Below, in pieces: positions 1 through 64,000 of a DNA stretch of 64,000 nt (the first letter of the stretch is position 1; every line of letters starts with the position of its first letter). The stretch spans positions 480,001 through 544,000 of the forward strand of contig JBEKFP010000002.1 of the NCBI GenBank assembly GCA_050013255.1, given 5' to 3'. Position numbers and translations under genes: made by a program. Below the pieces are notes generated by a model. It saw nothing but the letters and a program-made list of their open reading frames with translations, did no database searches and was not told the DNA's origin. This DNA is from Candidatus Bathyarchaeia archaeon (GTDB taxonomy: Archaea; Thermoproteota; Bathyarchaeia; 40CM-2-53-6).

Positions 1-170
1 AGTTCTAAGAAGGGCCTCGTTCTTCCTTCCTTCACTTCAGTGAGCGCGTCTTCGATGTCTCGCACCAGTTCTTTATCGCCGCTAACTTCCATGGTTTCGA
101 CGAGTTCCTCCATCAGCCTACTAGCCTTCATGAGGAGCTCCTTTTCTTCAATCGTTAGTAAGCTAGTCAT
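1..170 (-). CDS. Putative antitoxin (archaeal RelB/YefM-like), truncated at window edge
   Basis: Not in ORF track. ATG at 170 reads MTSLLTIEEKELLMKASRLMEELVETMEVSGDKELVRDIEDALTEVKEGRTRPFLE; the 'ETxE...D.EL...I..AL.E.KEGRT' pattern is typical of these antitoxins. Confidence 0.65.
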   Translation of the reverse strand, partial: MTSLLTIEEKELLMKASRLMEELVETMEVSGDKELVRDIEDALTEVKEGRTRPFLE

Positions 171-284
171 GGCAGGCTACCTAATACTACCCTGTGCGCC
201 CAGCTACATATTCATTCTCCATGCCGCCAACGCAGTTCGGGACATCACGCTACTCTCAGAGGAAGAATTGGAATTCTCGATAGG

Positions 285-422
285 TTACAGTTGCACGCAC
301 CACATGCAGTTCTTCGTCTTCGTGCCGTCGGCCGCTTCAACTTCGGCGAGGGAATAGTGGCAGTAGGGACAATAATCCAAGTTGCAGGGCCTCGTGCCTA
401 GTTGGCTAGCGATGAGTAACAT
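285..422 (-). CDS. Small CxxC..CxxC zinc-finger microprotein (45 aa)
   Basis: Manual translation: MLLIASQLGTRPCNLDYCPYCHYSLAEVEAADGTKTKNCMWCVQL*. Confidence 0.5.
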   Translation of the reverse strand: MLLIASQLGTRPCNLDYCPYCHYSLAEVEAADGTKTKNCMWCVQL

Positions 423-465
423 GGTTTACTTCAAAACAGGCGACCCCTCCCTCAACCGCTGTCGG

Positions 466-724
466 GCGCAGAACAGTTACCGGTTAACCAACTCGAATAG
501 TCCGCACCATAATCCACACTACCAAAAAAACAGCAAAACAGGCCCGGTCTGACTCAGAAAACTGAGTCACCCCCCCCTGGGGGGTCCTCCAAGCGTGCGC
601 ACGCAGGCCGCGGGGGATGCCTAGCCTATGTTATACAGCCCCAACTAGGTGCTTCCACGTGGCTGGGTAGGTTCCCCCACCTTCAGTGGCTTGCGCGAAT
701 CGCGCAGAACAGTTACCGATTAAC
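466..724. repeat. 23-bp direct repeat GCGCAGAACAGTTACCG(G/A)TTAAC at 466-488 and 702-724
   Basis: Two copies with one mismatch, 236 bp apart, both followed by ACTCGA. Confidence 0.9.
524..706 (-). ncRNA. Putative structured non-coding RNA of unknown class
   Basis: GC-rich with multiple nested stems (550-557/562-569, 541-546/604-609, 612-617/673-678, 640-645/662-667, 692-706). G-U pairs favour the minus strand; a T7 tract ends it. Confidence 0.45.
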
Positions 725-783
725 TCGACAACCTATCCTACCGAATGCGTGTGGTAGTGCAGGAAACTAAAGCAGCTACGGGC

Positions 784-1071
784 CTAAGTTTTCTTTTTTC
801 TGCTTCGGCTTGGCTTTTTCGCCGGAGTGTTCGAACTCACGGGTTCTGTGTCTAGCGGCGCCGGCGGGGGCGTTGTAAGCATCGTCCAACCAATCCAAGC
901 TGAGATCACGAGAACGAGGAGGACGAAGAGTAGGACGGGTATCCCAATCGCCCAATCATGCCAGTAAGCTGGAAGCCCTACGAACGGGGCGAAGAACGCA
1001 AGAAGATACACGATCGCGACGATAAGCGATACTATGAAAATTGCGAAGCCGTAACCTTGATCCTTACTCAT
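784..1071 (-). CDS. Small two-TM membrane protein, uncharacterised
   Basis: Two hydrophobic helices followed by TTPPP and a basic tail. Confidence 0.8.
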   Translation of the reverse strand: MSKDQGYGFAIFIVSLIVAIVYLLAFFAPFVGLPAYWHDWAIGIPVLLFVLLVLVISAWIGWTMLTTPPPAPLDTEPVSSNTPAKKPSRSRKKKT

Positions 1072-1180
1072 GGAGGTTCAAGCTCGAACCGGAATTAACT
1101 TCGGTCACAATATAAGCTTTAACAAAGCTGCCTTCAAGATATTTAAATCCTGAACGACAAACTACGTAACAGAGTAGGGT

Positions 1181-1453
1181 ATGACTAGCGTAACTGAATT
1201 GCAGCATAGAATCCAGAAGACGCGACAGTACCTACATAGGCTGGAGACTGAACTACATCGAGTCGAGTATCCATCGCCAACAAGAAGAGAGTCGGAAGAG
1301 CAGAGGACTAGAAGATTGGAAACCGAGTTCAACCGTGAGTATCCTAACATGGTAATTGAGAGGAGCGTACTCAAGCTCGTTGGTAGCCTTCCGAATCGTG
1401 GAAGCGATAGCAAACTAATAGCCCAAGCAATTGTCGAAAAATATGCAAAATGA
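1181..1453 (+). CDS. Hypothetical protein, probable antitoxin partner of the downstream PIN remnant
   Basis: 90 aa, coiled-coil-like; TATA-like TTTAAA at about 1142; overlaps the start of the PIN-like fragment. Confidence 0.55.
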   Translation: MTSVTELQHRIQKTRQYLHRLETELHRVEYPSPTRRESEEQRTRRLETEFNREYPNMVIERSVLKLVGSLPNRGSDSKLIAQAIVEKYAK

Positions 1454-1600
1454 ACCGCCCTTTGTAGACGCAAACATCTTCCTAGATGTCGCGAGAAGGC
1501 GGAAAGGTCACAAAGAGAATCAGGAAGACCACAGATGACGAGATGTTGAAGAGAGTTGAAAGAGTTGAAATTTGTTCCCCTTGCGAGGCTGATGCTCTTC
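1443..1600 (+). pseudogene. Decayed PIN/VapC-type toxin
   Basis: MQNEPPFVDANIFLDVARRRKG carries the PIN first-Asp motif and stops at 1538; a PIN C-terminus-like 'TTDDEMLKRVERVEICSP' follows in another frame. Confidence 0.55.
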
Positions 1601-1622
1601 CAACAAGCACACAGCTGGGAAC

Positions 1623-3482
1623 TCAAGTTAATTGCTTGTAGCCGGGTCTCTGGCTGATTAGGGTTGGGAGCTTCTGCGACATAACCGGATAACCCGCACT
1701 GTGACCGACTATTTCGTTCACCAATTCCGGAAGCCCAACGTTGTACCGTTTCCCGTCCGTCCTCCGCCGAACCGCGAGCATTTGCGTCTCAACTTCACGC
1801 TTACCCACAACCGCAACGTAAGGTATCCAGTTAAGCTCAGCATCCCGCACACGCCTGTCCAAGCTTTCATCTCGGTCATCAATGTCGGCTCTAACATGTG
1901 AAGCGGCCAATTGGTCGGCGAGTTTCTGGGCATGCTCCAGGAACTCAGGCTTGACGGGGATCAGTCGAATCTGGGAAGGCGACAGCCACAGCGGTAGGCT
2001 TGGTTTCCCTCCCAGTTTCTCCGTTCTCGCACACTGGTCTAGCACCGTGAAAAGGTAACGTTCAACCGAGCCGATGACGGCCGTGTGGATTATTGGCGGA
2101 AACTGTTTCGCACCTTTCTCATCGACGTACGAGATGGCGAAACGTTTCGCGTTCCCCATATCGATTTGAAACGTTGCGATCTCCCTCGGCCTTTCAAGCT
2201 CGTCAATTATGTGGTACTCTATGTTGAGAACCCAGTAGTAGATACCCTCAGGGACAAAGTTGAGCAGCGCCGGCTTCCCCTCCCGCTTCACAAGTTTCAT
2301 CACGTAATCTTTGTGTGAGTCCAGGAAGCTCTGAGTGATGTTATACACTGAAACATAATCCCTGCCGAGTTTCCCAATTTCCTCGTAAATTTTATCATGT
2401 AATTTGAGGGTGACCTCCTTCGCATCTTCGAGGTTTCTGCAGTAGATGTGGCAGTCGGGCATGTGCAATTTCCTTAACCTAAACGAAAGCAGAAGCTCAC
2501 CGCTCTGCTCCAGGCGGTATGAGTCAGCCACTTCGAAAGTCCCGAAGGGCAAGTGCCTGTAGCTCAAGGTCCAATTCCTCACGGCTGCAAACTGCTGGTG
2601 GCAGGCGGCGTATCTCATCACGAAACTCTTGTTCTCCACCTCAAGCCGGTAAAGCCTCGAACCGAAGAGGTCTGCGTGTTCCTTCACGGCTGGGACGGCT
2701 AGGTCGAACATGTTCGTGCCCTTTACCTGCAGGATCGGTAATCCAACCGAGCTCAATACACTCCACGAATATTCGCTGATGAGGTCAAAGATCATTACAC
2801 CCTCAGGGTTGTAACGCATGTGGCCTACGTCGGAGAAGTTCTCCCATTCGATTCCAAACTTCTTGCAGTATTCGAGGTAACGCGGTTCCCCTCCCGGCAA
2901 CGCCTTCTTGAGGGCCTCCTTCTCTACGAGGATGCGGAACTCCTCTTCGCCAGGCTTGAACACGTACTCCTCGGGGTCGTAGAGTTTTCCGTCCAGTGCC
3001 AGAACCTTATAGTAAGTCTTGATCGGTGCAGGTTCCGCCTTTGCCTGCTCAGGCCTAATTGTTCTGGATAATTCGGAGAGCGGATGGCCAAGGCAGTGAA
3101 GGCTAAAACTCTTGTAGTATCCGAACGGACTACGGTGTACTTCGAAACTCATCTCGCTCAGAAATCTGCTTAACTGCTCAAGAACAGAAATCGCAACGGC
3201 CGCGGAAGCAAGACTGCTTGAGAGGTGCGCGTAAGGGTATACCAGTATACGGTTCGCGTTTACGGACCTTGCAACCTCAGCGATGGATTCAGTAGCCTTC
3301 CTGACAACTTCACCGGGATTCTGTTCATCCTCCTTCTCAATAGTCGAAAAGGCCACAAGCACATTCTCAAACTTACCAGCTCGGTTGTCCTGTAGGGGTT
3401 CCGGGTTCTTGACAGCCGTCTGGCGGACCTCGTACTCGAACGATTCGCAATGAAGTAATAGAAGCCTCAAAGAATCCAACAC
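1623..3482 (-). CDS. thrS: Threonyl-tRNA synthetase, archaeal type with N-terminal editing domain
   Basis: LLLHC, VYPYAHLS, SPFGYYK, YAACHQQF, IIHTAVIGSVER. Confidence 0.97.
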   Translation of the reverse strand: MLDSLRLLLLHCESFEYEVRQTAVKNPEPLQDNRAGKFENVLVAFSTIEKEDEQNPGEVVRKATESIAEVARSVNANRILVYPYAHLSSSLASAAVAISVLEQLSRFLSEMSFEVHRSPFGYYKSFSLHCLGHPLSELSRTIRPEQAKAEPAPIKTYYKVLALDGKLYDPEEYVFKPGEEEFRILVEKEALKKALPGGEPRYLEYCKKFGIEWENFSDVGHMRYNPEGVMIFDLISEYSWSVLSSVGLPILQVKGTNMFDLAVPAVKEHADLFGSRLYRLEVENKSFVMRYAACHQQFAAVRNWTLSYRHLPFGTFEVADSYRLEQSGELLLSFRLRKLHMPDCHIYCRNLEDAKEVTLKLHDKIYEEIGKLGRDYVSVYNITQSFLDSHKDYVMKLVKREGKPALLNFVPEGIYYWVLNIEYHIIDELERPREIATFQIDMGNAKRFAISYVDEKGAKQFPPIIHTAVIGSVERYLFTVLDQCARTEKLGGKPSLPLWLSPSQIRLIPVKPEFLEHAQKLADQLAASHVRADIDDRDESLDRRVRDAELNWIPYVAVVGKREVETQMLAVRRRTDGKRYNVGLPELVNEIVGHSAGYPVMSQKLPTLISQRPGYKQLT

Positions 3483-3552
3483 TCATAGTGGCATGTGGGA
3501 ACTGCAGGAGATTAACATAGGTTGAACATCTCTTTTCTGGAACGCAGCTTCA

Positions 3553-3765
3553 TTAGGCTGAGAATCGCCACTTGTCTAGCTGACGGTCTTTCCGCGTCAG
3601 CTTCTTGAATTCCCGGTAATGGGTCTTGCACAGATAAGCTCTGCGAGCACCCCCAATATTGAGCCCACTGTGTGAGACTTTTTCAGTTGAGATGGACCGG
3701 AGAGCAGCGGCAGTACACCCTACGACGCTGCATTTCTGTCCCTTGTTCACTTTGCCCATGGACAT
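3553..3765 (-). CDS. Small basic Zn-binding protein (CxxxxC...CxxH)
   Basis: MSMGKVNKGQKCSVVGC...YLCKTHYREFKK; the longer ORF-track extension overlaps the next gene and is probably not real. Confidence 0.7.
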   Translation of the reverse strand: MSMGKVNKGQKCSVVGCTAAALRSISTEKVSHSGLNIGGARRAYLCKTHYREFKKLTRKDRQLDKWRFSA

Positions 3766-3920
3766 CGCACTAAGAAAAACAGCATCCTGCTTGAAAAACT
3801 TGGTTTCGCTGCCTGGAGGAACCGATGGCATTCGACGCAATGCTCGAGTGGAAAAACGTTCTACACCCCGGGGGATAGAGACAAAGGGGAGAGGGACAAT
3901 AATGTTAGGGAAACCGAATA

Positions 3921-4934
3921 ATGGGGCACCAGCGATTGAAGCGTTCAACGAAGCTCTTTGAAAGACTCTTGGATTCTGACGTGAAAGTGAAGTTACTGAC
4001 ACTCTTTCATAACGACCCAGAGCTGTCCGACACAGTGGAAGGGCTGGCGAGCAGGGTCGGGGCAGATTTGACAGAGGTGAGAAGGTGCACCGAGGACCTA
4101 TTAGAGCTGCGGCTGCTGAAGAGGTCAGAATATTACACCTTCAGCCCAAGCCGGGACAAAGAGATTCAGGACGCAATTTCAAAACAACTCGACTTGGGAG
4201 AGTCCTCCGTTCCTCAGGAGATCTTGTCAGAAAAGGAGCGGATCCCTACTGGCGTGGATGTTCTCGATGGCCTACTGCCCGATGGCTTACCCGCTTCACT
4301 GGCAGTCCTGATTCTGAGTGAATCAAGTTGCGGTGACGAGAACCTTCTGGCTCACTTTGTTGCGAAGCATACGGAAACAAATCAAGTCGTGTACGTAACG
4401 TTTGATAACTTCCCCGATAACATCAGGCAACTTGTAGACGCAATTCGACACGGGAAAGGCGCCCAACGGTCGAAGCTAACTTTCATTGATTGCTATTCTA
4501 AGAACGTCGGCCTGGAAGGTTCTGAAGAACATGCGTTGATTCCAGAAGACCTACCGGCAATTAATATCGCATTGTCGGAGATGACTAGTAGAAGAGGCGT
4601 TTCACTCGTCGTAGTTGACTCCCTTGACACGGTTATACGAAAGAGGGATGTTCGCTCTGCAATTGAGTTTCTTCATAGCTTGGTCGCCCGCGCGCGTCAA
4701 TCTGGATATCTGTGTCTAGTAAACCTGAACGGGAAGGCTTTTCATTCAGCCGTCGTCGCAGCTGCCATGGACATTGTAGATGGTGTTATCCAACTCAGGG
4801 TTGACGAGGGACAACAGCAACTTGCGCGTTCACTCAGAATTTTCAAAATGCCCGTCAGGCACCTCTCGAAGTGGATGGAGTACGAGATTTCTGATGAGGG
4901 CGAATTCGTACGAGTCCAGCAAAAAACGGTGTAG
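3921..4934 (+). CDS. Winged-HTH plus KaiC/RAD55-like ATPase with degenerate Walker A
   Basis: N-terminal HTH (VEGLASRVG), IPTGVDVLDGLL, VVVDSL, IVDGVIQL, RSLRIFKM; Walker A reads SESSCGDE. Confidence 0.85.
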   Translation: MGHQRLKRSTKLFERLLDSDVKVKLLTLFHNDPELSDTVEGLASRVGADLTEVRRCTEDLLELRLLKRSEYYTFSPSRDKEIQDAISKQLDLGESSVPQEILSEKERIPTGVDVLDGLLPDGLPASLAVLILSESSCGDENLLAHFVAKHTETNQVVYVTFDNFPDNIRQLVDAIRHGKGAQRSKLTFIDCYSKNVGLEGSEEHALIPEDLPAINIALSEMTSRRGVSLVVVDSLDTVIRKRDVRSAIEFLHSLVARARQSGYLCLVNLNGKAFHSAVVAAAMDIVDGVIQLRVDEGQQQLARSLRIFKMPVRHLSKWMEYEISDEGEFVRVQQKTV

Positions 4935-5095
4935 AAGGGCCAAAACAGATTCGAGAACGTTTGCCAAATTTCATGCGACGCTAGGCAGATTATGCTAAAC
5001 CAGTTAACTCGGCGCTGTATCAGTTTAACAGATACCTGTAGGTCCTGCACAGAAATCATTTATTCGACTCAAGTTGCCAATCGCAATGATCGGTC

Positions 5096-5842
5096 TTGAG
5101 CAAACTCGTTCCCAGAACTCGCACTGGAATCGCTGGCCTTGACGAAGTGCTTGGCGGCGGTCTCCCCCAGGGGCGTATCGTATTATTGCTGGGAGAGCCT
5201 GGGGCAGGTAAAACGATCTTATGTGCACAGTTCCTGTATAACGGCATTAACAAGTTCGGTGAGAATGGTCTTTTCGTTAGCCTGGAGGAAAGCAGAGGTC
5301 ATTTCATTCGAGAGATGACCGCACTTGGTCTGGATTTCGCCTCGCTGGAGAAAGCAGGAAAGTTCGCCTTTGTCGACGCTTCCCCAATTCGAACGGTCCC
5401 CGCAGAAGTTAAGCTGGGCAAGGTTACGATTGGCAAACAAGATTTCTCTCTAATTAGCTTGCTCGAACTGATCAATACGAGAGCGAAAGCTATTGGTGCC
5501 GTGAGAATTGTCGTGGACCCTGTCTCTCTTCTGATTTTTCAGTTTGCTGACGAAACACAGCGCCGAAAAGCAATCCTAGACTTGGTTGAAGCCTTGTCAG
5601 AAACAGGCGCGACGTGCGTTCTCGCGTCGGAACTCCGGCAGGTAGGTATGAAGAGCAGAACAGTACAGATCGAGGAATACCTAGTCCATGGGGTAATCAT
5701 CATGCAGGCAGTCGTCTCTGGTAGGCTCATGGAGCGAGTAATAAGAGTGGAAAAGATGCGAGAAACACAGATTGAACAACAGCCAAGACTCTACCGCATT
5801 ACAGAGAAAGGCATCGAAGTTTATCCCCGAGAGAACGTCTAG
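5096..5842 (+). CDS. Single-domain KaiC-like ATPase
   Basis: TGIAGLDEVLGGG, GEPGAGKT, VSLEE, RIVVD, RVEKMR. Confidence 0.92.
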   Translation: MSKLVPRTRTGIAGLDEVLGGGLPQGRIVLLLGEPGAGKTILCAQFLYNGINKFGENGLFVSLEESRGHFIREMTALGLDFASLEKAGKFAFVDASPIRTVPAEVKLGKVTIGKQDFSLISLLELINTRAKAIGAVRIVVDPVSLLIFQFADETQRRKAILDLVEALSETGATCVLASELRQVGMKSRTVQIEEYLVHGVIIMQAVVSGRLMERVIRVEKMRETQIEQQPRLYRITEKGIEVYPRENV

Positions 5843-6200
5843 AAACATACTCAATCGCATACTACGCGTGGCAGTTTTCTACAGCCATCTTAGGGATCAC
5901 AAAGTGAAATGCTTCATTCATTCCGCTAGGTATTTTGAGACCAGCGCTCGAATCCAGTCTGACACAGAACTAATGAAGGGCGTTGTGACACTCGGATCGT
6001 AGCTGAGAACAACTACCAGCTTCTCGATGCTTAGGAAAACGAGATGAACTTCCGCATATCTGATTGTTACAGATTCTAAAGCGCCGTTAAATGACTGAGC
6101 CTCTCAGCCGAATCGACGAAGATTGGTGCCATAAGTTGAACCCAGTTTCGGTCAGTTTCAGCGAAACGTCCATAAAGTTTGCACATTGAGTTGTAGTTCA

Positions 6201-6806
6201 GTGTCTGCGTTGCTGGGCAAGCTAAGAGCAAAGTACGAGGTAGCAATGCGTCCTATCGGCCTCAGGCTAGGCAAGGCCGGGGTACGGCCAAACACCATAA
6301 CAACCGTTAGCCTTCTAGTTTCCTTTCTAGCTGCTGCTGCCTACCTCCTAAGATCACCTATCCTTGGGGCTGTTGGACTCGCAGCGGCGGGATTAGTGGA
6401 CATGCTCGATGGAGCCGTAGCACGAGCAACAGGTTCTGCGAGCAAATTCGGGGCCGTTTACGATCATGTGTTGGACAGGTATGCGGAGTTCGCCGTCCTG
6501 TTAGGCATGGGCCTGGGGGGACTAGTTGACTGGCCGTGGATTGTCTTCGGGTTGTTTGGAATGGTAATGGCTAGCTACGCAAGGGCGAAAGCGGAATCAG
6601 TTGGGGGCCTTTCAAGCTGTACAGTTGGTGTCGCCGAACGTCAGGAAAAAATAGCGTTGTTACTAGTGGGTTCTTTACTTCAACCCTTTATCGGCATTGC
6701 ACTTACAGCCGCCGTTGCCATCGCAGGTCTATTGTCTCACGTTACCGTTGTTCAGAGGCTCTGGTATACTTTCAAAAATGCGCGAGGCTCGAAGATTGCC
6801 CTTTGA
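6201..6806 (+). CDS. CDP-alcohol phosphatidyltransferase (archaetidylinositol-phosphate synthase-like)
   Basis: DMLDGAVARATG...FGAVYDHVLD motif. Confidence 0.92.
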   Translation: MSALLGKLRAKYEVAMRPIGLRLGKAGVRPNTITTVSLLVSFLAAAAYLLRSPILGAVGLAAAGLVDMLDGAVARATGSASKFGAVYDHVLDRYAEFAVLLGMGLGGLVDWPWIVFGLFGMVMASYARAKAESVGGLSSCTVGVAERQEKIALLLVGSLLQPFIGIALTAAVAIAGLLSHVTVVQRLWYTFKNARGSKIAL

Positions 6807-7728
6807 TCTAGTAGGCATCGGTAATCCGGTATACGATGTTATCGTCACCCCTTGGTCGAGAACTGCCGGCCGTGTCCTATCTGGTTGTAGTACGAATGCT
6901 TGTTTGGCGGCGAAGAAGCTTGGAGTAAAAAAGGTCGGATTGTTGGGATGTATCGGTAAAGACTTCTCGCAACAATTCTCGCGTGATATGAGAGAATATG
7001 ATATCAAAGCAACCGTGGATGTCAGCGGGTTAACGACTGGGGGGTTTCATCTCATCTACGACAGGAACGGCAACAGAACCCTTGATGTTCTAGGAGTTGC
7101 TGGTAAAATCAAGCAAAACAATTTTCCCAAAGAGTTCTTGGATGGCACGTTCCTCCTAATTGGGCCAATTCTAGGTGAGGTTGACCTGGAATTGATCCGA
7201 TTTCTACGATCCACTTCGTCGTCGAAAATCTTCTTGGACCCCCAGGGGTTGGTGAGAAAGATTGGAGACGATGGGCGCATTATTCACTCGTGCGACCGGG
7301 AGGAAATAAGGAAGATAATAGAGATCGTGGATTTCGTTAAGCCGAATGAACAAGAGATTGAGACAATAACTGGCGAAAAAGACCCGCTAATTGGTCTTCA
7401 GCGATTACGGTCTATGGGGTCTGCTGTGCCGATTGTGACATTGGCAGAACGAGGGTCTCTGTTGCTTGATGGGAACAGGCTATTTCGAGTTCCACCTTTC
7501 GCAACAACACACGCTATCGATCCCACGGGGGCGGGAGACGTTTATGCTGGTTCTTTCATCACCGAATATACGCGTACGGGGGACCTCTCGGAGGCGGCCC
7601 TATTTGCGTCAGCGGCAGCTTCCCTGATGGTAGAGCAAGTTGGCCCCGACTTCCGCTTAGCTCCAAAAGACGTACAAGAAAGAAAGGAGGCTATCCGCAG
7701 CGGGCTGACCGTGGAAACCTTAGGTTAG
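6796..7728 (+). CDS. PfkB-family carbohydrate/inositol kinase
   Basis: DPTGAGDVY anion hole, FLDPQG, KPNEQE; TTG start at 6796 overlaps the upstream stop. Confidence 0.9.
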   Translation: MPFDLVGIGNPVYDVIVTPWSRTAGRVLSGCSTNACLAAKKLGVKKVGLLGCIGKDFSQQFSRDMREYDIKATVDVSGLTTGGFHLIYDRNGNRTLDVLGVAGKIKQNNFPKEFLDGTFLLIGPILGEVDLELIRFLRSTSSSKIFLDPQGLVRKIGDDGRIIHSCDREEIRKIIEIVDFVKPNEQEIETITGEKDPLIGLQRLRSMGSAVPIVTLAERGSLLLDGNRLFRVPPFATTHAIDPTGAGDVYAGSFITEYTRTGDLSEAALFASAAASLMVEQVGPDFRLAPKDVQERKEAIRSGLTVETLG

Positions 7729-8187
7729 CAAAAATGCCTTACGGTTGTGGATTTTGAAGGATTTCATGTTATGCGTGAAATGGCATCGTTAGCGCCGAGT
7801 ATGCAGGATTGTGCTATCTACACCCAACGGAGGTTGTCTACAGCCTTTAAGGACCACCTTGAACGGGAATCTGAAAAGTACCAAAACCCAAACATCGGGT
7901 GCGGCCCGGAAAAAGGATGTCTAGCATATGTTATACATACCCGATGTCACCCCTGAACGCTCTCCTGTTACATTCCTTCTCCTGGCGCGATTGGTGTAGA
8001 GGCCCCGCCAGCAACACAAACTCGCCAAACTAAAGCAAGCCATTCTCAGCCGTACATGGCTTTTGCATATCCTTTGCAATATTGCTGTGTAGGCCTGAAT
8101 CCTAATTCAGCGTTTTTTGAGCCTAAAACGGTGTAAAGGAACATATCGGCACCTGAACCGTATTGCCTAACGCTGGGGGTTCAGGCA

Positions 8188-8400
8188 ATAACACTAACCG
8201 AGAAACTGCAACTGCGAAAGCCAGCGGCTCAGAAACTTGAGCAGCAACAACGAAGGTTCTTCTGCGAAAACTGTAAACAGGAAGTTTTTCTCCAGGCCAG
8301 ATACTGCGAGAAGTGCGGCGGGCAAATTGAGTGGCCCAAAGAGATCAGGAAAGTCATCTCGTCATGGAATGCGGCCGCTGAAAAGCAGAAGCAAAGGTAG
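8188..8400 (+). CDS. Zinc-ribbon microprotein (about 70 aa), start codon uncertain
   Basis: Not in ORF track. ...RFFCENCKQEVFLQARYCEKCGGQIEWPKEIRK...* with no in-frame ATG/GTG/TTG after TAA at 8134. Confidence 0.6.
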   Translation: MTLTEKLQLRKPAAQKLEQQQRRFFCENCKQEVFLQARYCEKCGGQIEWPKEIRKVISSWNAAAEKQKQR

Positions 8401-8434
8401 CTTCAAACCTTCACTTAACCCATCCTTAGTTTTC

Positions 8435-9982
8435 TTGAGCGGCAACGTTCTCACGATGGACGCTGCCCGTCCAAAAGCTGAAGCAATCGCGGTCACGGCA
8501 GATAGAATCGTAGCCGTGGGAAGCAACCTACAGATAAAATCGCTCGCAGGACCGGATACCAAGGTTCTCAGCTTAAACGGCGCAACGGTCCTACCCGGAT
8601 TTACAGACTCCCACATTCACCTAATCGAATACGGCCTTTCCCTAAGAAACATAGACCTTCGAAATGCGCAAAGCATCGAAGAAGTGAAGAAGATAGTTTC
8701 AGAACGAACCCATGGGCCAACTACATGGGTTCTAGGGCGCGGTTGGGATCAAGAGAAGTTTGCTGAAAAACGGTATCCTACTCGAAGAGACCTTGATGAG
8801 GCCTCGCCCGAAAAGCCAGTCCTTCTCAAGCGGATTTGCGGCCACATCTGCGTCGCAAACTCCGCGGCTCTCACATTAGGGGCCATCAGCGCCAAGACAC
8901 TCAACCCTCCCGGCGGAATTATTGACCATGATGCGGCAGGTGAGCCTACGGGTATACTTCGCGAGAACGCGGTTGACCTCGTAAGTCAGGCGGTTCCCCC
9001 ACTTGAACTGGAAGACTATGCGCAGGCTGCCCTCACCGCGTGCGAGCATGCGTTGAAGGCGGGATTGACAACGGTGCATTGCATTACTGGTTCAGAGTTG
9101 GAACTGAAAGCGCTACTCAACCTGAAAGCGGAGGGGCGGCTTCCACTTCGCTTTTACGTGCTCATTCCTCTCGAGCAGCTGAAGGCAGCAGTCGCACTAG
9201 GCATTCGTTCAGGGTTTGGGGATGAATGGGTCCGCATCGGGGCTGTGAAGATTTTCACGGACGGTTCGCTCGGGGCGCGAACAGCAGCGCTTGAAGACCC
9301 GTACGCCGACGACCCTGAAAATCAAGGCGTCACCATATACAGCCAGCAACAACTTGACGACATAGTATCAGAAGCCCATCGATCCGGCTTCCAAATTGCA
9401 GCACACGCGATCGGCGACAAGGCGACCGCGATGGCCCTTCATGCAATTACAAAAGCAGATGAATCGGCTCCGAGAAAGAACCTTCGGCATCGAATCGAGC
9501 ACGCATCAATCCTCAACACCGAACTCATCAGGCAGATGAAGGAGGCCGGGGTTGTAGCTTCAGTTCAACCTCACTTCATCGTCTCCGACGTCTGGCTTGA
9601 GCAGAGGCTGGGGGCACGACGAGCTTCCCTCGCTTACCCATTTCACAGTCTACTTCAAGCTGGGCTCATATTAGTCGGGGGCTCCGACTGTCCAGTCGAA
9701 CCATTAACGCCACTATCTGGTATCGAGGCAGCAGTCAACAGGGCGGGAAGTGAAGCGGTAACCGTCGAAGAAGCAATCTCATTCTACACTCGCAACGCCG
9801 CCTACGCGTCATTCGAAGAAAACATGAAAGGAACAATCGCACCCGGAAAACTCGCAGACCTCGTCATTCTCGATAAGGACCCACGAAAAGTGCCCGCATC
9901 GAGAATCTCTAGAATCCAAGTTCTCTTGACGATGGTTGGAGGCAAGAGCTTCTATCAAGCCAAGACTTTCGGTCGGACCTGA
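8435..9982 (+). CDS. Amidohydrolase-3 (YtcJ-like) metallo-hydrolase
   Basis: PGFTDSHIH, DGSLGARTA, HAIGD, RIEH, GSDCP; real start near 8414-8456 rather than 8237. Confidence 0.92.
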   Translation: MSGNVLTMDAARPKAEAIAVTADRIVAVGSNLQIKSLAGPDTKVLSLNGATVLPGFTDSHIHLIEYGLSLRNIDLRNAQSIEEVKKIVSERTHGPTTWVLGRGWDQEKFAEKRYPTRRDLDEASPEKPVLLKRICGHICVANSAALTLGAISAKTLNPPGGIIDHDAAGEPTGILRENAVDLVSQAVPPLELEDYAQAALTACEHALKAGLTTVHCITGSELELKALLNLKAEGRLPLRFYVLIPLEQLKAAVALGIRSGFGDEWVRIGAVKIFTDGSLGARTAALEDPYADDPENQGVTIYSQQQLDDIVSEAHRSGFQIAAHAIGDKATAMALHAITKADESAPRKNLRHRIEHASILNTELIRQMKEAGVVASVQPHFIVSDVWLEQRLGARRASLAYPFHSLLQAGLILVGGSDCPVEPLTPLSGIEAAVNRAGSEAVTVEEAISFYTRNAAYASFEENMKGTIAPGKLADLVILDKDPRKVPASRISRIQVLLTMVGGKSFYQAKTFGRT

Positions 9983-10144
9983 ACCTGCAAGGTACCTGCC
10001 TGTTCCGACAAGCCAGCTTAGGACTAGCAAATTCCATTCTAAATTTCTACTTTGTCGAAAGCCCATGCCGAGAGTGGAATAGTTCCACATGAAATTAAGA
10101 GACCCCGTATGACCCAAGTTGGTCAGGAGGGAACGATACTCTTG

Positions 10145-10825
10145 ATGGCACGTCATAGCGGAATCTTCCTGTTGGCCTTCCTGTTGGCCTTCCTGTTGGC
10201 CGCAAGCGTTGCTTTTGCGGGGCAAACCGCTTTGGTGTTTGCCCAATCGTGCAATGCTTCCCTAGGTTCGTCCAGCCTCACGTCGACTCAGTCCTATTAC
10301 AATTCGCATATTGGTATTAATACACCCGTGTCAGCGTACTGCTCTTCCTACGGCGGCCAATTATACGCGGTAGGGGACGTATTCGACACGTCAGCGAATG
10401 CTGACTTGGGTTCGGTGAGCACAATGTTGACCCCTACCTACGGAGGCAATACCTACACGGGACAACTTTTGTTCAGCTTGCCGCCCTCGATCATCGGCCA
10501 TCAACTACGAATCATGGTGTCAGTCTACGGCGGACAATATGGCTACAGCACCGGAAATGGGCAACTACTAGCGACGGCAGGTCAAATGGTGAAAGTGAAC
10601 GTTAGCTACCAAAATGGCTACCCGAACGGTAACGGGAATTGTTACATGAATTACAACTGTTACGGTAACTATCAGAACGGTAACTGCTACCAGAACTACA
10701 ACTGTTATCAATACTACTGCAACCAAGCATCATACTGCTACCCGAATAACTACCCCACTTGCTACTACCAAAATGGCAACTACTACCAAACCAACTGCAA
10801 CGACCATCATCGCCACCATAAATAA
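10145..10825 (+). CDS. Secreted protein with beta-rich core and Asn/Tyr/Gln/Cys-rich, His-ended C-terminus
   Basis: Signal peptide MARHSGIFLLAFLLAFLLAASVAFA; C-terminal NCY repeats; ends DHHRHHK. Confidence 0.75.
   Translation: MARHSGIFLLAFLLAFLLAASVAFAGQTALVFAQSCNASLGSSSLTSTQSYYNSHIGINTPVSAYCSSYGGQLYAVGDVFDTSANADLGSVSTMLTPTYGGNTYTGQLLFSLPPSIIGHQLRIMVSVYGGQYGYSTGNGQLLATAGQMVKVNVSYQNGYPNGNGNCYMNYNCYGNYQNGNCYQNYNCYQYYCNQASYCYPNNYPTCYYQNGNYYQTNCNDHHRHHK
10166..10201 (+). repeat. Perfect 12-bp tandem repeat TTCCTGTTGGCC x3 (FLLA x3) in the signal peptide
   Basis: Read directly from the sequence. Confidence 0.95.
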
Positions 10826-10967
10826 AGAACTGCGAACCGTTTCGTAGAATGTCGCGAAATAGCGACTAAACGACAACGTGAGACAACACTACATAGGCAC
10901 TTTTCATGATGACGCGATATACTCTCTATTGAGCGATGAATGGAAAGACGCGCCATGATTGTCCATG

Positions 10968-11333
10968 TTATCGTCGATTCTGACGGTCCCGGTTGAAATT
11001 GGGAATGTGGCGTGGGATTTCGAGGGAGAGTTCCACGAGACCTCGGTACCTTCCTGCTTTGTACCATGGGGCTTGGTAGATTAGCTTTCGTCTGCCTCGC
11101 TTCTCGACGGTGTACACGTTAGTCAGTCTTTTTTGCAGAAGTTTTCGGAATTTCGTTCTAGCCGGCTCTGGGTGGCAGTCGAACACTTTCTTGCCAATCA
11201 ATCTCTCGCCACCTTCCTCCTTGAAGTTTGCCGCAGATTTGACGTTCATTTCTAAGAGAACTCCCCTTGTATCGCAAACCGTGATGGCTGCAGGGAATTC
11301 CTTGACCCACAGATGCTTTGCTGTTCTAACCAA
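10968..11333 (-). CDS. Stand-alone PAS-domain protein
   Basis: AITVCDTRGVLLEMN, LIGKKVFDCHP, GLVELS. Confidence 0.85.
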   Translation of the reverse strand: MVRTAKHLWVKEFPAAITVCDTRGVLLEMNVKSAANFKEEGGERLIGKKVFDCHPEPARTKFRKLLQKRLTNVYTVEKRGRRKLIYQAPWYKAGRYRGLVELSLEIPRHIPNFNRDRQNRR

Positions 11334-11561
11334 CCTTTACATCACCGATGGTTCTCGCACGAACTTTGTTGGGAGGCCTAGAAAGCTTCCTCCCAATATT
11401 CGAAAACGAGAAATCATTCATGTTGGGCCTGCAGACTTGTTCTTGACTCTGACATAGGCGGCGTGTTTTTACCCAATTGGCAAACTTACGACCCACACAA
11501 CTTTGCTAAGAAATATAATGAGGCAGTGGCGGCAGACGGCCCCAGTGACGGCGTTTAGGCT

Positions 11562-11849
11562 ATGGCGTCGAATATGGTGGCGAGGAAGGACTCGTATTTT
11601 GTCTATGTTCTTCTCTGTAATGATGGCAGCTATTACACGGGGTATTCAAATAATCCTACAAGCAGGCTCGTCACGCATATGAAAGGGCAGGGTGCCCGGT
11701 ACACGAGAATGCACAAACCAAGAGGCATCGTCTACCTCCAAGAACTTCACACACGTAGTGCAGCAATGAAACGAGAACGACAGATCAAAGCGTTAACTCA
11801 CGCCGAGAAATCTCACCTCGTAGAAGAAAGACATTCGAACCGAACCTAG
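11562..11849 (+). CDS. GIY-YIG nuclease superfamily protein (UPF0213-like)
   Basis: YFVYVLLCNDGSYYTG, GARYT, AMKRERQIK. Confidence 0.92.
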   Translation: MASNMVARKDSYFVYVLLCNDGSYYTGYSNNPTSRLVTHMKGQGARYTRMHKPRGIVYLQELHTRSAAMKRERQIKALTHAEKSHLVEERHSNRT

Positions 11850-11933
11850 AGGTCACAGGCCGGCGAGCTTTCAGCAGCGTTTCTACATAGGAAATGTTCA
11901 TCAGCAATCCATGGTTCTCAGTCGTGAGGAAAA

Positions 11934-12914
11934 ATGAGTTCTGAACGGATTCCAACTCTGAGGGATGTTTATGCCGCGAGGAAAGTGATCAGTACCTATT
12001 TGAAACCAACGCCGCTGTTCTATTCGCGGCATCTTTCGAAACTTCTAGGCTGTCAATTGTACTTGAAACTCGAAAATCTCCAGCCAACGCGAGCATTCAA
12101 AGTCCGTGGCGGAATAAATTACATGGAGAGGATGAAGCAACAAGCCGCGGGCAAGGTGGTCATCACAGCTTCAACGGGTAATCATGCTCAATCCATAGCT
12201 TACGCAGGCTCCCTCTTCGGCATCGAAGTCAAGATCGTCATGCCCGCTGGAGTTCCCGAGATGAAAGCCCAGGCTATCAAAGAACTAGGCGCCGAAGTAA
12301 TCACGTACGGCAATTATTACGATGAGGCCAGAGAGTACGCGGAGAAGCTGGCAACTCAGAAGGGGTACGTCTATGTTCACGGGAGCAACGAACCGTTGCT
12401 TCATGAAGGCGTCGCCACAATGCACCTCGAAATCTTCGAGGAACAGCCTGGGGTTGACGTAGTCATCAATCCCATCGGCGGCGGGTCCGGAGCGTGTGGC
12501 GCATGCATAGTCTACAAGACACTCGACCCGCGAATCACAGTAATCGGCGTACAAGCGGAAGGAGCACCGGCATTCTACAACTCATGGAAAGGCGGCGTTA
12601 TCCAGCAGATGGACCGAGTGAATACGGCTGCTGAAGGAATGGCAACAGCAAAGGCATACGAGCTCCCGTTCAAGATCCTTAGGAAAGCGCTCGATGACGT
12701 CATCCTAGTATCTGACGACGAAATGAAAAGAGCCGTGCGAAGCATTTTCTCCGCTACAGGCCAAGTCGCTGAACTCTCCGGCGCAGCCTCAACCGCCGCA
12801 GCTTTCAAAATAAGAAACCGACTGGCAGGAAAGAAGGTAGCTTTGCTTCTTAGCGGGGGAAACATAGAACCCAACCAACTTGCAAAAATACTCACCAACG
12901 GCACAGTCCGCTAG
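11934..12914 (+). CDS. PLP-dependent threonine/serine dehydratase (short form)
   Basis: KLENLQPTRAFKVRG, ASTGNH, PIGGGSG, SGGN. Confidence 0.92.
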   Translation: MSSERIPTLRDVYAARKVISTYLKPTPLFYSRHLSKLLGCQLYLKLENLQPTRAFKVRGGINYMERMKQQAAGKVVITASTGNHAQSIAYAGSLFGIEVKIVMPAGVPEMKAQAIKELGAEVITYGNYYDEAREYAEKLATQKGYVYVHGSNEPLLHEGVATMHLEIFEEQPGVDVVINPIGGGSGACGACIVYKTLDPRITVIGVQAEGAPAFYNSWKGGVIQQMDRVNTAAEGMATAKAYELPFKILRKALDDVILVSDDEMKRAVRSIFSATGQVAELSGAASTAAAFKIRNRLAGKKVALLLSGGNIEPNQLAKILTNGTVR

Positions 12915-13066
12915 GTCAGTGTTCAATCAGAAGAGCAACCTAAACGGTAAAGCTTCAGGCAAAACCCAAGGCCCGTTAGGACTTGACAAAGCTTTATTCA
13001 ACTCGCGGTCGTTTACCGACACCCAAAGCTCAAGCTTCACCTTGACTGGCATGGGAGATAGTTCGT

Positions 13067-14284
13067 TTGGAAGCACATGTGGTCGAAACGCCCGCTGGCC
13101 TTTTCATATTAGATGAAAAGGCAACCGTACTCGAGAAAGTCTACTTCTCACCTAAACCGGAAACTGCAGCCGTCGAACTCAAGGAGTTACAGGAGGGTAA
13201 GCCCTCAAAGGAAGTTGTTGAGGCCCTCAAGCGGGCCGCCAAGAAGCACAGCCCCTTGGTATTCGAGAATGAACAGCTCGCCAGAGCCGCCGCGAAAGGA
13301 GAAAAACTGAAGACAGTCGTCAGGAGCTCCCCGGTTGCTGAGCAATTTCGAACTCAACTAGGCTCAGAGTGGGAAGGGCGTGAGGATTGGTTGAAGAAAC
13401 AATCCCTCGAATCGCCTATCCTCATAACCCCCAAAGCCTACAACGATTTCACTCGACAGGTGACTTTGCAGCTTGCACGGGCTGGAATTGCGGTTGCGGC
13501 AGCTAGGCGTGACCTGAGCGCGGTACAAGCCGTCCGCGCAATGGACGACGTGGATAAGGTCTTGAACCTGCTCGCAGGGCGCGTACGCGAATGGTTTGGG
13601 CTCCACTTCCCAGAAATGGACAGGATGGTAGAGAAACATGACGCTTACGCACGGCTAGTTGCAAAACTTGGAAATCGCAGGAATTTCACCTACGAAAGGC
13701 TAGTGGCCGAGGGCCTACCGAAGGAGAGAGCAGAGGAGCTCACCGACGCCGCAAGGAGATCCATGGGCGCCGAAATCAGCGAGCCTGACCTAGTAGTGCT
13801 TCAGTCCTTCTGCGAACTCATGCTAGACCTCTACAAATTCAGAGCCAAAAGCGAAGCGTACGTTGAGGAGGTTCTCAAACAAGTAGCCCCCAACATGACC
13901 GCCATTGTAGGAGCCCCCCTTACCGCCAGGCTGATCTCGATCGCAGGAAGCCTCGACAACCTCTCGAAAATGCCGTCGAGCACCCTACAAGTTCTCGGTG
14001 CAGAAAAAGCCCTCTTCCGCTCATTGAAGACCGGCGCCAGGCCGCCCAAACACGGCGTGATCTTCCAGCACACCGCCATCCATCAAGGCCCCCGATGGCA
14101 ACGAGGAAAAATCGCTAGAGCTCTATCCGGGAAACTTAGCATTGCCGCCAGGATTGACGCCTTCGGCGGCGACTTCCTCGGGCAAAAGTTGAGGGAAGAC
14201 GTCGACAGAAAAATCGGCGAGATAAAGGAACGCTACAAGATGCCGCCTCCACTGAAGAAGAGAGACGTTGGCCGGAAACGTTAG
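13067..14284 (+). CDS. nop5: Box C/D RNP protein Nop5 (Nop56/58)
   Basis: REWFGLHFPE, QVLGAEKALF, PPKHGVIFQ, GKIAR. Confidence 0.96.
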   Translation: MEAHVVETPAGLFILDEKATVLEKVYFSPKPETAAVELKELQEGKPSKEVVEALKRAAKKHSPLVFENEQLARAAAKGEKLKTVVRSSPVAEQFRTQLGSEWEGREDWLKKQSLESPILITPKAYNDFTRQVTLQLARAGIAVAAARRDLSAVQAVRAMDDVDKVLNLLAGRVREWFGLHFPEMDRMVEKHDAYARLVAKLGNRRNFTYERLVAEGLPKERAEELTDAARRSMGAEISEPDLVVLQSFCELMLDLYKFRAKSEAYVEEVLKQVAPNMTAIVGAPLTARLISIAGSLDNLSKMPSSTLQVLGAEKALFRSLKTGARPPKHGVIFQHTAIHQGPRWQRGKIARALSGKLSIAARIDAFGGDFLGQKLREDVDRKIGEIKERYKMPPPLKKRDVGRKR

Positions 14285-14963
14285 GCCGCACGACCCTTTC
14301 GAGGGCGTCTACTGGGTAACCCTCGAAGAAGGCAGCAAGCGCCTCGCAACGAAAAACCTAGCACCGGGCATCAGCGTCTATGGTGAACAATTAATCGAAA
14401 GCAGCGGCACTGAATTCAGAACATGGGATGCTTACAGGAGCAAGCTGGCCGCCGCGATTCTTCGCAACATCAGCTCACTTCCCATCAAGCCAGGCAAGGC
14501 GGTGCTCTACTTAGGGTCCGCATCGGGCACCACAGCAAGCCACGTCAGCGACATTGTCGAGGAACGGGGGAGGGTGTACTGCGTAGAATTCGCGCAAAGA
14601 AGTATGCGGGAGCTAATCGACACGCTGTGTCAGCATCGCTCCAACGTCTACCCCATCATGGCAGACGCACGTATACCGGAAAAATACAAGGCCTTGGTGG
14701 ACCGAGTGGACGTAATCTATTCAGACGTCGCTCAACCAGAACAAGCGAAAATATTGGCGGACAACGCTGACCTCTTCCTCAAACCAAAGGGTTCAGTTTT
14801 GATTGCGATAAAGTCGAGAAGCGTCGACGTCACCATGGAGCCTACCGATGTTTTCAAACAGGAGACTGGGATACTTCGGGCAAGGCATTTCGACATTCTT
14901 CAGACCGTACGTTTGGAACCCTACGAGAAAGACCATGCTTTGGTCTTGGCCAGTCGGGCATGA
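14268..14963 (+). CDS. flpA: Fibrillarin rRNA/tRNA 2'-O-methyltransferase
   Basis: RSKLAAAI, LYLGSASGTTASHVSD, DVAQPEQ. Confidence 0.97.
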   Translation: MAGNVRPHDPFEGVYWVTLEEGSKRLATKNLAPGISVYGEQLIESSGTEFRTWDAYRSKLAAAILRNISSLPIKPGKAVLYLGSASGTTASHVSDIVEERGRVYCVEFAQRSMRELIDTLCQHRSNVYPIMADARIPEKYKALVDRVDVIYSDVAQPEQAKILADNADLFLKPKGSVLIAIKSRSVDVTMEPTDVFKQETGILRARHFDILQTVRLEPYEKDHALVLASRA

Positions 14964-15454
14964 GCTTATTGTTTGATTCAAGGAGACCATTGGATCGGGC
15001 CTTGGACGCTGTTCTCGGCCATGAACTTCGAAAACTAAACACGCACCTCCCAAAGCAAAGGCGCAGCCTAACCGAACTCCTAAAACTCAAAGACCCGACC
15101 GTCGAGGCTACCGACGGTTCGGCTATCATGCTCAAGAGGTCCGAGTTGGAGGAGCTAGCGAGGATTGTTCCAACTGAATATCAGGACCGCCTGAAGCTTC
15201 CAATCATAATCATGAGGAGAATGGATTTGGGCAGGTCGATTTACACGGTTTCAGGTGAACGCGTTGAAGAATTCACGGTTAAGAAGATTTTAGGCCTCAC
15301 TAAAGATGAGTACTACCAAACATACAAGGACCGAGAGCCCGCTTATCTATACAGGCCACAAGTCACCGAACTGCTTCGAAAATTCCACACCATCTTCGTA
15401 ATCGCTTTCGGAATACCAAAGGAACTATCCGACTATGGCCCAAGCCTCCCCTGA
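14960..15454 (+). CDS. DUF61/UPF0216 family protein
   Basis: LNTHLPKQRRSLTELL, LKLPIII; translationally coupled to fibrillarin. Confidence 0.75.
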   Translation: MSLLFDSRRPLDRALDAVLGHELRKLNTHLPKQRRSLTELLKLKDPTVEATDGSAIMLKRSELEELARIVPTEYQDRLKLPIIIMRRMDLGRSIYTVSGERVEEFTVKKILGLTKDEYYQTYKDREPAYLYRPQVTELLRKFHTIFVIAFGIPKELSDYGPSLP

Positions 15455-16107
15455 CCGACCTCAAGCTCGATTTCCTTAATCGTCTTCCAAGAGAGCCTAA
15501 CAATTGGAGGAAACGTGTCGTGAGTCCGCCTCCATTCTCTAAGGAAGTCCATGGTTCTTGGATCGGTCATGTACCCGGATCCGAAATTCCCGTATTCTCT
15601 TCGCAAGAATTCGACGGCCTCGTCACGCCTTACCTTGGCAATTATGCTGGCTGCTGAGACTATGGGATACGTTCGGTCTGCATGGTGCTCAGAGACTATT
15701 TTGATCCCGCGCAACTCTGCGGGCAGAAATTCTCGAATAGTTTCCCCATACCGTTCCTCGTTAACGTCTGAAGCGTCAACGTAGGCCTCCTTTGGGGCGA
15801 GTTCGCTGATCACTTGAGCCATCAACTGCGCTTCCAAGTAGTTCAGTTTCCTCAACTTCCCACCATGCAGCACGACCTCGTCTATCTCCTTCGGCTGGAC
15901 CTCCACCACGCTAACTTTCGCGGCAAGCATTCTCAGCTTTGGGGCCAGCATTGTACGCATGTCAGGGGAAAGCAACTTTGAATCCTTGACGCCCATCGCT
16001 ATCAGTTCGCGGTCATGGTTTTCCCCAAGCAGTACGCCCGCGATCACTAGCGGTCCGATGATTGGGCCGCGCCCAGCATCATCCACACCTGCGATGAGCT
16101 TTGTCAT
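15433..16107 (-). CDS. rnhB: Ribonuclease HII
   Basis: GVDDAGRGPIIGP, DSKLL, SAASIIAK, GSGY. Confidence 0.96.
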   Translation of the reverse strand: MTKLIAGVDDAGRGPIIGPLVIAGVLLGENHDRELIAMGVKDSKLLSPDMRTMLAPKLRMLAAKVSVVEVQPKEIDEVVLHGGKLRKLNYLEAQLMAQVISELAPKEAYVDASDVNEERYGETIREFLPAELRGIKIVSEHHADRTYPIVSAASIIAKVRRDEAVEFLRREYGNFGSGYMTDPRTMDFLREWRRTHDTFPPIVRLSWKTIKEIELEVGQGRLGP

Positions 16108-16171
16108 ACATTCAACCTACACTTCAGTGGGGCTTTACAAGTTAAAAGCTACAACCCTCTCTGCTAGCACT

Positions 16172-16711
16172 ATGCCTCCCTCCCGCATCTTCCTAACCGG
16201 CGAACCTGGGTGCGGAAAAACCACTGCCATCAACGAGATCCATCAAATGCTCGCAGCTCAGGGATGGAAAGTGGGAGGAGTTGTCTCTGGCGAACTTCGC
16301 GAGAGGGGTGTCCGGGTGGGGTTCAGCCTCGAAGACCTTTCAACCCACGAAACCGGCACTCTTGCCCACATCGCCCAGAGGGACGGCCCAACCGTAGGCA
16401 AGTACCACGTGAACTTGGCGGACATTCAACGCATAGCCGTAACAGGAATCAAGCATGCCATCCTGGAGGCTGACGTGATAATGGTTGACGAGCTCGGCCC
16501 GATGGAATTGAATTCCATGCCTTTCATACTTGCCGTTGAAATGGCGTTGGCGACCCCCAAACACCTCGTTGGGACCATCCACAAACGCGCCTCACATTAC
16601 CTAGTTGCAGCGATCAAATCAAATCCCGCATACCAAATCCTCGAAGTAACACCGAACAATCGCAACGAATTGCCGAAAACCGTCACGGAAAGAATCGAGA
16701 GTCAGATGTAG
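16172..16711 (+). CDS. Nucleoside triphosphatase, THEP1/NTPase_1 family
   Basis: LTGEPGCGKTT, VGKYHVN, VDELGPME. Confidence 0.92.
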   Translation: MPPSRIFLTGEPGCGKTTAINEIHQMLAAQGWKVGGVVSGELRERGVRVGFSLEDLSTHETGTLAHIAQRDGPTVGKYHVNLADIQRIAVTGIKHAILEADVIMVDELGPMELNSMPFILAVEMALATPKHLVGTIHKRASHYLVAAIKSNPAYQILEVTPNNRNELPKTVTERIESQM

Positions 16712-16712
16712 A

Positions 16713-17882
16713 TTGAAATCGACCTTACAAGCTCAGCAACCAACTCGTCAGGCGAGTGGGTTATCGGAAGGGAGCGCTAAGCTACGCCCCGTCTCACGAG
16801 GAGTATTCTACAACCCGAAAATGAGCCTAGGTCGGGACTTGGCGGTTCTATTTGCGGCATCCTTCTTTCTGGATGGTAGGCGCCTCCGCGTCTGTGACGC
16901 TATGACGGGGTCAGGCGTTCGCGCAGTACGGTATGTGCTTGAATCCCTTAACGTTGCGAGCGTCGTCGCGGCCGATAAGAATCCTGAAGCGGTCGAAGCG
17001 GCCCGGCGAACAATCCAGCTCAACGGTCTGGAGAAGAAAGTTGCCGTGGTTGAATCGGACGCGAACTTGCTGCTTCTCCAACACATGCAGGACAGGTTCG
17101 ACCTAGTTGACCTAGACCCGTTCGGATCCCCGGCACCATACCTGGAATCAGCCTTGCGGGCGACTGAGGATGGCGGTATCGTCGCGGCCACTGCGACCGA
17201 TATGGGCCCGCTCACGGGTGGGAGGCCTGCTGCATGCTTCAGGAAGTATGGTGCGAGTGCGATTCGAACAGAATTTGAGAAGGAGGTGGCTCTCAGAATC
17301 CTCGCAAGCTGCCTCACCGCCATCGCGAGTAGAATTGAAATCGGGATTGAGATTGCCTTTGCACATGCATCTGACCACTACGCACGAATCTACGCAACAG
17401 TGAGAAAGGGTAAGGCGTCCGCGAACGAGTCAGCCAAATTGCTAGGTTTCCTCGGATACTGCCCAAAATGCCTCATGCGAAAATCAGTCAACTCATTGGA
17501 GTCAATCGAATGGGTGTGCAAAGTTTGTGGGTCCAAGGCTCAAATCGGCGGCCCGATATGGCTTGGCCCACTGTGGGACGGAGATGTGGTTCAGAGAATG
17601 GTGCAACGTACCCCGACCGTATCGTCATCACGCCTTTCTGAGATCCAGATGATTCTGTCCCGCACAGCCGAAGAAGTAGACAATTCGTCTTTCTACTATA
17701 GAACTGACTCATTTGCCCGATCACTCAGAATAAGGCCACCCAGAATTGCGCGAGTTGTAGAGGCTTTGCGCAACAGCGGCCACCAAGCTAGCCGAACACA
17801 CTTCGACCCAAAGGGGTTCAGAACCAATATGAAATTCGAAGAGTTAGTGGTATTATTGCGTGGCTTGGCCGAGGAAGCCTAA
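16713..17882 (+). CDS. trm1: tRNA (guanine-26) N2,N2-dimethyltransferase
   Basis: VFYNPKM..RD, DLDPFGSP, GPIWLGPL, RTHF. Confidence 0.95.
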   Translation: MKSTLQAQQPTRQASGLSEGSAKLRPVSRGVFYNPKMSLGRDLAVLFAASFFLDGRRLRVCDAMTGSGVRAVRYVLESLNVASVVAADKNPEAVEAARRTIQLNGLEKKVAVVESDANLLLLQHMQDRFDLVDLDPFGSPAPYLESALRATEDGGIVAATATDMGPLTGGRPAACFRKYGASAIRTEFEKEVALRILASCLTAIASRIEIGIEIAFAHASDHYARIYATVRKGKASANESAKLLGFLGYCPKCLMRKSVNSLESIEWVCKVCGSKAQIGGPIWLGPLWDGDVVQRMVQRTPTVSSSRLSEIQMILSRTAEEVDNSSFYYRTDSFARSLRIRPPRIARVVEALRNSGHQASRTHFDPKGFRTNMKFEELVVLLRGLAEEA

Positions 17883-18473
17883 CCCCAAGAAGTAAAACTC
17901 AGCACTTTCAGGCCGGCTCGCAGGCGGTTTCACTGTCCTAAGAATATGGAATGACGACTTCATCTCAAGTTGAAACTCCTTAAACTCCGAACCTTGAAAG
18001 ACTTTAACGAGCATGTTGCCGGAAGGCCTCAATAAAACGCGCGCAACCCTCAGCGCGCACCGGGCCAATTCGATTTGTCGAGCGGTGTCGACATCCCATA
18101 CGCCCGATAGGTCCGGGGAAAGGTCGGAAACGATCACATCAAACATTCCCGGGGCAGTTGCTCCAATTTGATCCACGAGCCCTTCTTGAGTTATGTCCGC
18201 CCTAATTGCAACAACGTTCGCGAACTGAAGGGGAGGAAACTCCTCCAAGTCGACGCCTAGGACGAAGCCTCTCCCGCCAACGAGTTGGTGGGCTGCCTGC
18301 AACCAACCCCCAGGCGCGCAACCCAGGTCAAGTACGCGGTCGCCTCGCCCCACGAAAGAGTACTGTTTGGCCACTTGGAGTAGCTTGAAGGTCGCCCTAC
18401 TGCGGAAACCTCTCTTCTTAGCGAGGCGGTGGTACTGGTCTCTCTTCCGCTGCCGCAGCCAATCACTCGGCAC
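17853..18473 (-). CDS. rlmE: 23S rRNA Um2552 methyltransferase (RlmE/FtsJ)
   Basis: FRSRATFKL, DLGCAPGGW, KVFQG, KPPASR..SAEFY. Confidence 0.95.
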   Translation of the reverse strand: MPSDWLRQRKRDQYHRLAKKRGFRSRATFKLLQVAKQYSFVGRGDRVLDLGCAPGGWLQAAHQLVGGRGFVLGVDLEEFPPLQFANVVAIRADITQEGLVDQIGATAPGMFDVIVSDLSPDLSGVWDVDTARQIELARCALRVARVLLRPSGNMLVKVFQGSEFKEFQLEMKSSFHILRTVKPPASRPESAEFYFLGLGFLGQATQ

Positions 18474-18843
18474 TTGTCGTTACCGCTTTCGCTGAGTCCG
18501 CCACGTCGTGCATCCACTTGGTCAAATGTTCACACCTGTTCGGGTTCAGAATCCAGGCTTGAGGGCAATTGCCCACTAAATCGCAAAAGGCACATGGGAC
18601 GTCCAGGATAGAATCAATCGTGGAATAACGGCGCTTTGCAAATACTCGGTAAGTCCAGCGGCCTTCATGGAGCTCTTTCTTTCGGGCGATCAGGCCCTTC
18701 TTCTCAAGCCTAAGTATTGCTCTCGAACCTTCGCGGCTGTCAGCGGTCAACTGCCTCCAAAGCTCTGATTGCAGAATCCCCATGTCGCCGAGTTCCATAA
18801 CTATGCGTAAGACGTCCTGTTCCGTTGGACCTTTCCTCGGCAA
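18463..18843 (-). CDS. Transcription factor E beta subunit (RPC34/C39 homologue; winged helix plus FeS Cys cluster)
   Basis: GILQSELW...GSRAILRLEKKGLI...GRWTY, then PCAFC..C...C..LTKW. Confidence 0.75.
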   Translation of the reverse strand: MPRKGPTEQDVLRIVMELGDMGILQSELWRQLTADSREGSRAILRLEKKGLIARKKELHEGRWTYRVFAKRRYSTIDSILDVPCAFCDLVGNCPQAWILNPNRCEHLTKWMHDVADSAKAVTTSAE

Positions 18844-18977
18844 CCAATAACCTTCTAGAAATGAAACGATTTATTCAGAATCAAATTGGAATTAGACGCC
18901 ATTCCATTTAAACGTTCAAGATAATTTCCGCAGTTGATTGTTTAGCCTTCGGTTTTCTTGGCCGAAAAGGCTGGTTT

Positions 18978-19334
18978 CTACGTGATTCTTGACCCGTTAG
19001 GCACTTCACCATCGGTGGTCAGCAAGGCTATCTTGTCGCCTTCCTCAGCCGCAAGCAACATCCCCTGTGAAACCTCGCCGGAGAATTTTGATGGTTTTAG
19101 GTTGTAAAGGAAAATGACTCGCTTCCCCTTCAACTGGTCGGGTTCGTAATATCCAACGAGGCTTGAGACCGTTTGGCGGATCCCAAGCGGGCCGAGGTCG
19201 ACCAGGATCTTGTACAGCTTTTCAGTTCTAGTAACCCGTTCTACCTGCGTTATCGTTCCCACCCGGGCATCTATTCTCTTGAAGTCCTCGAAGGAGATCT
19301 CAAGGCTCACCTTATCGTCGCTCACGTGCCTCAC
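18978..19334 (-). CDS. tRNA-binding OB-fold protein (Trbp111/MetG C-terminal/CsaA-like)
   Basis: ISFEDFKRIDARVG, NLKP, SQGMLLAA. Confidence 0.9.
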   Translation of the reverse strand: MRHVSDDKVSLEISFEDFKRIDARVGTITQVERVTRTEKLYKILVDLGPLGIRQTVSSLVGYYEPDQLKGKRVIFLYNLKPSKFSGEVSQGMLLAAEEGDKIALLTTDGEVPNGSRIT

Positions 19335-19342
19335 CTGTTTTC

Positions 19343-20488
19343 TTAGACGTGTTCTAGGGCGGTAGATAAGTCGGCTATCAAATCTTCGGCGTCTTCTATA
19401 CCCACTGACACTCTGATCAAAGAGTCTGTGACCCCTATTCTATCACGTTCCTCTTTGGGAACTGAAGCATGTGTCATCGAGCTCGGATGTTCGATTAGGG
19501 ATTCTACCCCACCCAAGCTCTCAGCCGGCGTGAACACCTTCAGATGCTTCAACAGTTCCTGCCAGGAATGTAAGCCGCCCTTCAAGTGGAAGCTTACCAT
19601 GCCCCCAAAATCATCCATTTGTTTCCGAGCCAGGTCGTGCTGTGGATGGGAGGTCAAACCGGGATAGATGACCCTGGAAACCTTCACGTGCCCGGCCAGG
19701 AATTCTGCGACCTTCTTGGCATTGCTGCAGTGGCGTTCCAGTCTCACAGCCAAGGTTTTGATGCCCCGCAGAACAAGCCAGCAATCCATGGGCCCTGGAA
19801 CGGCGCCGGCTGCGTTCTGTGCGAACTGCACTTTTTCATAGAGCTTCGAGTCGCTGAGCATTACAGCCCCACCGATGAGGTCGGAATGTCCCCCCAAGTA
19901 CTTGGTTGTGCTGTGGACCACAATATCGGCGCCCAGTCTGAGCGGGTGCTGGAGATAAGGGCTCATGAACGTGTTATCTACCACAACCAACGCATTGTGG
20001 CTGTGTGCAACCTTCGCAACTCCCGCAATGTCAACGATCTGGAGGAGTGGGTTTGTGGGGGTCTCCACCCACACAATCTTCGTTCTAGGCTTGAAGCGAG
20101 CTTCGTAATCCCTTAGATTGGTCCCATCGAAGTATGTGGATTCCACTCCAAAGTTTTGCATTACTCGGGTGAATACTCGCCGAGTTCCTCCGTACAGATC
20201 TTCAACAGCCAAAATATGGTCTCCTTGGTTGAGCAGGCTTAGTAGTAGGGTGGTTATGGCTGCCATCCCAGACGCAAACGCGAGTGCGTGATCTGCTTCT
20301 TCGAGGGATGCAAGGCAGCTCTCTAGGGCTGTGCGGGTCGGGTTGGCGGTCCTCGAATACACGTATCCAGCCCCAGTGTCAGGTTGAGATTGTTTGAACG
20401 TTGACACCTGGTAGATTGGGACCACGACCGTTCCTGTCCGGTTTTCGAGTTCATCCCCTGCATGTATTGCCCGCGTAGAAAATCGCAT
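19343..20488 (-). CDS. Cystathionine gamma-synthase/lyase family protein
   Basis: YSRTANPT, ETPTNP, DNTF, HSTTKYLGGHSD. Confidence 0.93.
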   Translation of the reverse strand: MRFSTRAIHAGDELENRTGTVVVPIYQVSTFKQSQPDTGAGYVYSRTANPTRTALESCLASLEEADHALAFASGMAAITTLLLSLLNQGDHILAVEDLYGGTRRVFTRVMQNFGVESTYFDGTNLRDYEARFKPRTKIVWVETPTNPLLQIVDIAGVAKVAHSHNALVVVDNTFMSPYLQHPLRLGADIVVHSTTKYLGGHSDLIGGAVMLSDSKLYEKVQFAQNAAGAVPGPMDCWLVLRGIKTLAVRLERHCSNAKKVAEFLAGHVKVSRVIYPGLTSHPQHDLARKQMDDFGGMVSFHLKGGLHSWQELLKHLKVFTPAESLGGVESLIEHPSSMTHASVPKEERDRIGVTDSLIRVSVGIEDAEDLIADLSTALEHV

Positions 20489-20759
20489 AAGAGAACCTTC
20501 GCGGCCAAATCAGAGTTGAGAAGCTTAAAACTTGTATTGGCGGGGACCGTTGCCGAGGCTTGGTTTGAACTCGGGGACAGTAAGCGTTCAAATCTTCTTG
20601 AACGTCCGTCATTTAGCCCCCAAGTGAGTCACTTCGCATTCGGCGGAGCTTGCTTCAGTCAACAGGCCTGAGAGGTTGCCGCGAAACTGTACTTCCGTCG
20701 AGAAAATTCCTAGAAGACTTATTACCATTTGAACTTCGACAATAGGGCGGTGTCACTGT

Positions 20760-21032
20760 TTGGCTAAGAAACGAAAGTCCCAGAAAGGTGCGAAGAAGAG
20801 AGCAAAGCGAACGGCGAAGAAGAAGACTAGACCGAAAAAGAAAATGCAACCTAAACCGAAGCCCGTCGCAGCAGCGCCACCTCCAATGCCCGCAGTTGAA
20901 CAACCACCCATGCCAGAGCCAGTGGTGGAAGCGCCACCTGCAGAAGCCGCTCCAGCTGAGCAACCTCCTTCAACTGAACCCATGCCATCTGAGAGTTCGG
21001 GAAGCGAATCGAGCGAATCCACCAACCCTTAG
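20760..21032 (+). CDS. Low-complexity protein: Lys/Arg-rich N half, Pro/Ala/Glu/Ser-rich C half
   Basis: TTG start; MAKKRKSQKGAKKRAKRTAKKK...PPMPEP...ESSESTNP. Confidence 0.7.
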   Translation: MAKKRKSQKGAKKRAKRTAKKKTRPKKKMQPKPKPVAAAPPPMPAVEQPPMPEPVVEAPPAEAAPAEQPPSTEPMPSESSGSESSESTNP

Positions 21033-21224
21033 AAACTGGTCATCAAACAATTTCTCGCCGACGCCTACGTGTAGGCATCGACTTTGTATCCTGCCGCTTA
21101 TCGAAGATGGTGAAGGTGGCCTGAACTCCCCTCGAAACAATCCCAAGATAGCTTCATCAGAAACAAGGCCGAACTAATCCGTAACGGGGGCACGGCCCGA
21201 GATCGTACGGCTCGGCAGCTGTGT

Positions 21225-22532
21225 TTGCAGTCACTCGAAGAAGCATTGCACGCGGTGGACCCGTATCGATGCATCCTATCTTTTGTCAAGGTGAAAGATG
21301 GTCAACTCCGAACCAAAGACTTCACAATTTCCCTCTCCCGGTTCAGTAGTATCCTTGTTCTTGCCGTTGGAAAAGCAAGCGCACCCATGATGAAAGCCGC
21401 CTTCGAAATTCTCGGAAGTCACGAGACGCGTGGAATCATCGTGGCGCCACACGATGAACGTATACCAATTCGTGACCGACGTATCCAAGTCCTTCGCGCA
21501 GGCCATCCAATACCGGATAGTGACGGGTTGAGAGCCGCCAGGACAGTCCTCAAAACAGTTCGAGGGATGAAAGCGGACGAACTCCTCCTTTGCTTGATTT
21601 CAGGGGGCGCTTCCGCTATGCTGCCCTCCACACCGCCTGGGGTAGGATTGGAGGGAGAGAAACGACTAACTCAATGTCTTCTATCGAGCAACTTTACAAT
21701 TCATGAGATAAACACAGTGCGAAGACACCTCTCAACTCTGAAAGGTGGTCGGCTTGTGGAGCAATGTAGAGCCTCAAGCATCTTGTCCCTAATCGTGTCA
21801 GATGTCCCTGGAAATTGCCTACGCGACATCGCATCGGGGTTGACGGTGGAGGATCCAACCACCTACCGAGACGCCGTAGAGGTGCTGAAACGGCACGACG
21901 TCTGGGACAAGATCCCGCGTCAAGTCAAAGATTACCTCACTCTAGGATTGCGTGGTCAAGTCCCGGAAACACCCAAACCGGGGACCTCAAGCTTCAGGAG
22001 AGTCCGGAACTTCATAATCGCAGACAGCAGGATCGCCTGCACCGCAGCGCAGCGGGCTTTGAGATCCAACGGCGTCGAAGCCACGATCATATCATCTTCC
22101 GCCGAAATGGAAGCGAGGGAGATGGGAAGAGTGCTGGCGTCCTTAGCTACTGGCTACAAGGAACATGGGAAATCAGCGGTTGGTTCTCGAGCGATAATCG
22201 TCGGCGGAGAGACAACGGTCAAGGTCGAAGGGAAAGGAAAAGGCGGCCGGAACCAGGAAACTGTGCTCTGGGCCACGGAGGGAATCACGGGCCTCAACGG
22301 CACGGTCGTAGCTGCACTAGGAACTGACGGCGTTGATGGAAACAGCAATGCGGCCGGCGCGCTGGCGGATGGAAGAACGACCATTCGAGCTAGAAGAAAG
22401 CAACTCGAGCCGAAAAACTACCTCGCTCGAAATGATTCCTACCAATTCTTCAAATCGCTGAATGACGGTTTGGTGACTGGTCGAACGGGAACCAACGTTG
22501 GAGACGTGTATCTGATGATCTCGCTCGAATGA
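21225..22532 (+). CDS. Glycerate 2-kinase (MOFRL family)
   Basis: GKAS, GHPIPD, LISGGASA, GGETTV, GGRNQE, TGTNVGD; the frame extends upstream to about 21156 without a canonical start. Confidence 0.93.
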   Translation: MQSLEEALHAVDPYRCILSFVKVKDGQLRTKDFTISLSRFSSILVLAVGKASAPMMKAAFEILGSHETRGIIVAPHDERIPIRDRRIQVLRAGHPIPDSDGLRAARTVLKTVRGMKADELLLCLISGGASAMLPSTPPGVGLEGEKRLTQCLLSSNFTIHEINTVRRHLSTLKGGRLVEQCRASSILSLIVSDVPGNCLRDIASGLTVEDPTTYRDAVEVLKRHDVWDKIPRQVKDYLTLGLRGQVPETPKPGTSSFRRVRNFIIADSRIACTAAQRALRSNGVEATIISSSAEMEAREMGRVLASLATGYKEHGKSAVGSRAIIVGGETTVKVEGKGKGGRNQETVLWATEGITGLNGTVVAALGTDGVDGNSNAAGALADGRTTIRARRKQLEPKNYLARNDSYQFFKSLNDGLVTGRTGTNVGDVYLMISLE

Positions 22533-22540
22533 CGACGGGA

Positions 22541-22975
22541 TTATTTGACGATTAACGTGGGGATTTTAGCGTGGTGACTCACTTTGTCTGAAACACTTCC
22601 CAGCAAGAAGGCACGAACCTCAGTAAGCCCCCTGCTACCTAGCACGATAAGGTCGACCTTCTCTGAAACAGCTAGCTTAATGATTTCCTCAGCGGCCACG
22701 CCTTGAAGCAACCTTGACTCGTAATCCGCTCCCTCTGCCTTCGCGTACGCGCTAGCCCTATTCAGGGTCTCCTTGCCCTCCGCGTCCATCTCCTTCACGA
22801 ATACAGTGGTCGCGAGGACTCCCGCTTCTGAAGGCGTTACGGCGTAGAATTGGCGAAGAACCACATGTGTAATGATTAACTTGGCGCCATACTTCTTCGC
22901 CAAATCAACTGCGCACTTCAATGCTCTCTCGGCAAATGGCGAACCGTCCACGGCCACAAGGATCCTTGAGAACAT
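22541..22975 (-). CDS. Universal stress protein
   Basis: ILVAVDGS, LIVLGSRG...LLGSVSDKV. Confidence 0.95.
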   Translation of the reverse strand: MFSRILVAVDGSPFAERALKCAVDLAKKYGAKLIITHVVLRQFYAVTPSEAGVLATTVFVKEMDAEGKETLNRASAYAKAEGADYESRLLQGVAAEEIIKLAVSEKVDLIVLGSRGLTEVRAFLLGSVSDKVSHHAKIPTLIVK

Positions 22976-23035
22976 GAAAATCGAGGGAGAATATTGAGCC
23001 CGAGGGTAATAACTGTACTTGGTGCGGGCGTTCAG

Positions 23036-23770
23036 CTACCCTACAGTGATTTGCGGGGCCTTCTCAACAGCTCGTTGGGGCTTCGATGCGTACATCCTGA
23101 TGTATGGTGCCATCGCACGCAGGATCTTGCTCTCCGCCTTACGCAGATGCTCTTCATAGGTCGTGCGGGGTACCTTGTTTTTGTTAGCGATTTCTTCAGC
23201 GGTCATCTTCTTCGGGACTTGATAGTATCCATATTCCAAGGCCGCCAACAACGAGTTGGTTTGCTTATCCGTCAGATCTGAGAAAACACTGCCCACCGAT
23301 ATTACAAACGCGTCTTTAATGCTCTTTTCAGGAACGACCCTTTTCTGAACGATCTGAAGCGGGCCGAGCTGGCTTAACTCTTCGAACAGCCTCTTGTAAT
23401 CATTCTCCCGGAACCCTACAACTCTATACTCTTCCCAACCACCGTAGTATACTTCGGGCAGCATTAGAAGGCATGAGTTCTTTTCAATTACCTGTGCGAC
23501 GTTCGGGACTATCTTCCCGCAGCAACAGGTCTTTACGATCAGTTGAAGGTTACCCTCTAGGAAATTCTTCTTTAGTACCTTACCCCCCTTCCAAAGAAGA
23601 AGTTCTTTCAAGTCAGGTTCGATTCTCATGAAAGTCTCAACGTTGGGGCAATCTACCTCCATAACGTGAATCTGGTTGTTACACCACTCAACAAGCCGCA
23701 CGTCTGGGTTCTTCACTGTGAACCGTGTGTAAGGACAGTCGTGTTGCATTTTGAACGTGACTTCAAACAT
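23036..23770 (-). CDS. Bat-like HTH_10 transcriptional regulator
   Basis: LTDKQ..LLAALEYGYYQVPK...EHLRKAESKI. Confidence 0.9.
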   Translation of the reverse strand: MFEVTFKMQHDCPYTRFTVKNPDVRLVEWCNNQIHVMEVDCPNVETFMRIEPDLKELLLWKGGKVLKKNFLEGNLQLIVKTCCCGKIVPNVAQVIEKNSCLLMLPEVYYGGWEEYRVVGFRENDYKRLFEELSQLGPLQIVQKRVVPEKSIKDAFVISVGSVFSDLTDKQTNSLLAALEYGYYQVPKKMTAEEIANKNKVPRTTYEEHLRKAESKILRAMAPYIRMYASKPQRAVEKAPQITVG

Positions 23771-23818
23771 TTCTAATCAACTGACGGAGTACTGTCTTTC
23801 CGGCTCTATAAGACATGT

Positions 23819-23883
23819 GCCGTCCTAAGACGGCTTATTCGGTTCGGCTAGCGCTGGCTCTGATTTACCATCGTACGACGGTA
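23819..23883. promoter_or_regulatory. Two palindromic operators CCRTC-N4-GACGG next to divergent TATA boxes
   Basis: GCCGTCCTAAGACGGC at 23819-23834 and TACCATCGTACGACGGTA at 23866-23883; TATAAA at 23882; minus-strand CTTATAG at 23806-23812. Confidence 0.7.
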
Positions 23884-23932
23884 TAAACTACTACCGTCAC
23901 TTCCGACTCTATTGTTGCTGGAGGTAATGTGA

Positions 23933-24163
23933 ATGAGTATCGTAACAAACGTGTTGGATAGGCTGGGACTCACAGGTGCGTTAAGCCCGAAGATCATTTC
24001 CTTTGTTCCGAAGCTGAACTTACAGCTTTCACAAGTCCTGTGGAAGCATTTCAGTCAAGGGCAGGAATGGACTTCGACTAAGCACTCTCAGGAGTTCCAG
24101 AGAGAATCAATGGCCCGACGGGCCTTATACGAAATGCAAGGCAGACTACCAATAGCGAGGTGA
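23933..24163 (+). CDS. Hypothetical protein
   Basis: GGAGGT SD and TATA upstream; GTGA overlap with the next gene. Confidence 0.65.
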   Translation: MSIVTNVLDRLGLTGALSPKIISFVPKLNLQLSQVLWKHFSQGQEWTSTKHSQEFQRESMARRALYEMQGRLPIAR

Positions 24164-24549
24164 ATCAAATGCAACGAACAATAACCGAACAAGTCACCGC
24201 ACCCACAGCGGGACAAGCCGAACTTGAAGTCCTTCAACGAATCCGAACCGATCCGAGAATTTGCTCGGTAGTCATAGTGCGAGCTGCAAATCCCGGAAAG
24301 GTAATGGAGACCCACGGCCTAGTCAAGACTAGTCGTATCAAGTTGCCGACGCCAAATACAGATTCATTCCTTGTAACCGACCTGCTCGAGGACATTACGT
24401 ACATGATTGGGCAGGAAGGGTCGCTCTCCAAGCTTGTCTTCACCTTGAAGGACGAACAAGTCATGGTAGCAGTTCAACCCGGCTCGGACCTCACCGAAAT
24501 CGCTCACGACTTCGCAATCGACCTGGCCACCATAACGGCCCACAACTGA
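24160..24549 (+). CDS. Hypothetical protein, possibly roadblock/profilin-like alpha/beta fold
   Basis: Translationally coupled; fold guess from helix/strand pattern only. Confidence 0.55.
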   Translation: MNQMQRTITEQVTAPTAGQAELEVLQRIRTDPRICSVVIVRAANPGKVMETHGLVKTSRIKLPTPNTDSFLVTDLLEDITYMIGQEGSLSKLVFTLKDEQVMVAVQPGSDLTEIAHDFAIDLATITAHN

Positions 24550-24638
24550 CCAAGCACAGGTTGGTACGTGTCGGGCCGCTTCCCCGGTTTATTCGAAACC
24601 TATTTCTGACTGAAATCCTTTCCAAGCCAGACGGAGAA

Positions 24639-25100
24639 ATGCCAGACGTATCCGAGGGCCTACCTGCCCCCGATTTCACCGCAAAAGCCAGTGACGGGTC
24701 ATCCGTGACGCTCTCTAACTTTCGCGGAAAGAACGTTGTGCTTTACTTTTACACAAAGAATCTCAGCCCGGGTTGCCGGGCAGAAACCTTCGCCTTCAGG
24801 GATATCTATGGGAAATTTACTTCTGCAGACACCGAATTGATCGGTATTAGTGTGGACTCGGTCGAATCACACGTTGACTTTGCTTCCCGCCACAAGATTC
24901 CCTTCAAACTGCTAAGCGACCAAGACAGGTCCATCTCACGCCTTTACGGAGTGCTGGGCTACGGTGGATATTTCGCCAAGCGTACAACGTTCATAATTGA
25001 CAAACAAGGCGTCATTCGAAAGATTTTCCATGTAGTACTCCTGCCAACATCCTATAAGCACCCCGAGACAGTTCTGGAAGCTCTTCGCAGTTTAGGCTGA
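24639..25100 (+). CDS. bcp: Peroxiredoxin, BCP/PrxQ-type (single Cys)
   Basis: APDF, VLYFYTKNLSPGC, GISVD, LLSD, RTTFIID. Confidence 0.88.
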   Translation: MPDVSEGLPAPDFTAKASDGSSVTLSNFRGKNVVLYFYTKNLSPGCRAETFAFRDIYGKFTSADTELIGISVDSVESHVDFASRHKIPFKLLSDQDRSISRLYGVLGYGGYFAKRTTFIIDKQGVIRKIFHVVLLPTSYKHPETVLEALRSLG

Positions 25101-25910
25101 ATTGGTTGTGGGCCCAAGGGGCTGAATCTGGGGCAGCATTGCGATGCCCTCATCGGTTATGTCGAAACGATTCCACTTCGTGGAGTGCTTCTGGCCGCGC
25201 AACGAGTATATTCGAATGTATCTTTCCAATCCTTCCGCCCCCTCCTGAATCTTCATTTCCAGCACACCGTCGAACATCAAGAGAAGAGCATTCTGAAAAC
25301 GTTGCTCAAGAATCTCGGTCGTCAACGAAAACAGCCCCAAAGTTGAGCTCCCTTTAATTTTCGCAAGCAATTGCCGCAGAAACTTCAGCGTAACATCGGT
25401 CCCGGCTTCTTGGACTATTGAGGTGAGGTCGTCGACGAGCAGGCATGATTTCGTCAAACCCTCCCAAGCGGCTTTCAATGTAATGCTAATGTCAGTCAGG
25501 TTAGCGAGGCTGGTCAGTGCATACTTCGTTTCGGCCTTTTTGCCCATGAGTGCGCTGTAGCAATCAAGTATGCGAAGTTCATCATCTTCCTCAACCACCG
25601 GCGCTTCTCCATAGCCCTTAGCAAGGATCTTACGGATCTCACCTCGCAAATCACCCGCGGTTTCATCCGACGGCAGGTAAACAACAGGCCTTCCCGACTC
25701 GAGGGCCGTACGAGCGAAGGCTTTGCAGAAAGATGTTTTCCCAACTTTGGCTGGGCCCAGTAGCAAGATGGCCCCATCGTTGACTGTTCCGCCTACGAAA
25801 CAGCCCAGGCAAAAGTGGGCTTCCCTTCCGTCGGCAAATGTTAGATTTGTTATCTGTACAATTTCGTTTTCGTGGATGCCGCAAGCGGAACATGAAAGGG
25901 CCAAGGCCAT
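25092..25910 (-). CDS. KaiC/RAD55-like ATPase with N-terminal CxxC..CxxC finger
   Basis: CSAC...CLGC, GPAKVGKT, LLVDD, FDGVLEM, RYIRIYSLRG. Confidence 0.85.
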   Translation of the reverse strand: MALALSCSACGIHENEIVQITNLTFADGREAHFCLGCFVGGTVNDGAILLLGPAKVGKTSFCKAFARTALESGRPVVYLPSDETAGDLRGEIRKILAKGYGEAPVVEEDDELRILDCYSALMGKKAETKYALTSLANLTDISITLKAAWEGLTKSCLLVDDLTSIVQEAGTDVTLKFLRQLLAKIKGSSTLGLFSLTTEILEQRFQNALLLMFDGVLEMKIQEGAEGLERYIRIYSLRGQKHSTKWNRFDITDEGIAMLPQIQPLGPTTNSA

Positions 25911-26232
25911 TCCTCTGTGAATAACAGCTTCAGTTCGGTCGAAGATAAATTGTCTTCCTAAACTAGCGCTTAGTCACAGGCTCGACGATTATCTTAGTCC
26001 CATCAAGGGATATGAAGAGTGGTTGGCCTTTTTGCCACTTTAACTTCTCCACCATCTCCCTAGGAATCGTTATCCTATACTGCCCTCGAAAATCTTGAAG
26101 CCGAACAATTTCTAGGCTTTGAGACATGCCTCGACGCCCTATGAGTACTCACGAGCCTCCATAGGCTTAATGAGCATTCCTAAGCCTTAAATATACTACT
26201 AATACTAATTAGTACTCTTGAGGACTAATCAA

Positions 26233-26316
26233 TTGGAGACTGCGGAGTACTACAGAGACGCCTCAGGCTTCTGGAAGATCAAGTCGCCTAAACGCAGACG
26301 AATCGTTCACCTATAG
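26233..26316 (+). CDS. Possible 27-aa basic peptide
   Basis: TTG start, METAEYYRDASGFWKIKSPKRRRIVHL*; TTAAATA box at about 26187 and GAGGA SD. Confidence 0.35.
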   Translation: METAEYYRDASGFWKIKSPKRRRIVHL

Positions 26317-26364
26317 ACCAGCACACAATCACTCGGCCCAGGAGCCGGAATTAGCGGATTCGCG

Positions 26365-28143
26365 CTATGTTTCCGCTTCAATCTTCTTGAGTTGTTTCTG
26401 GTACATTTCGAGCGTTTCTTGCGAAGTAGTCGCGTCCTCCGCAGACTTGTCTTTCCGCCAATTACCAGTGAATCTGGGGAATCTAAGCGCCAGTCCGCTA
26501 CCGGGCCTTATCGCGTCCCAGCCGCACGTGTGGAGCGGGGATAATGTGATTTCGTCCGCAGCTACTTCCAAAACCGCAGAGGGCGCAAACCACACGTCAG
26601 GCTCCATCAACGAGTTGACCCGTGGATGCCTGTGCTTGACCACGCTCTTCTCCAACATCTTTGGGAGGTCGGCCAAGTCCTGGTCGGTGAAGCCTGACCC
26701 TAGCTTACATAGTGTCTCGAAAACGTCCTCCTTCTGATTATAGGCGGCCATGAGGAGCGCACCGTAACTACCTGCCCGTCTTCCCCGCCCCGCGAACGCC
26801 CCTACGGGAACCAAGTCAAAGGTGTCCTGAACTTCCGCCTTGTACGACCGCTTGTATTTTATCCAAAGCCAACCACGGGCCCCAGCCTGGTAGGTAGATT
26901 GCCCCGAGATGCTCTTGACAACTAAACCCTCACAACCTGAAGCAACGGCTTCGTCCATCAATTGCTCCAGTTTCTTTGGATCCTTCGTCAAATGTTGGTG
27001 AGCTATCGCCACGTGTTCAGAAGGTTCGATAATTTTCACTAGCTCCTTTCTTCTTTCGAGGTAGGGGGTAAGTGTCATGTCACGTCCATTCAGGAAGAGG
27101 ACGTCGAACAGGAATACCGTCACAGGTATCTCTTCGGACATTCTCTGAATTTCGTACTTTCTTCCCCGCCTTTGGGAGATGACTTGGAAGGGGAGCATAT
27201 CACCGGTGTTAGCATCCACTGCTACACATTCGCCTTCCACGATCGCCTCTTTCGCCTTGACGCATGTTTGTAACAGTTTGGCGACATCAGGGAATTGGTC
27301 GGTAATGTTCTCAAGCCGCCGCGAGAAAAGTTGCACCCCTTTAGGGTTCAAGTGCGCTTGGATTCTGAGGCCATCGTACTTGTATTCCGCAGCTCCCTCA
27401 CCCCCAAGCTTCTCCAGAATATCTTGGGCAGCGGGCAAACGCTCGCAGAGCATCGGCCTGATCGGACGCCCGACTGTAATCTTGAACTTCTCAATCCCTT
27501 CGAGGCCATCGTGCGTGACCACATCAGCAACGTACCCTAGGTCCGACGAGAGATTGTACGCCCTTTCGATGGGTTCCCTTGCAACCTTGTTGCCTCCGTA
27601 TGCAACCGCAAGCCCATCCAGCACAGTCATATCAGCGACGCCCAACCTCAGCTTACCAACAGCCATCCTCGCGATGAACTTCCCTTCAAGCGGCGTCGCA
27701 TCATTCAGGAGGCTTATGAGTAAACGAGTTTTCGTCTCAACAGAACCGGAACCTGTTGCCTTCGCGATCTTATCGAAGGTCTCGTATACCGTCTTGACAG
27801 TTAGAGACCGTTTCACAAGGGAGGCTTGCGATTTCTTTCGCAGTAATTTCTCAACGCTTAGCCCTACGTCCCCGGTCTTCTTGTAGTCCTCCTCAACCGC
27901 CCGCTCTGTTTTCCCAGAAACTTCTGCAGCCGCCTTTATCAGCAGCTTTTCGGCGAGGCCAAGTTCGACGCCAACATAGTCAGGGTAAAGCTTTCCTTGA
28001 AGCAGGTAGACAACTTTGCTAATTTCATCCTTCGGGGTCTCCTTAATCAGGTCCACAAGGAAGCTGGTCATTTCCAAGCGTTTCTTGGTAGCCTCTATTT
28101 TTTCGAAGAGATCAGCTACCTGACTGAACTTCAAAGGCGTCAC
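26365..28143 (-). CDS. lig: ATP-dependent DNA ligase
   Basis: EYKYDGLR, EGLVVK, WIKYK, LRFPRF. Confidence 0.97.
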   Translation of the reverse strand: MTPLKFSQVADLFEKIEATKKRLEMTSFLVDLIKETPKDEISKVVYLLQGKLYPDYVGVELGLAEKLLIKAAAEVSGKTERAVEEDYKKTGDVGLSVEKLLRKKSQASLVKRSLTVKTVYETFDKIAKATGSGSVETKTRLLISLLNDATPLEGKFIARMAVGKLRLGVADMTVLDGLAVAYGGNKVAREPIERAYNLSSDLGYVADVVTHDGLEGIEKFKITVGRPIRPMLCERLPAAQDILEKLGGEGAAEYKYDGLRIQAHLNPKGVQLFSRRLENITDQFPDVAKLLQTCVKAKEAIVEGECVAVDANTGDMLPFQVISQRRGRKYEIQRMSEEIPVTVFLFDVLFLNGRDMTLTPYLERRKELVKIIEPSEHVAIAHQHLTKDPKKLEQLMDEAVASGCEGLVVKSISGQSTYQAGARGWLWIKYKRSYKAEVQDTFDLVPVGAFAGRGRRAGSYGALLMAAYNQKEDVFETLCKLGSGFTDQDLADLPKMLEKSVVKHRHPRVNSLMEPDVWFAPSAVLEVAADEITLSPLHTCGWDAIRPGSGLALRFPRFTGNWRKDKSAEDATTSQETLEMYQKQLKKIEAET

Positions 28144-28260
28144 ATCTAGAGGGGGTTACATGGTCTACAATGCTTCAGATGAAGCTGAAAGTGATGGACG
28201 AATTATTAGCGGTTGCCGTTCACATGGTTGTTCCAGGGCCCCGCATTATTACTACGAGTG

Positions 28261-29214
28261 ATGGAGGCTCGCTTGCCCCGCAATGGAGAAATAAACCGGC
28301 ACATTGTACTTGGCCTCGAGCTGAATCTCAGAGGGACACTTTGGAGGCCTAATACAGCGACAGCAACACTGGGTCGATTCTATTTCGGCTGTGCAGGTTG
28401 GTCATACAAGGAATGGAATGGGCCACTCTACGACCCCGGCAAGAGCATGCTTCAACAATATGCCTCAGTATTTGACACCGTGGAACTCAATTCATCCTTC
28501 TACAGGCAACCTGACGAAGGAACAATCCTAGGCCTAACTCGAAACACCAAGAGGGGGTTCATGTTCAGCGCGAAGATTAACCAGAAGTTCACGCACGAAC
28601 TACGGCTGAAGTTAGACGATGATTCTCAGGAGGAGTTGGAGAGTTTCGTGCAACTCTTCGACCCTTTGCTCACTCAAGACAGGTTGGGATGTTTCCTTGT
28701 CCAGCTTCCACCTTCTCTCAAAAGGAACAATAAACTCCTTGAAGATTTCTTAGCTGCTCTTCCACATCGCTATGATTACGTGGTTGAGTTTCGGCACAAG
28801 TCGTGGATGAACGATTCGACGTGGCGCATTCTTTCGAAATATCAGGCGGCTTATTGTATCGTCGATGAACCTCTTTTGCCGCCAGAGGTACATGTTACAT
28901 CATCGATCGGGTACATCAGGTGGCACGGCCACGGGGAACGGCCGTGGTATGATTACCGTTACACGCAGCAGCAGCTCCAGGATTGGGTTCCTAAGATCAG
29001 AGAGGTTCAGGCAAATACGAAGAAGACTTTCGGAATATTCAACAACCACTTTCATGGGTACGCTCCGGAAAATTGCATTCAGACTATGCAAATGCTAGGC
29101 ATAGCGACTCCGACTCATCTGAAAACCATTAAACGCCTGCAGCGTTACATCGACAGGGAATTGGCTGGGTTACCACCCGCCGGAACTCTCGACCAATACG
29201 CTTCATCCACATAA
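28261..29214 (+). CDS. DUF72 (YecE) family protein
   Basis: GCAGWSY, VELNSSFY, QLPPS, EFRH, FNNH; conserved part begins near CTG at 28369. Confidence 0.9.
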   Translation: MEARLPRNGEINRHIVLGLELNLRGTLWRPNTATATLGRFYFGCAGWSYKEWNGPLYDPGKSMLQQYASVFDTVELNSSFYRQPDEGTILGLTRNTKRGFMFSAKINQKFTHELRLKLDDDSQEELESFVQLFDPLLTQDRLGCFLVQLPPSLKRNNKLLEDFLAALPHRYDYVVEFRHKSWMNDSTWRILSKYQAAYCIVDEPLLPPEVHVTSSIGYIRWHGHGERPWYDYRYTQQQLQDWVPKIREVQANTKKTFGIFNNHFHGYAPENCIQTMQMLGIATPTHLKTIKRLQRYIDRELAGLPPAGTLDQYASST

Positions 29215-29234
29215 CTGGAGTATGGCGAATCTGA

Positions 29235-29924
29235 ATGAAAGGGATGTTCGGCCGGTTTCATTTAGTAAGAAGAAAAGAGAGGCGTGTCCTAGAACTAATT
29301 TCGGACCATTTTGACCTTGTAGCTAAGGCGGTCCAAGAATTGGAGCCACTCCTCGAAGCCGCGAAGGGTGGTGACTCGAAAAAGGTTGAAGAAATGAGCG
29401 CTAGGGTCGCCGAGTTCGAGACACTCGCCGATGGGTTGCACAGGGACGCAGTATTGGCAATCTCTCAGGGCGCATTCTTTTCGGGGACACGAGACGACTT
29501 CCTCGAGCTCATGGAGGAGAATGACGAGGTCGCGGACGCAGCGCAGAACGCTGCGAGAATACTTGCTGATTCGTCAATCGATTCCTCATCCTTCCTCATT
29601 CTGTATGAGGAACAAAAAGCGACCTTGAGCGACCTTTTCAACTTGCTTCAAACAACGGTTAGACTTTTGCGTGAGTCGATAGCAGCGCTCGCAAGTGATG
29701 CCGAGCTTGCCGTTAGCAAGTCTCTCCTCGTCGAGCGAGCCGAGGAAGAAGCAGACGAGGTGAAGAATCTGCTGATAAAACACATTTTCGCGCACAAATC
29801 TGAGCTGGATGTGCTGACGCTGCTTCAGCTCCGCGACTTTGTACTAAAGCTTGATGAGATTGGAGATGCAGCTGAAGATTCTTCCGACTTAGTGATATCA
29901 TTGGTAGCTAAAGCGGAAGCTTAG
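29235..29924 (+). CDS. DUF47 / PhoU-like phosphate transport regulator
   Basis: E..AD repeats, DEIGDAAED; located next to the Pit transporter. Confidence 0.85.
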   Translation: MKGMFGRFHLVRRKERRVLELISDHFDLVAKAVQELEPLLEAAKGGDSKKVEEMSARVAEFETLADGLHRDAVLAISQGAFFSGTRDDFLELMEENDEVADAAQNAARILADSSIDSSSFLILYEEQKATLSDLFNLLQTTVRLLRESIAALASDAELAVSKSLLVERAEEEADEVKNLLIKHIFAHKSELDVLTLLQLRDFVLKLDEIGDAAEDSSDLVISLVAKAEA

Positions 29925-30025
29925 GCCCAGTTCTTCGAGTTGAAGAGTTTTAATAAAAGGGTTCTAGCTATCGATAGTCTGTCAGATACGATTTCAATGA
30001 GGTTCAGGGAAGGTCTGGTCTAGTC

Positions 30026-30214
30026 TTGAAATGCCCTCTTTGCGGAAAGGAGATGACACCGATGAGCGAGCGCCCGGCCGTGGATTCCCCGACGTTGCCA
30101 AGACCAAGACAGGAATCTCTCTATTTCTGCGGACAACACGGAGTGATGAATAGGTCCACTGACTTGAAGGAAAAAGTCGACCAGGTAACCAAGAAGGCAA
30201 GAACCACTCCGTGA
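30026..30214 (+). CDS. Small zinc-finger protein (CPxCG...CxxH)
   Basis: MKCPLCGKEM...YFCGQHG. Confidence 0.6.
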   Translation: MKCPLCGKEMTPMSERPAVDSPTLPRPRQESLYFCGQHGVMNRSTDLKEKVDQVTKKARTTP

Positions 30215-30249
30215 GGTTGTTTCTTGGCGTGTTGCCGCCGGAATACTAA

Positions 30250-31188
30250 TTGACTGCCATGCCATCTTATCTTGAGTTGCTTCCGGGGTTGGCGTTATGC
30301 GTTATCCTCGGCGCCAACAACCTCTCTACCTGCCTCGGAACATCTGTCGGTACTGGTGCTCTGCGATACCCACAAGCACTCATCCTGGCCTCGATCGGAC
30401 TTCTCGCCGGAATTCTTCTCGAAGGACACAAACTATCCCACGCAATAACTGCGGGGATCGTGCCCTCAACCGACCCGGCATTCATACTCGCAGTGTCACT
30501 TTCCAGCATCGGCATAATGGCGTTCCTGACGTTCCGCAAGCTTCCCATTAGCCTATCGCAAGTTGCTATCGGGGCTGCATTAGGCGCCGCGCTCGCTTTA
30601 GGGACACCCATCAACTGGCAGTTCACATTGCTAGTAGCATCATCCTGGCTACTGACACCATTGGCAGGGTTGGCGTTAGCGATCGCTCTTACCTTCACCA
30701 CCAGAACGCTCACAAAACGAGTTAGAAGAATTCTCACCCTAAACGCGCTCTACTCCTACCTGACGATTCTCAGCGGAACCTACGCCGCCTATGTACTCGG
30801 GGCGAACACTGTGGGGCTCATCATTGGCATGGTGGAAATATCAGGCTTCGAGCTCGTAACCTCCATCGCCTTTGGAGTTGCAACGATTCTTGGAATGATT
30901 GCACTCAGCAGGGGTACAACAAGGAGTGTTTCAGAAAACCTCGTAGGTTTGAACCCTTCCGCGTCCTTCGCAGCGCAGATGGGAGGAGCCTTGACAGTTC
31001 ACGGATTCACGGAGGCCGGAATCCCCGTCTCCGTGTCCCAAGCGGTAGTTGGAGGCATATTTGGCGCCTCCATTCCTCGAAACATAGTAGTTCGCAACAA
31101 CCGCCTAGTCAGGGAAATAATCGTCGGGTGGACTGCGGCCCCTTTTCTGGGTGCAGTTCTGGCGTTCTTGCTGGCTAGCGTCTTGTGA
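30250..31188 (+). CDS. Inorganic phosphate transporter, PiT family
   Basis: GANN, PISLSQ, GANT, GIPVSVSQ. Confidence 0.92.
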   Translation: MTAMPSYLELLPGLALCVILGANNLSTCLGTSVGTGALRYPQALILASIGLLAGILLEGHKLSHAITAGIVPSTDPAFILAVSLSSIGIMAFLTFRKLPISLSQVAIGAALGAALALGTPINWQFTLLVASSWLLTPLAGLALAIALTFTTRTLTKRVRRILTLNALYSYLTILSGTYAAYVLGANTVGLIIGMVEISGFELVTSIAFGVATILGMIALSRGTTRSVSENLVGLNPSASFAAQMGGALTVHGFTEAGIPVSVSQAVVGGIFGASIPRNIVVRNNRLVREIIVGWTAAPFLGAVLAFLLASVL

Positions 31189-31299
31189 GCGTGCAAAAAC
31201 TAGGCCATGAGAAGCGGCTGATTCAAAGCAAAGGAAGATTAACCTCAGCGTTTGTTCTGTGAGTTCCTTCACAGTTCACAATTACTCGAGTGTAAGCAT

Positions 31300-31752
31300 A
31301 TGCCTTCGGAGAAGTCATGCGGAGCTGTGATCTTCAAAGCCAACGGGAAACGCAAGTATCTACTACTTCACTACGAGGGCGGCCACTGGGATTTCGTAAA
31401 GGGGCATGTGGAAAGGAATGAAACCGAAATGGAAACCGTTCTCCGAGAAACCAATGAAGAGACCGGCCTGACCGACCTTAGATTCTTTGAGGGTTACCGT
31501 GAACCAATAAGCTACTACTACAGGAGAGCGGGAAGGATCGTTCAGAAGGAAGTCGTCTTCTACCTTCTTGAGGCTAAGACGGACTCGGTTCGGCTCTCTA
31601 GGGAGCATGTCGGTTTTGACTGGATGTCTTATGAGCCAGCCTACCAGCGGTTAACGTACAAGAACGCGAAGGATACGCTGCGCAAGGCCCACGAGTATAT
31701 GGAGAAGTTGCAAGCACAGACTCTAGTCGGGGACGCCGAGAAAGGCAGCTAA
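31300..31752 (+). CDS. NUDIX hydrolase (Ap4A hydrolase-like)
   Basis: HWDFVKGHVE...RETNEETG, LSREH. Confidence 0.92.
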   Translation: MPSEKSCGAVIFKANGKRKYLLLHYEGGHWDFVKGHVERNETEMETVLRETNEETGLTDLRFFEGYREPISYYYRRAGRIVQKEVVFYLLEAKTDSVRLSREHVGFDWMSYEPAYQRLTYKNAKDTLRKAHEYMEKLQAQTLVGDAEKGS

Positions 31753-32658
31753 AACGGCCCTTGCCCCGTGCAGCTTGTTCTCAGCCTGCTGCCACACGAT
31801 ACTTTTCGGTCCCTCCAAGACTCCATCAGTGATTTCCAGTCCCCTGTGTGCTGGAAGGCAGTGCATTACCGCAACATCGGGTTTTGCTTTTTGAACAAGT
31901 TTCTCGTTGATCTGGTACGGTTTAAACTTCAGTTCCTTCTTTTTGGCTCCTTTCTCTTGGCCCATGCTCACCCAGACATCAGTGTAGAGAACGTCCGCAT
32001 CTTCAGCGGCCTTCTGCGGGTTCCCCTCCAACTCGACTACTCCACCAGATTCCTTCGCGAGCTTCCTCGCCCTCTCAAGCATGGATTCGTCCGGCTCACA
32101 GCCCTTCGGAGAGGAGACGACCAAGCTCATCCCCATGCTCGCTCCCCCAATCAACCACGAATTGCAAACATTGTTTCCGTCTCCGACCCACACAAACTTC
32201 AGGCCCGATAACTTACCCTTTGCCTCAAGGATCGTGAGCATATCCGAAATAATTTGAGTCGGATGCTCCAAGTCGCAGAGAGCGTTGATGATGGGAACGG
32301 GTGCATATTCAGCAAACTCCACCAAGGTCTGGTGTGCGTACGTTCGAATAACAATACCGCTCAGGTAGGCTCCTAGCACTCTGGCGGTGTCCTTCAGGGG
32401 TTCGCCCCGTGTCAACTGCAGCTCGTCAGCGCGAAGATACATGGCCTGCCCGCCCAGCTGGTAGACCGCAGTTTCGAAACTAGCTCTAGTTCGGGTTGAG
32501 GGCTTCTCAAACAGTAGACCAATGACCTTGCCGGACAATGAATGCTTGAGCGTCCCCTGCCTTGCGTCCGATTTGAGTCTAACCGCGAGCTCCAACAGGG
32601 ATTGAGTGTCCCCGCGCGTTAGGTCGCCTATAGAAAGGAAGTCTCTACCTGATAACAA
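31723..32658 (-). CDS. argF: Ornithine carbamoyltransferase
   Basis: KPSTRTR, HPTQ, DVWVSMG, HCLPA. Confidence 0.96.
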   Translation of the reverse strand: MLSGRDFLSIGDLTRGDTQSLLELAVRLKSDARQGTLKHSLSGKVIGLLFEKPSTRTRASFETAVYQLGGQAMYLRADELQLTRGEPLKDTARVLGAYLSGIVIRTYAHQTLVEFAEYAPVPIINALCDLEHPTQIISDMLTILEAKGKLSGLKFVWVGDGNNVCNSWLIGGASMGMSLVVSSPKGCEPDESMLERARKLAKESGGVVELEGNPQKAAEDADVLYTDVWVSMGQEKGAKKKELKFKPYQINEKLVQKAKPDVAVMHCLPAHRGLEITDGVLEGPKSIVWQQAENKLHGARAVLAAFLGVPD

Positions 32659-32727
32659 CCAAGACCACGGCCTCGGTTTGCTCAGGAGCCATTGAAAAAC
32701 GCTTCAGCCTAATTCCGTGGCCGAGCG

Positions 32728-33138
32728 TTACGCTCGTTTCTTTGCCCTTACGACGCCACGATATCTTGGGGGAGCTTTCTTCGTCGGGTCGATTAGGAAT
32801 CGTCCTGACTTCAGTATGTCCATTCCAATCAGCACAGGGTACCTCATGTCCGAGCGATCGTTAACCGTCACAGGTAGGGCAAACCTTTCACCAGCAATTT
32901 CGACAATCCCTCGCACTAATGGCCGGGTGCGTACTTCGTCTAGAAATGCGGACTTGACCTTGGCAACGTCCACCGTGGGCCCCAGGCCTATGTTTGCCGC
33001 CAGCCATACGTCCACTGAAGTTCTAGTCGCGCCTGTGTCGACTTTCCCTTTGACCCGAGCCTCGCCGTGGTGTCCTATGACCTTCACATATTCAATCGGG
33101 CCGATAACGATCTGCTGTTTCCCATTCAATGAAACCAC
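32728..33138 (-). CDS. RimK-associated retropepsin-like aspartyl protease
   Basis: KVDTGATRTS, DRSDMRYPVLIG. Confidence 0.88.
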   Translation of the reverse strand: MVSLNGKQQIVIGPIEYVKVIGHHGEARVKGKVDTGATRTSVDVWLAANIGLGPTVDVAKVKSAFLDEVRTRPLVRGIVEIAGERFALPVTVNDRSDMRYPVLIGMDILKSGRFLIDPTKKAPPRYRGVVRAKKRA

Positions 33139-33203
33139 TGTGGTGGCGAGCGCTTTATGAGCAAACCAAGTATTAAGCTCACATCGGTAAGTGGCCGAAT
33201 TTC

Positions 33204-34076
33204 ATGAAAATCGGAGTCCTATCAAAGAACCCAGAATTCTGGGCGACAACAGAAATCATGAGTGCGCTGAAAGAAAAAGGCGCTGAACCAATCTACGTCA
33301 GGACGCCTGAAGTCCACCTCATGTTGGAAGGCCCGAAGGTTGATGCAATTTACGAGAAGCAATCACTATCTCGCCTAGACTCAGTGATACCCAGGATTGG
33401 GCGCAGCCTCACGCAGCTTGGCGTTATGATCCTGAAACACTTCGAGCTCATGAAACTCCCCTCAACGCTCTCTATGAACGGCCTCTTGACCGCGAGGAAC
33501 AAGTACCTTGCCCTGCAAGCGCTCCATGGAGCGGGAGTAAAGATTCCCGAAAGCGTTCTAATCGCTTCTCGCAACAAGAACGAAGAACCAACCGAATACC
33601 TATCGCCCCCACTTGTAATGAAACTGCTGAGCGGAACTCAGGGCATTGGGGTGATGCGTGTAAGAGATGCAAAGGAAGCAGGTCCCATAATTGACACTCT
33701 CTCCGAGCTCGACCAAATGATCTGCCTGCAAAAATTTCTACCCAACCCAGGTGAAGATATTCGAGTCTTTGTTATTGATGGGAAAATCATTGGTGCCATG
33801 AAGCGTAAAGCAGCTCCCCACGAGTGGAGAAGCAACATCCACATAGGTGGACAGGGAATACCACACAAACCCTCCAAAGCAGAGGCTGAAACTTCCGTCA
33901 GGGCAGCCGAAGCAGTTGGTGTCGAAATCGCCGGCGTCGATTTAATCTCGGTCGACGAAGACCCCTATGTAATCGAAGTAAATGCCTCACCAGGTTTCCG
34001 CGGTCTTCTAGGCGCAACCGGCATAAACGCGGCTGAAGAAATAGCAAAGTATGCCATTGCAAAAAGCAAACATTAG
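33204..34076 (+). CDS. RimK-family alpha-L-glutamate ligase (ATP-grasp)
   Basis: GTQGIGV, DIRVFV, WRSNIHIGG, EVNASPG. Confidence 0.92.
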   Translation: MKIGVLSKNPEFWATTEIMSALKEKGAEPIYVRTPEVHLMLEGPKVDAIYEKQSLSRLDSVIPRIGRSLTQLGVMILKHFELMKLPSTLSMNGLLTARNKYLALQALHGAGVKIPESVLIASRNKNEEPTEYLSPPLVMKLLSGTQGIGVMRVRDAKEAGPIIDTLSELDQMICLQKFLPNPGEDIRVFVIDGKIIGAMKRKAAPHEWRSNIHIGGQGIPHKPSKAEAETSVRAAEAVGVEIAGVDLISVDEDPYVIEVNASPGFRGLLGATGINAAEEIAKYAIAKSKH

Positions 34077-34260
34077 AATTACCTTAGTCCTGACTCCATA
34101 ACACTCATTGGAATCATCATCGTACAGGGACTTCGCCTGTTGGCAATGAAGACAGTCACAAATACGATGCTCAAATGACATGAACCTGGGGTATCGGAGC
34201 TGACAGGCCTACACGCTCGAATCTGATGACCCTCTGTTCGACATGAAATGATTTAAGACA

Positions 34261-34869
34261 TCAGAACGCCTTGGGCCTTGTGTCAATAATTCTGCTCTCG
34301 GTCACAATTCTGTCCACCCGTCGGTCGTACCGCGACCTTGGGACATTTGAGACGCATTGGAAGTCGTAAGCTAAGCCCACGGTCGCCACGTGTGTTCGGA
34401 GCGCGTTTACGCTTCGGTCATAGTATCCGGCGCCGTATCCTATTCTGAACCCTCTCAGATCCCATGCGACACCTGGAACTAGGATTACATCGGCTTGCTC
34501 CAAGGCTACGGGTCGGCGAAACTCGCGTTTGGGTTCTGGGATTCCATAGTCACCCCTTTCAAGTTCCTCGGGTGCCTTGAACTCCGAGAATATCAGGCGC
34601 TTGTTGGCTCGGTCAACCACGGGCACGATTATTCTCTTACCATTCCAGAGTGCCCACTCGACAAAACCGCGTGTTCTTACTTCGCTACCGATGTTTAGGT
34701 AGGTCGATATTGTTCGCGCTTCCTTGACAGTTGGGAGTTCAAGTAATCTAGCGGTGATCTCGGAGCTTAGTTGGTCCAGTTCTGAGGCGGGCTTACTGTT
34801 TCTTAGTGCGAGCATTTGGGCTCGCAGCATTCGCTTCCTTTCATAACCTTCCAGGAGTACCCAACTCAT
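34261..34869 (-). CDS. 5-formyltetrahydrofolate cyclo-ligase
   Basis: GIPEP, VPGVAWD..G.RIGYGAGYYDR. Confidence 0.93.
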   Translation of the reverse strand: MSWVLLEGYERKRMLRAQMLALRNSKPASELDQLSSEITARLLELPTVKEARTISTYLNIGSEVRTRGFVEWALWNGKRIIVPVVDRANKRLIFSEFKAPEELERGDYGIPEPKREFRRPVALEQADVILVPGVAWDLRGFRIGYGAGYYDRSVNALRTHVATVGLAYDFQCVSNVPRSRYDRRVDRIVTESRIIDTRPKAF

Positions 34870-35743
34870 CGGGGTTGTACGCCAATTTCACACCGCTCTG
34901 GGAACACGCCGAGGTCAACGTGTTGTACATGATCATTGCAATCGTCATTGGCCCCACTCCACCCGGCACGGGCGTCACAAGCGAAGCAACAGGAATGACC
35001 GCATCAAAATCAACATCCCCCACTAACACTCCTCCAATGCTACTCGTCCCAATATCGACGACAATAGCCCCTGCTTTGACCATGTTCGGGCCAACTTTGA
35101 ATTCGGCACGATGACCAATACCTGTCAAAAGGATGTCAGCTTCCTTGGAGATTTCCTCAAGCTGTTCAGTCTTTGAATGGCAGATAGTTACCGTGGCATC
35201 TTCGTTTAGTAGGAGTTGGGCGAGAGGCCTACCTAGCAGCTTACTCCGGTTAATCACGACTGCGTGCTTGCCGGCTATTTTTACACCGTAATGTTTCAGC
35301 AAGAGAACGACCCCCTTGGGGGTGCACGGAACGAGCTTCGCCGTCCCTTTCTGATAGAGTAAGCCGAGGTTGCATGGGTTCAACCCATCAGCATCTTTCT
35401 CTTGACTTATAGTTGCGCAAGCTGCAACATCGTCCAAACCCTTCGGCAAGGGCAACTGGAGTAGGATCCCTGTTACCGAACGATCAGAATTCAGTTCGGA
35501 AACGGCTTCCTCCAACTTGGTCTGGGCTATGTTGGAAGGTAGCTCAATGCTGCGCGACTTTATTCCAACATCGGTGCATGCTAAATGCACGCTTCGTAAG
35601 TATGCCTTCGAAGCTGGACTTTCGCCAACAAGTATTGTTGCTAAGTTGGGTTCCACTTTCGCACTCAAAGCTCTAACCTGTTCTCTAATCTTCGACCTTA
35701 TCTCTTGAGCTACGGCGCGTCCCTCCATCGTTTTGGCAGGCAA
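34841..35743 (-). CDS. folD: Methylenetetrahydrofolate dehydrogenase/cyclohydrolase
   Basis: GILLQLPLP, KDADG, PCTP, TPVPGGVGPMT; TTG start at 35743. Confidence 0.95.
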   Translation of the reverse strand: MPAKTMEGRAVAQEIRSKIREQVRALSAKVEPNLATILVGESPASKAYLRSVHLACTDVGIKSRSIELPSNIAQTKLEEAVSELNSDRSVTGILLQLPLPKGLDDVAACATISQEKDADGLNPCNLGLLYQKGTAKLVPCTPKGVVLLLKHYGVKIAGKHAVVINRSKLLGRPLAQLLLNEDATVTICHSKTEQLEEISKEADILLTGIGHRAEFKVGPNMVKAGAIVVDIGTSSIGGVLVGDVDFDAVIPVASLVTPVPGGVGPMTIAMIMYNTLTSACSQSGVKLAYNPDELGTPGRL

Positions 35744-35861
35744 ATTCCTCAACCCTAGGCGGTTCCGAGTATTGTTGTTCCGCCTTATAGAACGATAGAG
35801 TCTGTGAAAACTGACCGAAACGAAATTAGCCCGGACGAGCCATTTTCGAGCTCGATGAGTT

Positions 35862-37397
35862 TTGAAGCTAGTTGAGTGTGTCCCGAATTTCAGCGAAGGC
35901 AGGAGAAGGAAAGTCATCGACGCGATTGTTGCAGAGGCAAAGGCGAGAAACGTAAAGGTCCTCGATATTGAATCGGACGCGGACCACAACCGCTCCGTCC
36001 TAACATTCGTCGGTGACCCTGAAGCGGTTAAGGAAGCGGCCTTGGCAGTCAGTGCCAAGGCGATTGAGCTTATAGACCTGAACAAGCACCAGGGCCAGCA
36101 CCCGCGAATGGGTGCAGTCGACGTGATACCCTTTATCCCGATCTCCGATGTAACTATGGCTGAATGTATTCAGTTAACCAAGGATTTCGCCAGCGAGTAT
36201 GCATCACGCTTCAAGGTTCCAGTATTCCTCTACGAGGAAACCGCAACACGGCCCGATCGGCGGAACTTGGCCGACGTAAGGAAGGGTGAGTTCGAAGGCC
36301 TGAGAACTGAGATTGGAAAGAACCCGGAAAAGAAACCTGACTTCGGCCCTAACGCAATTCATCCAACCGCCGGAGCTACCGCCATAGGAGCAAGACAGGT
36401 TCTCATAGCCTACAACGTGAACCTCGCAACGAACAATCTCGACGTGGCCAAGAAGATAGCTAAGCAAATTCGAGGAAAAGACGGGGGCCTAACCGCCGTG
36501 AAGGCACTAGGTTTCGAATTGAAGGACAGGGGCATCGTCCAAGTTTCCATGAATATGGTTGACTACAAGGCTAGCCAACTCTTCAAAGCCTTTGAACTAA
36601 TCAGAACCCTAGCAGAGAGCTACGGCGTTCAAGTTCTTGAAAGCGAAGTCGTGGGGCTCGTCCCAATGGAAGCCCTCACCGACAGCGCACAGTTCTATCT
36701 GCGGCTGCGGGGCTTCAACAACGGTCAGATTCTCGAACGCAAGCTAACTGAAACCAGCGGGAACAGGTTAATCGAAAAGAGCCTTTCGGGTTTCGTGACT
36801 GAAGTAGCCTCGGAGAAAGCGGTTCCGGGCGGTGGAAGCGTATCAGCTTTAGCTGGAGCCTTGGCGGCCAGCCTAGTTGGTATGGTCTGCCGCCTGACGG
36901 TCAAAAAACCCGGGTACGAGCAGCATTGGGCGCGTGCCAATGAAATTCTTACGGAAAGTGAGTCCGTCCAGAACACCCTTCTCGCCTTGGTCGATGAAGA
37001 CTCGAGAAGCTTCACGGAACTGCTGCAAACCTACCGCTTACCCAAGGAGAGTGAGGAGGAGAAACGCAAGAGGTCTGAGGAAATTCAAAAGGGATTGAAG
37101 GGGGCAGCGGAGGTACCGATGAGAACGGCTGAGAAGGCTGCGAAGGCATTGTCTTTAGCTAGAACTCTAGCCGAATTCGGCAACCAGAATGCACTTTCCG
37201 ACCTCCAAACCGCAATCCACCTAGCCCACGCAGGCGCGCTAGGCGCAATATCCAATGTGACCATAAACCTGGCAGCGATAAAGGATGAAAGTTACAAGAA
37301 ACAAGCGGGCGCCAGGCTTGAAGCCCTCCAGAAACAAATTGAAGCAGACAAGTCAGCTGCGCTCGCAGTATTGGCAAACAGAAATGTGAAAAATTAA
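35862..37397 (+). CDS. ftcd: Bifunctional glutamate formiminotransferase / formiminotetrahydrofolate cyclodeaminase
   Basis: VECVPNFSEGR, DHNRSV, HPRMGAVD, PGGGSVSA. Confidence 0.95.
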   Translation: MKLVECVPNFSEGRRRKVIDAIVAEAKARNVKVLDIESDADHNRSVLTFVGDPEAVKEAALAVSAKAIELIDLNKHQGQHPRMGAVDVIPFIPISDVTMAECIQLTKDFASEYASRFKVPVFLYEETATRPDRRNLADVRKGEFEGLRTEIGKNPEKKPDFGPNAIHPTAGATAIGARQVLIAYNVNLATNNLDVAKKIAKQIRGKDGGLTAVKALGFELKDRGIVQVSMNMVDYKASQLFKAFELIRTLAESYGVQVLESEVVGLVPMEALTDSAQFYLRLRGFNNGQILERKLTETSGNRLIEKSLSGFVTEVASEKAVPGGGSVSALAGALAASLVGMVCRLTVKKPGYEQHWARANEILTESESVQNTLLALVDEDSRSFTELLQTYRLPKESEEEKRKRSEEIQKGLKGAAEVPMRTAEKAAKALSLARTLAEFGNQNALSDLQTAIHLAHAGALGAISNVTINLAAIKDESYKKQAGARLEALQKQIEADKSAALAVLANRNVKN

Positions 37398-37443
37398 CTC
37401 GCATCGATAACAACAAAAACCAACTCAGAAATTAAAGAGAGAA

Positions 37444-37462
37444 GGCGGGAAATCAACCCGCC
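37444..37462 (-). terminator. Hairpin GGCGGG/CCCGCC followed by a pyrimidine tract on the minus strand
   Basis: Lies between the convergent ftcd and peptide genes. Confidence 0.5.
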
Positions 37463-37475
37463 GTAATCCCGACAC

Positions 37476-37550
37476 TTAAGCTACGTATTCCGTAGTGTCC
37501 CTTGCTTCACGACCTTCAAGCTTCATCTTGACCTTGCGTTTCTTCGCCAA
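37476..37550 (-). CDS. 24-aa peptide MAKKRKVKMKLEGREARDTTEYVA
   Basis: TTG start, perfect GGAGGTGA SD, TTAAATA box at about 37596-37602, downstream hairpin and T-rich tract. Confidence 0.65.
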   Translation of the reverse strand: MAKKRKVKMKLEGREARDTTEYVA

Positions 37551-37694
37551 CTTCTATTCACCTCCAACGATTAGCTAGAGCTAAGGCACTCATGGTATTT
37601 AACACGGCTTGGAGAAAAAAGGCAAAAGGGCGAATGTTCCACATTTCTACCGAAGCGAGCACAACGAAGTAAGCTTAGGCGCACAAGGGTTGAC

Positions 37695-38279
37695 TCATTT
37701 CTTGCCGCCTGTCTTTTCGTACATTCTTCGGAGCGTCCACCTTATGGCATTTTTGAGTTCGAGGAGGCGCCGGTCGTCACCGTAGTTCTGGATGTGAATT
37801 GCCCTCAGGCGGCCGTCGTCCTGTTCGACACTGTAAGTGAGAATGGCTTCCGGCGGAATCGTTCCAGCCGAGGCCGCTTCCTTATCCTTCGTTTGCATAG
37901 GCTCAAGGACTTTGGCTAGAAGAAATGACCGTAGGGGAGGCGAATTGGAATCCAAGTTGATGTTGGCCTCCGAAGTTACGTGAAGGGCGCCTTGCCCAAC
38001 CTGAATGGCCCCAATGCGGACACCGTCAACAGTCAGAACCGGAACACTATCAGCACCTTTAGGAATCATTTTGGGTTTTGCTGCGGGTTCGGGTTCGCTT
38101 GGCGAACTGATTTCAACCGGCCTGAAACTTCTCTCTGCAAGAAGCGAATCAACAACTTCTATGAAGGAACGCAGGTACGTCACTTCTTCTTCCTGTTGCT
38201 TCAAGCGCCGCTCCAAGAACGTCTTCATTTCTGCAAGTTTCTTGGTTAACTGTTGGTCAGACGAGGACAAAACGACCAC
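37695..38279 (-). CDS. Hypothetical protein with N-terminal coiled coil
   Basis: 194-aa ORF; heptad N-terminus; ends AIRWTLRRMYE. Confidence 0.8.
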   Translation of the reverse strand: MVVLSSSDQQLTKKLAEMKTFLERRLKQQEEEVTYLRSFIEVVDSLLAERSFRPVEISSPSEPEPAAKPKMIPKGADSVPVLTVDGVRIGAIQVGQGALHVTSEANINLDSNSPPLRSFLLAKVLEPMQTKDKEAASAGTIPPEAILTYSVEQDDGRLRAIHIQNYGDDRRLLELKNAIRWTLRRMYEKTGGKK

Positions 38280-38456
38280 CCGTACCTTTCGCCATTAGTC
38301 TGATCAACAATTAAAGGCCGCTCATGTAGCCTAACGGGCCTTCCCTGAATCCAGTTCCTTTTCAACAATACTTACTTTCCCCTCCCCTGTGCCTAAATGA
38401 ACGGTGCGAGACATAACCCACTTTAGTGAAATCAATTAAGTCTAGGTTGATACCGA

Positions 38457-40316
38457 TTGTCGTCCCCACTAAGTATGAGCGTCAAGAGACTCGGGCAGAT
38501 TCTCAAGGATGGGGCCGAAGGCCAAGTTGCAGAAAGTGAAGGTCGACTCCAGACTGCAAGCGATAACTATTGGCCTCTAGTCAAAGACTTGTTGATTACA
38601 GAGTTCAAGTTTGACAAATCACATGAAACAGCTCTGAAACTGTTCAGCAAAGACAAGGCCCGGTTCGCGGCAGTGGACGGCTCGGAAGACCAGAGGTTGT
38701 TAGGAGGTTTGGCGGTGTTTTGGGCTGGCTCGTACGCCGCAACAGGGTCGATTACATTCTACAAGGATCAACAACCAGACGTGGAATACGATACAGGGTT
38801 CGTTGAAAGAGGTCAAGGCCTAGCGAGCTGTGTTCCGATCTATGTGGACTCACTCCCGGAGGTCGACCCGCAGTCAACATTACACAAGAGCGGGCAACAG
38901 TTCACCATATCGGGACCGATGACGGAGCAGTCGACTGTTGACAATTCGACGATAGCAGATTGGATAATGTTGTTCTCAGAAATTTACCTCGCTCATCAGC
39001 TTGCGGCGTCAAAGCAATACGAAATCATTCTCCTTGATAGGTCGCTCTCTGGGACGCTGAGCAATCTGATATACGATACAGCAAAGCGACCCTTGTGGAA
39101 ACGTCAATGCGCAATCTTCGGTTTTGAAATTGATAATGTCCCAATCGACGAAACAGAGCTAGCTTATGGTAGATATCACACACCAAAACTGGACGGCTCC
39201 TTACCTCCCCGTGGAGATTACCTGCGCTATTCCACCATCTTTCTCTTGCAGAAACATAACAGAGCGCTCAGTCTCTCTGAGATTGCGAATGAATTGAATT
39301 ACTCTGCCGAGGATCAGCTTACCCGATTGACCCGTTTTGTTAAGAAATCAGCAGAGGAGGGATACCTCCAAGAATCAAATGCGAAGTACAGCGCGACCCC
39401 CCGCTATTCAAACACTTGGAACCGCCTGCGTAAACTAGTCGAATTGTTCGGTGTCCGGTTCTTTACCGGCAGCACAGGAAATCCACTCCGCATCGCAGAT
39501 GGTAGCGAACCTCGGTGGATAACAACACTTGACCTTGCTTTCCTCTGCCTTTTCGCTTTCAACCTTCTAATTGAAGAATCACAAGAAAACCATATTCTCC
39601 TGCTCGGCATCACAAAAGACACAACGGCAAGGGATCTCATCAGCCACCTCATTCCCGTATCACTCAAAGAAGGAATTTGGAAGCAAAAAGTCCAACACGT
39701 CGCGACAACCGACAGAATGCTATTGCAAGCGATCAGCATGTTTCATCACAGCGACCTACCCATACCCTGGGCTACGCTTGAGTACGACACTGCCTTTCAG
39801 ACAATAGTCCCAGACTTTCAGCATAGAGAGGGCTATGTCTCGGGGGCAATCAGCAATCGTATCATTCTTGAACAACGCTTCGTAAAATCCTACATTCAAC
39901 TTGATAAAGCCAAATCTGACGACCAGTTCAGAAGCAACGTATTGTTCATTGACCGTTTGTATCATGACCTCGAGAAGGCGCCCGCGTTAAAGCTCAAACA
40001 TGATTACGCAAGCACAATAGAGGAAATTCAGCCAGTCCTCTGGGATTCGAAACTGTCGCCGAACCGGGTCCAAGAACTCACTATGGTAACTCTGAAGGCG
40101 ATGACACAGCAAAGCCTTCCGGAAGTTTTTGGCCACAATAAACCGCTCTACATTGCTGACAAGATCGTCAAGGCTCAGAGGGACCGCGCAGCAGAAATAG
40201 TCAAAGCCACTGGCCACTGGCTAGTAATACATCCAAAGCTGAGGAAGTTCTCATTCTACATGAACACTTTCCGGGCACGAAGGAGCGAGGTTGAGAGTGC
40301 AAGAACCAGGGCTTAG
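38457..40316 (+). CDS. Large NurA-like nuclease with internal winged-helix insertion
   Basis: FAAVDGS, ILLDRSL, GITKD, FGHNKPLYIAD; overlaps HerA. Confidence 0.75.
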   Translation: MSSPLSMSVKRLGQILKDGAEGQVAESEGRLQTASDNYWPLVKDLLITEFKFDKSHETALKLFSKDKARFAAVDGSEDQRLLGGLAVFWAGSYAATGSITFYKDQQPDVEYDTGFVERGQGLASCVPIYVDSLPEVDPQSTLHKSGQQFTISGPMTEQSTVDNSTIADWIMLFSEIYLAHQLAASKQYEIILLDRSLSGTLSNLIYDTAKRPLWKRQCAIFGFEIDNVPIDETELAYGRYHTPKLDGSLPPRGDYLRYSTIFLLQKHNRALSLSEIANELNYSAEDQLTRLTRFVKKSAEEGYLQESNAKYSATPRYSNTWNRLRKLVELFGVRFFTGSTGNPLRIADGSEPRWITTLDLAFLCLFAFNLLIEESQENHILLLGITKDTTARDLISHLIPVSLKEGIWKQKVQHVATTDRMLLQAISMFHHSDLPIPWATLEYDTAFQTIVPDFQHREGYVSGAISNRIILEQRFVKSYIQLDKAKSDDQFRSNVLFIDRLYHDLEKAPALKLKHDYASTIEEIQPVLWDSKLSPNRVQELTMVTLKAMTQQSLPEVFGHNKPLYIADKIVKAQRDRAAEIVKATGHWLVIHPKLRKFSFYMNTFRARRSEVESARTRA

Positions 40317-42162
40317 CCGCCACTTCACCGACCTGAACAACCGGTTCGACGCGAGGTTATCGGCCGTCTTGGCCATAAGGAGAGCTGAGGTCTCCGCTGA
40401 GACTACAGGCTTCTCAGCAAAATACGAATGCCGTGCGAAGGCCCAGTATCAGAAAGACCTGATGGGCCTCCTCGAAGAGGGCATGCTATTGGCTGTGCGC
40501 AATTTCAAAGCAAAGAAACATAACGGCAACCGCTTCACGCTCCTCGAAATTTCCCGCATCGGACCAGAACACTTTGGGCTCAGAGGGTTGTCTGACCAGA
40601 GCTACTACCCTTACCAGTTTGAGATAATCGAACAGAGCGTTTCAGACTGGGATACTGACGATAAGGCAACGATGATGATTCAACTAGGAGCTATTCCCCT
40701 TAACTACGATTTGATTCTCGACGGCGTAGACCAACAGTATACGAAAGGGTTCACTTACCCAATAGTTGGCGAACGAGTATTCATCCTAAGTAAGAACACC
40801 ATCCATAGGATGTACAACCGACGGCTGCTCGAGGAACTTGGCCTAACCTGGAACGAGGATAGAATCTCAACCTTCGGCGACGCTCGAAAGGATCCACGGA
40901 TTGGCGTCATCAAGATGTTCCAAGAGGAGAAGGATCCAATTCCAATTTACGTTAGCTTCGAAAGGCTGGCTAGATACCACTTCGGAGTATTCTCTTTCAC
41001 AGGTGGCGGGAAGAGCAATCTCGTTTCCAACATCCTAAGAAGAATAATGTACCATACGAAGACCACGAAAATTGTCATATTCGACATATCGATGGAGTAT
41101 CCCTTTCTGCTCCAAGACGTTTTTTCCGACAAGACGATAAACAGCAAAATCATCACCGACGTCCCCATCGCCGACGCTGAACATTTCAGGAAAATCATCG
41201 TGACTCCGAGAAAATTCGAAAAAGCGGACATCTCACCGACACTAAAGTCGATCCTCACCTTAGGCCGCGTGGGCCATTTCGCAGAAGGAAGCGAGCATCC
41301 CCCAACTTACGAAGATATTCTTGAAGAAATCAAACTCCTTGCGCTGGACGACATGAAGAAGGTTGTAAACCTAAACGCGATCAACCAAATCAAACTCAAG
41401 ATATTGCAATGGATCAAGGATAATCATGCAGAACGTTCACAAACGGTCACGCAAGCATTTCTTCAATATTTGCAAACTGAAGCCGTAAGCACGCTTGACA
41501 GATTCAAGGTGTGGAAGAATAGCGGACTCTACGCATGGGCTTCAACCCGATCAGAACTAGCTCCACTCCTTCAGCCCGAAGAGAAGGTGAAGGACGATAA
41601 ATCCTTTGGAGCAGAAAAAATAGTCCAGCTTCTCGAAGGCGACACGAGGCTACTGTGTCTCTCAATCGCAGAACCGAGCGTCGTGAAACAACTCGCCATC
41701 ACGTTAACCTCCGACATGTTGCGACATAGGAAACGCGAATTTCAGGTAGAACCGCAGGTTCTCTTCGTCTTCGATGAAGCTCAAGAATTCATCCCAGCCT
41801 ACGATAAGGCCAGGGGCATAGACTCCACTTGCACACAACGCATAGAGACATTGCTAAGACAAGGAAGAAAATACGGACTGGGGGGATGCGTTGCCACTCA
41901 ACGAATTGCTTACCTTAACACGAACGCCTTGCAACAATTGCACACATACTTCGTCGGCCCCTTGCCGCGGCCTTACGACCGAAGCCTCGTGAGCAGCACG
42001 TTTACAATTGATCAAAGCATTCTTGAGAAAACGCTTGAGTTTGCCCCTGGTCAGTGGCTGCTATCTAGCTATATTGCGACTGGGATGGAAAATGTCCCAA
42101 TATTCATAACCGCTGATAACTCGGAGATTGAATTGGAACGAGTCATACCCATGAAACGCTAA
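40291..42162 (+). CDS. HerA/FtsK-family ATPase
   Basis: HFGVFSFTGGGKS, FVFDEAQEF, RQGRKYGLG, ATQR. Confidence 0.9.
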   Translation: MRVQEPGLSRHFTDLNNRFDARLSAVLAIRRAEVSAETTGFSAKYECRAKAQYQKDLMGLLEEGMLLAVRNFKAKKHNGNRFTLLEISRIGPEHFGLRGLSDQSYYPYQFEIIEQSVSDWDTDDKATMMIQLGAIPLNYDLILDGVDQQYTKGFTYPIVGERVFILSKNTIHRMYNRRLLEELGLTWNEDRISTFGDARKDPRIGVIKMFQEEKDPIPIYVSFERLARYHFGVFSFTGGGKSNLVSNILRRIMYHTKTTKIVIFDISMEYPFLLQDVFSDKTINSKIITDVPIADAEHFRKIIVTPRKFEKADISPTLKSILTLGRVGHFAEGSEHPPTYEDILEEIKLLALDDMKKVVNLNAINQIKLKILQWIKDNHAERSQTVTQAFLQYLQTEAVSTLDRFKVWKNSGLYAWASTRSELAPLLQPEEKVKDDKSFGAEKIVQLLEGDTRLLCLSIAEPSVVKQLAITLTSDMLRHRKREFQVEPQVLFVFDEAQEFIPAYDKARGIDSTCTQRIETLLRQGRKYGLGGCVATQRIAYLNTNALQQLHTYFVGPLPRPYDRSLVSSTFTIDQSILEKTLEFAPGQWLLSSYIATGMENVPIFITADNSEIELERVIPMKR

Positions 42163-42338
42163 CAGAACTGCGTCAGTCTCATTCCCCTTGGTATCCATCG
42201 AATCGACTTAAATACAAATGAGAGCGTTCATTTGCTCGGTGCCTGACACATGGGTGACGGCTTTAACAAGGCAAACCTTGGCACGTAACTCACCTACAGA
42301 ATCCGCGTTATCGACATTTTCTCTGGGAGGATCATGCG

Positions 42339-43655
42339 TTGGATGAAGTGCCCACCATCGTGGATATTTTCGCGGGAAAGCTCGACGGTGCACATGTCGT
42401 CTTTAGAGGGTGGCTACACCACATTCGAAGTAGCGGAGGCATTCTCTTTCTTCAACTGCGCGACGGGACGGGCGTTATACAGTGCACGCTGAAGAAGGAT
42501 AAGACGGATCCGACGGAATTTGAGCGCTTAGCCGCTACGCCTATCGAGAGTACGATAGAAATCTCAGGGGAAGTTAGGAAAGACCCCCGGGCACCCCGCG
42601 GGTACGAGATTCAGGTTGAGAAAGTCACAGTGGCTTTTCCGGCCGAAGATGGCTATCCCATTGCGGATGAGAAGAGCCGCCGTCATCACGGACCCGACTT
42701 TCTACTCGACCAGAGGCACCTGTGGCTGAGAAGCCAGAAGATGCAGGCAATTATGCGAGTGCGGGGCCGCCTGATAGACGAAGCGAGAAGATGGCTCATA
42801 GATCACGGTTACCTTGAGGTCCAAGTTCCGATACTTGTCACCGCGGCTGTGGAAGGTGGTTCGACACTTTTCCCAGTCAAGTATTTCGATCAGAAAGCCT
42901 ACCTAACCCAGAGCTGGCAGTTCTATGCTGAAGCAATGATCTCCGGCGTGGGAAAAATCTTCACGCTAGCACCATCGTTTCGAGCGGAAAAGTCAAGGAC
43001 AAGAAGACACCTGACCGAATATTGGCACCTAGAAGTGGAAGAACCCTGGTTGGAACTCGACGGCCTAATGCACCTCGAGGAAGAACTGGTAACGCAAATG
43101 TGCCAACAGATGCGAGAGAAAATGCCCGAGGAATTGAAGTTCATCGGGAGGGATCCCGAACAAATTGCGAAGGTTAAGCCGCCATTTCCAAGAATAACAT
43201 ACGACGAGGCTGTTGACCTAGTCCAAAAATCAAACCCCAGCTTCAAATGGGGAATCGACCTAGCTTACGAGGAAGAGAAAGTTCTCACCGAGCACTTTGA
43301 ACTGCCATTCTTCGTCAGCCACTACCCAAAAAGCGTCAAAGCATTTTATCATATGCCCGACCCGAAAAACACCAAGGTAACACTATCAACGGACCTGCTC
43401 GCGCCCGAAGGCTACGGGGAGATCACGGGCGGCGGCCAACGCATCCACGACGCAAAGCTTCTCCTCGCAAGAATAAAGGAAGAAGGATTGAGCGCTGAAG
43501 ACTACAAATGGTACATCGACCTCCGTCGCTATGGAACCGTTCCGCATTCGGGTTTCGGAATGGGAATTGAGAGGACTTTGGCGTGGATTTGTAAGCTGGA
43601 ACACATCAGAGATGCAATTGCATTCCCACGATTGATAAACCGCATCTACCCCTAG
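42339..43655 (+). CDS. asnS: Asparaginyl-tRNA synthetase
   Basis: LTQSWQFY, FRAEKSRTRRHLTEY, PEGYGEITGG, PHSGFGMGIER. Confidence 0.93.
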   Translation: MDEVPTIVDIFAGKLDGAHVVFRGWLHHIRSSGGILFLQLRDGTGVIQCTLKKDKTDPTEFERLAATPIESTIEISGEVRKDPRAPRGYEIQVEKVTVAFPAEDGYPIADEKSRRHHGPDFLLDQRHLWLRSQKMQAIMRVRGRLIDEARRWLIDHGYLEVQVPILVTAAVEGGSTLFPVKYFDQKAYLTQSWQFYAEAMISGVGKIFTLAPSFRAEKSRTRRHLTEYWHLEVEEPWLELDGLMHLEEELVTQMCQQMREKMPEELKFIGRDPEQIAKVKPPFPRITYDEAVDLVQKSNPSFKWGIDLAYEEEKVLTEHFELPFFVSHYPKSVKAFYHMPDPKNTKVTLSTDLLAPEGYGEITGGGQRIHDAKLLLARIKEEGLSAEDYKWYIDLRRYGTVPHSGFGMGIERTLAWICKLEHIRDAIAFPRLINRIYP

Positions 43656-43676
43656 CCACAACCAAGCTGTGAGCTA

Positions 43677-44507
43677 ATGCTGCAAATCAGGAGAATGCGA
43701 TTTGACGACATCCCATACGCCCTCCGACTTACAGACCAAGAAAAGTGGGGGGTAACGCGTGCCGACCTTCTCAGAATTCTGAAGCTTGACCCGAGAGGTT
43801 CCTTCATTGCCGCAAAGGGTTCACGGAGAGTCGGCCTTATCACAACAACTCGATACGGCAGAAAACTCGCCTGGATTGGGAACGTCATAGTTGACCGAAA
43901 CTACCGTGGGGCACACATAGGCCAGTCCCTCGTCCAAATTGCGCTAGAACACCTACAGAAATCAAACGTCAAACATATCGCACTTTACTGCTTCGATGAA
44001 AACGTCAGATTCTACCGCAGGCTCGGGTTCATTCGCGACGCCCCATTCGTCAGGCTCAGAGGTAAATCAACACGTGCAGCTTCCCTTGCACATATGGCTC
44101 AGCAAACGCTCCCCCTAGGAGGTGTGCTATCCTTGGATAGGAGAGCATTCGGAGCTAACCGCTCACAGCTAATACGCATGACACTACGCTCCAAATCTGG
44201 ATGGTACCTGAGTTCATCAAACTCCTACATGCTGGTCAAGGAATCCAAGGAAATGTGCGAGATTGGACCGTGGGTTTCCAGCAAGCAGCCCATGGACCAA
44301 GCAAGTGAATTGCTTGACCTAGCTGTACGCGTGATCGGGGAAAAGCCGATAGAGGTTTCCTGCCTACGAAACCACCCAGCTTACGGACTCTTCAGGAAAC
44401 ATGGTTTTCGAGTGATGAGCCACGGCTACCGCATGTATCTCAGTAGGATCGCTAGAATTGGGGACCATGCAGCCAACTTCGCGCTCGGGTTCTTAGACAA
44501 GGGATAA
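43677..44507 (+). CDS. GNAT acetyltransferase (YitH-like two-domain)
   Basis: WIGNVIVDRNYRGAHIG, FYRRLGF, DRRAFGANR, IGPW. Confidence 0.88.
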   Translation: MLQIRRMRFDDIPYALRLTDQEKWGVTRADLLRILKLDPRGSFIAAKGSRRVGLITTTRYGRKLAWIGNVIVDRNYRGAHIGQSLVQIALEHLQKSNVKHIALYCFDENVRFYRRLGFIRDAPFVRLRGKSTRAASLAHMAQQTLPLGGVLSLDRRAFGANRSQLIRMTLRSKSGWYLSSSNSYMLVKESKEMCEIGPWVSSKQPMDQASELLDLAVRVIGEKPIEVSCLRNHPAYGLFRKHGFRVMSHGYRMYLSRIARIGDHAANFALGFLDKG

Positions 44508-44515
44508 TTGCCGAA

Positions 44516-46174
44516 CTAAGCGGCCGCCTTTTGTAGTAAGGGCATTAGTTCCGGTGCGGGTTTTCCCAGCTTCTTGTCGAGTGCAGCTTTAATCAAGCCG
44601 TAGTATGGCGGTGAGGCCCTGCTTGGCCGAGATTTGAATTCAGCGTGGAACTGAGTTCCCATGTAGAAGTACTTGTCTGGCAACTCAAAGATTTCCATTC
44701 TCCTCCCGTCCATGCTACAGCCAGAAAATACTCCGCCACCCTTCACAATCCGGTCGATATAGTCGGGGTTGACTTCATACCTGTGCCTGTGCCTTTCAGA
44801 GATTATTTCGCGTCCGTACAGGAAGCTGGCGGTCGTATTCGGCGTGATGCGTATTTCATGCGCGCCGAGCCGCATCGTTGCACCTTTCGAATCCACCCCC
44901 AGCTGCTCAGGCATAAGGTCAATGATAGGTTGAGGAGTTTTCGGATTGATCTCTGTGCTATTCGCGTTTCTCAAGCCGAGATGCCTGGCAAATTCAACTA
45001 CCGCCAGCTGGAATCCGAAGCATATCCCCAGTGTGGGGATGTTCTTCTCTCGAGCGTACGACAGAGCAGCGATCTTTCCTTCGGTGCCACGCGATCCGAA
45101 TCCTCCTGGTATCAGGACCCCATTGAATTGTGATAGCATTGTGCAATTGTTAGGGTCCCTCTCGAATAGTTCTGTTTCGACCCATTCAATCTCAACTCGC
45201 GCGTCACAGGCCCCGCCAGCATGTTTCAAAGCTTCGTTTACACTCACGTAAGAGTCTGCCAGCTCGGCGTACTTTCCGCAAAGTGCGATCCGAATGACTT
45301 CACGCGGGTTTGATATACGTTCAACAACTCGTTTCCACTGTGCCCAATCGACCTCGTGTTTCGCGAGGGCGAATCGGTCGGTTAGAAAATCTCCCATTCC
45401 CTGCGAATCAAGTTCAAGGGGTGTTTGATATATGGTTGGAAGGTCGGGCGCCGCGAAGACTGCACGTTCCTCAACATTACAGAAAAGCGCAATTTTCTTT
45501 CGAGGATTCGGATTGAGAGGCCCTTTAGTCCGGGCAACGATCAAATCGGGCTGAATACCAATTCTACGCAGCTCTTGTACGCTATGCTGCGTTGGTTTAG
45601 TTTTCTGTTCGCCCACGACGTCCAATGCGGGAACTATAGTGACGTGAGCGAAGAGAACGTTTCGGTGTTCCTCTTCGAACTTTAGTTGGCGAGCGGCCTC
45701 GAGGTATGGGAGGCTTTCAATATCTCCTACAGTGCCGCCGATTTCGACGAGAAGAACGTCCGGCTGCACCTTCGAAGCGATGCCTCTAACAACCAACTTA
45801 ATTTCATCCGTGATATGAGGGATAATTTGGACGCATTGTCCAAGAAAGTCGCCGCGCCGTTCTTTGTTTATGACCGCCGTGTATATCTGGCCGGTAGTTG
45901 TGTTGTGGCTCCGGGACAGGTTGATGTCGAGGAACCTCTCATATGTCCCCAAATCCATGTCGATTTCCCCGCCATCGTCTGTGACAAATACCTCTCCGTG
46001 GGCAACTGGATTCATTGTTCCAGCGTCAACGTTCAGGTAGGGGTCAATCTTCATTGCAGTGACGTTGAAGCCCCTCATTTGCAGGAGCTTTGCAATCGAA
46101 GCGGCGGTAATGCCTTTCCCTATTCCGGACATGACGCCGCCGGTGATGAACAAATACCTCGTATCTGTCGGCAT
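44516..46174 (-). CDS. pyrG: CTP synthase
   Basis: [28 protein letters not shown]. Confidence 0.98.
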
Positions 46175-46271
46175 AAATCACACGAACCAGTCGTGCAACT
46201 TAAAGCTTCTCCGATAGGAAGCCGGAGAAAATTGAGGAAGAGCTGAAGGAAGCGGAGCTGTTTGTATTCTG

Positions 46272-46952
46272 CTACTTGGGTACCTGGGTTTTCAGTTTCC
46301 TGATTTCTTGGTTTATCAGGTTCAGGGCGATTCGTGCGGTTGAGATTGCCTGATCCAGGGATTGTGAACTCTCAGCAGCCCAGATCTTAGCGGCACCTTG
46401 GGCGGTCTGTGCTCCGAGCTGGCTAAGGTAGAGGCTTCCGTTGTTTTCGAATACTAGGCCAGCACTCACGAGTCCCTTTACAGCGTCCGTCTCGTGCGAG
46501 GATAGTTGTAGGTCTCCCCGTTGTTTTGCAGTGTCCGCTGAGGTTGCATTGGTTCTCAAGAGCTTGACCAGAAGGCTCGGTCCAGCGGGCACGGTTTCTC
46601 CGAATTCGGACCTTGCCGATTCCTGTAGGTTGCGTAGTTGCTCTATTCTCGAGACTGCGTCAGTAACTGTCGTGAGGCTTTTGGTTATGCTAAGGAATGA
46701 TTGTACGACCGGGCTTTGCGGGTTCATTCGGTATAGGGTTACTGCGCCAACATGCCGCGAGGGTGCGATTGCTTTCATTCGTTCGAGGTCGTTCCACACT
46801 CGGTAGAGTGTCGTACGCCCAATTCCGGCCCGTTGCGCAATCTCGGTCTTCGTTAGCTCCTCTTGGGGTCGTTGCGCGAGGATTGTGAGGACTTTGAATT
46901 GCGGGCTCTTCGATAGTACTTCCATGAATGCGGTGGCTTCGTCTGCTGCCAT
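46272..46952 (-). CDS. Winged-HTH DNA-binding protein
   Basis: LTKTEIAQRAGIGRTTLYR; a second wHTH-like segment near the C-terminus. Confidence 0.8.
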   Translation of the reverse strand: MAADEATAFMEVLSKSPQFKVLTILAQRPQEELTKTEIAQRAGIGRTTLYRVWNDLERMKAIAPSRHVGAVTLYRMNPQSPVVQSFLSITKSLTTVTDAVSRIEQLRNLQESARSEFGETVPAGPSLLVKLLRTNATSADTAKQRGDLQLSSHETDAVKGLVSAGLVFENNGSLYLSQLGAQTAQGAAKIWAAESSQSLDQAISTARIALNLINQEIRKLKTQVPK

Positions 46953-47030
46953 GGACTTGTCAAGTCGAGTAAGGAAGTTGGATGGTATATTAATGTTCGC
47001 TTTCCCACACACCATAGTTTCATATGGAAG

Positions 47031-47342
47031 ATGGATAAATCAGAGGGTCCAACCATGCGACCTATGCCCGAACCGAACATGCTCTCCGAACTTGAGGAGA
47101 GAACCCTGTTAGCCATCTGGAAGCTCAAAGGGATAGGCAAGAATGGGGTCGAGGAGAGCAACCTCCAAACGGAATTGACGAATGAGACGCCTCAAAATCT
47201 AGCCGCTGCACTGGAGGCTCTTCAAAACCAGGGATTCATAGAGAAGGCGAATTCTAGCGATCGCAAATTCCTTTCCTTGACTCCACTCGGCTTGGCAATT
47301 TTGCGCAAGCTTGAGGAGGACAGGCTGCAAGAGCTGAAATGA
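47031..47342 (+). CDS. Small winged-helix protein
   Basis: ALEALQNQGFIE...LSLTPLGLAILR. Confidence 0.75.
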   Translation: MDKSEGPTMRPMPEPNMLSELEERTLLAIWKLKGIGKNGVEESNLQTELTNETPQNLAAALEALQNQGFIEKANSSDRKFLSLTPLGLAILRKLEEDRLQELK

Positions 47343-47642
47343 CACCAAGAAATCCCGTTCAATTTTATCAGAGCAGTCCAAGACTTTCAATCGTATAGAT
47401 TGAACAATAGATTGTGACACTCCACCGTTCTGATCAGAAGGAATGCCAGCTAACTCTGTGTCATGAGTTTGCCAAACACTAGCCATTGCCATTTCAAAGC
47501 CAATCGTTCACTCACACCTGGACCTTTTCTGACTATTTCGCTTGTGGATCGACCGAATCACAACCGCTAGATTATTGGGAGTGCTCCGCACGAAAACATT
47601 TACTGCGAGCTTGGCGTTATCTTTCACCTCGAAGGATTCCAA

Positions 47643-50600
47643 ATGAAGGGCAAGACTATATTCCATCGAAGAAAGAGCCCTCATGAGAAAGCAACCAAGC
47701 TCATGAGCGAAAAATCAAGGGGCAAACCACCCGGCTCTCTAACTCGAAGAAAACACGTGGGGAAAGCGCTACGAGAGTCTGAAGCCTACTATAGAATGAT
47801 TTTCGATAATGCGAACGATGCGATCTTCATACGGGACTTACACGGCCGTTTTCTTGAGGTTAACCAAGTTGCTTGTGATCGTTACGGCTACAGTCGAGAC
47901 GAGTTCCTCCAAATGAGTACCCGGAACATCAACAGCCCTGAAACTGAGGCGTTGACCGCCCAGCGGACTAAGGAACTTCTCAAGAAAAGCCATGAAATCG
48001 TCGAGTCTACTCACGTCCGTCGAGATGGAAAAATCATTCCAGTAGAAATGAGTAGGCGACTCATTACATTCAGAGGAAAGCAGGCTATACTGAGCATAGC
48101 CCGTGACATCACAGAACGCACACGTATGGAGAAAGCGCTCCAGGAGAGTGAGGAGAAGTATCGGGCGATTGTTGAGAATTCGCCCAACATGATCGGTATT
48201 TTCCAGGACGGAGTGCTGAAGTACATCAACAATGTTGCAATCCTCAGGTTAGGTTGGACTTACGAAGAGCTAATATCACCTTCTTTTGACCCAATAGAGA
48301 ACGTCGTGTCGCAGAAATCTAAGAGTTTGCTAAAGGAAAACGTTGGCAAGAGGCTGCGTGGCGAAGACGTCGCTCCTTATGAGATAACCCTGACCAGGAA
48401 GGACGATTCAGAAGTCCCAGTCTTGGTTAGAGGAACGAAAATCATTTACAATCAGAAACCAGCTATTGAGTTCGTTTTCGACGATATTACTGAACGCAAA
48501 ACAGCTGAGCAGATGCTCCGGCTTAGAAGCGAAATAGTAGAAACCATCCTAGAAGGGCTTCTCCTCATCCGGGCCTCCGACGGAATGATTGTCTATGCCA
48601 ACCCGCAAATTGAGAAAATGTTCGGGTATGATTCAGGCGAGTTAATTGGAAAGAACATAACAACAACCAACGCTCCAACAAATGGCCAAAGCCCCGAAGA
48701 TGTTGCCAAAGAAATCGAGGAGCATCTAAGGAGACTTGGAAGATGGAGCGGAGAGGTTCTAAACAAGAAGAAAGATGGAACGCCTTTCTGGTGTCGATCT
48801 AACTTGTCGACGTTAAAGTCTTCCGAGTATGGTACGATTTGGATTTCCGTTAAGGAAGACATCACTGAACGCAAACTTGCGGAGAATACGCTGACGAGGA
48901 GCGAGAAACGCTTCCGTGAAGCAATGGAAGCCACGAATGATGGGTTATGGGATTGGAACGTTGAAACTGGCGAGACGTACAACAGTCCAGCCTACTATCG
49001 AATGCTCGGCTATGAACCGGGCGATTTCTCCAATAACATACAATTTTGGTTGGACCACATCCATCCTGAGGATCGGACCCAAGCCGTCAAGGTTAACCAA
49101 GATTGCATAGAGAACCGAGCCTCGAACTTCGAAGTAGAATTCCGCATGAGAACTAAGAGCGGCGGCTGGAAATGGATTCTAGGCCGAGGAAGAACAAGCG
49201 CCCGAGACGCCAATGGTCGAGCACTCCGAATGATCGGAACCCATCAGGATATCACCGAACGCAGGAGGGCCGATGAGAAGCTTCGTCAATCGGTAGAGCG
49301 TTACCAGTCTCTCTTCGGTCGGATGCTTGATGGAATGTACCGTAGCACGCACGAGGGTCGATTTGTTGATGTCAATACGGCTTTTGTAAAGATGTTTGGA
49401 TTTACAAGCAAGCAAGAAATGTTGGACATTACGGACATCAAGAAAGAACTGTATTTCTCACCCGAAGAACGCGGCAGCCATCTGCTGGATACAGGTCAAG
49501 AAGAAGTGGAAGCATACCGCATGAGGCGAAAGGATGGGTCCGAGATCTGGGTAGAAGACCATGGCCATTATGTTCACGACAAACAGGGGAACATCATTTA
49601 CCACGAGGGAATACTGCGCGACATAACCGAACGCAGGTTGATTGAGCAGAGGCTCCGATTTCGAGGCGAGATTGTAGAGAACATTTCCGAGGGCGTTGCC
49701 GGTATTCGAGTCAGCGATGGCGTGATCGTATATACCAATCCACGTTTTGAGGAAATGCTTGGATATGGTTTAGGCGAGTTGATCGGGAAGAACATAGCGA
49801 CCGTGAACGCTCCAGTTAATGGCAAAAGACCTGCGGAGATCGCAGCAGGAATCATTAGGCGTCTTGGGGAATCACGTAGATGGAGTGGAGAGATTCAAAA
49901 TATCAAGAAAGATGGCACTCCTATCTGGTGCCGAGCCAGCGTGTCGACGTTAGAATCCTCTGAATACGGAAGGATTTGGGTAGCGACACATGAGGACATC
50001 ACTCAACGCAAGCAGATGGAGGAGACACTGAGTCGCCGGGCTGAAGAGCTACAGGCGCTTCAGGCAACCGTCCTCGACATTACTCGTCAACAAGACCTGC
50101 CCACGCTGCTCAACGCCATCGTGGAACGAGCTGCAGGACTGTTCGGCGCTCCCAGCGGAGGAATGTATCTTTGTGATCCTGACAGGCAGGAAGTGCGTTG
50201 TGTGATCAGTTACAACACTCGAATAGACACTGTCGGGACAGTGCTCAAGTATGGCGAAGGTGCGGCAGGGACAGTGGCGCAAAATGGGAAACCCCTGATC
50301 ATTGAGGACTATCGCACATGGACGGGGCGTGCAGCTGCCTATGAGAAAGACCAACCTTTCAGCGCTGTCCTTAGCGCACCCATGATCTGGCAAAGTCAAG
50401 TTATCGGAGTCATCCACGTCCTAGACGATAATGAAGCACGGCATTTCACGGAATCCGATCTCAGGTTGCTCGAACTCTTCGCCAACCACGCCGCGATTGC
50501 TATCGAGAACGACCGCCATTCCGAGAACCTGGAACGCATGGTTGCGGAAAGAACTTCCAAATTGGCCGACAGCCAACATCAGCTTCAACTCATGGCAGAC

Positions 50601-51623
50601 TCCTTACCAGCGCTGATAAGCTACATTGATCCACAACAGAGGTACAGATTCAACAACAAGGCATACGAAGAATGGTTTGGCCAGTCGCCCAACGAGATTC
50701 TCGGACGACCTGTTAGAGAGGTATTGGGAGACAATGGCTACGAGAGAACTCACGGGCGGATGGAAGCCGCACTATTGGGAGCGAGACAGTCCTTCGAATA
50801 TGAGCTAACGTCAAAATCGGGCACGCGACAAATCAGCGCCACCTACATTCCAGACTTCGGAGAACAGGAACAAGTCAAAGGAGTTTTTGTTCTGGGCATT
50901 GACATTACGGAACGCAAAAAGATGGAGGAGCGTCTTCTCAAGGCTGAGCGACTCGCTGCAATCGGCGAGACAGCGGCAATGGTTGGCCACGATCTTCGCA
51001 ACCCACTACAAGCAATTTCTGTAGCAGCATATGTCTTGGAGAAGAGGCTAGGCCCAGAAGCGGACATGCAGACCAGGGAGATGCTCGAATCTGTCAAGAA
51101 CAGTGTCTCCTACTCGGACAGGATCGTAGAGGATCTGTTAGAGTACTCTGAAGAGACACGATTGGAGCTCTCAGAAACAACCCCCAAAACCATCGCGTTA
51201 GAAGCATTGCTCAACGTGAGAATTCCGGATAACATTTCTGTTTCAAATTTGACATCAGACGAGCCGAAGATACGAATCGACCCTGTAAAGATCCGGCGTT
51301 TGTTCCTTAACCTTATCGAGAATGCAGTTGATTCTATGCCTGACGGCGGCAAACTTACGATAATTAGCAACAAGTCAAATAACTATGTCGAACTCAAGTT
51401 TATCGATACGGGAGTAGGTGTTTCTGAACATGTGTTGCGTGAACTCTGGAAACCTTTCATCACCACGAAGCCCAAAGGAATGGGGTTAGGCTTGGCTATC
51501 TGCAAACGGATTACGGAAGCACATGGCGGTTCCATTTCCCTGGACACTAGGAAGGGTGAAGGCACGACCTTCACCGTGAGACTTCCTCTTACAGCGAACC
51601 ACGAAGGAGACAAGAACGCATGA
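47643..51623 (+). CDS. Cytoplasmic sensor histidine kinase: 7 PAS, GAF, HisKA, HATPase
   Basis: Repeated DITERK linkers, GHDLRNPL H-box, NLIENA, DTGVG, GMGLGL; no TM segment. Confidence 0.96.
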   Translation: MKGKTIFHRRKSPHEKATKLMSEKSRGKPPGSLTRRKHVGKALRESEAYYRMIFDNANDAIFIRDLHGRFLEVNQVACDRYGYSRDEFLQMSTRNINSPETEALTAQRTKELLKKSHEIVESTHVRRDGKIIPVEMSRRLITFRGKQAILSIARDITERTRMEKALQESEEKYRAIVENSPNMIGIFQDGVLKYINNVAILRLGWTYEELISPSFDPIENVVSQKSKSLLKENVGKRLRGEDVAPYEITLTRKDDSEVPVLVRGTKIIYNQKPAIEFVFDDITERKTAEQMLRLRSEIVETILEGLLLIRASDGMIVYANPQIEKMFGYDSGELIGKNITTTNAPTNGQSPEDVAKEIEEHLRRLGRWSGEVLNKKKDGTPFWCRSNLSTLKSSEYGTIWISVKEDITERKLAENTLTRSEKRFREAMEATNDGLWDWNVETGETYNSPAYYRMLGYEPGDFSNNIQFWLDHIHPEDRTQAVKVNQDCIENRASNFEVEFRMRTKSGGWKWILGRGRTSARDANGRALRMIGTHQDITERRRADEKLRQSVERYQSLFGRMLDGMYRSTHEGRFVDVNTAFVKMFGFTSKQEMLDITDIKKELYFSPEERGSHLLDTGQEEVEAYRMRRKDGSEIWVEDHGHYVHDKQGNIIYHEGILRDITERRLIEQRLRFRGEIVENISEGVAGIRVSDGVIVYTNPRFEEMLGYGLGELIGKNIATVNAPVNGKRPAEIAAGIIRRLGESRRWSGEIQNIKKDGTPIWCRASVSTLESSEYGRIWVATHEDITQRKQMEETLSRRAEELQALQATVLDITRQQDLPTLLNAIVERAAGLFGAPSGGMYLCDPDRQEVRCVISYNTRIDTVGTVLKYGEGAAGTVAQNGKPLIIEDYRTWTGRAAAYEKDQPFSAVLSAPMIWQSQVIGVIHVLDDNEARHFTESDLRLLELFANHAAIAIENDRHSENLERMVAERTSKLADSQHQLQLMADSLPALISYIDPQQRYRFNNKAYEEWFGQSPNEILGRPVREVLGDNGYERTHGRMEAALLGARQSFEYELTSKSGTRQISATYIPDFGEQEQVKGVFVLGIDITERKKMEERLLKAERLAAIGETAAMVGHDLRNPLQAISVAAYVLEKRLGPEADMQTREMLESVKNSVSYSDRIVEDLLEYSEETRLELSETTPKTIALEALLNVRIPDNISVSNLTSDEPKIRIDPVKIRRLFLNLIENAVDSMPDGGKLTIISNKSNNYVELKFIDTGVGVSEHVLRELWKPFITTKPKGMGLGLAICKRITEAHGGSISLDTRKGEGTTFTVRLPLTANHEGDKNA

Positions 51624-52099
51624 GCAGCGTGGCTAGAATTCTTGTCATCGATGATGATCGCGAGATTCTGAAGACATTCTCTGCAGCGCTAAAGGGAACT
51701 GGGTATGTGGTCGAAACTGCGGAGACTGGGAAAGACGCGATTGAGAAAGCTAAGGCAAACTTCTACAACCTGGCTCTCATAGACATTCGCCTCCCAGACA
51801 TGGAAGGCATCGAACTGCTAACGGCCCTAGTAGAGACAACTCCGAAGATGGTCAAGATCATTGTGACCGGATACCCGAGCCTGCAGAATGCAGTTGAAGC
51901 AGTCAACAAGGGTGCCGACGGCTACATAATCAAACCCGCAAATATGGCCGACCTGCTGACGAAAGTGAAACAACACTTAGAGAAACAAGAGAAAGCAAAA
52001 CGATACGACCAAGAAAAGATCAAAGAATTCATCGAGACCCGTATCAAAGAATCAGATACAAGAGAGAACGTTTCGCCGTCGAAGAGAAGCGATGGCTAA
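51620..52099 (+). CDS. Response regulator (REC only)
   Basis: ILVIDDD, LIDIRLPD, VTG, YIIKP; ATGA coupling to the kinase. Confidence 0.95.
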   Translation: MSSVARILVIDDDREILKTFSAALKGTGYVVETAETGKDAIEKAKANFYNLALIDIRLPDMEGIELLTALVETTPKMVKIIVTGYPSLQNAVEAVNKGADGYIIKPANMADLLTKVKQHLEKQEKAKRYDQEKIKEFIETRIKESDTRENVSPSKRSDG

Positions 52100-52207
52100 G
52101 CAGCGTAATTAGCATTCGAATTAAAGTTTAGGAACAATCCGAGTAGAAGACTCTGATTCAAAGCGCTTCCAAAACCAAACATTAAGTGAAGGGGGTCAAA
52201 CCCGTCA

Positions 52208-52540
52208 GTGACTTCTGACAGGAAGCCTTTGAGCTTCAACGAGATTGTTTCCCATTGCGTGAAAGAGGGCTTAACGGAGGCACTTGGCAGTATTATCGTT
52301 GATGCATTGTTCGATCAGATGTACGAGCACTATGACATTACCTTAGAGAATCTGCCCAACCGCCTCGACACATTTTTCTCAGTTTTGGAAGGTGCGTTTG
52401 GCCAGAAGGTCAGCCAAGTCTTGGGCAGAGTTATCGCAAGAAGACTGTATGCTTACCTGTCACTTGAATTCGTTGAAAGCCCTACGAAGGGGCTTCCTGA
52501 ATATGTTGAAGAAATAAGAAAGAAACTTGCCAAGTCATAA
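52208..52540 (+). CDS. DUF3227/NitrOD5-like small helical protein
   Basis: ENLPNRLDTFFSVLEGAFG...IARRLY pattern, located next to REC. Confidence 0.6.
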   Translation: MTSDRKPLSFNEIVSHCVKEGLTEALGSIIVDALFDQMYEHYDITLENLPNRLDTFFSVLEGAFGQKVSQVLGRVIARRLYAYLSLEFVESPTKGLPEYVEEIRKKLAKS

Positions 52541-53050
52541 TCGCATGAAAGGAAGAGAGAGAAGTTTATCGGTTTTCCCAACTTGACAGGAGATTGAAAA
52601 ATGCTATGGGACATTTGCATACCAAAGGAGGAGATGTGAACTGTGGTTTTCGTGTGTGCGCGCACCACTGGGCTCGTCAGTTGCACTCGTTTCGTACGAG
52701 TGTCTTCAACTCGACCCCTCAGCGATGCTTGTTCATTGTCCCTCAAAGCCCAATGCTAGGCTGATGTATCCCCAAAGCCAGTGCAACTTGATTGGATAAC
52801 TTGAATAGCACCAACCCCCTAGGGTCCCCAAACTGAAGGAAATATCGGACATTAGCACCAGAAGTTTTCCCAATTGCTCTGCAATCAAGTATACTAGGGC
52901 GACAGCAATTGCGTAGGCTCACTGCACTGATGTATCTTCGTTCCATCGGATCACCTACATCACGAAAGATCGGTAAGGAATAGCTGGCCGCTTCCTTTCG
53001 AGCCATGTCTCGACTTTGGACAGAGCTTTCTGATCTTGCTCCTTCGCCTT

Positions 53051-53455
53051 CTACTTGCTTTGATCCTGTTCTTGCAGCTCGGCCTTCTTTCTGTTTAGCC
53101 AGCTGAGGAATTGGAATAAAGCTTCGTTGTCCTTCTCCATCGAAACGTCTAGAATCTGAGAACCAAGACGAGCAAAGACGTGAATTACGAGAGCGTAATG
53201 CACCACGACATCTTCGACTTCCTTCAAGTACTTGGAATATTTCTCGGCCACACCTAACACTGTGAGTGGACCTAACGTAATGAACTCTTCATCAACCTCA
53301 GTTGGCGTATGCGACCTAACATTAGGGCGCATCTGGTTCAGTACTACCTCTCCACCCGCCGTTGTCAATCCCACCCAACGTATCTTGTTGCTTACGGCGA
53401 AGACTTCTTCTAAACGTAAAACAGGGCGCACAAATGTCACTCCTTTGACTTCCAC
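53051..53455 (-). CDS. Roadblock/DUF6659-like small sensor protein
   Basis: KIRWVGLTT..G, MRPNV..., VVVHY pattern. Confidence 0.6.
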   Translation of the reverse strand: MEVKGVTFVRPVLRLEEVFAVSNKIRWVGLTTAGGEVVLNQMRPNVRSHTPTEVDEEFITLGPLTVLGVAEKYSKYLKEVEDVVVHYALVIHVFARLGSQILDVSMEKDNEALFQFLSWLNRKKAELQEQDQSK

Positions 53456-53928
53456 ATTAGACTGGCTTTCAGTTGATTCCTCTCCTGATCATAAGTCAAA
53501 CTCGCTACCTCCAGGTCCCGACCGAGCAACGCACCTAACGCTCCACGCCACCAAGAGACAAGGAACGCTCTATGGGCTCCGATATTTCCTTTCACGCTGG
53601 GATTCGATATCTCCAGCAAGATTGGGTCGAGAGCGGATGGAGTTGGAGGGATCGTTACCTGAGTGATACCTGCCCCTGACATGGATTCCGACACAGCGAG
53701 GAAATCGATGATTTCGTTAACAGAGGCTCCCGGTCTCTCCTTCCGGATGTTTTCCGCATCAAGTTTTCCGAGGCGGGATTCCAAATTATTCATTATGACT
53801 TCTGCTACTTGTTGACCCACCAGGGAGTTAAGATGGTCACAAAGGGCTTGTGCATCAATTGCCGTATGACGCTTCCCGTTGATGATGAGCTCCCCTTTCT
53901 CCTTGTCCCACCACGTTTCCTCACTCAT
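53437..53928 (-). CDS. V4R/4VR-like ligand-binding protein
   Basis: KGELIINGKRH, GAG..., WWRGALGALLG; start at ATG 53928. Confidence 0.65.
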   Translation of the reverse strand: MSEETWWDKEKGELIINGKRHTAIDAQALCDHLNSLVGQQVAEVIMNNLESRLGKLDAENIRKERPGASVNEIIDFLAVSESMSGAGITQVTIPPTPSALDPILLEISNPSVKGNIGAHRAFLVSWWRGALGALLGRDLEVASLTYDQERNQLKASLMWKSKE

Positions 53929-53929
53929 T

Positions 53930-54187
53930 AAGACGCCATGCTCCTTACGTTTCTTACTCCAGTTCATGGGTGTCTTAGCTGCAGATCGATGAAAGCGGGT
54001 AGTTGAACCGCGCCCCGCATGACTTCTCATAGTCCAATATCGCCTTATGGTTGGCGTATTGCGTTAGCATTACCTTCAGGTATGCGCCAAAGACCCCAGC
54101 CCGATCTTGCGGGTTCTCATACAGGAAGACGGCGTGGTCTCTAAGCGATAACCCACGCACGTATTCCTCGACCGCTGTGATGACCAA
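53930..54187 (-). pseudogene. MEDS-domain gene remnant
   Basis: DHAVFLYE joined directly to ILDYE...ICS*D (internal deletion, with TAA where Tyr is expected) and further stops. Confidence 0.6.
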
Positions 54188-54842
54188 TGCCTACAACAGT
54201 CCGCGTAATACGTATGACAGTTCGTGTAATATGCATGCTGTCACCCGGCACCATCGTTCGTCGACTAGGCGTTTTCGAAATAGTCTTCGCCTAGGTTCTA
54301 ACAGCACTTGGAAAGGCCCGACCTAGAGCCAACACATGGTCCTACTGCTTGCCCCGCTCTTGCTACAATGAGAGAATTATCGTTTGGAGAGATTAGTCAA
54401 CGCCCAGCCTCAACCAACAAAACTAATTGGTACAGACAAGAATTTGTACTTCTGGATTCGGAATGAAACCGCTCCAATAGCGGAAAGGGGCTGATTGGAC
54501 GTGGGAATCGTGTGTAGATTAATGATGAATTCTTTAACTTCAGAGCGATCACAGATTCTCATCTAGTTTGTATCGTTGGAAGGAGACTCGGGCGTCGCCC
54601 GGGACGAGACACTTGTTATGTTCTTGTCCTGAACAAATTTAGCGTTCTGCAACATAGAAAGAAAAGGCACCCATGAAAGAGAACATGAGACTCTCAACAC
54701 ACTCCCCCACTCGTTTCCATTGTAATTCATAGGAGCTCTGCAGAAAAACAAAGCAGCAAAACCCAAATGCCAAGGCACAAGGCACTCCCGAAGGTTTAAT
54801 GGATGGAGATCTTCAAGCGGTTTGGAAGTGGACTGCGTACGC

Positions 54843-55092
54843 GAAAATGATGTGTCCATTAAGTGCAGAGCGCCCTCAGCCGGCGCTGTGATGTTTCGAC
54901 GGGCAGACTGATTCATTATCTCCCGTCGACTACCCCCTCGGAGATTCTCAGCCAATTTAACAGGAAAATTGCGTCCCTTAAGTGGGGAAAAGTGGTCATG
55001 GAAGATAACGCGTCCTTTAAGTTCAGAGCGCTCTCAGCCGGCGCAGTGATGGCATTCGACGGGCAGACTGAATCCCATTCTCTCCCGTCGAA
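54843..55092 (+). repeat. Tandem duplicated structured element (54843-54929 and 55001-55092; partial copy 54964-54984)
   Basis: Shared core CAGAGCGCYCTCAGCCGGCGCWGTGATG..TTCGACGGGCAGACTGA...TCTCCCGTCGA. Confidence 0.9.
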
Positions 55093-55189
55093 CCCGTATA
55101 CCGAAGGGTCCCGGTCACATGAACTACCCCTGCCGTGAATTGTGTCAAAGCTTAAATTTGCATCTCGAGCCTCGTCATGGGGAAACTGT

Positions 55190-56446
55190 GTGACGTGCAC
55201 TGTAGTCGTCGGAGCGCAGTTCGGCGACGAGGGAAAAGGGCGAATTATAGATTACCTCGCTGCCCAAGCCGATTTTGTTGTTAGGTTTCAGGGGGGCAAT
55301 AATGCGGGGCATACGGTGGTGAATGATTTTGGCACATTCAGGCTTCACCTGGTTCCGTCCGGAATCTTCTATCCTCGGGTTGTTTGCATAGACGGGGCAG
55401 GAACGGTAATTGACCCGTCCTCCCTGATAGAGGAAATTGAGACGTTAGAGAAAGCCGGAGTTAAGACCAACAACCTCTGGATTGACAGAAGGGCACATAT
55501 CGTCTGGCCTTACCACCGACTCCTTGACGGGGCAGGCGAGCAGAAGGGCGGCCTTGGGACAACTCGCCGCGGCATCGGGCCCGTATACGGCGACAAGGCG
55601 GCTTACCGAGGCATTCGAGTGGGGGACCTTTTACATCTCGACTTCCTGCAAACAAGATTGAAGGCGGTTCTTCCCCTCAAGAACCACGAATTGGCGTACT
55701 ATGGCCTGAAGCCGCTTCAACTTGAGGACCTCATACAGCAAGCCAAGGAGTGGAGCGATAAACTGGGAGCGAGGATCGTTGATTCGCTTCCGATCTTGCA
55801 CGAAGCACTCTCAAAGGGGCGGAAAGTCCTGCTCGAAGGACAATTGGGTGCAATGCGAGACCTTGACTGGGGAATTTACCCTTACAGCACCGCTTCATCG
55901 CCTACCGCTGGCGGTGCCTGTGCCGGCGCCGGCGTATCGCCCCGTTCAATTGAGAGAATTGTTGGTGTTGTGAAAGCGTACACAACGGCAGTTGGGGGCG
56001 GTCCATTTCCCACAGAACTCTTTGACAAAGACGGAGACCGTCTCCGCGAAATCGGCGACGAATACGGGGCAACCACTCAGCGGCCTCGACGGTGCGGCTG
56101 GTTAGATGCGGTTATCCTCCGCCATGCCGTATCACTAAATGATATCACAAGTCTTGCAGTCACGAAACTTGACGTTCTAGACTCATTGGAGAAGGTGAAG
56201 GTTTGCACTGCTTATCGTCTTGATGGAAAGGAAATAACGGAAATGCCGGACACAGTGAACCTTGGAAGAGTGCAACCTATCTACGAAGAATGGGCAGGCT
56301 GGAAAAAGCCAACAACGAGCGTCAGAAAGTGGGATGACCTTCCAAAGGCAGCGCAAGATTACCTGAAGCGTATCGAAGAACTGACTAAGGTGCAAATTCA
56401 GTATGTGTCCGTTGGCCCTGAACGAGAAAACATCGTAATACTCTAA
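55190..56446 (+). CDS. purA: Adenylosuccinate synthetase
   Basis: GAQFGDEGKG, GGNNAGHT, GTTRRGIGP, RRCGWLD. Confidence 0.98.
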   Translation: MTCTVVVGAQFGDEGKGRIIDYLAAQADFVVRFQGGNNAGHTVVNDFGTFRLHLVPSGIFYPRVVCIDGAGTVIDPSSLIEEIETLEKAGVKTNNLWIDRRAHIVWPYHRLLDGAGEQKGGLGTTRRGIGPVYGDKAAYRGIRVGDLLHLDFLQTRLKAVLPLKNHELAYYGLKPLQLEDLIQQAKEWSDKLGARIVDSLPILHEALSKGRKVLLEGQLGAMRDLDWGIYPYSTASSPTAGGACAGAGVSPRSIERIVGVVKAYTTAVGGGPFPTELFDKDGDRLREIGDEYGATTQRPRRCGWLDAVILRHAVSLNDITSLAVTKLDVLDSLEKVKVCTAYRLDGKEITEMPDTVNLGRVQPIYEEWAGWKKPTTSVRKWDDLPKAAQDYLKRIEELTKVQIQYVSVGPERENIVIL

Positions 56447-56488
56447 GCTGGACTAAAGGGGGATCTAGAAGGTAGTTCTAGGTAGTGA

Positions 56489-57184
56489 TTAGCGCATGTT
56501 TCGAGCTAACCAGGCCTCGAAGGAAGTGATGTGCTTAAACGAACTCGCGATAGGCGAAGCGATCAGCCCTGCTGGTATGGCTGCCACGAGAAGGTTCACA
56601 ATATTATACAGGGCCGTGAAGAGCAGCGTGTAACCCAAAACCATACCCTCGCTACCGAACTGCCACCCTGTCGACTTCTCCAAAGTTGCCTTTGCGAAGC
56701 CCAAGTAATCTACGCCAAAGAAAATTGGTCCAATGTATAGGAGGACCACATAGTTAACAACGGTCATCGCAGCTACACGCCATACAATACCACTTCCAAA
56801 CATCATAGAGATCGCGAGAGATGGATGAGCCATCTTTCCCTTTATTCGCCCGTAGATCGCACTGCCCAGCCACAAACCTCCGAGAGTTGACACGACGGCG
56901 ACGAACTTTATCGCAGGGCCTAGTGGCGCATCGCTACCGGTCACGTTTAGGAATATCCATTGAACAACCGAGGTGATCAGGGCCGCCAAGGGGCCGAATA
57001 GAAAGAAGGCAATATAGATTGGAATTTCGGAGAAGTCTATTTGGAGGTACGGGATTAACGGGAATGGTACCGAAGCCTTCGCGAGAGCCAAGATCGCTGC
57101 GAGTGCTGCGAAGACTGCTGCCCCTGCGAGAGTAACGGTTACTTTCTGTGCTGCCGTGCGCTCTGCCAAAGTTGTTCGGGCCAC
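56489..57184 (-). CDS. ECF transporter substrate-binding S component
   Basis: PFPLIPYLQIDFSEIP...FGP; six TM helices. Confidence 0.85.
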   Translation of the reverse strand: MARTTLAERTAAQKVTVTLAGAAVFAALAAILALAKASVPFPLIPYLQIDFSEIPIYIAFFLFGPLAALITSVVQWIFLNVTGSDAPLGPAIKFVAVVSTLGGLWLGSAIYGRIKGKMAHPSLAISMMFGSGIVWRVAAMTVVNYVVLLYIGPIFFGVDYLGFAKATLEKSTGWQFGSEGMVLGYTLLFTALYNIVNLLVAAIPAGLIASPIASSFKHITSFEAWLARNMR

Positions 57185-57260
57185 ACTCCGAACCTACTTA
57201 TAATAGAGTTTCTACCAGTTTACGAGTAGGCAAAACTCAAAGGAATTGTGCTTCGCGGAC

Positions 57261-59084
57261 TTAGTGCACGGTAACTGATTTTGCCAAGTTTCTAGGAAAG
57301 TCTGGGTCGTAGCCTTTCCGAACAGACATGTAATACGCGAACAGTTGGAGTGGTATGATGTATACGATTGGTGTGAGAAGTGAAGGGATGCCCGGCGGAA
57401 GAATGATCTTCTCATCAGAGAGGCTTGTTATTTCCCCGTCCTGTTCGTCGACTACGCTGATAATATGCGCGCCTCGCGCTTTCATTTCCATAACGTTGCC
57501 GATAACCTTCGAATAGACTTCATCCTTCGGGGCAACGAAGATGACTGGGTAGCCTTCCTCGACGACTGAGATGAAACCGTGTTTCGATTCTCCTGCAGGA
57601 TAGGCGATCGCCGGAAGATAGGACAATTCAAGTAGTTTCAACCGTCCCTCGAGGGCGGTTGCGACGCTCATCCCCCTGCCGAGAAAACAGAAACTCCTTC
57701 TGTCTGAATACTTCTCTACGATGGACTTGACATGTTCCTGCTGAGTGGATAGGAAAGTGGAGATCCACTCGGGCAACTGGTCAAAACCACTCTCCAAGGA
57801 CTCTAGCTCGCTCTTGCGAATCACTTCGCGTTTCTTGGCCAAGGCCACGGCCAGTTTTAGAAGGAGCGAAACCTGAGCTGTGAAGGTCTTTGTCGCTGCC
57901 ACGCCCATTTCGGGTCCTGAATTCTGACCTATGTAAACATCTGATAGCCTAGTGAGCGTGGAATCCATTACGTTGCTAATTCCTAGGATTGTTGCGCCTC
58001 TATCCTTTGCGCCCCTCACAGCACTAAGCGTGTCCGCAGTCTCACCAGACTGGCTAACCGCAACAACAACCGTCTCCGCGTCAATCAACGCGCCGTACCC
58101 GTCTATGAATTCAGAAGCAATTACCGGCGTTACAGCAACCTTAGCCAGATTCGAAAAAGCGTATGCCGCGGCTAGGCACGCATGGTGTGAGGTCCCACAT
58201 GCTAGCAGGAAAACTCTTTTCGCATGATTGATTGCCGAAGCCATCAATTCAAGGTAGATTGGATGTGTTCTGAGAGCGTTGCGGACGCTGAGCGGCTGTT
58301 CATGAATTTCCTTGAGCATAAAATGTGGGTAGCCAGTCTTGATGGCTGTTTCCACACTCCAATCGACCTTGAAAGATTCTCTGATTACTTCCTCGCCTGA
58401 GTCTACCATGTACAACCTCACTCGATCGGCCGTTAACACAGCCATCTCGTTGTCCTCAAGAAGGACAGCCTGCTTAGTTCTTGAGAGAAATGCAGGGATA
58501 TCCGAAGCACAGTAGTTTCCGTCTGTTCCGGCACCAACGACCAGCGGGCTTTCCCTTCTTACTCCGATTACTTTGTCAGGTTCGAGGGAGCAAATGAATG
58601 CGAGAGCGTACGCGCCTGTCAGCCTGTTGGCAGCCAGACGAACGGCTTCGACAAAACCAACTCCCGATTTCAGAATATCTTCGACGAGGTGAGCAACAAC
58701 TTCTGTATCGGTTCTAGATTTGAATTGGTGGCCGGCTGCCTCCAGCTCTTGCCTCAGGGGCATGTAGTTCTCGATTATTCCATTGTGTACAACTGCCACC
58801 TGATTCTTGCAGTCAGTGTGGGGGTGGGCATTTTCCTGGGCCGGCCTTCCGTGTGTTGCCCAACGTGTGTGTCCAATCCCGATGACTCCGGTTAGATCAC
58901 TAATGTGGAGTTTGCTCTCAACCTCGTCAATCTTTCCTTTGTCTTTCTTAACAACGATTTTGCCGTCGTTAATTACGGCCTCACCGACAGAATCATAGCC
59001 CCGGTACTCCAATCGCTTCAGAGAATCATATAGAACTGCCCCAACCTTGCCGTTTTTCAAAACACACGCTGCTATTCCACACAT
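57261..59084 (-). CDS. glmS: Glutamine--fructose-6-phosphate aminotransferase
   Basis: MCGI start, EYRGYDS, GHTRWATHG, PRNLAKSVTV. Confidence 0.98.
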   Translation of the reverse strand: MCGIAACVLKNGKVGAVLYDSLKRLEYRGYDSVGEAVINDGKIVVKKDKGKIDEVESKLHISDLTGVIGIGHTRWATHGRPAQENAHPHTDCKNQVAVVHNGIIENYMPLRQELEAAGHQFKSRTDTEVVAHLVEDILKSGVGFVEAVRLAANRLTGAYALAFICSLEPDKVIGVRRESPLVVGAGTDGNYCASDIPAFLSRTKQAVLLEDNEMAVLTADRVRLYMVDSGEEVIRESFKVDWSVETAIKTGYPHFMLKEIHEQPLSVRNALRTHPIYLELMASAINHAKRVFLLACGTSHHACLAAAYAFSNLAKVAVTPVIASEFIDGYGALIDAETVVVAVSQSGETADTLSAVRGAKDRGATILGISNVMDSTLTRLSDVYIGQNSGPEMGVAATKTFTAQVSLLLKLAVALAKKREVIRKSELESLESGFDQLPEWISTFLSTQQEHVKSIVEKYSDRRSFCFLGRGMSVATALEGRLKLLELSYLPAIAYPAGESKHGFISVVEEGYPVIFVAPKDEVYSKVIGNVMEMKARGAHIISVVDEQDGEITSLSDEKIILPPGIPSLLTPIVYIIPLQLFAYYMSVRKGYDPDFPRNLAKSVTVH

Positions 59085-59200
59085 GCACGCCACCTTTTGC
59101 GAGAGAATTCGGCGAGCTGTCCAGATTTGCGTGATAAGCATTCCTGTGGCTTGGATTTGATGAATTGAGGACGTTGAACTCATCCCACGCTAAGAATGCA
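59085..59200 (-). promoter_or_regulatory. Structured ~115-nt 5' leader of glmS
   Basis: Nested stems GCAUUCUU/AGGAAUGC, GUGG/CCAC and GAUGAGUU/AAUUCAUC; TATTAAAG box at about 59221-59228. Confidence 0.5.
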
Positions 59201-59277
59201 CCCTGATTGGGCAAATATTGCTTTAATAGTCAAAACGCGCCTTTATTAATCGTGCAACAAAACGGAGCTTCACAGCC

Positions 59278-60222
59278 ATGTCATACCTGATCCTGAAAGA
59301 ACGACGTTCAGATCAACTCGTACCCACACGTGTCTTCTCAGACCCGAAGTTAGCACAGTCAGTCCTCCAGCCCACACGCTGGAGAATTCTAACCGAGCTT
59401 GCAGGAAAAGAGAAATGTGCGAAAGACCTCGCACAGGAATTCAACACAAGCGAGCAAGTAATCTGCTACCACCTAAGAGAGCTTGAGCGAACCGGATTCA
59501 TTCGCTTAGAGAGAACGATGAAGAAAAGAGGCGCAATGGCGAAGTACTACAAAGCCGAGCAAAAGGCAATCACTATCATTCCCAAACTAGTCGCCACCGC
59601 GAATGGCAATCAGGGCCTGCCTGAACAAACCCTCACAGAAGCATCCTCCAAACTTCTTGACCCCTTCATATCCTCAGGCCACTTGAATGGGCACATTGTC
59701 CTTGGCAGCCCAGATACACATGGAGTTTTCCGAGGCCGCGCAAGGTGTGGTGACAGAGCCACAGACCTCGCCTTATTTCTAGGGTCATTGCTGCCGCTTA
59801 CTAGGGAGAACATAGTACGTTTGGATACTGAGATTTCACAGGAGGAAATGCTCCGGAACCTCATCACAGTCGGTGGCCCAAAGGTGAACACGGTCACAAT
59901 GGCCGTGAATGAATTCCTTCCAATAACGTACGAGCTCACTGGCCATAACATTATGATTTCGCGAATCTCCGGCAGAAGTTACGCAGGAGAAGATGAAGGC
60001 GCAGTTCAATCAATCGTAAATCCCATGAATCGGGAAAAGCGCGTCATAGTTGTTGCTGGGAACACATATCAGGGCACGAGAGCGGCAGTACTCGCGTTCA
60101 TCAAGTACACAGATGAAATCGCTAAGGGCAACTCAATGAACCAGAACGTTGTCGCTCGGGTTGTCAGCGGATTGGATGTTAACAGTGATGGGCTGATTGA
60201 CGATGTGGAATTCCTAGAATGA
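59278..60222 (+). CDS. ArsR-type HTH regulator with C-terminal alpha/beta domain
   Basis: PTRWRIL...YHLRELERTG; NLITVGGPKVN, VVAG...GTRAAV. Confidence 0.85.
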   Translation: MSYLILKERRSDQLVPTRVFSDPKLAQSVLQPTRWRILTELAGKEKCAKDLAQEFNTSEQVICYHLRELERTGFIRLERTMKKRGAMAKYYKAEQKAITIIPKLVATANGNQGLPEQTLTEASSKLLDPFISSGHLNGHIVLGSPDTHGVFRGRARCGDRATDLALFLGSLLPLTRENIVRLDTEISQEEMLRNLITVGGPKVNTVTMAVNEFLPITYELTGHNIMISRISGRSYAGEDEGAVQSIVNPMNREKRVIVVAGNTYQGTRAAVLAFIKYTDEIAKGNSMNQNVVARVVSGLDVNSDGLIDDVEFLE

Positions 60223-60230
60223 TTAACGAC

Positions 60231-62138
60231 CTATTTTCCAACCGCTTTGGCCAATCTTTTCTTTAGCGTCTCAGTAACCTGTTTGGGCTCGATGGAGCCT
60301 CTTACCTCCGACATAACCGACCCCATTAGCGATGAGAAGGCGCCCTCGCCTCTCTCGTCGATGAGTTTCTTGTTCTTCTCTATGTGACGGTCGATAATCT
60401 GTTCAAGCTCACGCTCACTGAGCATTCTCAGGCCGAGCTTCTTGACTCCGTCGACAGGGTCTTCGGCTAGGTTGGCTGCCTGCCATTTCAACAGGTCCAC
60501 CACAGCTTCCTTTGCGACCGCTCCTTCGTCCACTAATCGGAAGATACGTTGGATTTTGTTGTCTGGGACGGAGTGGATTGGTACGCCTTCACGTTCTAGG
60601 CTCTTGCAGGTCTCAGTGAGTACGGTGGCGATGAATGTGGGCGGCACCTTACTGGCGGCCGCAATCTGCTCAAACAATGCAAGATAATCTGAGTCGACCA
60701 GTTGTTTTGACAGTTTTTGGTTCAGTGAGTATTGGTCGACAAGTCGTTTGGTTAGTTTCTCAGGGGTTTCAGGGAGGTTTGCCTTCAACGTATTGACGAA
60801 TTCCTGCGTGATGGGTGTTTGCGGCACATCGGTTTCGGGATACATTCTGGCGGCGCCGGGCCTTGGCCGCATGTACCTCGTAGTTCCGTCGGGCATCGCT
60901 GTTCGCGTTTCTTCGGGCACACCAGAAATGGCTTCAACGGCCCGATCAACGACGGCGTCCAAAGCATCATTTGCTTTACCTTTCTCGTCAGCGACTAGGA
61001 CGAAAGCATCGTCGCCTGCGACACCCAACCGGTCCTTCACATAGTGCACCTCCTCTTCCGTGACACCGTAACCCGGAAGTTCATCAGAGTGAAATATCCC
61101 GCCAACACTTGCCCAGAATGAAGCGCGGTTGGACAGCTCCGTTCCAAGCCGCAACCCAGGCGCAAGCTCCTTTCCCAAGAGCCCCCTGAATTTAGGAAGC
61201 TTAAGCGCAAACACCACGCCGCCTTTCGAGATTGCTTCCTTAATTATCCGAGCTTTTGAGGCCGCAAAAGCACTGGTTACATCGTAATACTTCCTTTCAA
61301 TCGACTCGGGTTTCGTCCCTCTCTTTGAAAGTTCGCCCCTTATCTCAAGTAGCGTCAGCTGCCGGTTGACTTCTGTTTCAACCGCTTTGCTGAGGATATC
61401 AAGTTCCTGAACGCCCTTGATCTCCATGAGGGCCCCCCCAGGAGTTGAGATGTTCAAGTCTTGCCGAATACTTCCCAAACCCCTCTTTACCTTTCTCGTC
61501 GCCCTCAGAATGGTGCCTATGGCGTATGCGACCTTCTCGACTTCAGCCGCAGAATCCATTACGGGCGCGGTCGTTACCTCTATCAAAGGCACACCGAGCC
61601 GGTCTATCCTATACCCGACTGTTTCGCTCGATTGACCGGTTTTACGTGCCGCATCCTCTTCTAGCGAAATCTGCTGGATCGGAATTTCCTTCCCGTCAAC
61701 CTTGAGCGCTCCGTTCAGCGCGACGACGCAAGTGCGTTGAAACCCCGTCGTATTAGAACCATCAATGACGACCTTGCGCATCACGTGAATTTCATCGACC
61801 GGTTTAGCGTTCATCAACAAGGCTGCGGTCAAACATACTTCAATAGCTTCCCCGTTGAGTTTTCCAGGTGGCTCCTCATCCATCTCGACGAGGCATGAGG
61901 TTTCATCGTCTTCTTCGTAGATTACGCTTCTGCCGCGGTGGAATTCGAACAATGCCGCCTGGTCGACTTGACCCAACTCGCTTTGCGTCGGCCTAAGCCT
62001 ACGCATGAACTTCTCCTCAGGTTCCGACTCAGCAAAATCGGTTGGGCAGCCGCAGAACAATTTGTGCTCCGTGTCGAGCTGCCTGTGGATTTCCAGCCCG
62101 ACCTTAATTCTAGGTTGGACCTTTGATTCAGCACTCAT
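60231..62138 (-). CDS. gatE: Glu-tRNA(Gln) amidotransferase subunit E
   Basis: VGLEIHRQL, DGSNTTGFQRT, PGAARMYPETD. Confidence 0.97.
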   Translation of the reverse strand: MSAESKVQPRIKVGLEIHRQLDTEHKLFCGCPTDFAESEPEEKFMRRLRPTQSELGQVDQAALFEFHRGRSVIYEEDDETSCLVEMDEEPPGKLNGEAIEVCLTAALLMNAKPVDEIHVMRKVVIDGSNTTGFQRTCVVALNGALKVDGKEIPIQQISLEEDAARKTGQSSETVGYRIDRLGVPLIEVTTAPVMDSAAEVEKVAYAIGTILRATRKVKRGLGSIRQDLNISTPGGALMEIKGVQELDILSKAVETEVNRQLTLLEIRGELSKRGTKPESIERKYYDVTSAFAASKARIIKEAISKGGVVFALKLPKFRGLLGKELAPGLRLGTELSNRASFWASVGGIFHSDELPGYGVTEEEVHYVKDRLGVAGDDAFVLVADEKGKANDALDAVVDRAVEAISGVPEETRTAMPDGTTRYMRPRPGAARMYPETDVPQTPITQEFVNTLKANLPETPEKLTKRLVDQYSLNQKLSKQLVDSDYLALFEQIAAASKVPPTFIATVLTETCKSLEREGVPIHSVPDNKIQRIFRLVDEGAVAKEAVVDLLKWQAANLAEDPVDGVKKLGLRMLSERELEQIIDRHIEKNKKLIDERGEGAFSSLMGSVMSEVRGSIEPKQVTETLKKRLAKAVGK

Positions 62139-63496
62139 TCTACTGCGGCCCCAAGCCATCGCCTATCCGAGAGTTCATTCGCAATATTCGTGACCATCAA
62201 CTTGCTAACCTTCTCGGGATCCTTCTCTTGGCCGAAAGCCCACATCATCTTCACGAGCGCAGTTTCAGCAAGCATGTCACCTAGAGGTAATACTCCAATC
62301 TTTAGCAGGTCCCGTCCTGTGGAGTAGACGTTCATGTGCACCCGTCCCCAGATGCACTGAGAGCACATGCCGACAACGATTCCATTCTTTACTGCCCTTT
62401 CAAGGGCCGGAAACAGCACATCGCTAACATGGCCTAACCCCGTCCCTTCAAGAACAATGCCCTTGTAACCTGTGGCGGTCGCCCAGTCAATCATACCCAC
62501 TGAAAGCCCAGGGTGGAATTTTATGAGAGCAACGTTCGGGTCAAACTTGGAGCGGACCTCCCAATCTGAACGCCGGTTCCTTTCCACGTACTTCTCGCTG
62601 TTCAGTTGGAGGGCGCGATTTGCAAGGTCGTAGTATGCGATGGGGCGAGCGTTAACGCTCCTGAAGGCGTCTCTTCTGCTGGTGTGGCACTTTCGCACTT
62701 TTGTCCCCCTGTGGAAGGCGACCTTTTCATCCGAAACCCAATCATGCATAGCGACCACAACTTCCGCGAAAGGAGCCTGGCCCGCAACTGCAGTCGCCGC
62801 AATAAGGTTGGTCGCTGCGTCCGAGCTGGGTCGATCAGACGAACGTTGCGATCCTACTAACACGATTGGCGCCGGTATGCCTTGCAAAGCGAAGCTGAGT
62901 GCAGCCGCCGTATAGCCCAGAGTGTCAGTTCCGTGCGCTATCACCACTCCATCTGCCCCTGCACGAACTTGCTCTGCCGCCGACTCCGCAATCTTGGGCC
63001 ATTGTTGCGGCCCTATGTTCTCGCTGAAGACGCTCAGGAGGACTTTCGCGTCAATCTTGGCAAGGTCAGCTAACTCAGGGACTACGCTGTACAAGTCTTC
63101 TGAATCGAGCGCGGGTTTAACGGCCCCAGTTCTATAATCGACTTTACTGGCGATCGTGCCCCCCGTGCTGATGATGGAGACTTTCGGTAGACCTGCTTTC
63201 TGGTGTGGGAGTGCGGGGCGGGTGAAATGGGGCGTTTCGCCCTTACCAAGAACGCTTACCTTTGTGGCGGCGTCTACTCGAACGCCCAGATTGTATCCAG
63301 TCTTCAATTTTACGACAATGTAATTTTCTTCACGGCCGAAGTGGTATCGCGGAATCAGAAGTCCCTCGACTACCTCCTGGCCTCCAATGCGTTTCAGCTC
63401 GACCCTAACTTTATCCCCAATCTGTGCTCCCGCTTTGGCCAGTATATCGCGTGAGATACCGGAGTATCCGGGCAAATCTTCTTGGGACAAAGCCAT
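62135..63496 (-). CDS. gatD: Glu-tRNA(Gln) amidotransferase subunit D
   Basis: TGGTIASKVDYRTG, HGTDT, QRSSDRPSSD. Confidence 0.97.
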   Translation of the reverse strand: MALSQEDLPGYSGISRDILAKAGAQIGDKVRVELKRIGGQEVVEGLLIPRYHFGREENYIVVKLKTGYNLGVRVDAATKVSVLGKGETPHFTRPALPHQKAGLPKVSIISTGGTIASKVDYRTGAVKPALDSEDLYSVVPELADLAKIDAKVLLSVFSENIGPQQWPKIAESAAEQVRAGADGVVIAHGTDTLGYTAAALSFALQGIPAPIVLVGSQRSSDRPSSDAATNLIAATAVAGQAPFAEVVVAMHDWVSDEKVAFHRGTKVRKCHTSRRDAFRSVNARPIAYYDLANRALQLNSEKYVERNRRSDWEVRSKFDPNVALIKFHPGLSVGMIDWATATGYKGIVLEGTGLGHVSDVLFPALERAVKNGIVVGMCSQCIWGRVHMNVYSTGRDLLKIGVLPLGDMLAETALVKMMWAFGQEKDPEKVSKLMVTNIANELSDRRWLGAAVE

Positions 63497-63562
63497 CTCA
63501 GCCCAATCTTTGGAAAAAGAAAGCTGGGACCCTTAAGACGTTAGCTATGCCAGCTCGTTTGG

Positions 63563-64000
63563 TCAGTTCAGCATCTTTCCCATGTAGGGACCGACATAAT
63601 CGTAGCCGGCACGCCTGTAGTAGCCCTTCGTCCCGAGCGCGCTTAGGACAAGAATCCTGGCCGCCCCGCGTTCCTCTGCCAGTGACTCGGCTTCAGATAG
63701 GAGTTTGCGGCCTAAGCCTGTGTGCTGCCAGGCACCCGCGTACCTTAAGCCGACTGGCACCTCTTGGCCGTAAACGTGTAATTCTCGGATGATGGCGCTG
63801 GCTGAGTCAACCTCAGGCCTCTGTGCTTTCTCGGATGGAATTCTCAGACGTAAATAGCCTATCAAAACGTCTGCTTCAGGTTCTTCTAAGGCGATGAAGA
63901 TTTCCTTCCCCTCCGACGCCTCGAATTCTTGTGTGGTCAGGCGAATTTGGCTGGGTTGAACGGTAACGTTGTCCTTCAATGCTTTGTGCCCTACCTCGCG
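63563..64000 (-). CDS. elp3: Elp3 tRNA uridine(34) acetyltransferase, C-terminal part (truncated by window)
   Basis: IGYLRLR, IRELHVYG, WQHTGLG, GPYMGK. Confidence 0.92.
   Translation of the reverse strand, partial: REVGHKALKDNVTVQPSQIRLTTQEFEASEGKEIFIALEEPEADVLIGYLRLRIPSEKAQRPEVDSASAIIRELHVYGQEVPVGLRYAGAWQHTGLGRKLLSEAESLAEERGAARILVLSALGTKGYYRRAGYDYVGPYMGKMLN

Follow-up and report, generated by a model that had tools for sequence, protein, structure and literature searches.

Tandem repeats upstream of purA in a Bathyarchaeia archaeon as candidate genes of a box C/D sRNA family with predicted 16S rRNA guides

Introduction

Upstream of the purA gene of a Bathyarchaeia archaeon lie two similar repeats with a kink-turn motif, which raises the question of whether they belong to the regulatory leader of purA or form an independent RNA. 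An earlier note on this DNA interpreted them as a tandem-aptamer riboswitch, with an sRNA pair or mobile-element debris as alternatives. To answer this question, the repeats were analyzed in the window (the whole 64-kb stretch of DNA under study, 64,000 nt), in the remainder of the 2.46-Mb genome, and in related genomes. The reinterpretation presented here came from the alignment of 60 relatives, and the anatomy and covariation of the element were read on about 30 distinct homologues. We consider it very likely that both repeats are genes of one Bathyarchaeia box C/D sRNA family, whose members are predicted guides for rRNA methylation. Coordinates are those of the window, and all features described lie on its plus strand.

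Results

The two copies, located at 54843–54930 (copy 1) and 55001–55092 (copy 2), have the same direction and a start-to-start distance of 158–162 bp. They are 84% identical across the first 51 nt, in agreement with the two direct copies about 158 bp apart that had been described before. Both contain the motif CA-GA-GCGC[loop]GCGC-WGU-GA-UG and the second stem UCGACGGG/CCCGUCGA, which had also been reported. The differences between the copies include two 2-nt indels, which disrupt every reading frame across them, and the ORFs overlapping the copies gave no match in Pfam, which supports the previous view that the element is non-coding. An Rfam scan of the whole window at gathering thresholds gave no matches, C/D families and riboswitch classes included, consistent with the claim that the repeats fit no known riboswitch consensus. 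When the E-value threshold was relaxed to 10 for the region 54300–55400, there were two chance-level matches only, neither of them within copies 1 or 2. No tRNAs were found in the window.

Besides the full copies, the array contains a decayed third copy at 54519–54558 (repeat family D1), which was matched by covariance model R1 with 15.9 bits (E 0.0026). It retains a perfect C box, AAUGAUGA, a D′-guide-like sequence, AUUCUUUAACUU, and CAGAGCG, and its remainder is deleted or diverged. A further fragment, GCGUCCCUUAAGUG, which is similar to the 5′ portion of a copy, is present at 54963–54998 (repeat family D8; 4.6 bits), and judging from its sequence it may serve copy 2 as a TATA-like element. 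Such tandem partial copies could point to debris of a mobile element, either a MITE or an IS605 end, or to a remnant of a protein-coding gene. However, BLAST and covariance model searches of the genome detected two full copies and the one decayed relic, all in this array, and no other locus, so the element is not a scattered MITE. Terminal inverted repeats are absent, the reading frames are broken, and orthologues in dozens of species occupy the same syntenic position. The sequence ACTACCCC, which follows both copies and had been cited along with the debris alternative, is conserved in no homologue. Hence, the debris explanation has a negligible probability.

The alignment of homologues showed that the boxes are arranged in the canonical order C/D′/C′/D, and that all four of them are present. 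In copy 1 the element begins with the 5′ strand of a terminal stem, GAA (54843–54845), which pairs with UUC at 54912–54914, as defined by covariation of the flanks. This stem has 3–6 bp and, when read by eye, covaries between species (GAA/UUC, CAA/UUG, GGUU/AAUCC, and GAUUUG/CAAAUC). It is followed by the C box AUGAUGU (54847–54853), which is RUGAUGA-like and almost invariant in 30 homologues, and by the 12-nt D′ guide GUCCAUUAAGUG (54854–54865), which was defined by its complementarity to 16S rRNA. Next are the D′ box CAGA (54866–54869), with an invariant GA and a second base that covaries with the C′ box, the hairpin GCGCC/GGCGC with the loop CUCAGCC (54870–54886), which closes the C′/D′ kink-turn, and the C′ box GUGAUGU (54888–54894), as assigned from the alignment. 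The D guide UUCGACGGGCAGA (54895–54907), likewise defined by 16S complementarity, and the D box CUGA (54908–54911), which is invariant in all homologues, complete the set.

The D′ and C′ boxes build a canonical kink-turn, with a GCGCY/RGCGC stem, a WGU bulge, the invariant GA/GA, and then U-A and G-C pairs. The 5-bp hairpin, which is its C-stem, is paired in 100% of homologues, with compensatory changes at three of the five pairs among 30 homologues. The pair adjoining the tandem G•A pairs (3b·3n) also covaries, being A-U in 15 cases, G-C in six, and U-G in three, and the covariation score of the kink-turn hairpin was matched by none of 500 shuffles. These data confirm the kink-turn geometry proposed by the earlier note, but they identify it as the internal C′/D′ motif of a C/D sRNA, whose anatomy explains every conserved block of the element; a tandem-aptamer riboswitch is not supported. 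They also revise the box assignment in the sRNA alternative. The GUGAUG that had been taken for the C box is the C′ box, while the true C box, AUGAUGU, is located 41 nt further upstream; the terminal D box that had been considered absent is the CUGA; and the TTAAG that had been regarded as the TATA box of the element is inside the D′ guide, downstream of the overlooked C box. A pseudoknot between UCAG of the hairpin loop and CUGA had been proposed as well. It was not confirmed, as it would comprise just 4 bp joining two motifs that are both invariant and both explained otherwise, and it is unnecessary.

Copy 2 has the same layout, except that its C-box position (55005–55011) is occupied by the degenerate sequence AUAACGC, which does not qualify as a C box. 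The orthologue of copy 2 in genome G011 has an equally defective C box, AUAAUGC. The D′ guide of copy 2, GUCCUUUAAGUU, was found at 55012–55023 from its complementarity to 16S rRNA, and the alignment placed the D′ box CAGA, the hairpin GCGCU-CUCAGCC-GGCGC, and the C′ box GUGAUGG at 55024–55052, and the D guide CAUUCGACGGGCAGA with the D box CUGA at 55053–55071. The D′ spacer is 12 nt long, while the D spacer has 13 nt in copy 1 and 15 nt in copy 2, as compared to the usual length of about 12 nt. Judged by these features, copy 1 appears to be an intact gene, and copy 2 appears to be the ancestral, purA-proximal copy, now without its C box and probably either in decay or active only in part.

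The organism encodes the full set of C/D sRNP proteins. The nop5 and fibrillarin genes are located within the window at 13541–14954 (PF01798, E 2.4e-72; PF01269, E 2.4e-98), and the gene for L7Ae is found at another place in the genome (PF01248, E 9e-28).

Because the assembly itself lacks 16S rRNA, the predicted targets were read on five genomes of the same genus. Complementarity thresholds of 8 and 9 bp were used (PMC6009581, PMC4644070), and a Watson–Crick pair was needed at the N+5 position. The D guide forms eight contiguous base pairs with 16S 1401–1408 (GCCCGUCG) in all five genomes, and in this duplex C1402 faces the fifth base before the D box. The sRNA alternative of the earlier note, which had put C1402 at N+5, was thus in essence correct with regard to the D guide, even though its boxes had been assigned differently. 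In the genomes checked from families f7, f8, and f10, the D guide has 9–10 bp of complementarity to this site (1399/1401–1408), with the register unchanged. The nucleotides equivalent to C1402 are 2′-O-methylated in E. coli (Cm1402), yeast (Cm1639), human (Cm1703), and Pyrococcus abyssi (Cm1369), and ribose methylation at this site is known in all three domains (PMC11542601). A second site for the D guide in 16S rRNA, with 8 bp including one G•U, is located in the variable helix 17. A genome-wide search for targets also gave an exact 14-nt match to the D guide sequence at position 309320 of contig 2; it has the same sense and lies inside a 352-aa ORF, so it is not a target and most likely occurs by chance.

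The D′ guide of copy 2 forms 10 bp with 16S 909–918, or 11 bp when the 16S intron, a putative BHB insert of 35–50 nt at position 908, is removed (target (C)ACUUAAAGGA), which places U912 at N+5. The pairing of the copy 1 D′ guide with 908/909–918 contains an internal A•A mismatch, leaving 6–7 + 3 bp. When 23S rRNA was searched for targets of the D and D′ guides, no better site was found. Helix 27 has been described as a predicted methylation hotspot in archaea (PMC4644070). Directly 5′ of the D′ target is the 16S sequence GGCUGA (902–907), to which the conserved hairpin loop UCAGCC is complementary, and based on this match the loop probably adds six pairs to the interaction. In f8 and f14 the D′ guide is AUUCAGCCUU, which is complementary to 16S 900–908, the same strand that is matched by the loop, with G902 as the candidate methylation site in these families.

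The D guide is also complementary to the sequence that follows the D box and terminal stem. In copy 1 this 3′ trailer, UCUCCCGUCGA (54919–54929), forms 11 bp with one bulged C, and the energy of its duplex with the D guide is −17.4 kcal/mol, compared to the background mean of −9.6. In the minimum free energy (MFE) structure the resulting hairpin has the D box in its loop. The trailer of copy 2, UCUCCCGUCGAA (55081–55092), pairs with −18.0 kcal/mol, also in the MFE structure. Among homologues the duplex energies fall between −17 and −21 kcal/mol, with the background at about −9 to −10, and the pairing is maintained by clade-specific compensation (AGA/UCU, GAA/UUC, GGG/CCC, and AGACGAC/GUCGUCU). 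The register of pairing differs by clade, being either bulged or unbulged, and the trailers of f5 and g2 were misaligned by MAFFT. Two other explanations of the trailer were considered. A protein operator is disfavored, because the arms are separated by a variable 11–25 nt and the G•U pairs between guide and trailer are sensible only at the RNA level. A trans target in the purA 5′ UTR is disfavored because the trailer is located upstream of the purA TATA. We read the trailer as a cis anti-guide that would mask the D guide in the primary transcript, and/or as an element that would fix the 3′ end before the purA promoter. If it were retained on the mature RNA, the hairpin of 11–13 bp should out-compete rRNA for the D guide. 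Self-masking of an archaeal C/D sRNA, taken as auto-inhibition alone, is possible but rather doubtful; in the literature searched, no description of an auto-inhibited archaeal C/D sRNA was found.

The covariance model R1 was applied to 151 sampled Bathyarchaeia genomes, 44 of which contain the family, mostly as a single copy. In most genomes of the order the element directly precedes purA in the same orientation, at a distance of 35–370 nt. This linkage spans families f2, f5, f6, f7, and part of f10, despite PurA identity of 27–32%, and it is kept within the genus where the long form of purA replaced the short archaeal one. In the window, purA (adenylosuccinate synthetase, long form) extends over 55190–56446, with a putative GTG start at 55190; the Pfam match to PF00709 was obtained with the short-form PurA homologue of a relative.

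Both the position and its retention after the gene replacement would be consistent with a cis-regulatory purA leader, that is, a riboswitch or an L7Ae-responsive kink-turn whose fold controls transcription or translation of purA, and L7Ae binding to 5′ UTR kink-turns has been proposed as translational control in archaea (PMC5539422). Several observations argue against this explanation. As was noted before, purA has its own TATA-like box, and indeed a BRE/TATA-like sequence, AAAG-CTTAAATT, is found at 55147–55158, downstream of both copies and before the start codon; given its putative promoter role, the element is probably outside the purA mRNA. In f5, f6, and f7 the equivalent AAAGTTTTATA is present immediately after the sRNA. 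The C/D boxes and rRNA guides account for all conserved positions, which leaves no core resembling a ligand pocket; the Rfam riboswitch classes were not matched; and neither a terminator nor a helix masking the start site was found. The genes further upstream, which are pyrG, an HTH regulator, and an ORF of about 100 aa, are equally syntenic, so the linkage to purA may be plain block conservation. Although the copies are not scattered and covariation is present, both in line with what the earlier note had expected of a purA-associated element, the members in f8, f14, f17, and part of f10 and g2, as well as the type-1 paralogues, do not adjoin purA, contrary to that expectation. Overall, a purA leader is a very improbable explanation of the repeats.

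The box C/D sRNA genes appear to have promoters of their own. A candidate BRE/TATA for copy 1, GAAGGTTTAATG, occupies 54790–54801, some 47 nt ahead of the C box, and homologues have RAAA-CTTTAAR 30–47 nt 5′ of the C box. At the other end of the element, the trailer in f5 and f6 ends 2–5 nt before the purA BRE/TATA, and f7, a lineage without the trailer, has an oligo-T run at the equivalent place, which suggests that a 3′-end or insulating signal is required there. These observations, together with the selection on the trailer for pairing to the guide, could indicate that a genuine C/D sRNA gene also affects purA, with the guide–trailer hairpin setting read-through into purA or its occlusion, so that purA would be coupled to the status of the sRNA or rRNA. 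On the other hand, hairpin-dependent termination is not an established mechanism in Archaea, and in this window some 55 nt separate the trailer of copy 2 from the purA TATA, so the two do not adjoin. We regard such a dual role as unlikely. There is an even slimmer chance that the D guide toggles between its own trailer, next to the purA promoter, and the strand of the decoding site in nascent 16S rRNA, with the opening of the hairpin or 3′-end formation reporting ribosome assembly and feeding into purA expression; in full, this coupling of a self-masked guide to purA is much less likely than self-masking alone.

Discussion

By analogy with known archaeal C/D sRNPs, a separate BRE/TATA located 5′ of the C box would drive transcription of the RNA, and L7Ae would bind its two kink-turns, one formed by the C and D boxes with the short terminal stem, and the other by the D′ and C′ boxes with the 5-bp hairpin, which replaces the usual K-loop. 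Nop5 and fibrillarin would then assemble on the RNA. With the D guide paired to 16S 1401–1408, fibrillarin would 2′-O-methylate C1402 in the decoding center, and with the D′ guide on 16S 909–918, which is the strand of helix 27 and the central pseudoknot, U912 would be methylated.

In bacteria the methylation equivalent to that of C1402 is made by a protein enzyme, RsmI, while Cm1639 of yeast is guided by the snoRNA snR70. The same predicted target, equivalent to E. coli 16S C1402 in the P-site and decoding center, is shared with yeast snR70 and with U43, which is SNORD43 in human and AtU43 in plants (18S Cm1639, Cm1703, and Cm1645; site equivalence and AtU43 from PMC11542601), a likeness that concerns the target only.

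The closest known systems are the archaeal box C/D sRNAs, such as the sR RNAs of Pyrobaculum and Pyrococcus, which carry two methylation guides and are bound by the proteins L7Ae, Nop5, and fibrillarin. They have the same C/D′/C′/D order, 12-nt D′ spacer, short terminal stem, and N+5 rule, and likewise have two guides directed to nearby functional regions of 16S rRNA. They also have their own promoters, as is predicted here, and a protein gene to which they are closely and conservedly linked (PMC6009581, PMC4644070). The family described here differs in having a true C′/D′ kink-turn with a covarying 5-bp hairpin and a conserved 7-nt loop, where the known sRNAs have a K-loop linker of 3–9 nt, and in having a D spacer of 13–15 nt and a conserved 3′ extension that pairs with the D guide; with the C/D families of Rfam it shares no sequence match. 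What goes beyond a textbook sRNA is thus the conserved loop UCAGCC, the guide-pairing trailer, and the order-wide position directly upstream of the purA promoter.

Several separate complementarities to one rRNA, here to 16S 902–907, 909–918, and 1401–1408, are also a property of U3 and of the archaeal long-range double guides, which have been proposed to act as rRNA chaperones (PMC4644070). The three segments converge in the area of helices 27 and 44 and the central pseudoknot. In contrast to those RNAs, the third contact here would be provided by the loop that caps the internal kink-turn hairpin, for which we found no described precedent, and the likeness to chaperones concerns the complementarities. 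A standard kink-turn 5′ of a protein gene is likewise found in the SAM-I and c-di-GMP-II riboswitches and in the 5′ UTR kink-turns bound by L7Ae in RIP-seq (PMC5539422). Unlike these, the element studied here has a full set of C/D boxes and rRNA guides, is located upstream of the purA promoter, and has no aptamer-like core.

Our literature searches found no earlier description of C/D sRNAs in Bathyarchaeia. With the repeats reinterpreted, what was a false lead to a riboswitch is discarded and the TATA-like boxes are accounted for. The new reading also supplies a predicted guide RNA for the ribose methylation of C1402 in a large uncultured class of archaea. The family is a concrete case of a C/D RNA with a kink-turn hairpin and a third rRNA-complementary element, and its covarying 3′ anti-guide provides a testable example of a self-masking guide RNA. 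If the coupling to purA were true, this RNA would be a self-masked "pro-guide" linking ribosome assembly to the adjacent purine gene.

Box C/D layout of the repeats

Once homologues were aligned, the repeats upstream of purA proved to be arranged like a canonical archaeal box C/D sRNA. Matching DNA was found in 21 of the 22 same-genus genomes, the matching ones being Bathyarchaeia MAGs from peat and soil. The two direct copies (54843-54930 and 55001-55092) are spaced by 158-162 bp, and share 84% identity over their first 51 nt, with substitutions and two 2-nt indels between them; the motif described in the earlier note is present in both. Pfam returned no matches for the ORFs overlapping copies 1 and 2. 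Copy 1 starts with the 5′ strand of a terminal stem, GAA (54843-54845), followed by the C box AUGAUGU (54847-54853), a 12-nt D′ guide, GUCCAUUAAGUG (54854-54865), the D′ box CAGA (54866-54869), the hairpin GCGCC-CUCAGCC-GGCGC (54870-54886), the C′ box GUGAUGU (54888-54894), the D guide UUCGACGGGCAGA (54895-54907), the D box CUGA (54908-54911), and finally UUC (54912-54914), which completes the terminal stem on its 3′ side. Across species this stem covaries (GAA/UUC, CAA/UUG, GGUU/AAUCC, GAUUUG/CAAAUC). The hairpin is 100% paired in 30 sequences, with compensatory changes in three of its five pairs. The pair adjoining the tandem G·A pairs is A-U in 15, G-C in six and U-G in three of these sequences, and none of 500 shuffles matched the observed covariation score. 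Genes for the protein partners of such an RNA are present: nop5 and fibrillarin lie inside the window (13541-14954), and the L7Ae gene elsewhere in the genome.

The earlier note had offered an sRNA as an alternative to a tandem kink-turn riboswitch of purA, and was right in substance but not in the assignment of boxes. The TTAAG that it took for a TATA-like box belongs to the D′ guide, and the terminal D box that it found missing is the CUGA it had placed within a second stem. Its kink-turn is the internal C′/D′ motif. The riboswitch reading is not supported.

A decayed third copy (54519-54558) and a fragment (54963-54998) were also detected, while BLAST and the covariance model R1 found no further copy in the 2.46-Mb genome. 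Rfam gave no match at curated thresholds, and a permissive scan only chance-level ones. The tandem duplication is limited to the window's genus, in which the purA-proximal copy 2 is ancestral and copy 1 (type 1) the duplicate. In one congener (G017, locus L009) the type 1 copy lies beside the old upstream neighbors, distant from purA; for those of G018 and G019, purA was absent from the 1.5 kb examined. Copy 2 no longer has a proper C box (AUAACGC in this genome, AUAAUGC in congener G011), with everything else kept; in the G011 counterpart the hairpin formed by the 3′ trailer is also two pairs short. We read copy 2 as probably decaying or only partly active.

Distribution and predicted 16S rRNA targets

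Of 151 genomes sampled from the class, 44 matched R1, usually with a single copy. The matches cover all 11 genomes sampled from the window's family, most families of the order, and three further families. Three loci with the sRNA and purA (L046, L048 and L061) are in MAGs labelled Methylomirabilota, Acidoferrum and Acidiferrales, and are probably mis-binned archaeal contigs. The other bacterial matches (L051, L064) were rejected as chance pattern matches in GC-rich DNA.

The constant feature of the family is the D guide, while the D′ guide differs between clades. Because the 16S gene is absent from this assembly, that of five congeners was used. The D guide pairs with GCCCGUCG (E. coli 1401-1408) over eight contiguous positions, and C1402 faces the fifth guide base counted back from the D box; position 1408 is G in all Bathyarchaeia 16S genes checked. 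The guide of other families (...CGAYGGGCGRN) forms 9-10 pairs in the checked genomes of families f7, f8 and f10 and eight in that of f17, in the same register. The D guide could also pair with variable helix 17 (8 bp including one G·U), which is a less likely target because the D-guide core is conserved class-wide. The C1402 equivalent is ribose-methylated as Cm1402 in E. coli (by RsmI), Cm1639 in yeast and Cm1703 in human (PMC11542601), as well as in plants (guided by AtU43) and in Pyrococcus abyssi (Cm1369) (PMC11542601, Tables 1 and 2). An exact 14-nt match to the D guide, for which the chance expectation is about 0.02-0.07, occurs inside a 352-aa ORF of the window's genome (contig 2, 309320-309333; L004, 1501-1514); being same-sense, it cannot be a target.

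The D′ guide of the copy 2 type forms 10-11 pairs with (A/C)ACUUAAAGGA (908/909-918), placing U912 at N+5, and that of copy 1 has an A·A mismatch mid-duplex. Families f8 and f14 have AUUCAGCCUU as their D′ guide, which matches 16S 900-908 by complementarity and puts G902 at N+5. This guide shares the hexamer UCAGCC with the conserved loop of the kink-turn hairpin in the window's lineage, where the loop is complementary to GGCUGA (902-907), immediately 5′ of the D′ target, in colinear antiparallel order. The loop probably contributes accessory base pairs with the rRNA. In archaea, helix 27 has been predicted to be a methylation hotspot, and double guides binding regions near in three dimensions have been proposed as folding chaperones (PMC4644070).

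The 16S genes of the window's family have a 35-50-nt insert between A908 and A909, seen in L035-L039 (about 870-925 of each 16S) of congeners G018, G017, G014, G011 and G016, and also in G099, G152, G172 and G034. It folds as a textbook bulge-helix-bulge intron, with an outer helix AAG/CUU, a 4-bp central helix GCUG/CAGU, 3-nt bulges AAU and UCA, and an inner helix with compensatory changes. Its removal restores the canonical AAGGCUGAAACUUAAAGG, which is uninterrupted in 37 other Bathyarchaeia genomes. The exon ends flanking the 908/909 junction are complementary to the sRNA loop and the D′ guide.

A 3′ trailer complementary to the D guide

The trailer UCUCCCGUCGA(A), located 7-14 nt past the D box, pairs with the D guide through 11-12 bp with one bulged C, so that the hairpin loop holds the D box together with the terminal stem's 3′ strand. 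It is present in all four sampled genera of the window's family and in f5, and partial in f6; it is absent in f7, f8, f10 and f17, which have an oligo-T run or AT-rich sequence in its place. Where present, the duplex has an energy of -17 to -21 kcal/mol, compared with roughly -9 to -10 for the background. The trailer tracks clade-specific guide bases (AGA/UCU, GAA/UUC, GGG/CCC(G), AGACGAC/GUCGUCU). Several copies have G·U pairs, and loops range in length from 11 to 25 nt, which indicates selection on an RNA hairpin rather than on a DNA operator. As the guide core is complementary to 16S in all clades, rRNA pairing is also selected. Our best guess, tentative and at fairly low confidence, is that the trailer masks the D guide while the RNA is still a primary transcript, as a cis anti-guide or pseudo-substrate. 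A trailer kept in the mature RNA should outcompete rRNA. The main alternative is a 3′-end or insulating structure before the purA promoter.

Linkage of the sRNA to purA

Most genomes of the order carry the sRNA 35-370 nt upstream of purA, on the same strand. This linkage spans families with short archaeal PurA only 27-32% identical, and is also kept in the genus where a long form replaced the short one. It is the best support for the cis-regulatory idea of the earlier note. Against that idea, a putative BRE/TATA belonging to purA itself separates the sRNA from the purA start, with AAAG-CTTAAATT at 55147-58 (equivalent to AAAGTTTTATA in f5, f6 and f7), and the sRNA likewise has a putative one 30-47 nt ahead of its C box. 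Moreover, synteny extends to the genes farther upstream (pyrG, an HTH regulator and a small ORF), and members including those of f8, f14 and f17 have no purA linkage. Tight conserved linkage of C/D sRNA genes to protein genes is already known (PMC6009581).

The comparison of purA (window 55142-56446; loci L012, L016, L078 and others) showed the short form (~335 aa) in most relatives and the long form (~420 aa) in part of the genus, in two groups of 45% and 85-100% identity; it looks like purA was replaced in place with the upstream sRNA retained. An ATG at 55177, about 26 nt past the TATA-like box of purA, is one base off its frame, and the in-frame start appears to be the GTG at 55190. The ORFs upstream of the array (54051-54326, plus strand; 53437-54030, minus strand) gave no Pfam families and are unlike the upstream neighbors in relatives, hence the region upstream of copy 1 is rearranged in this genome.

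Overall, the repeats belong to an undescribed, class-wide box C/D sRNA family, the predicted guide for the universal Cm1402 site. It is unusual in its hairpin-closed C′/D′ kink-turn with an rRNA-complementary loop, its covarying 3′ anti-guide, and its linkage to purA, and these three features together make it a variant worth RNA-end mapping.
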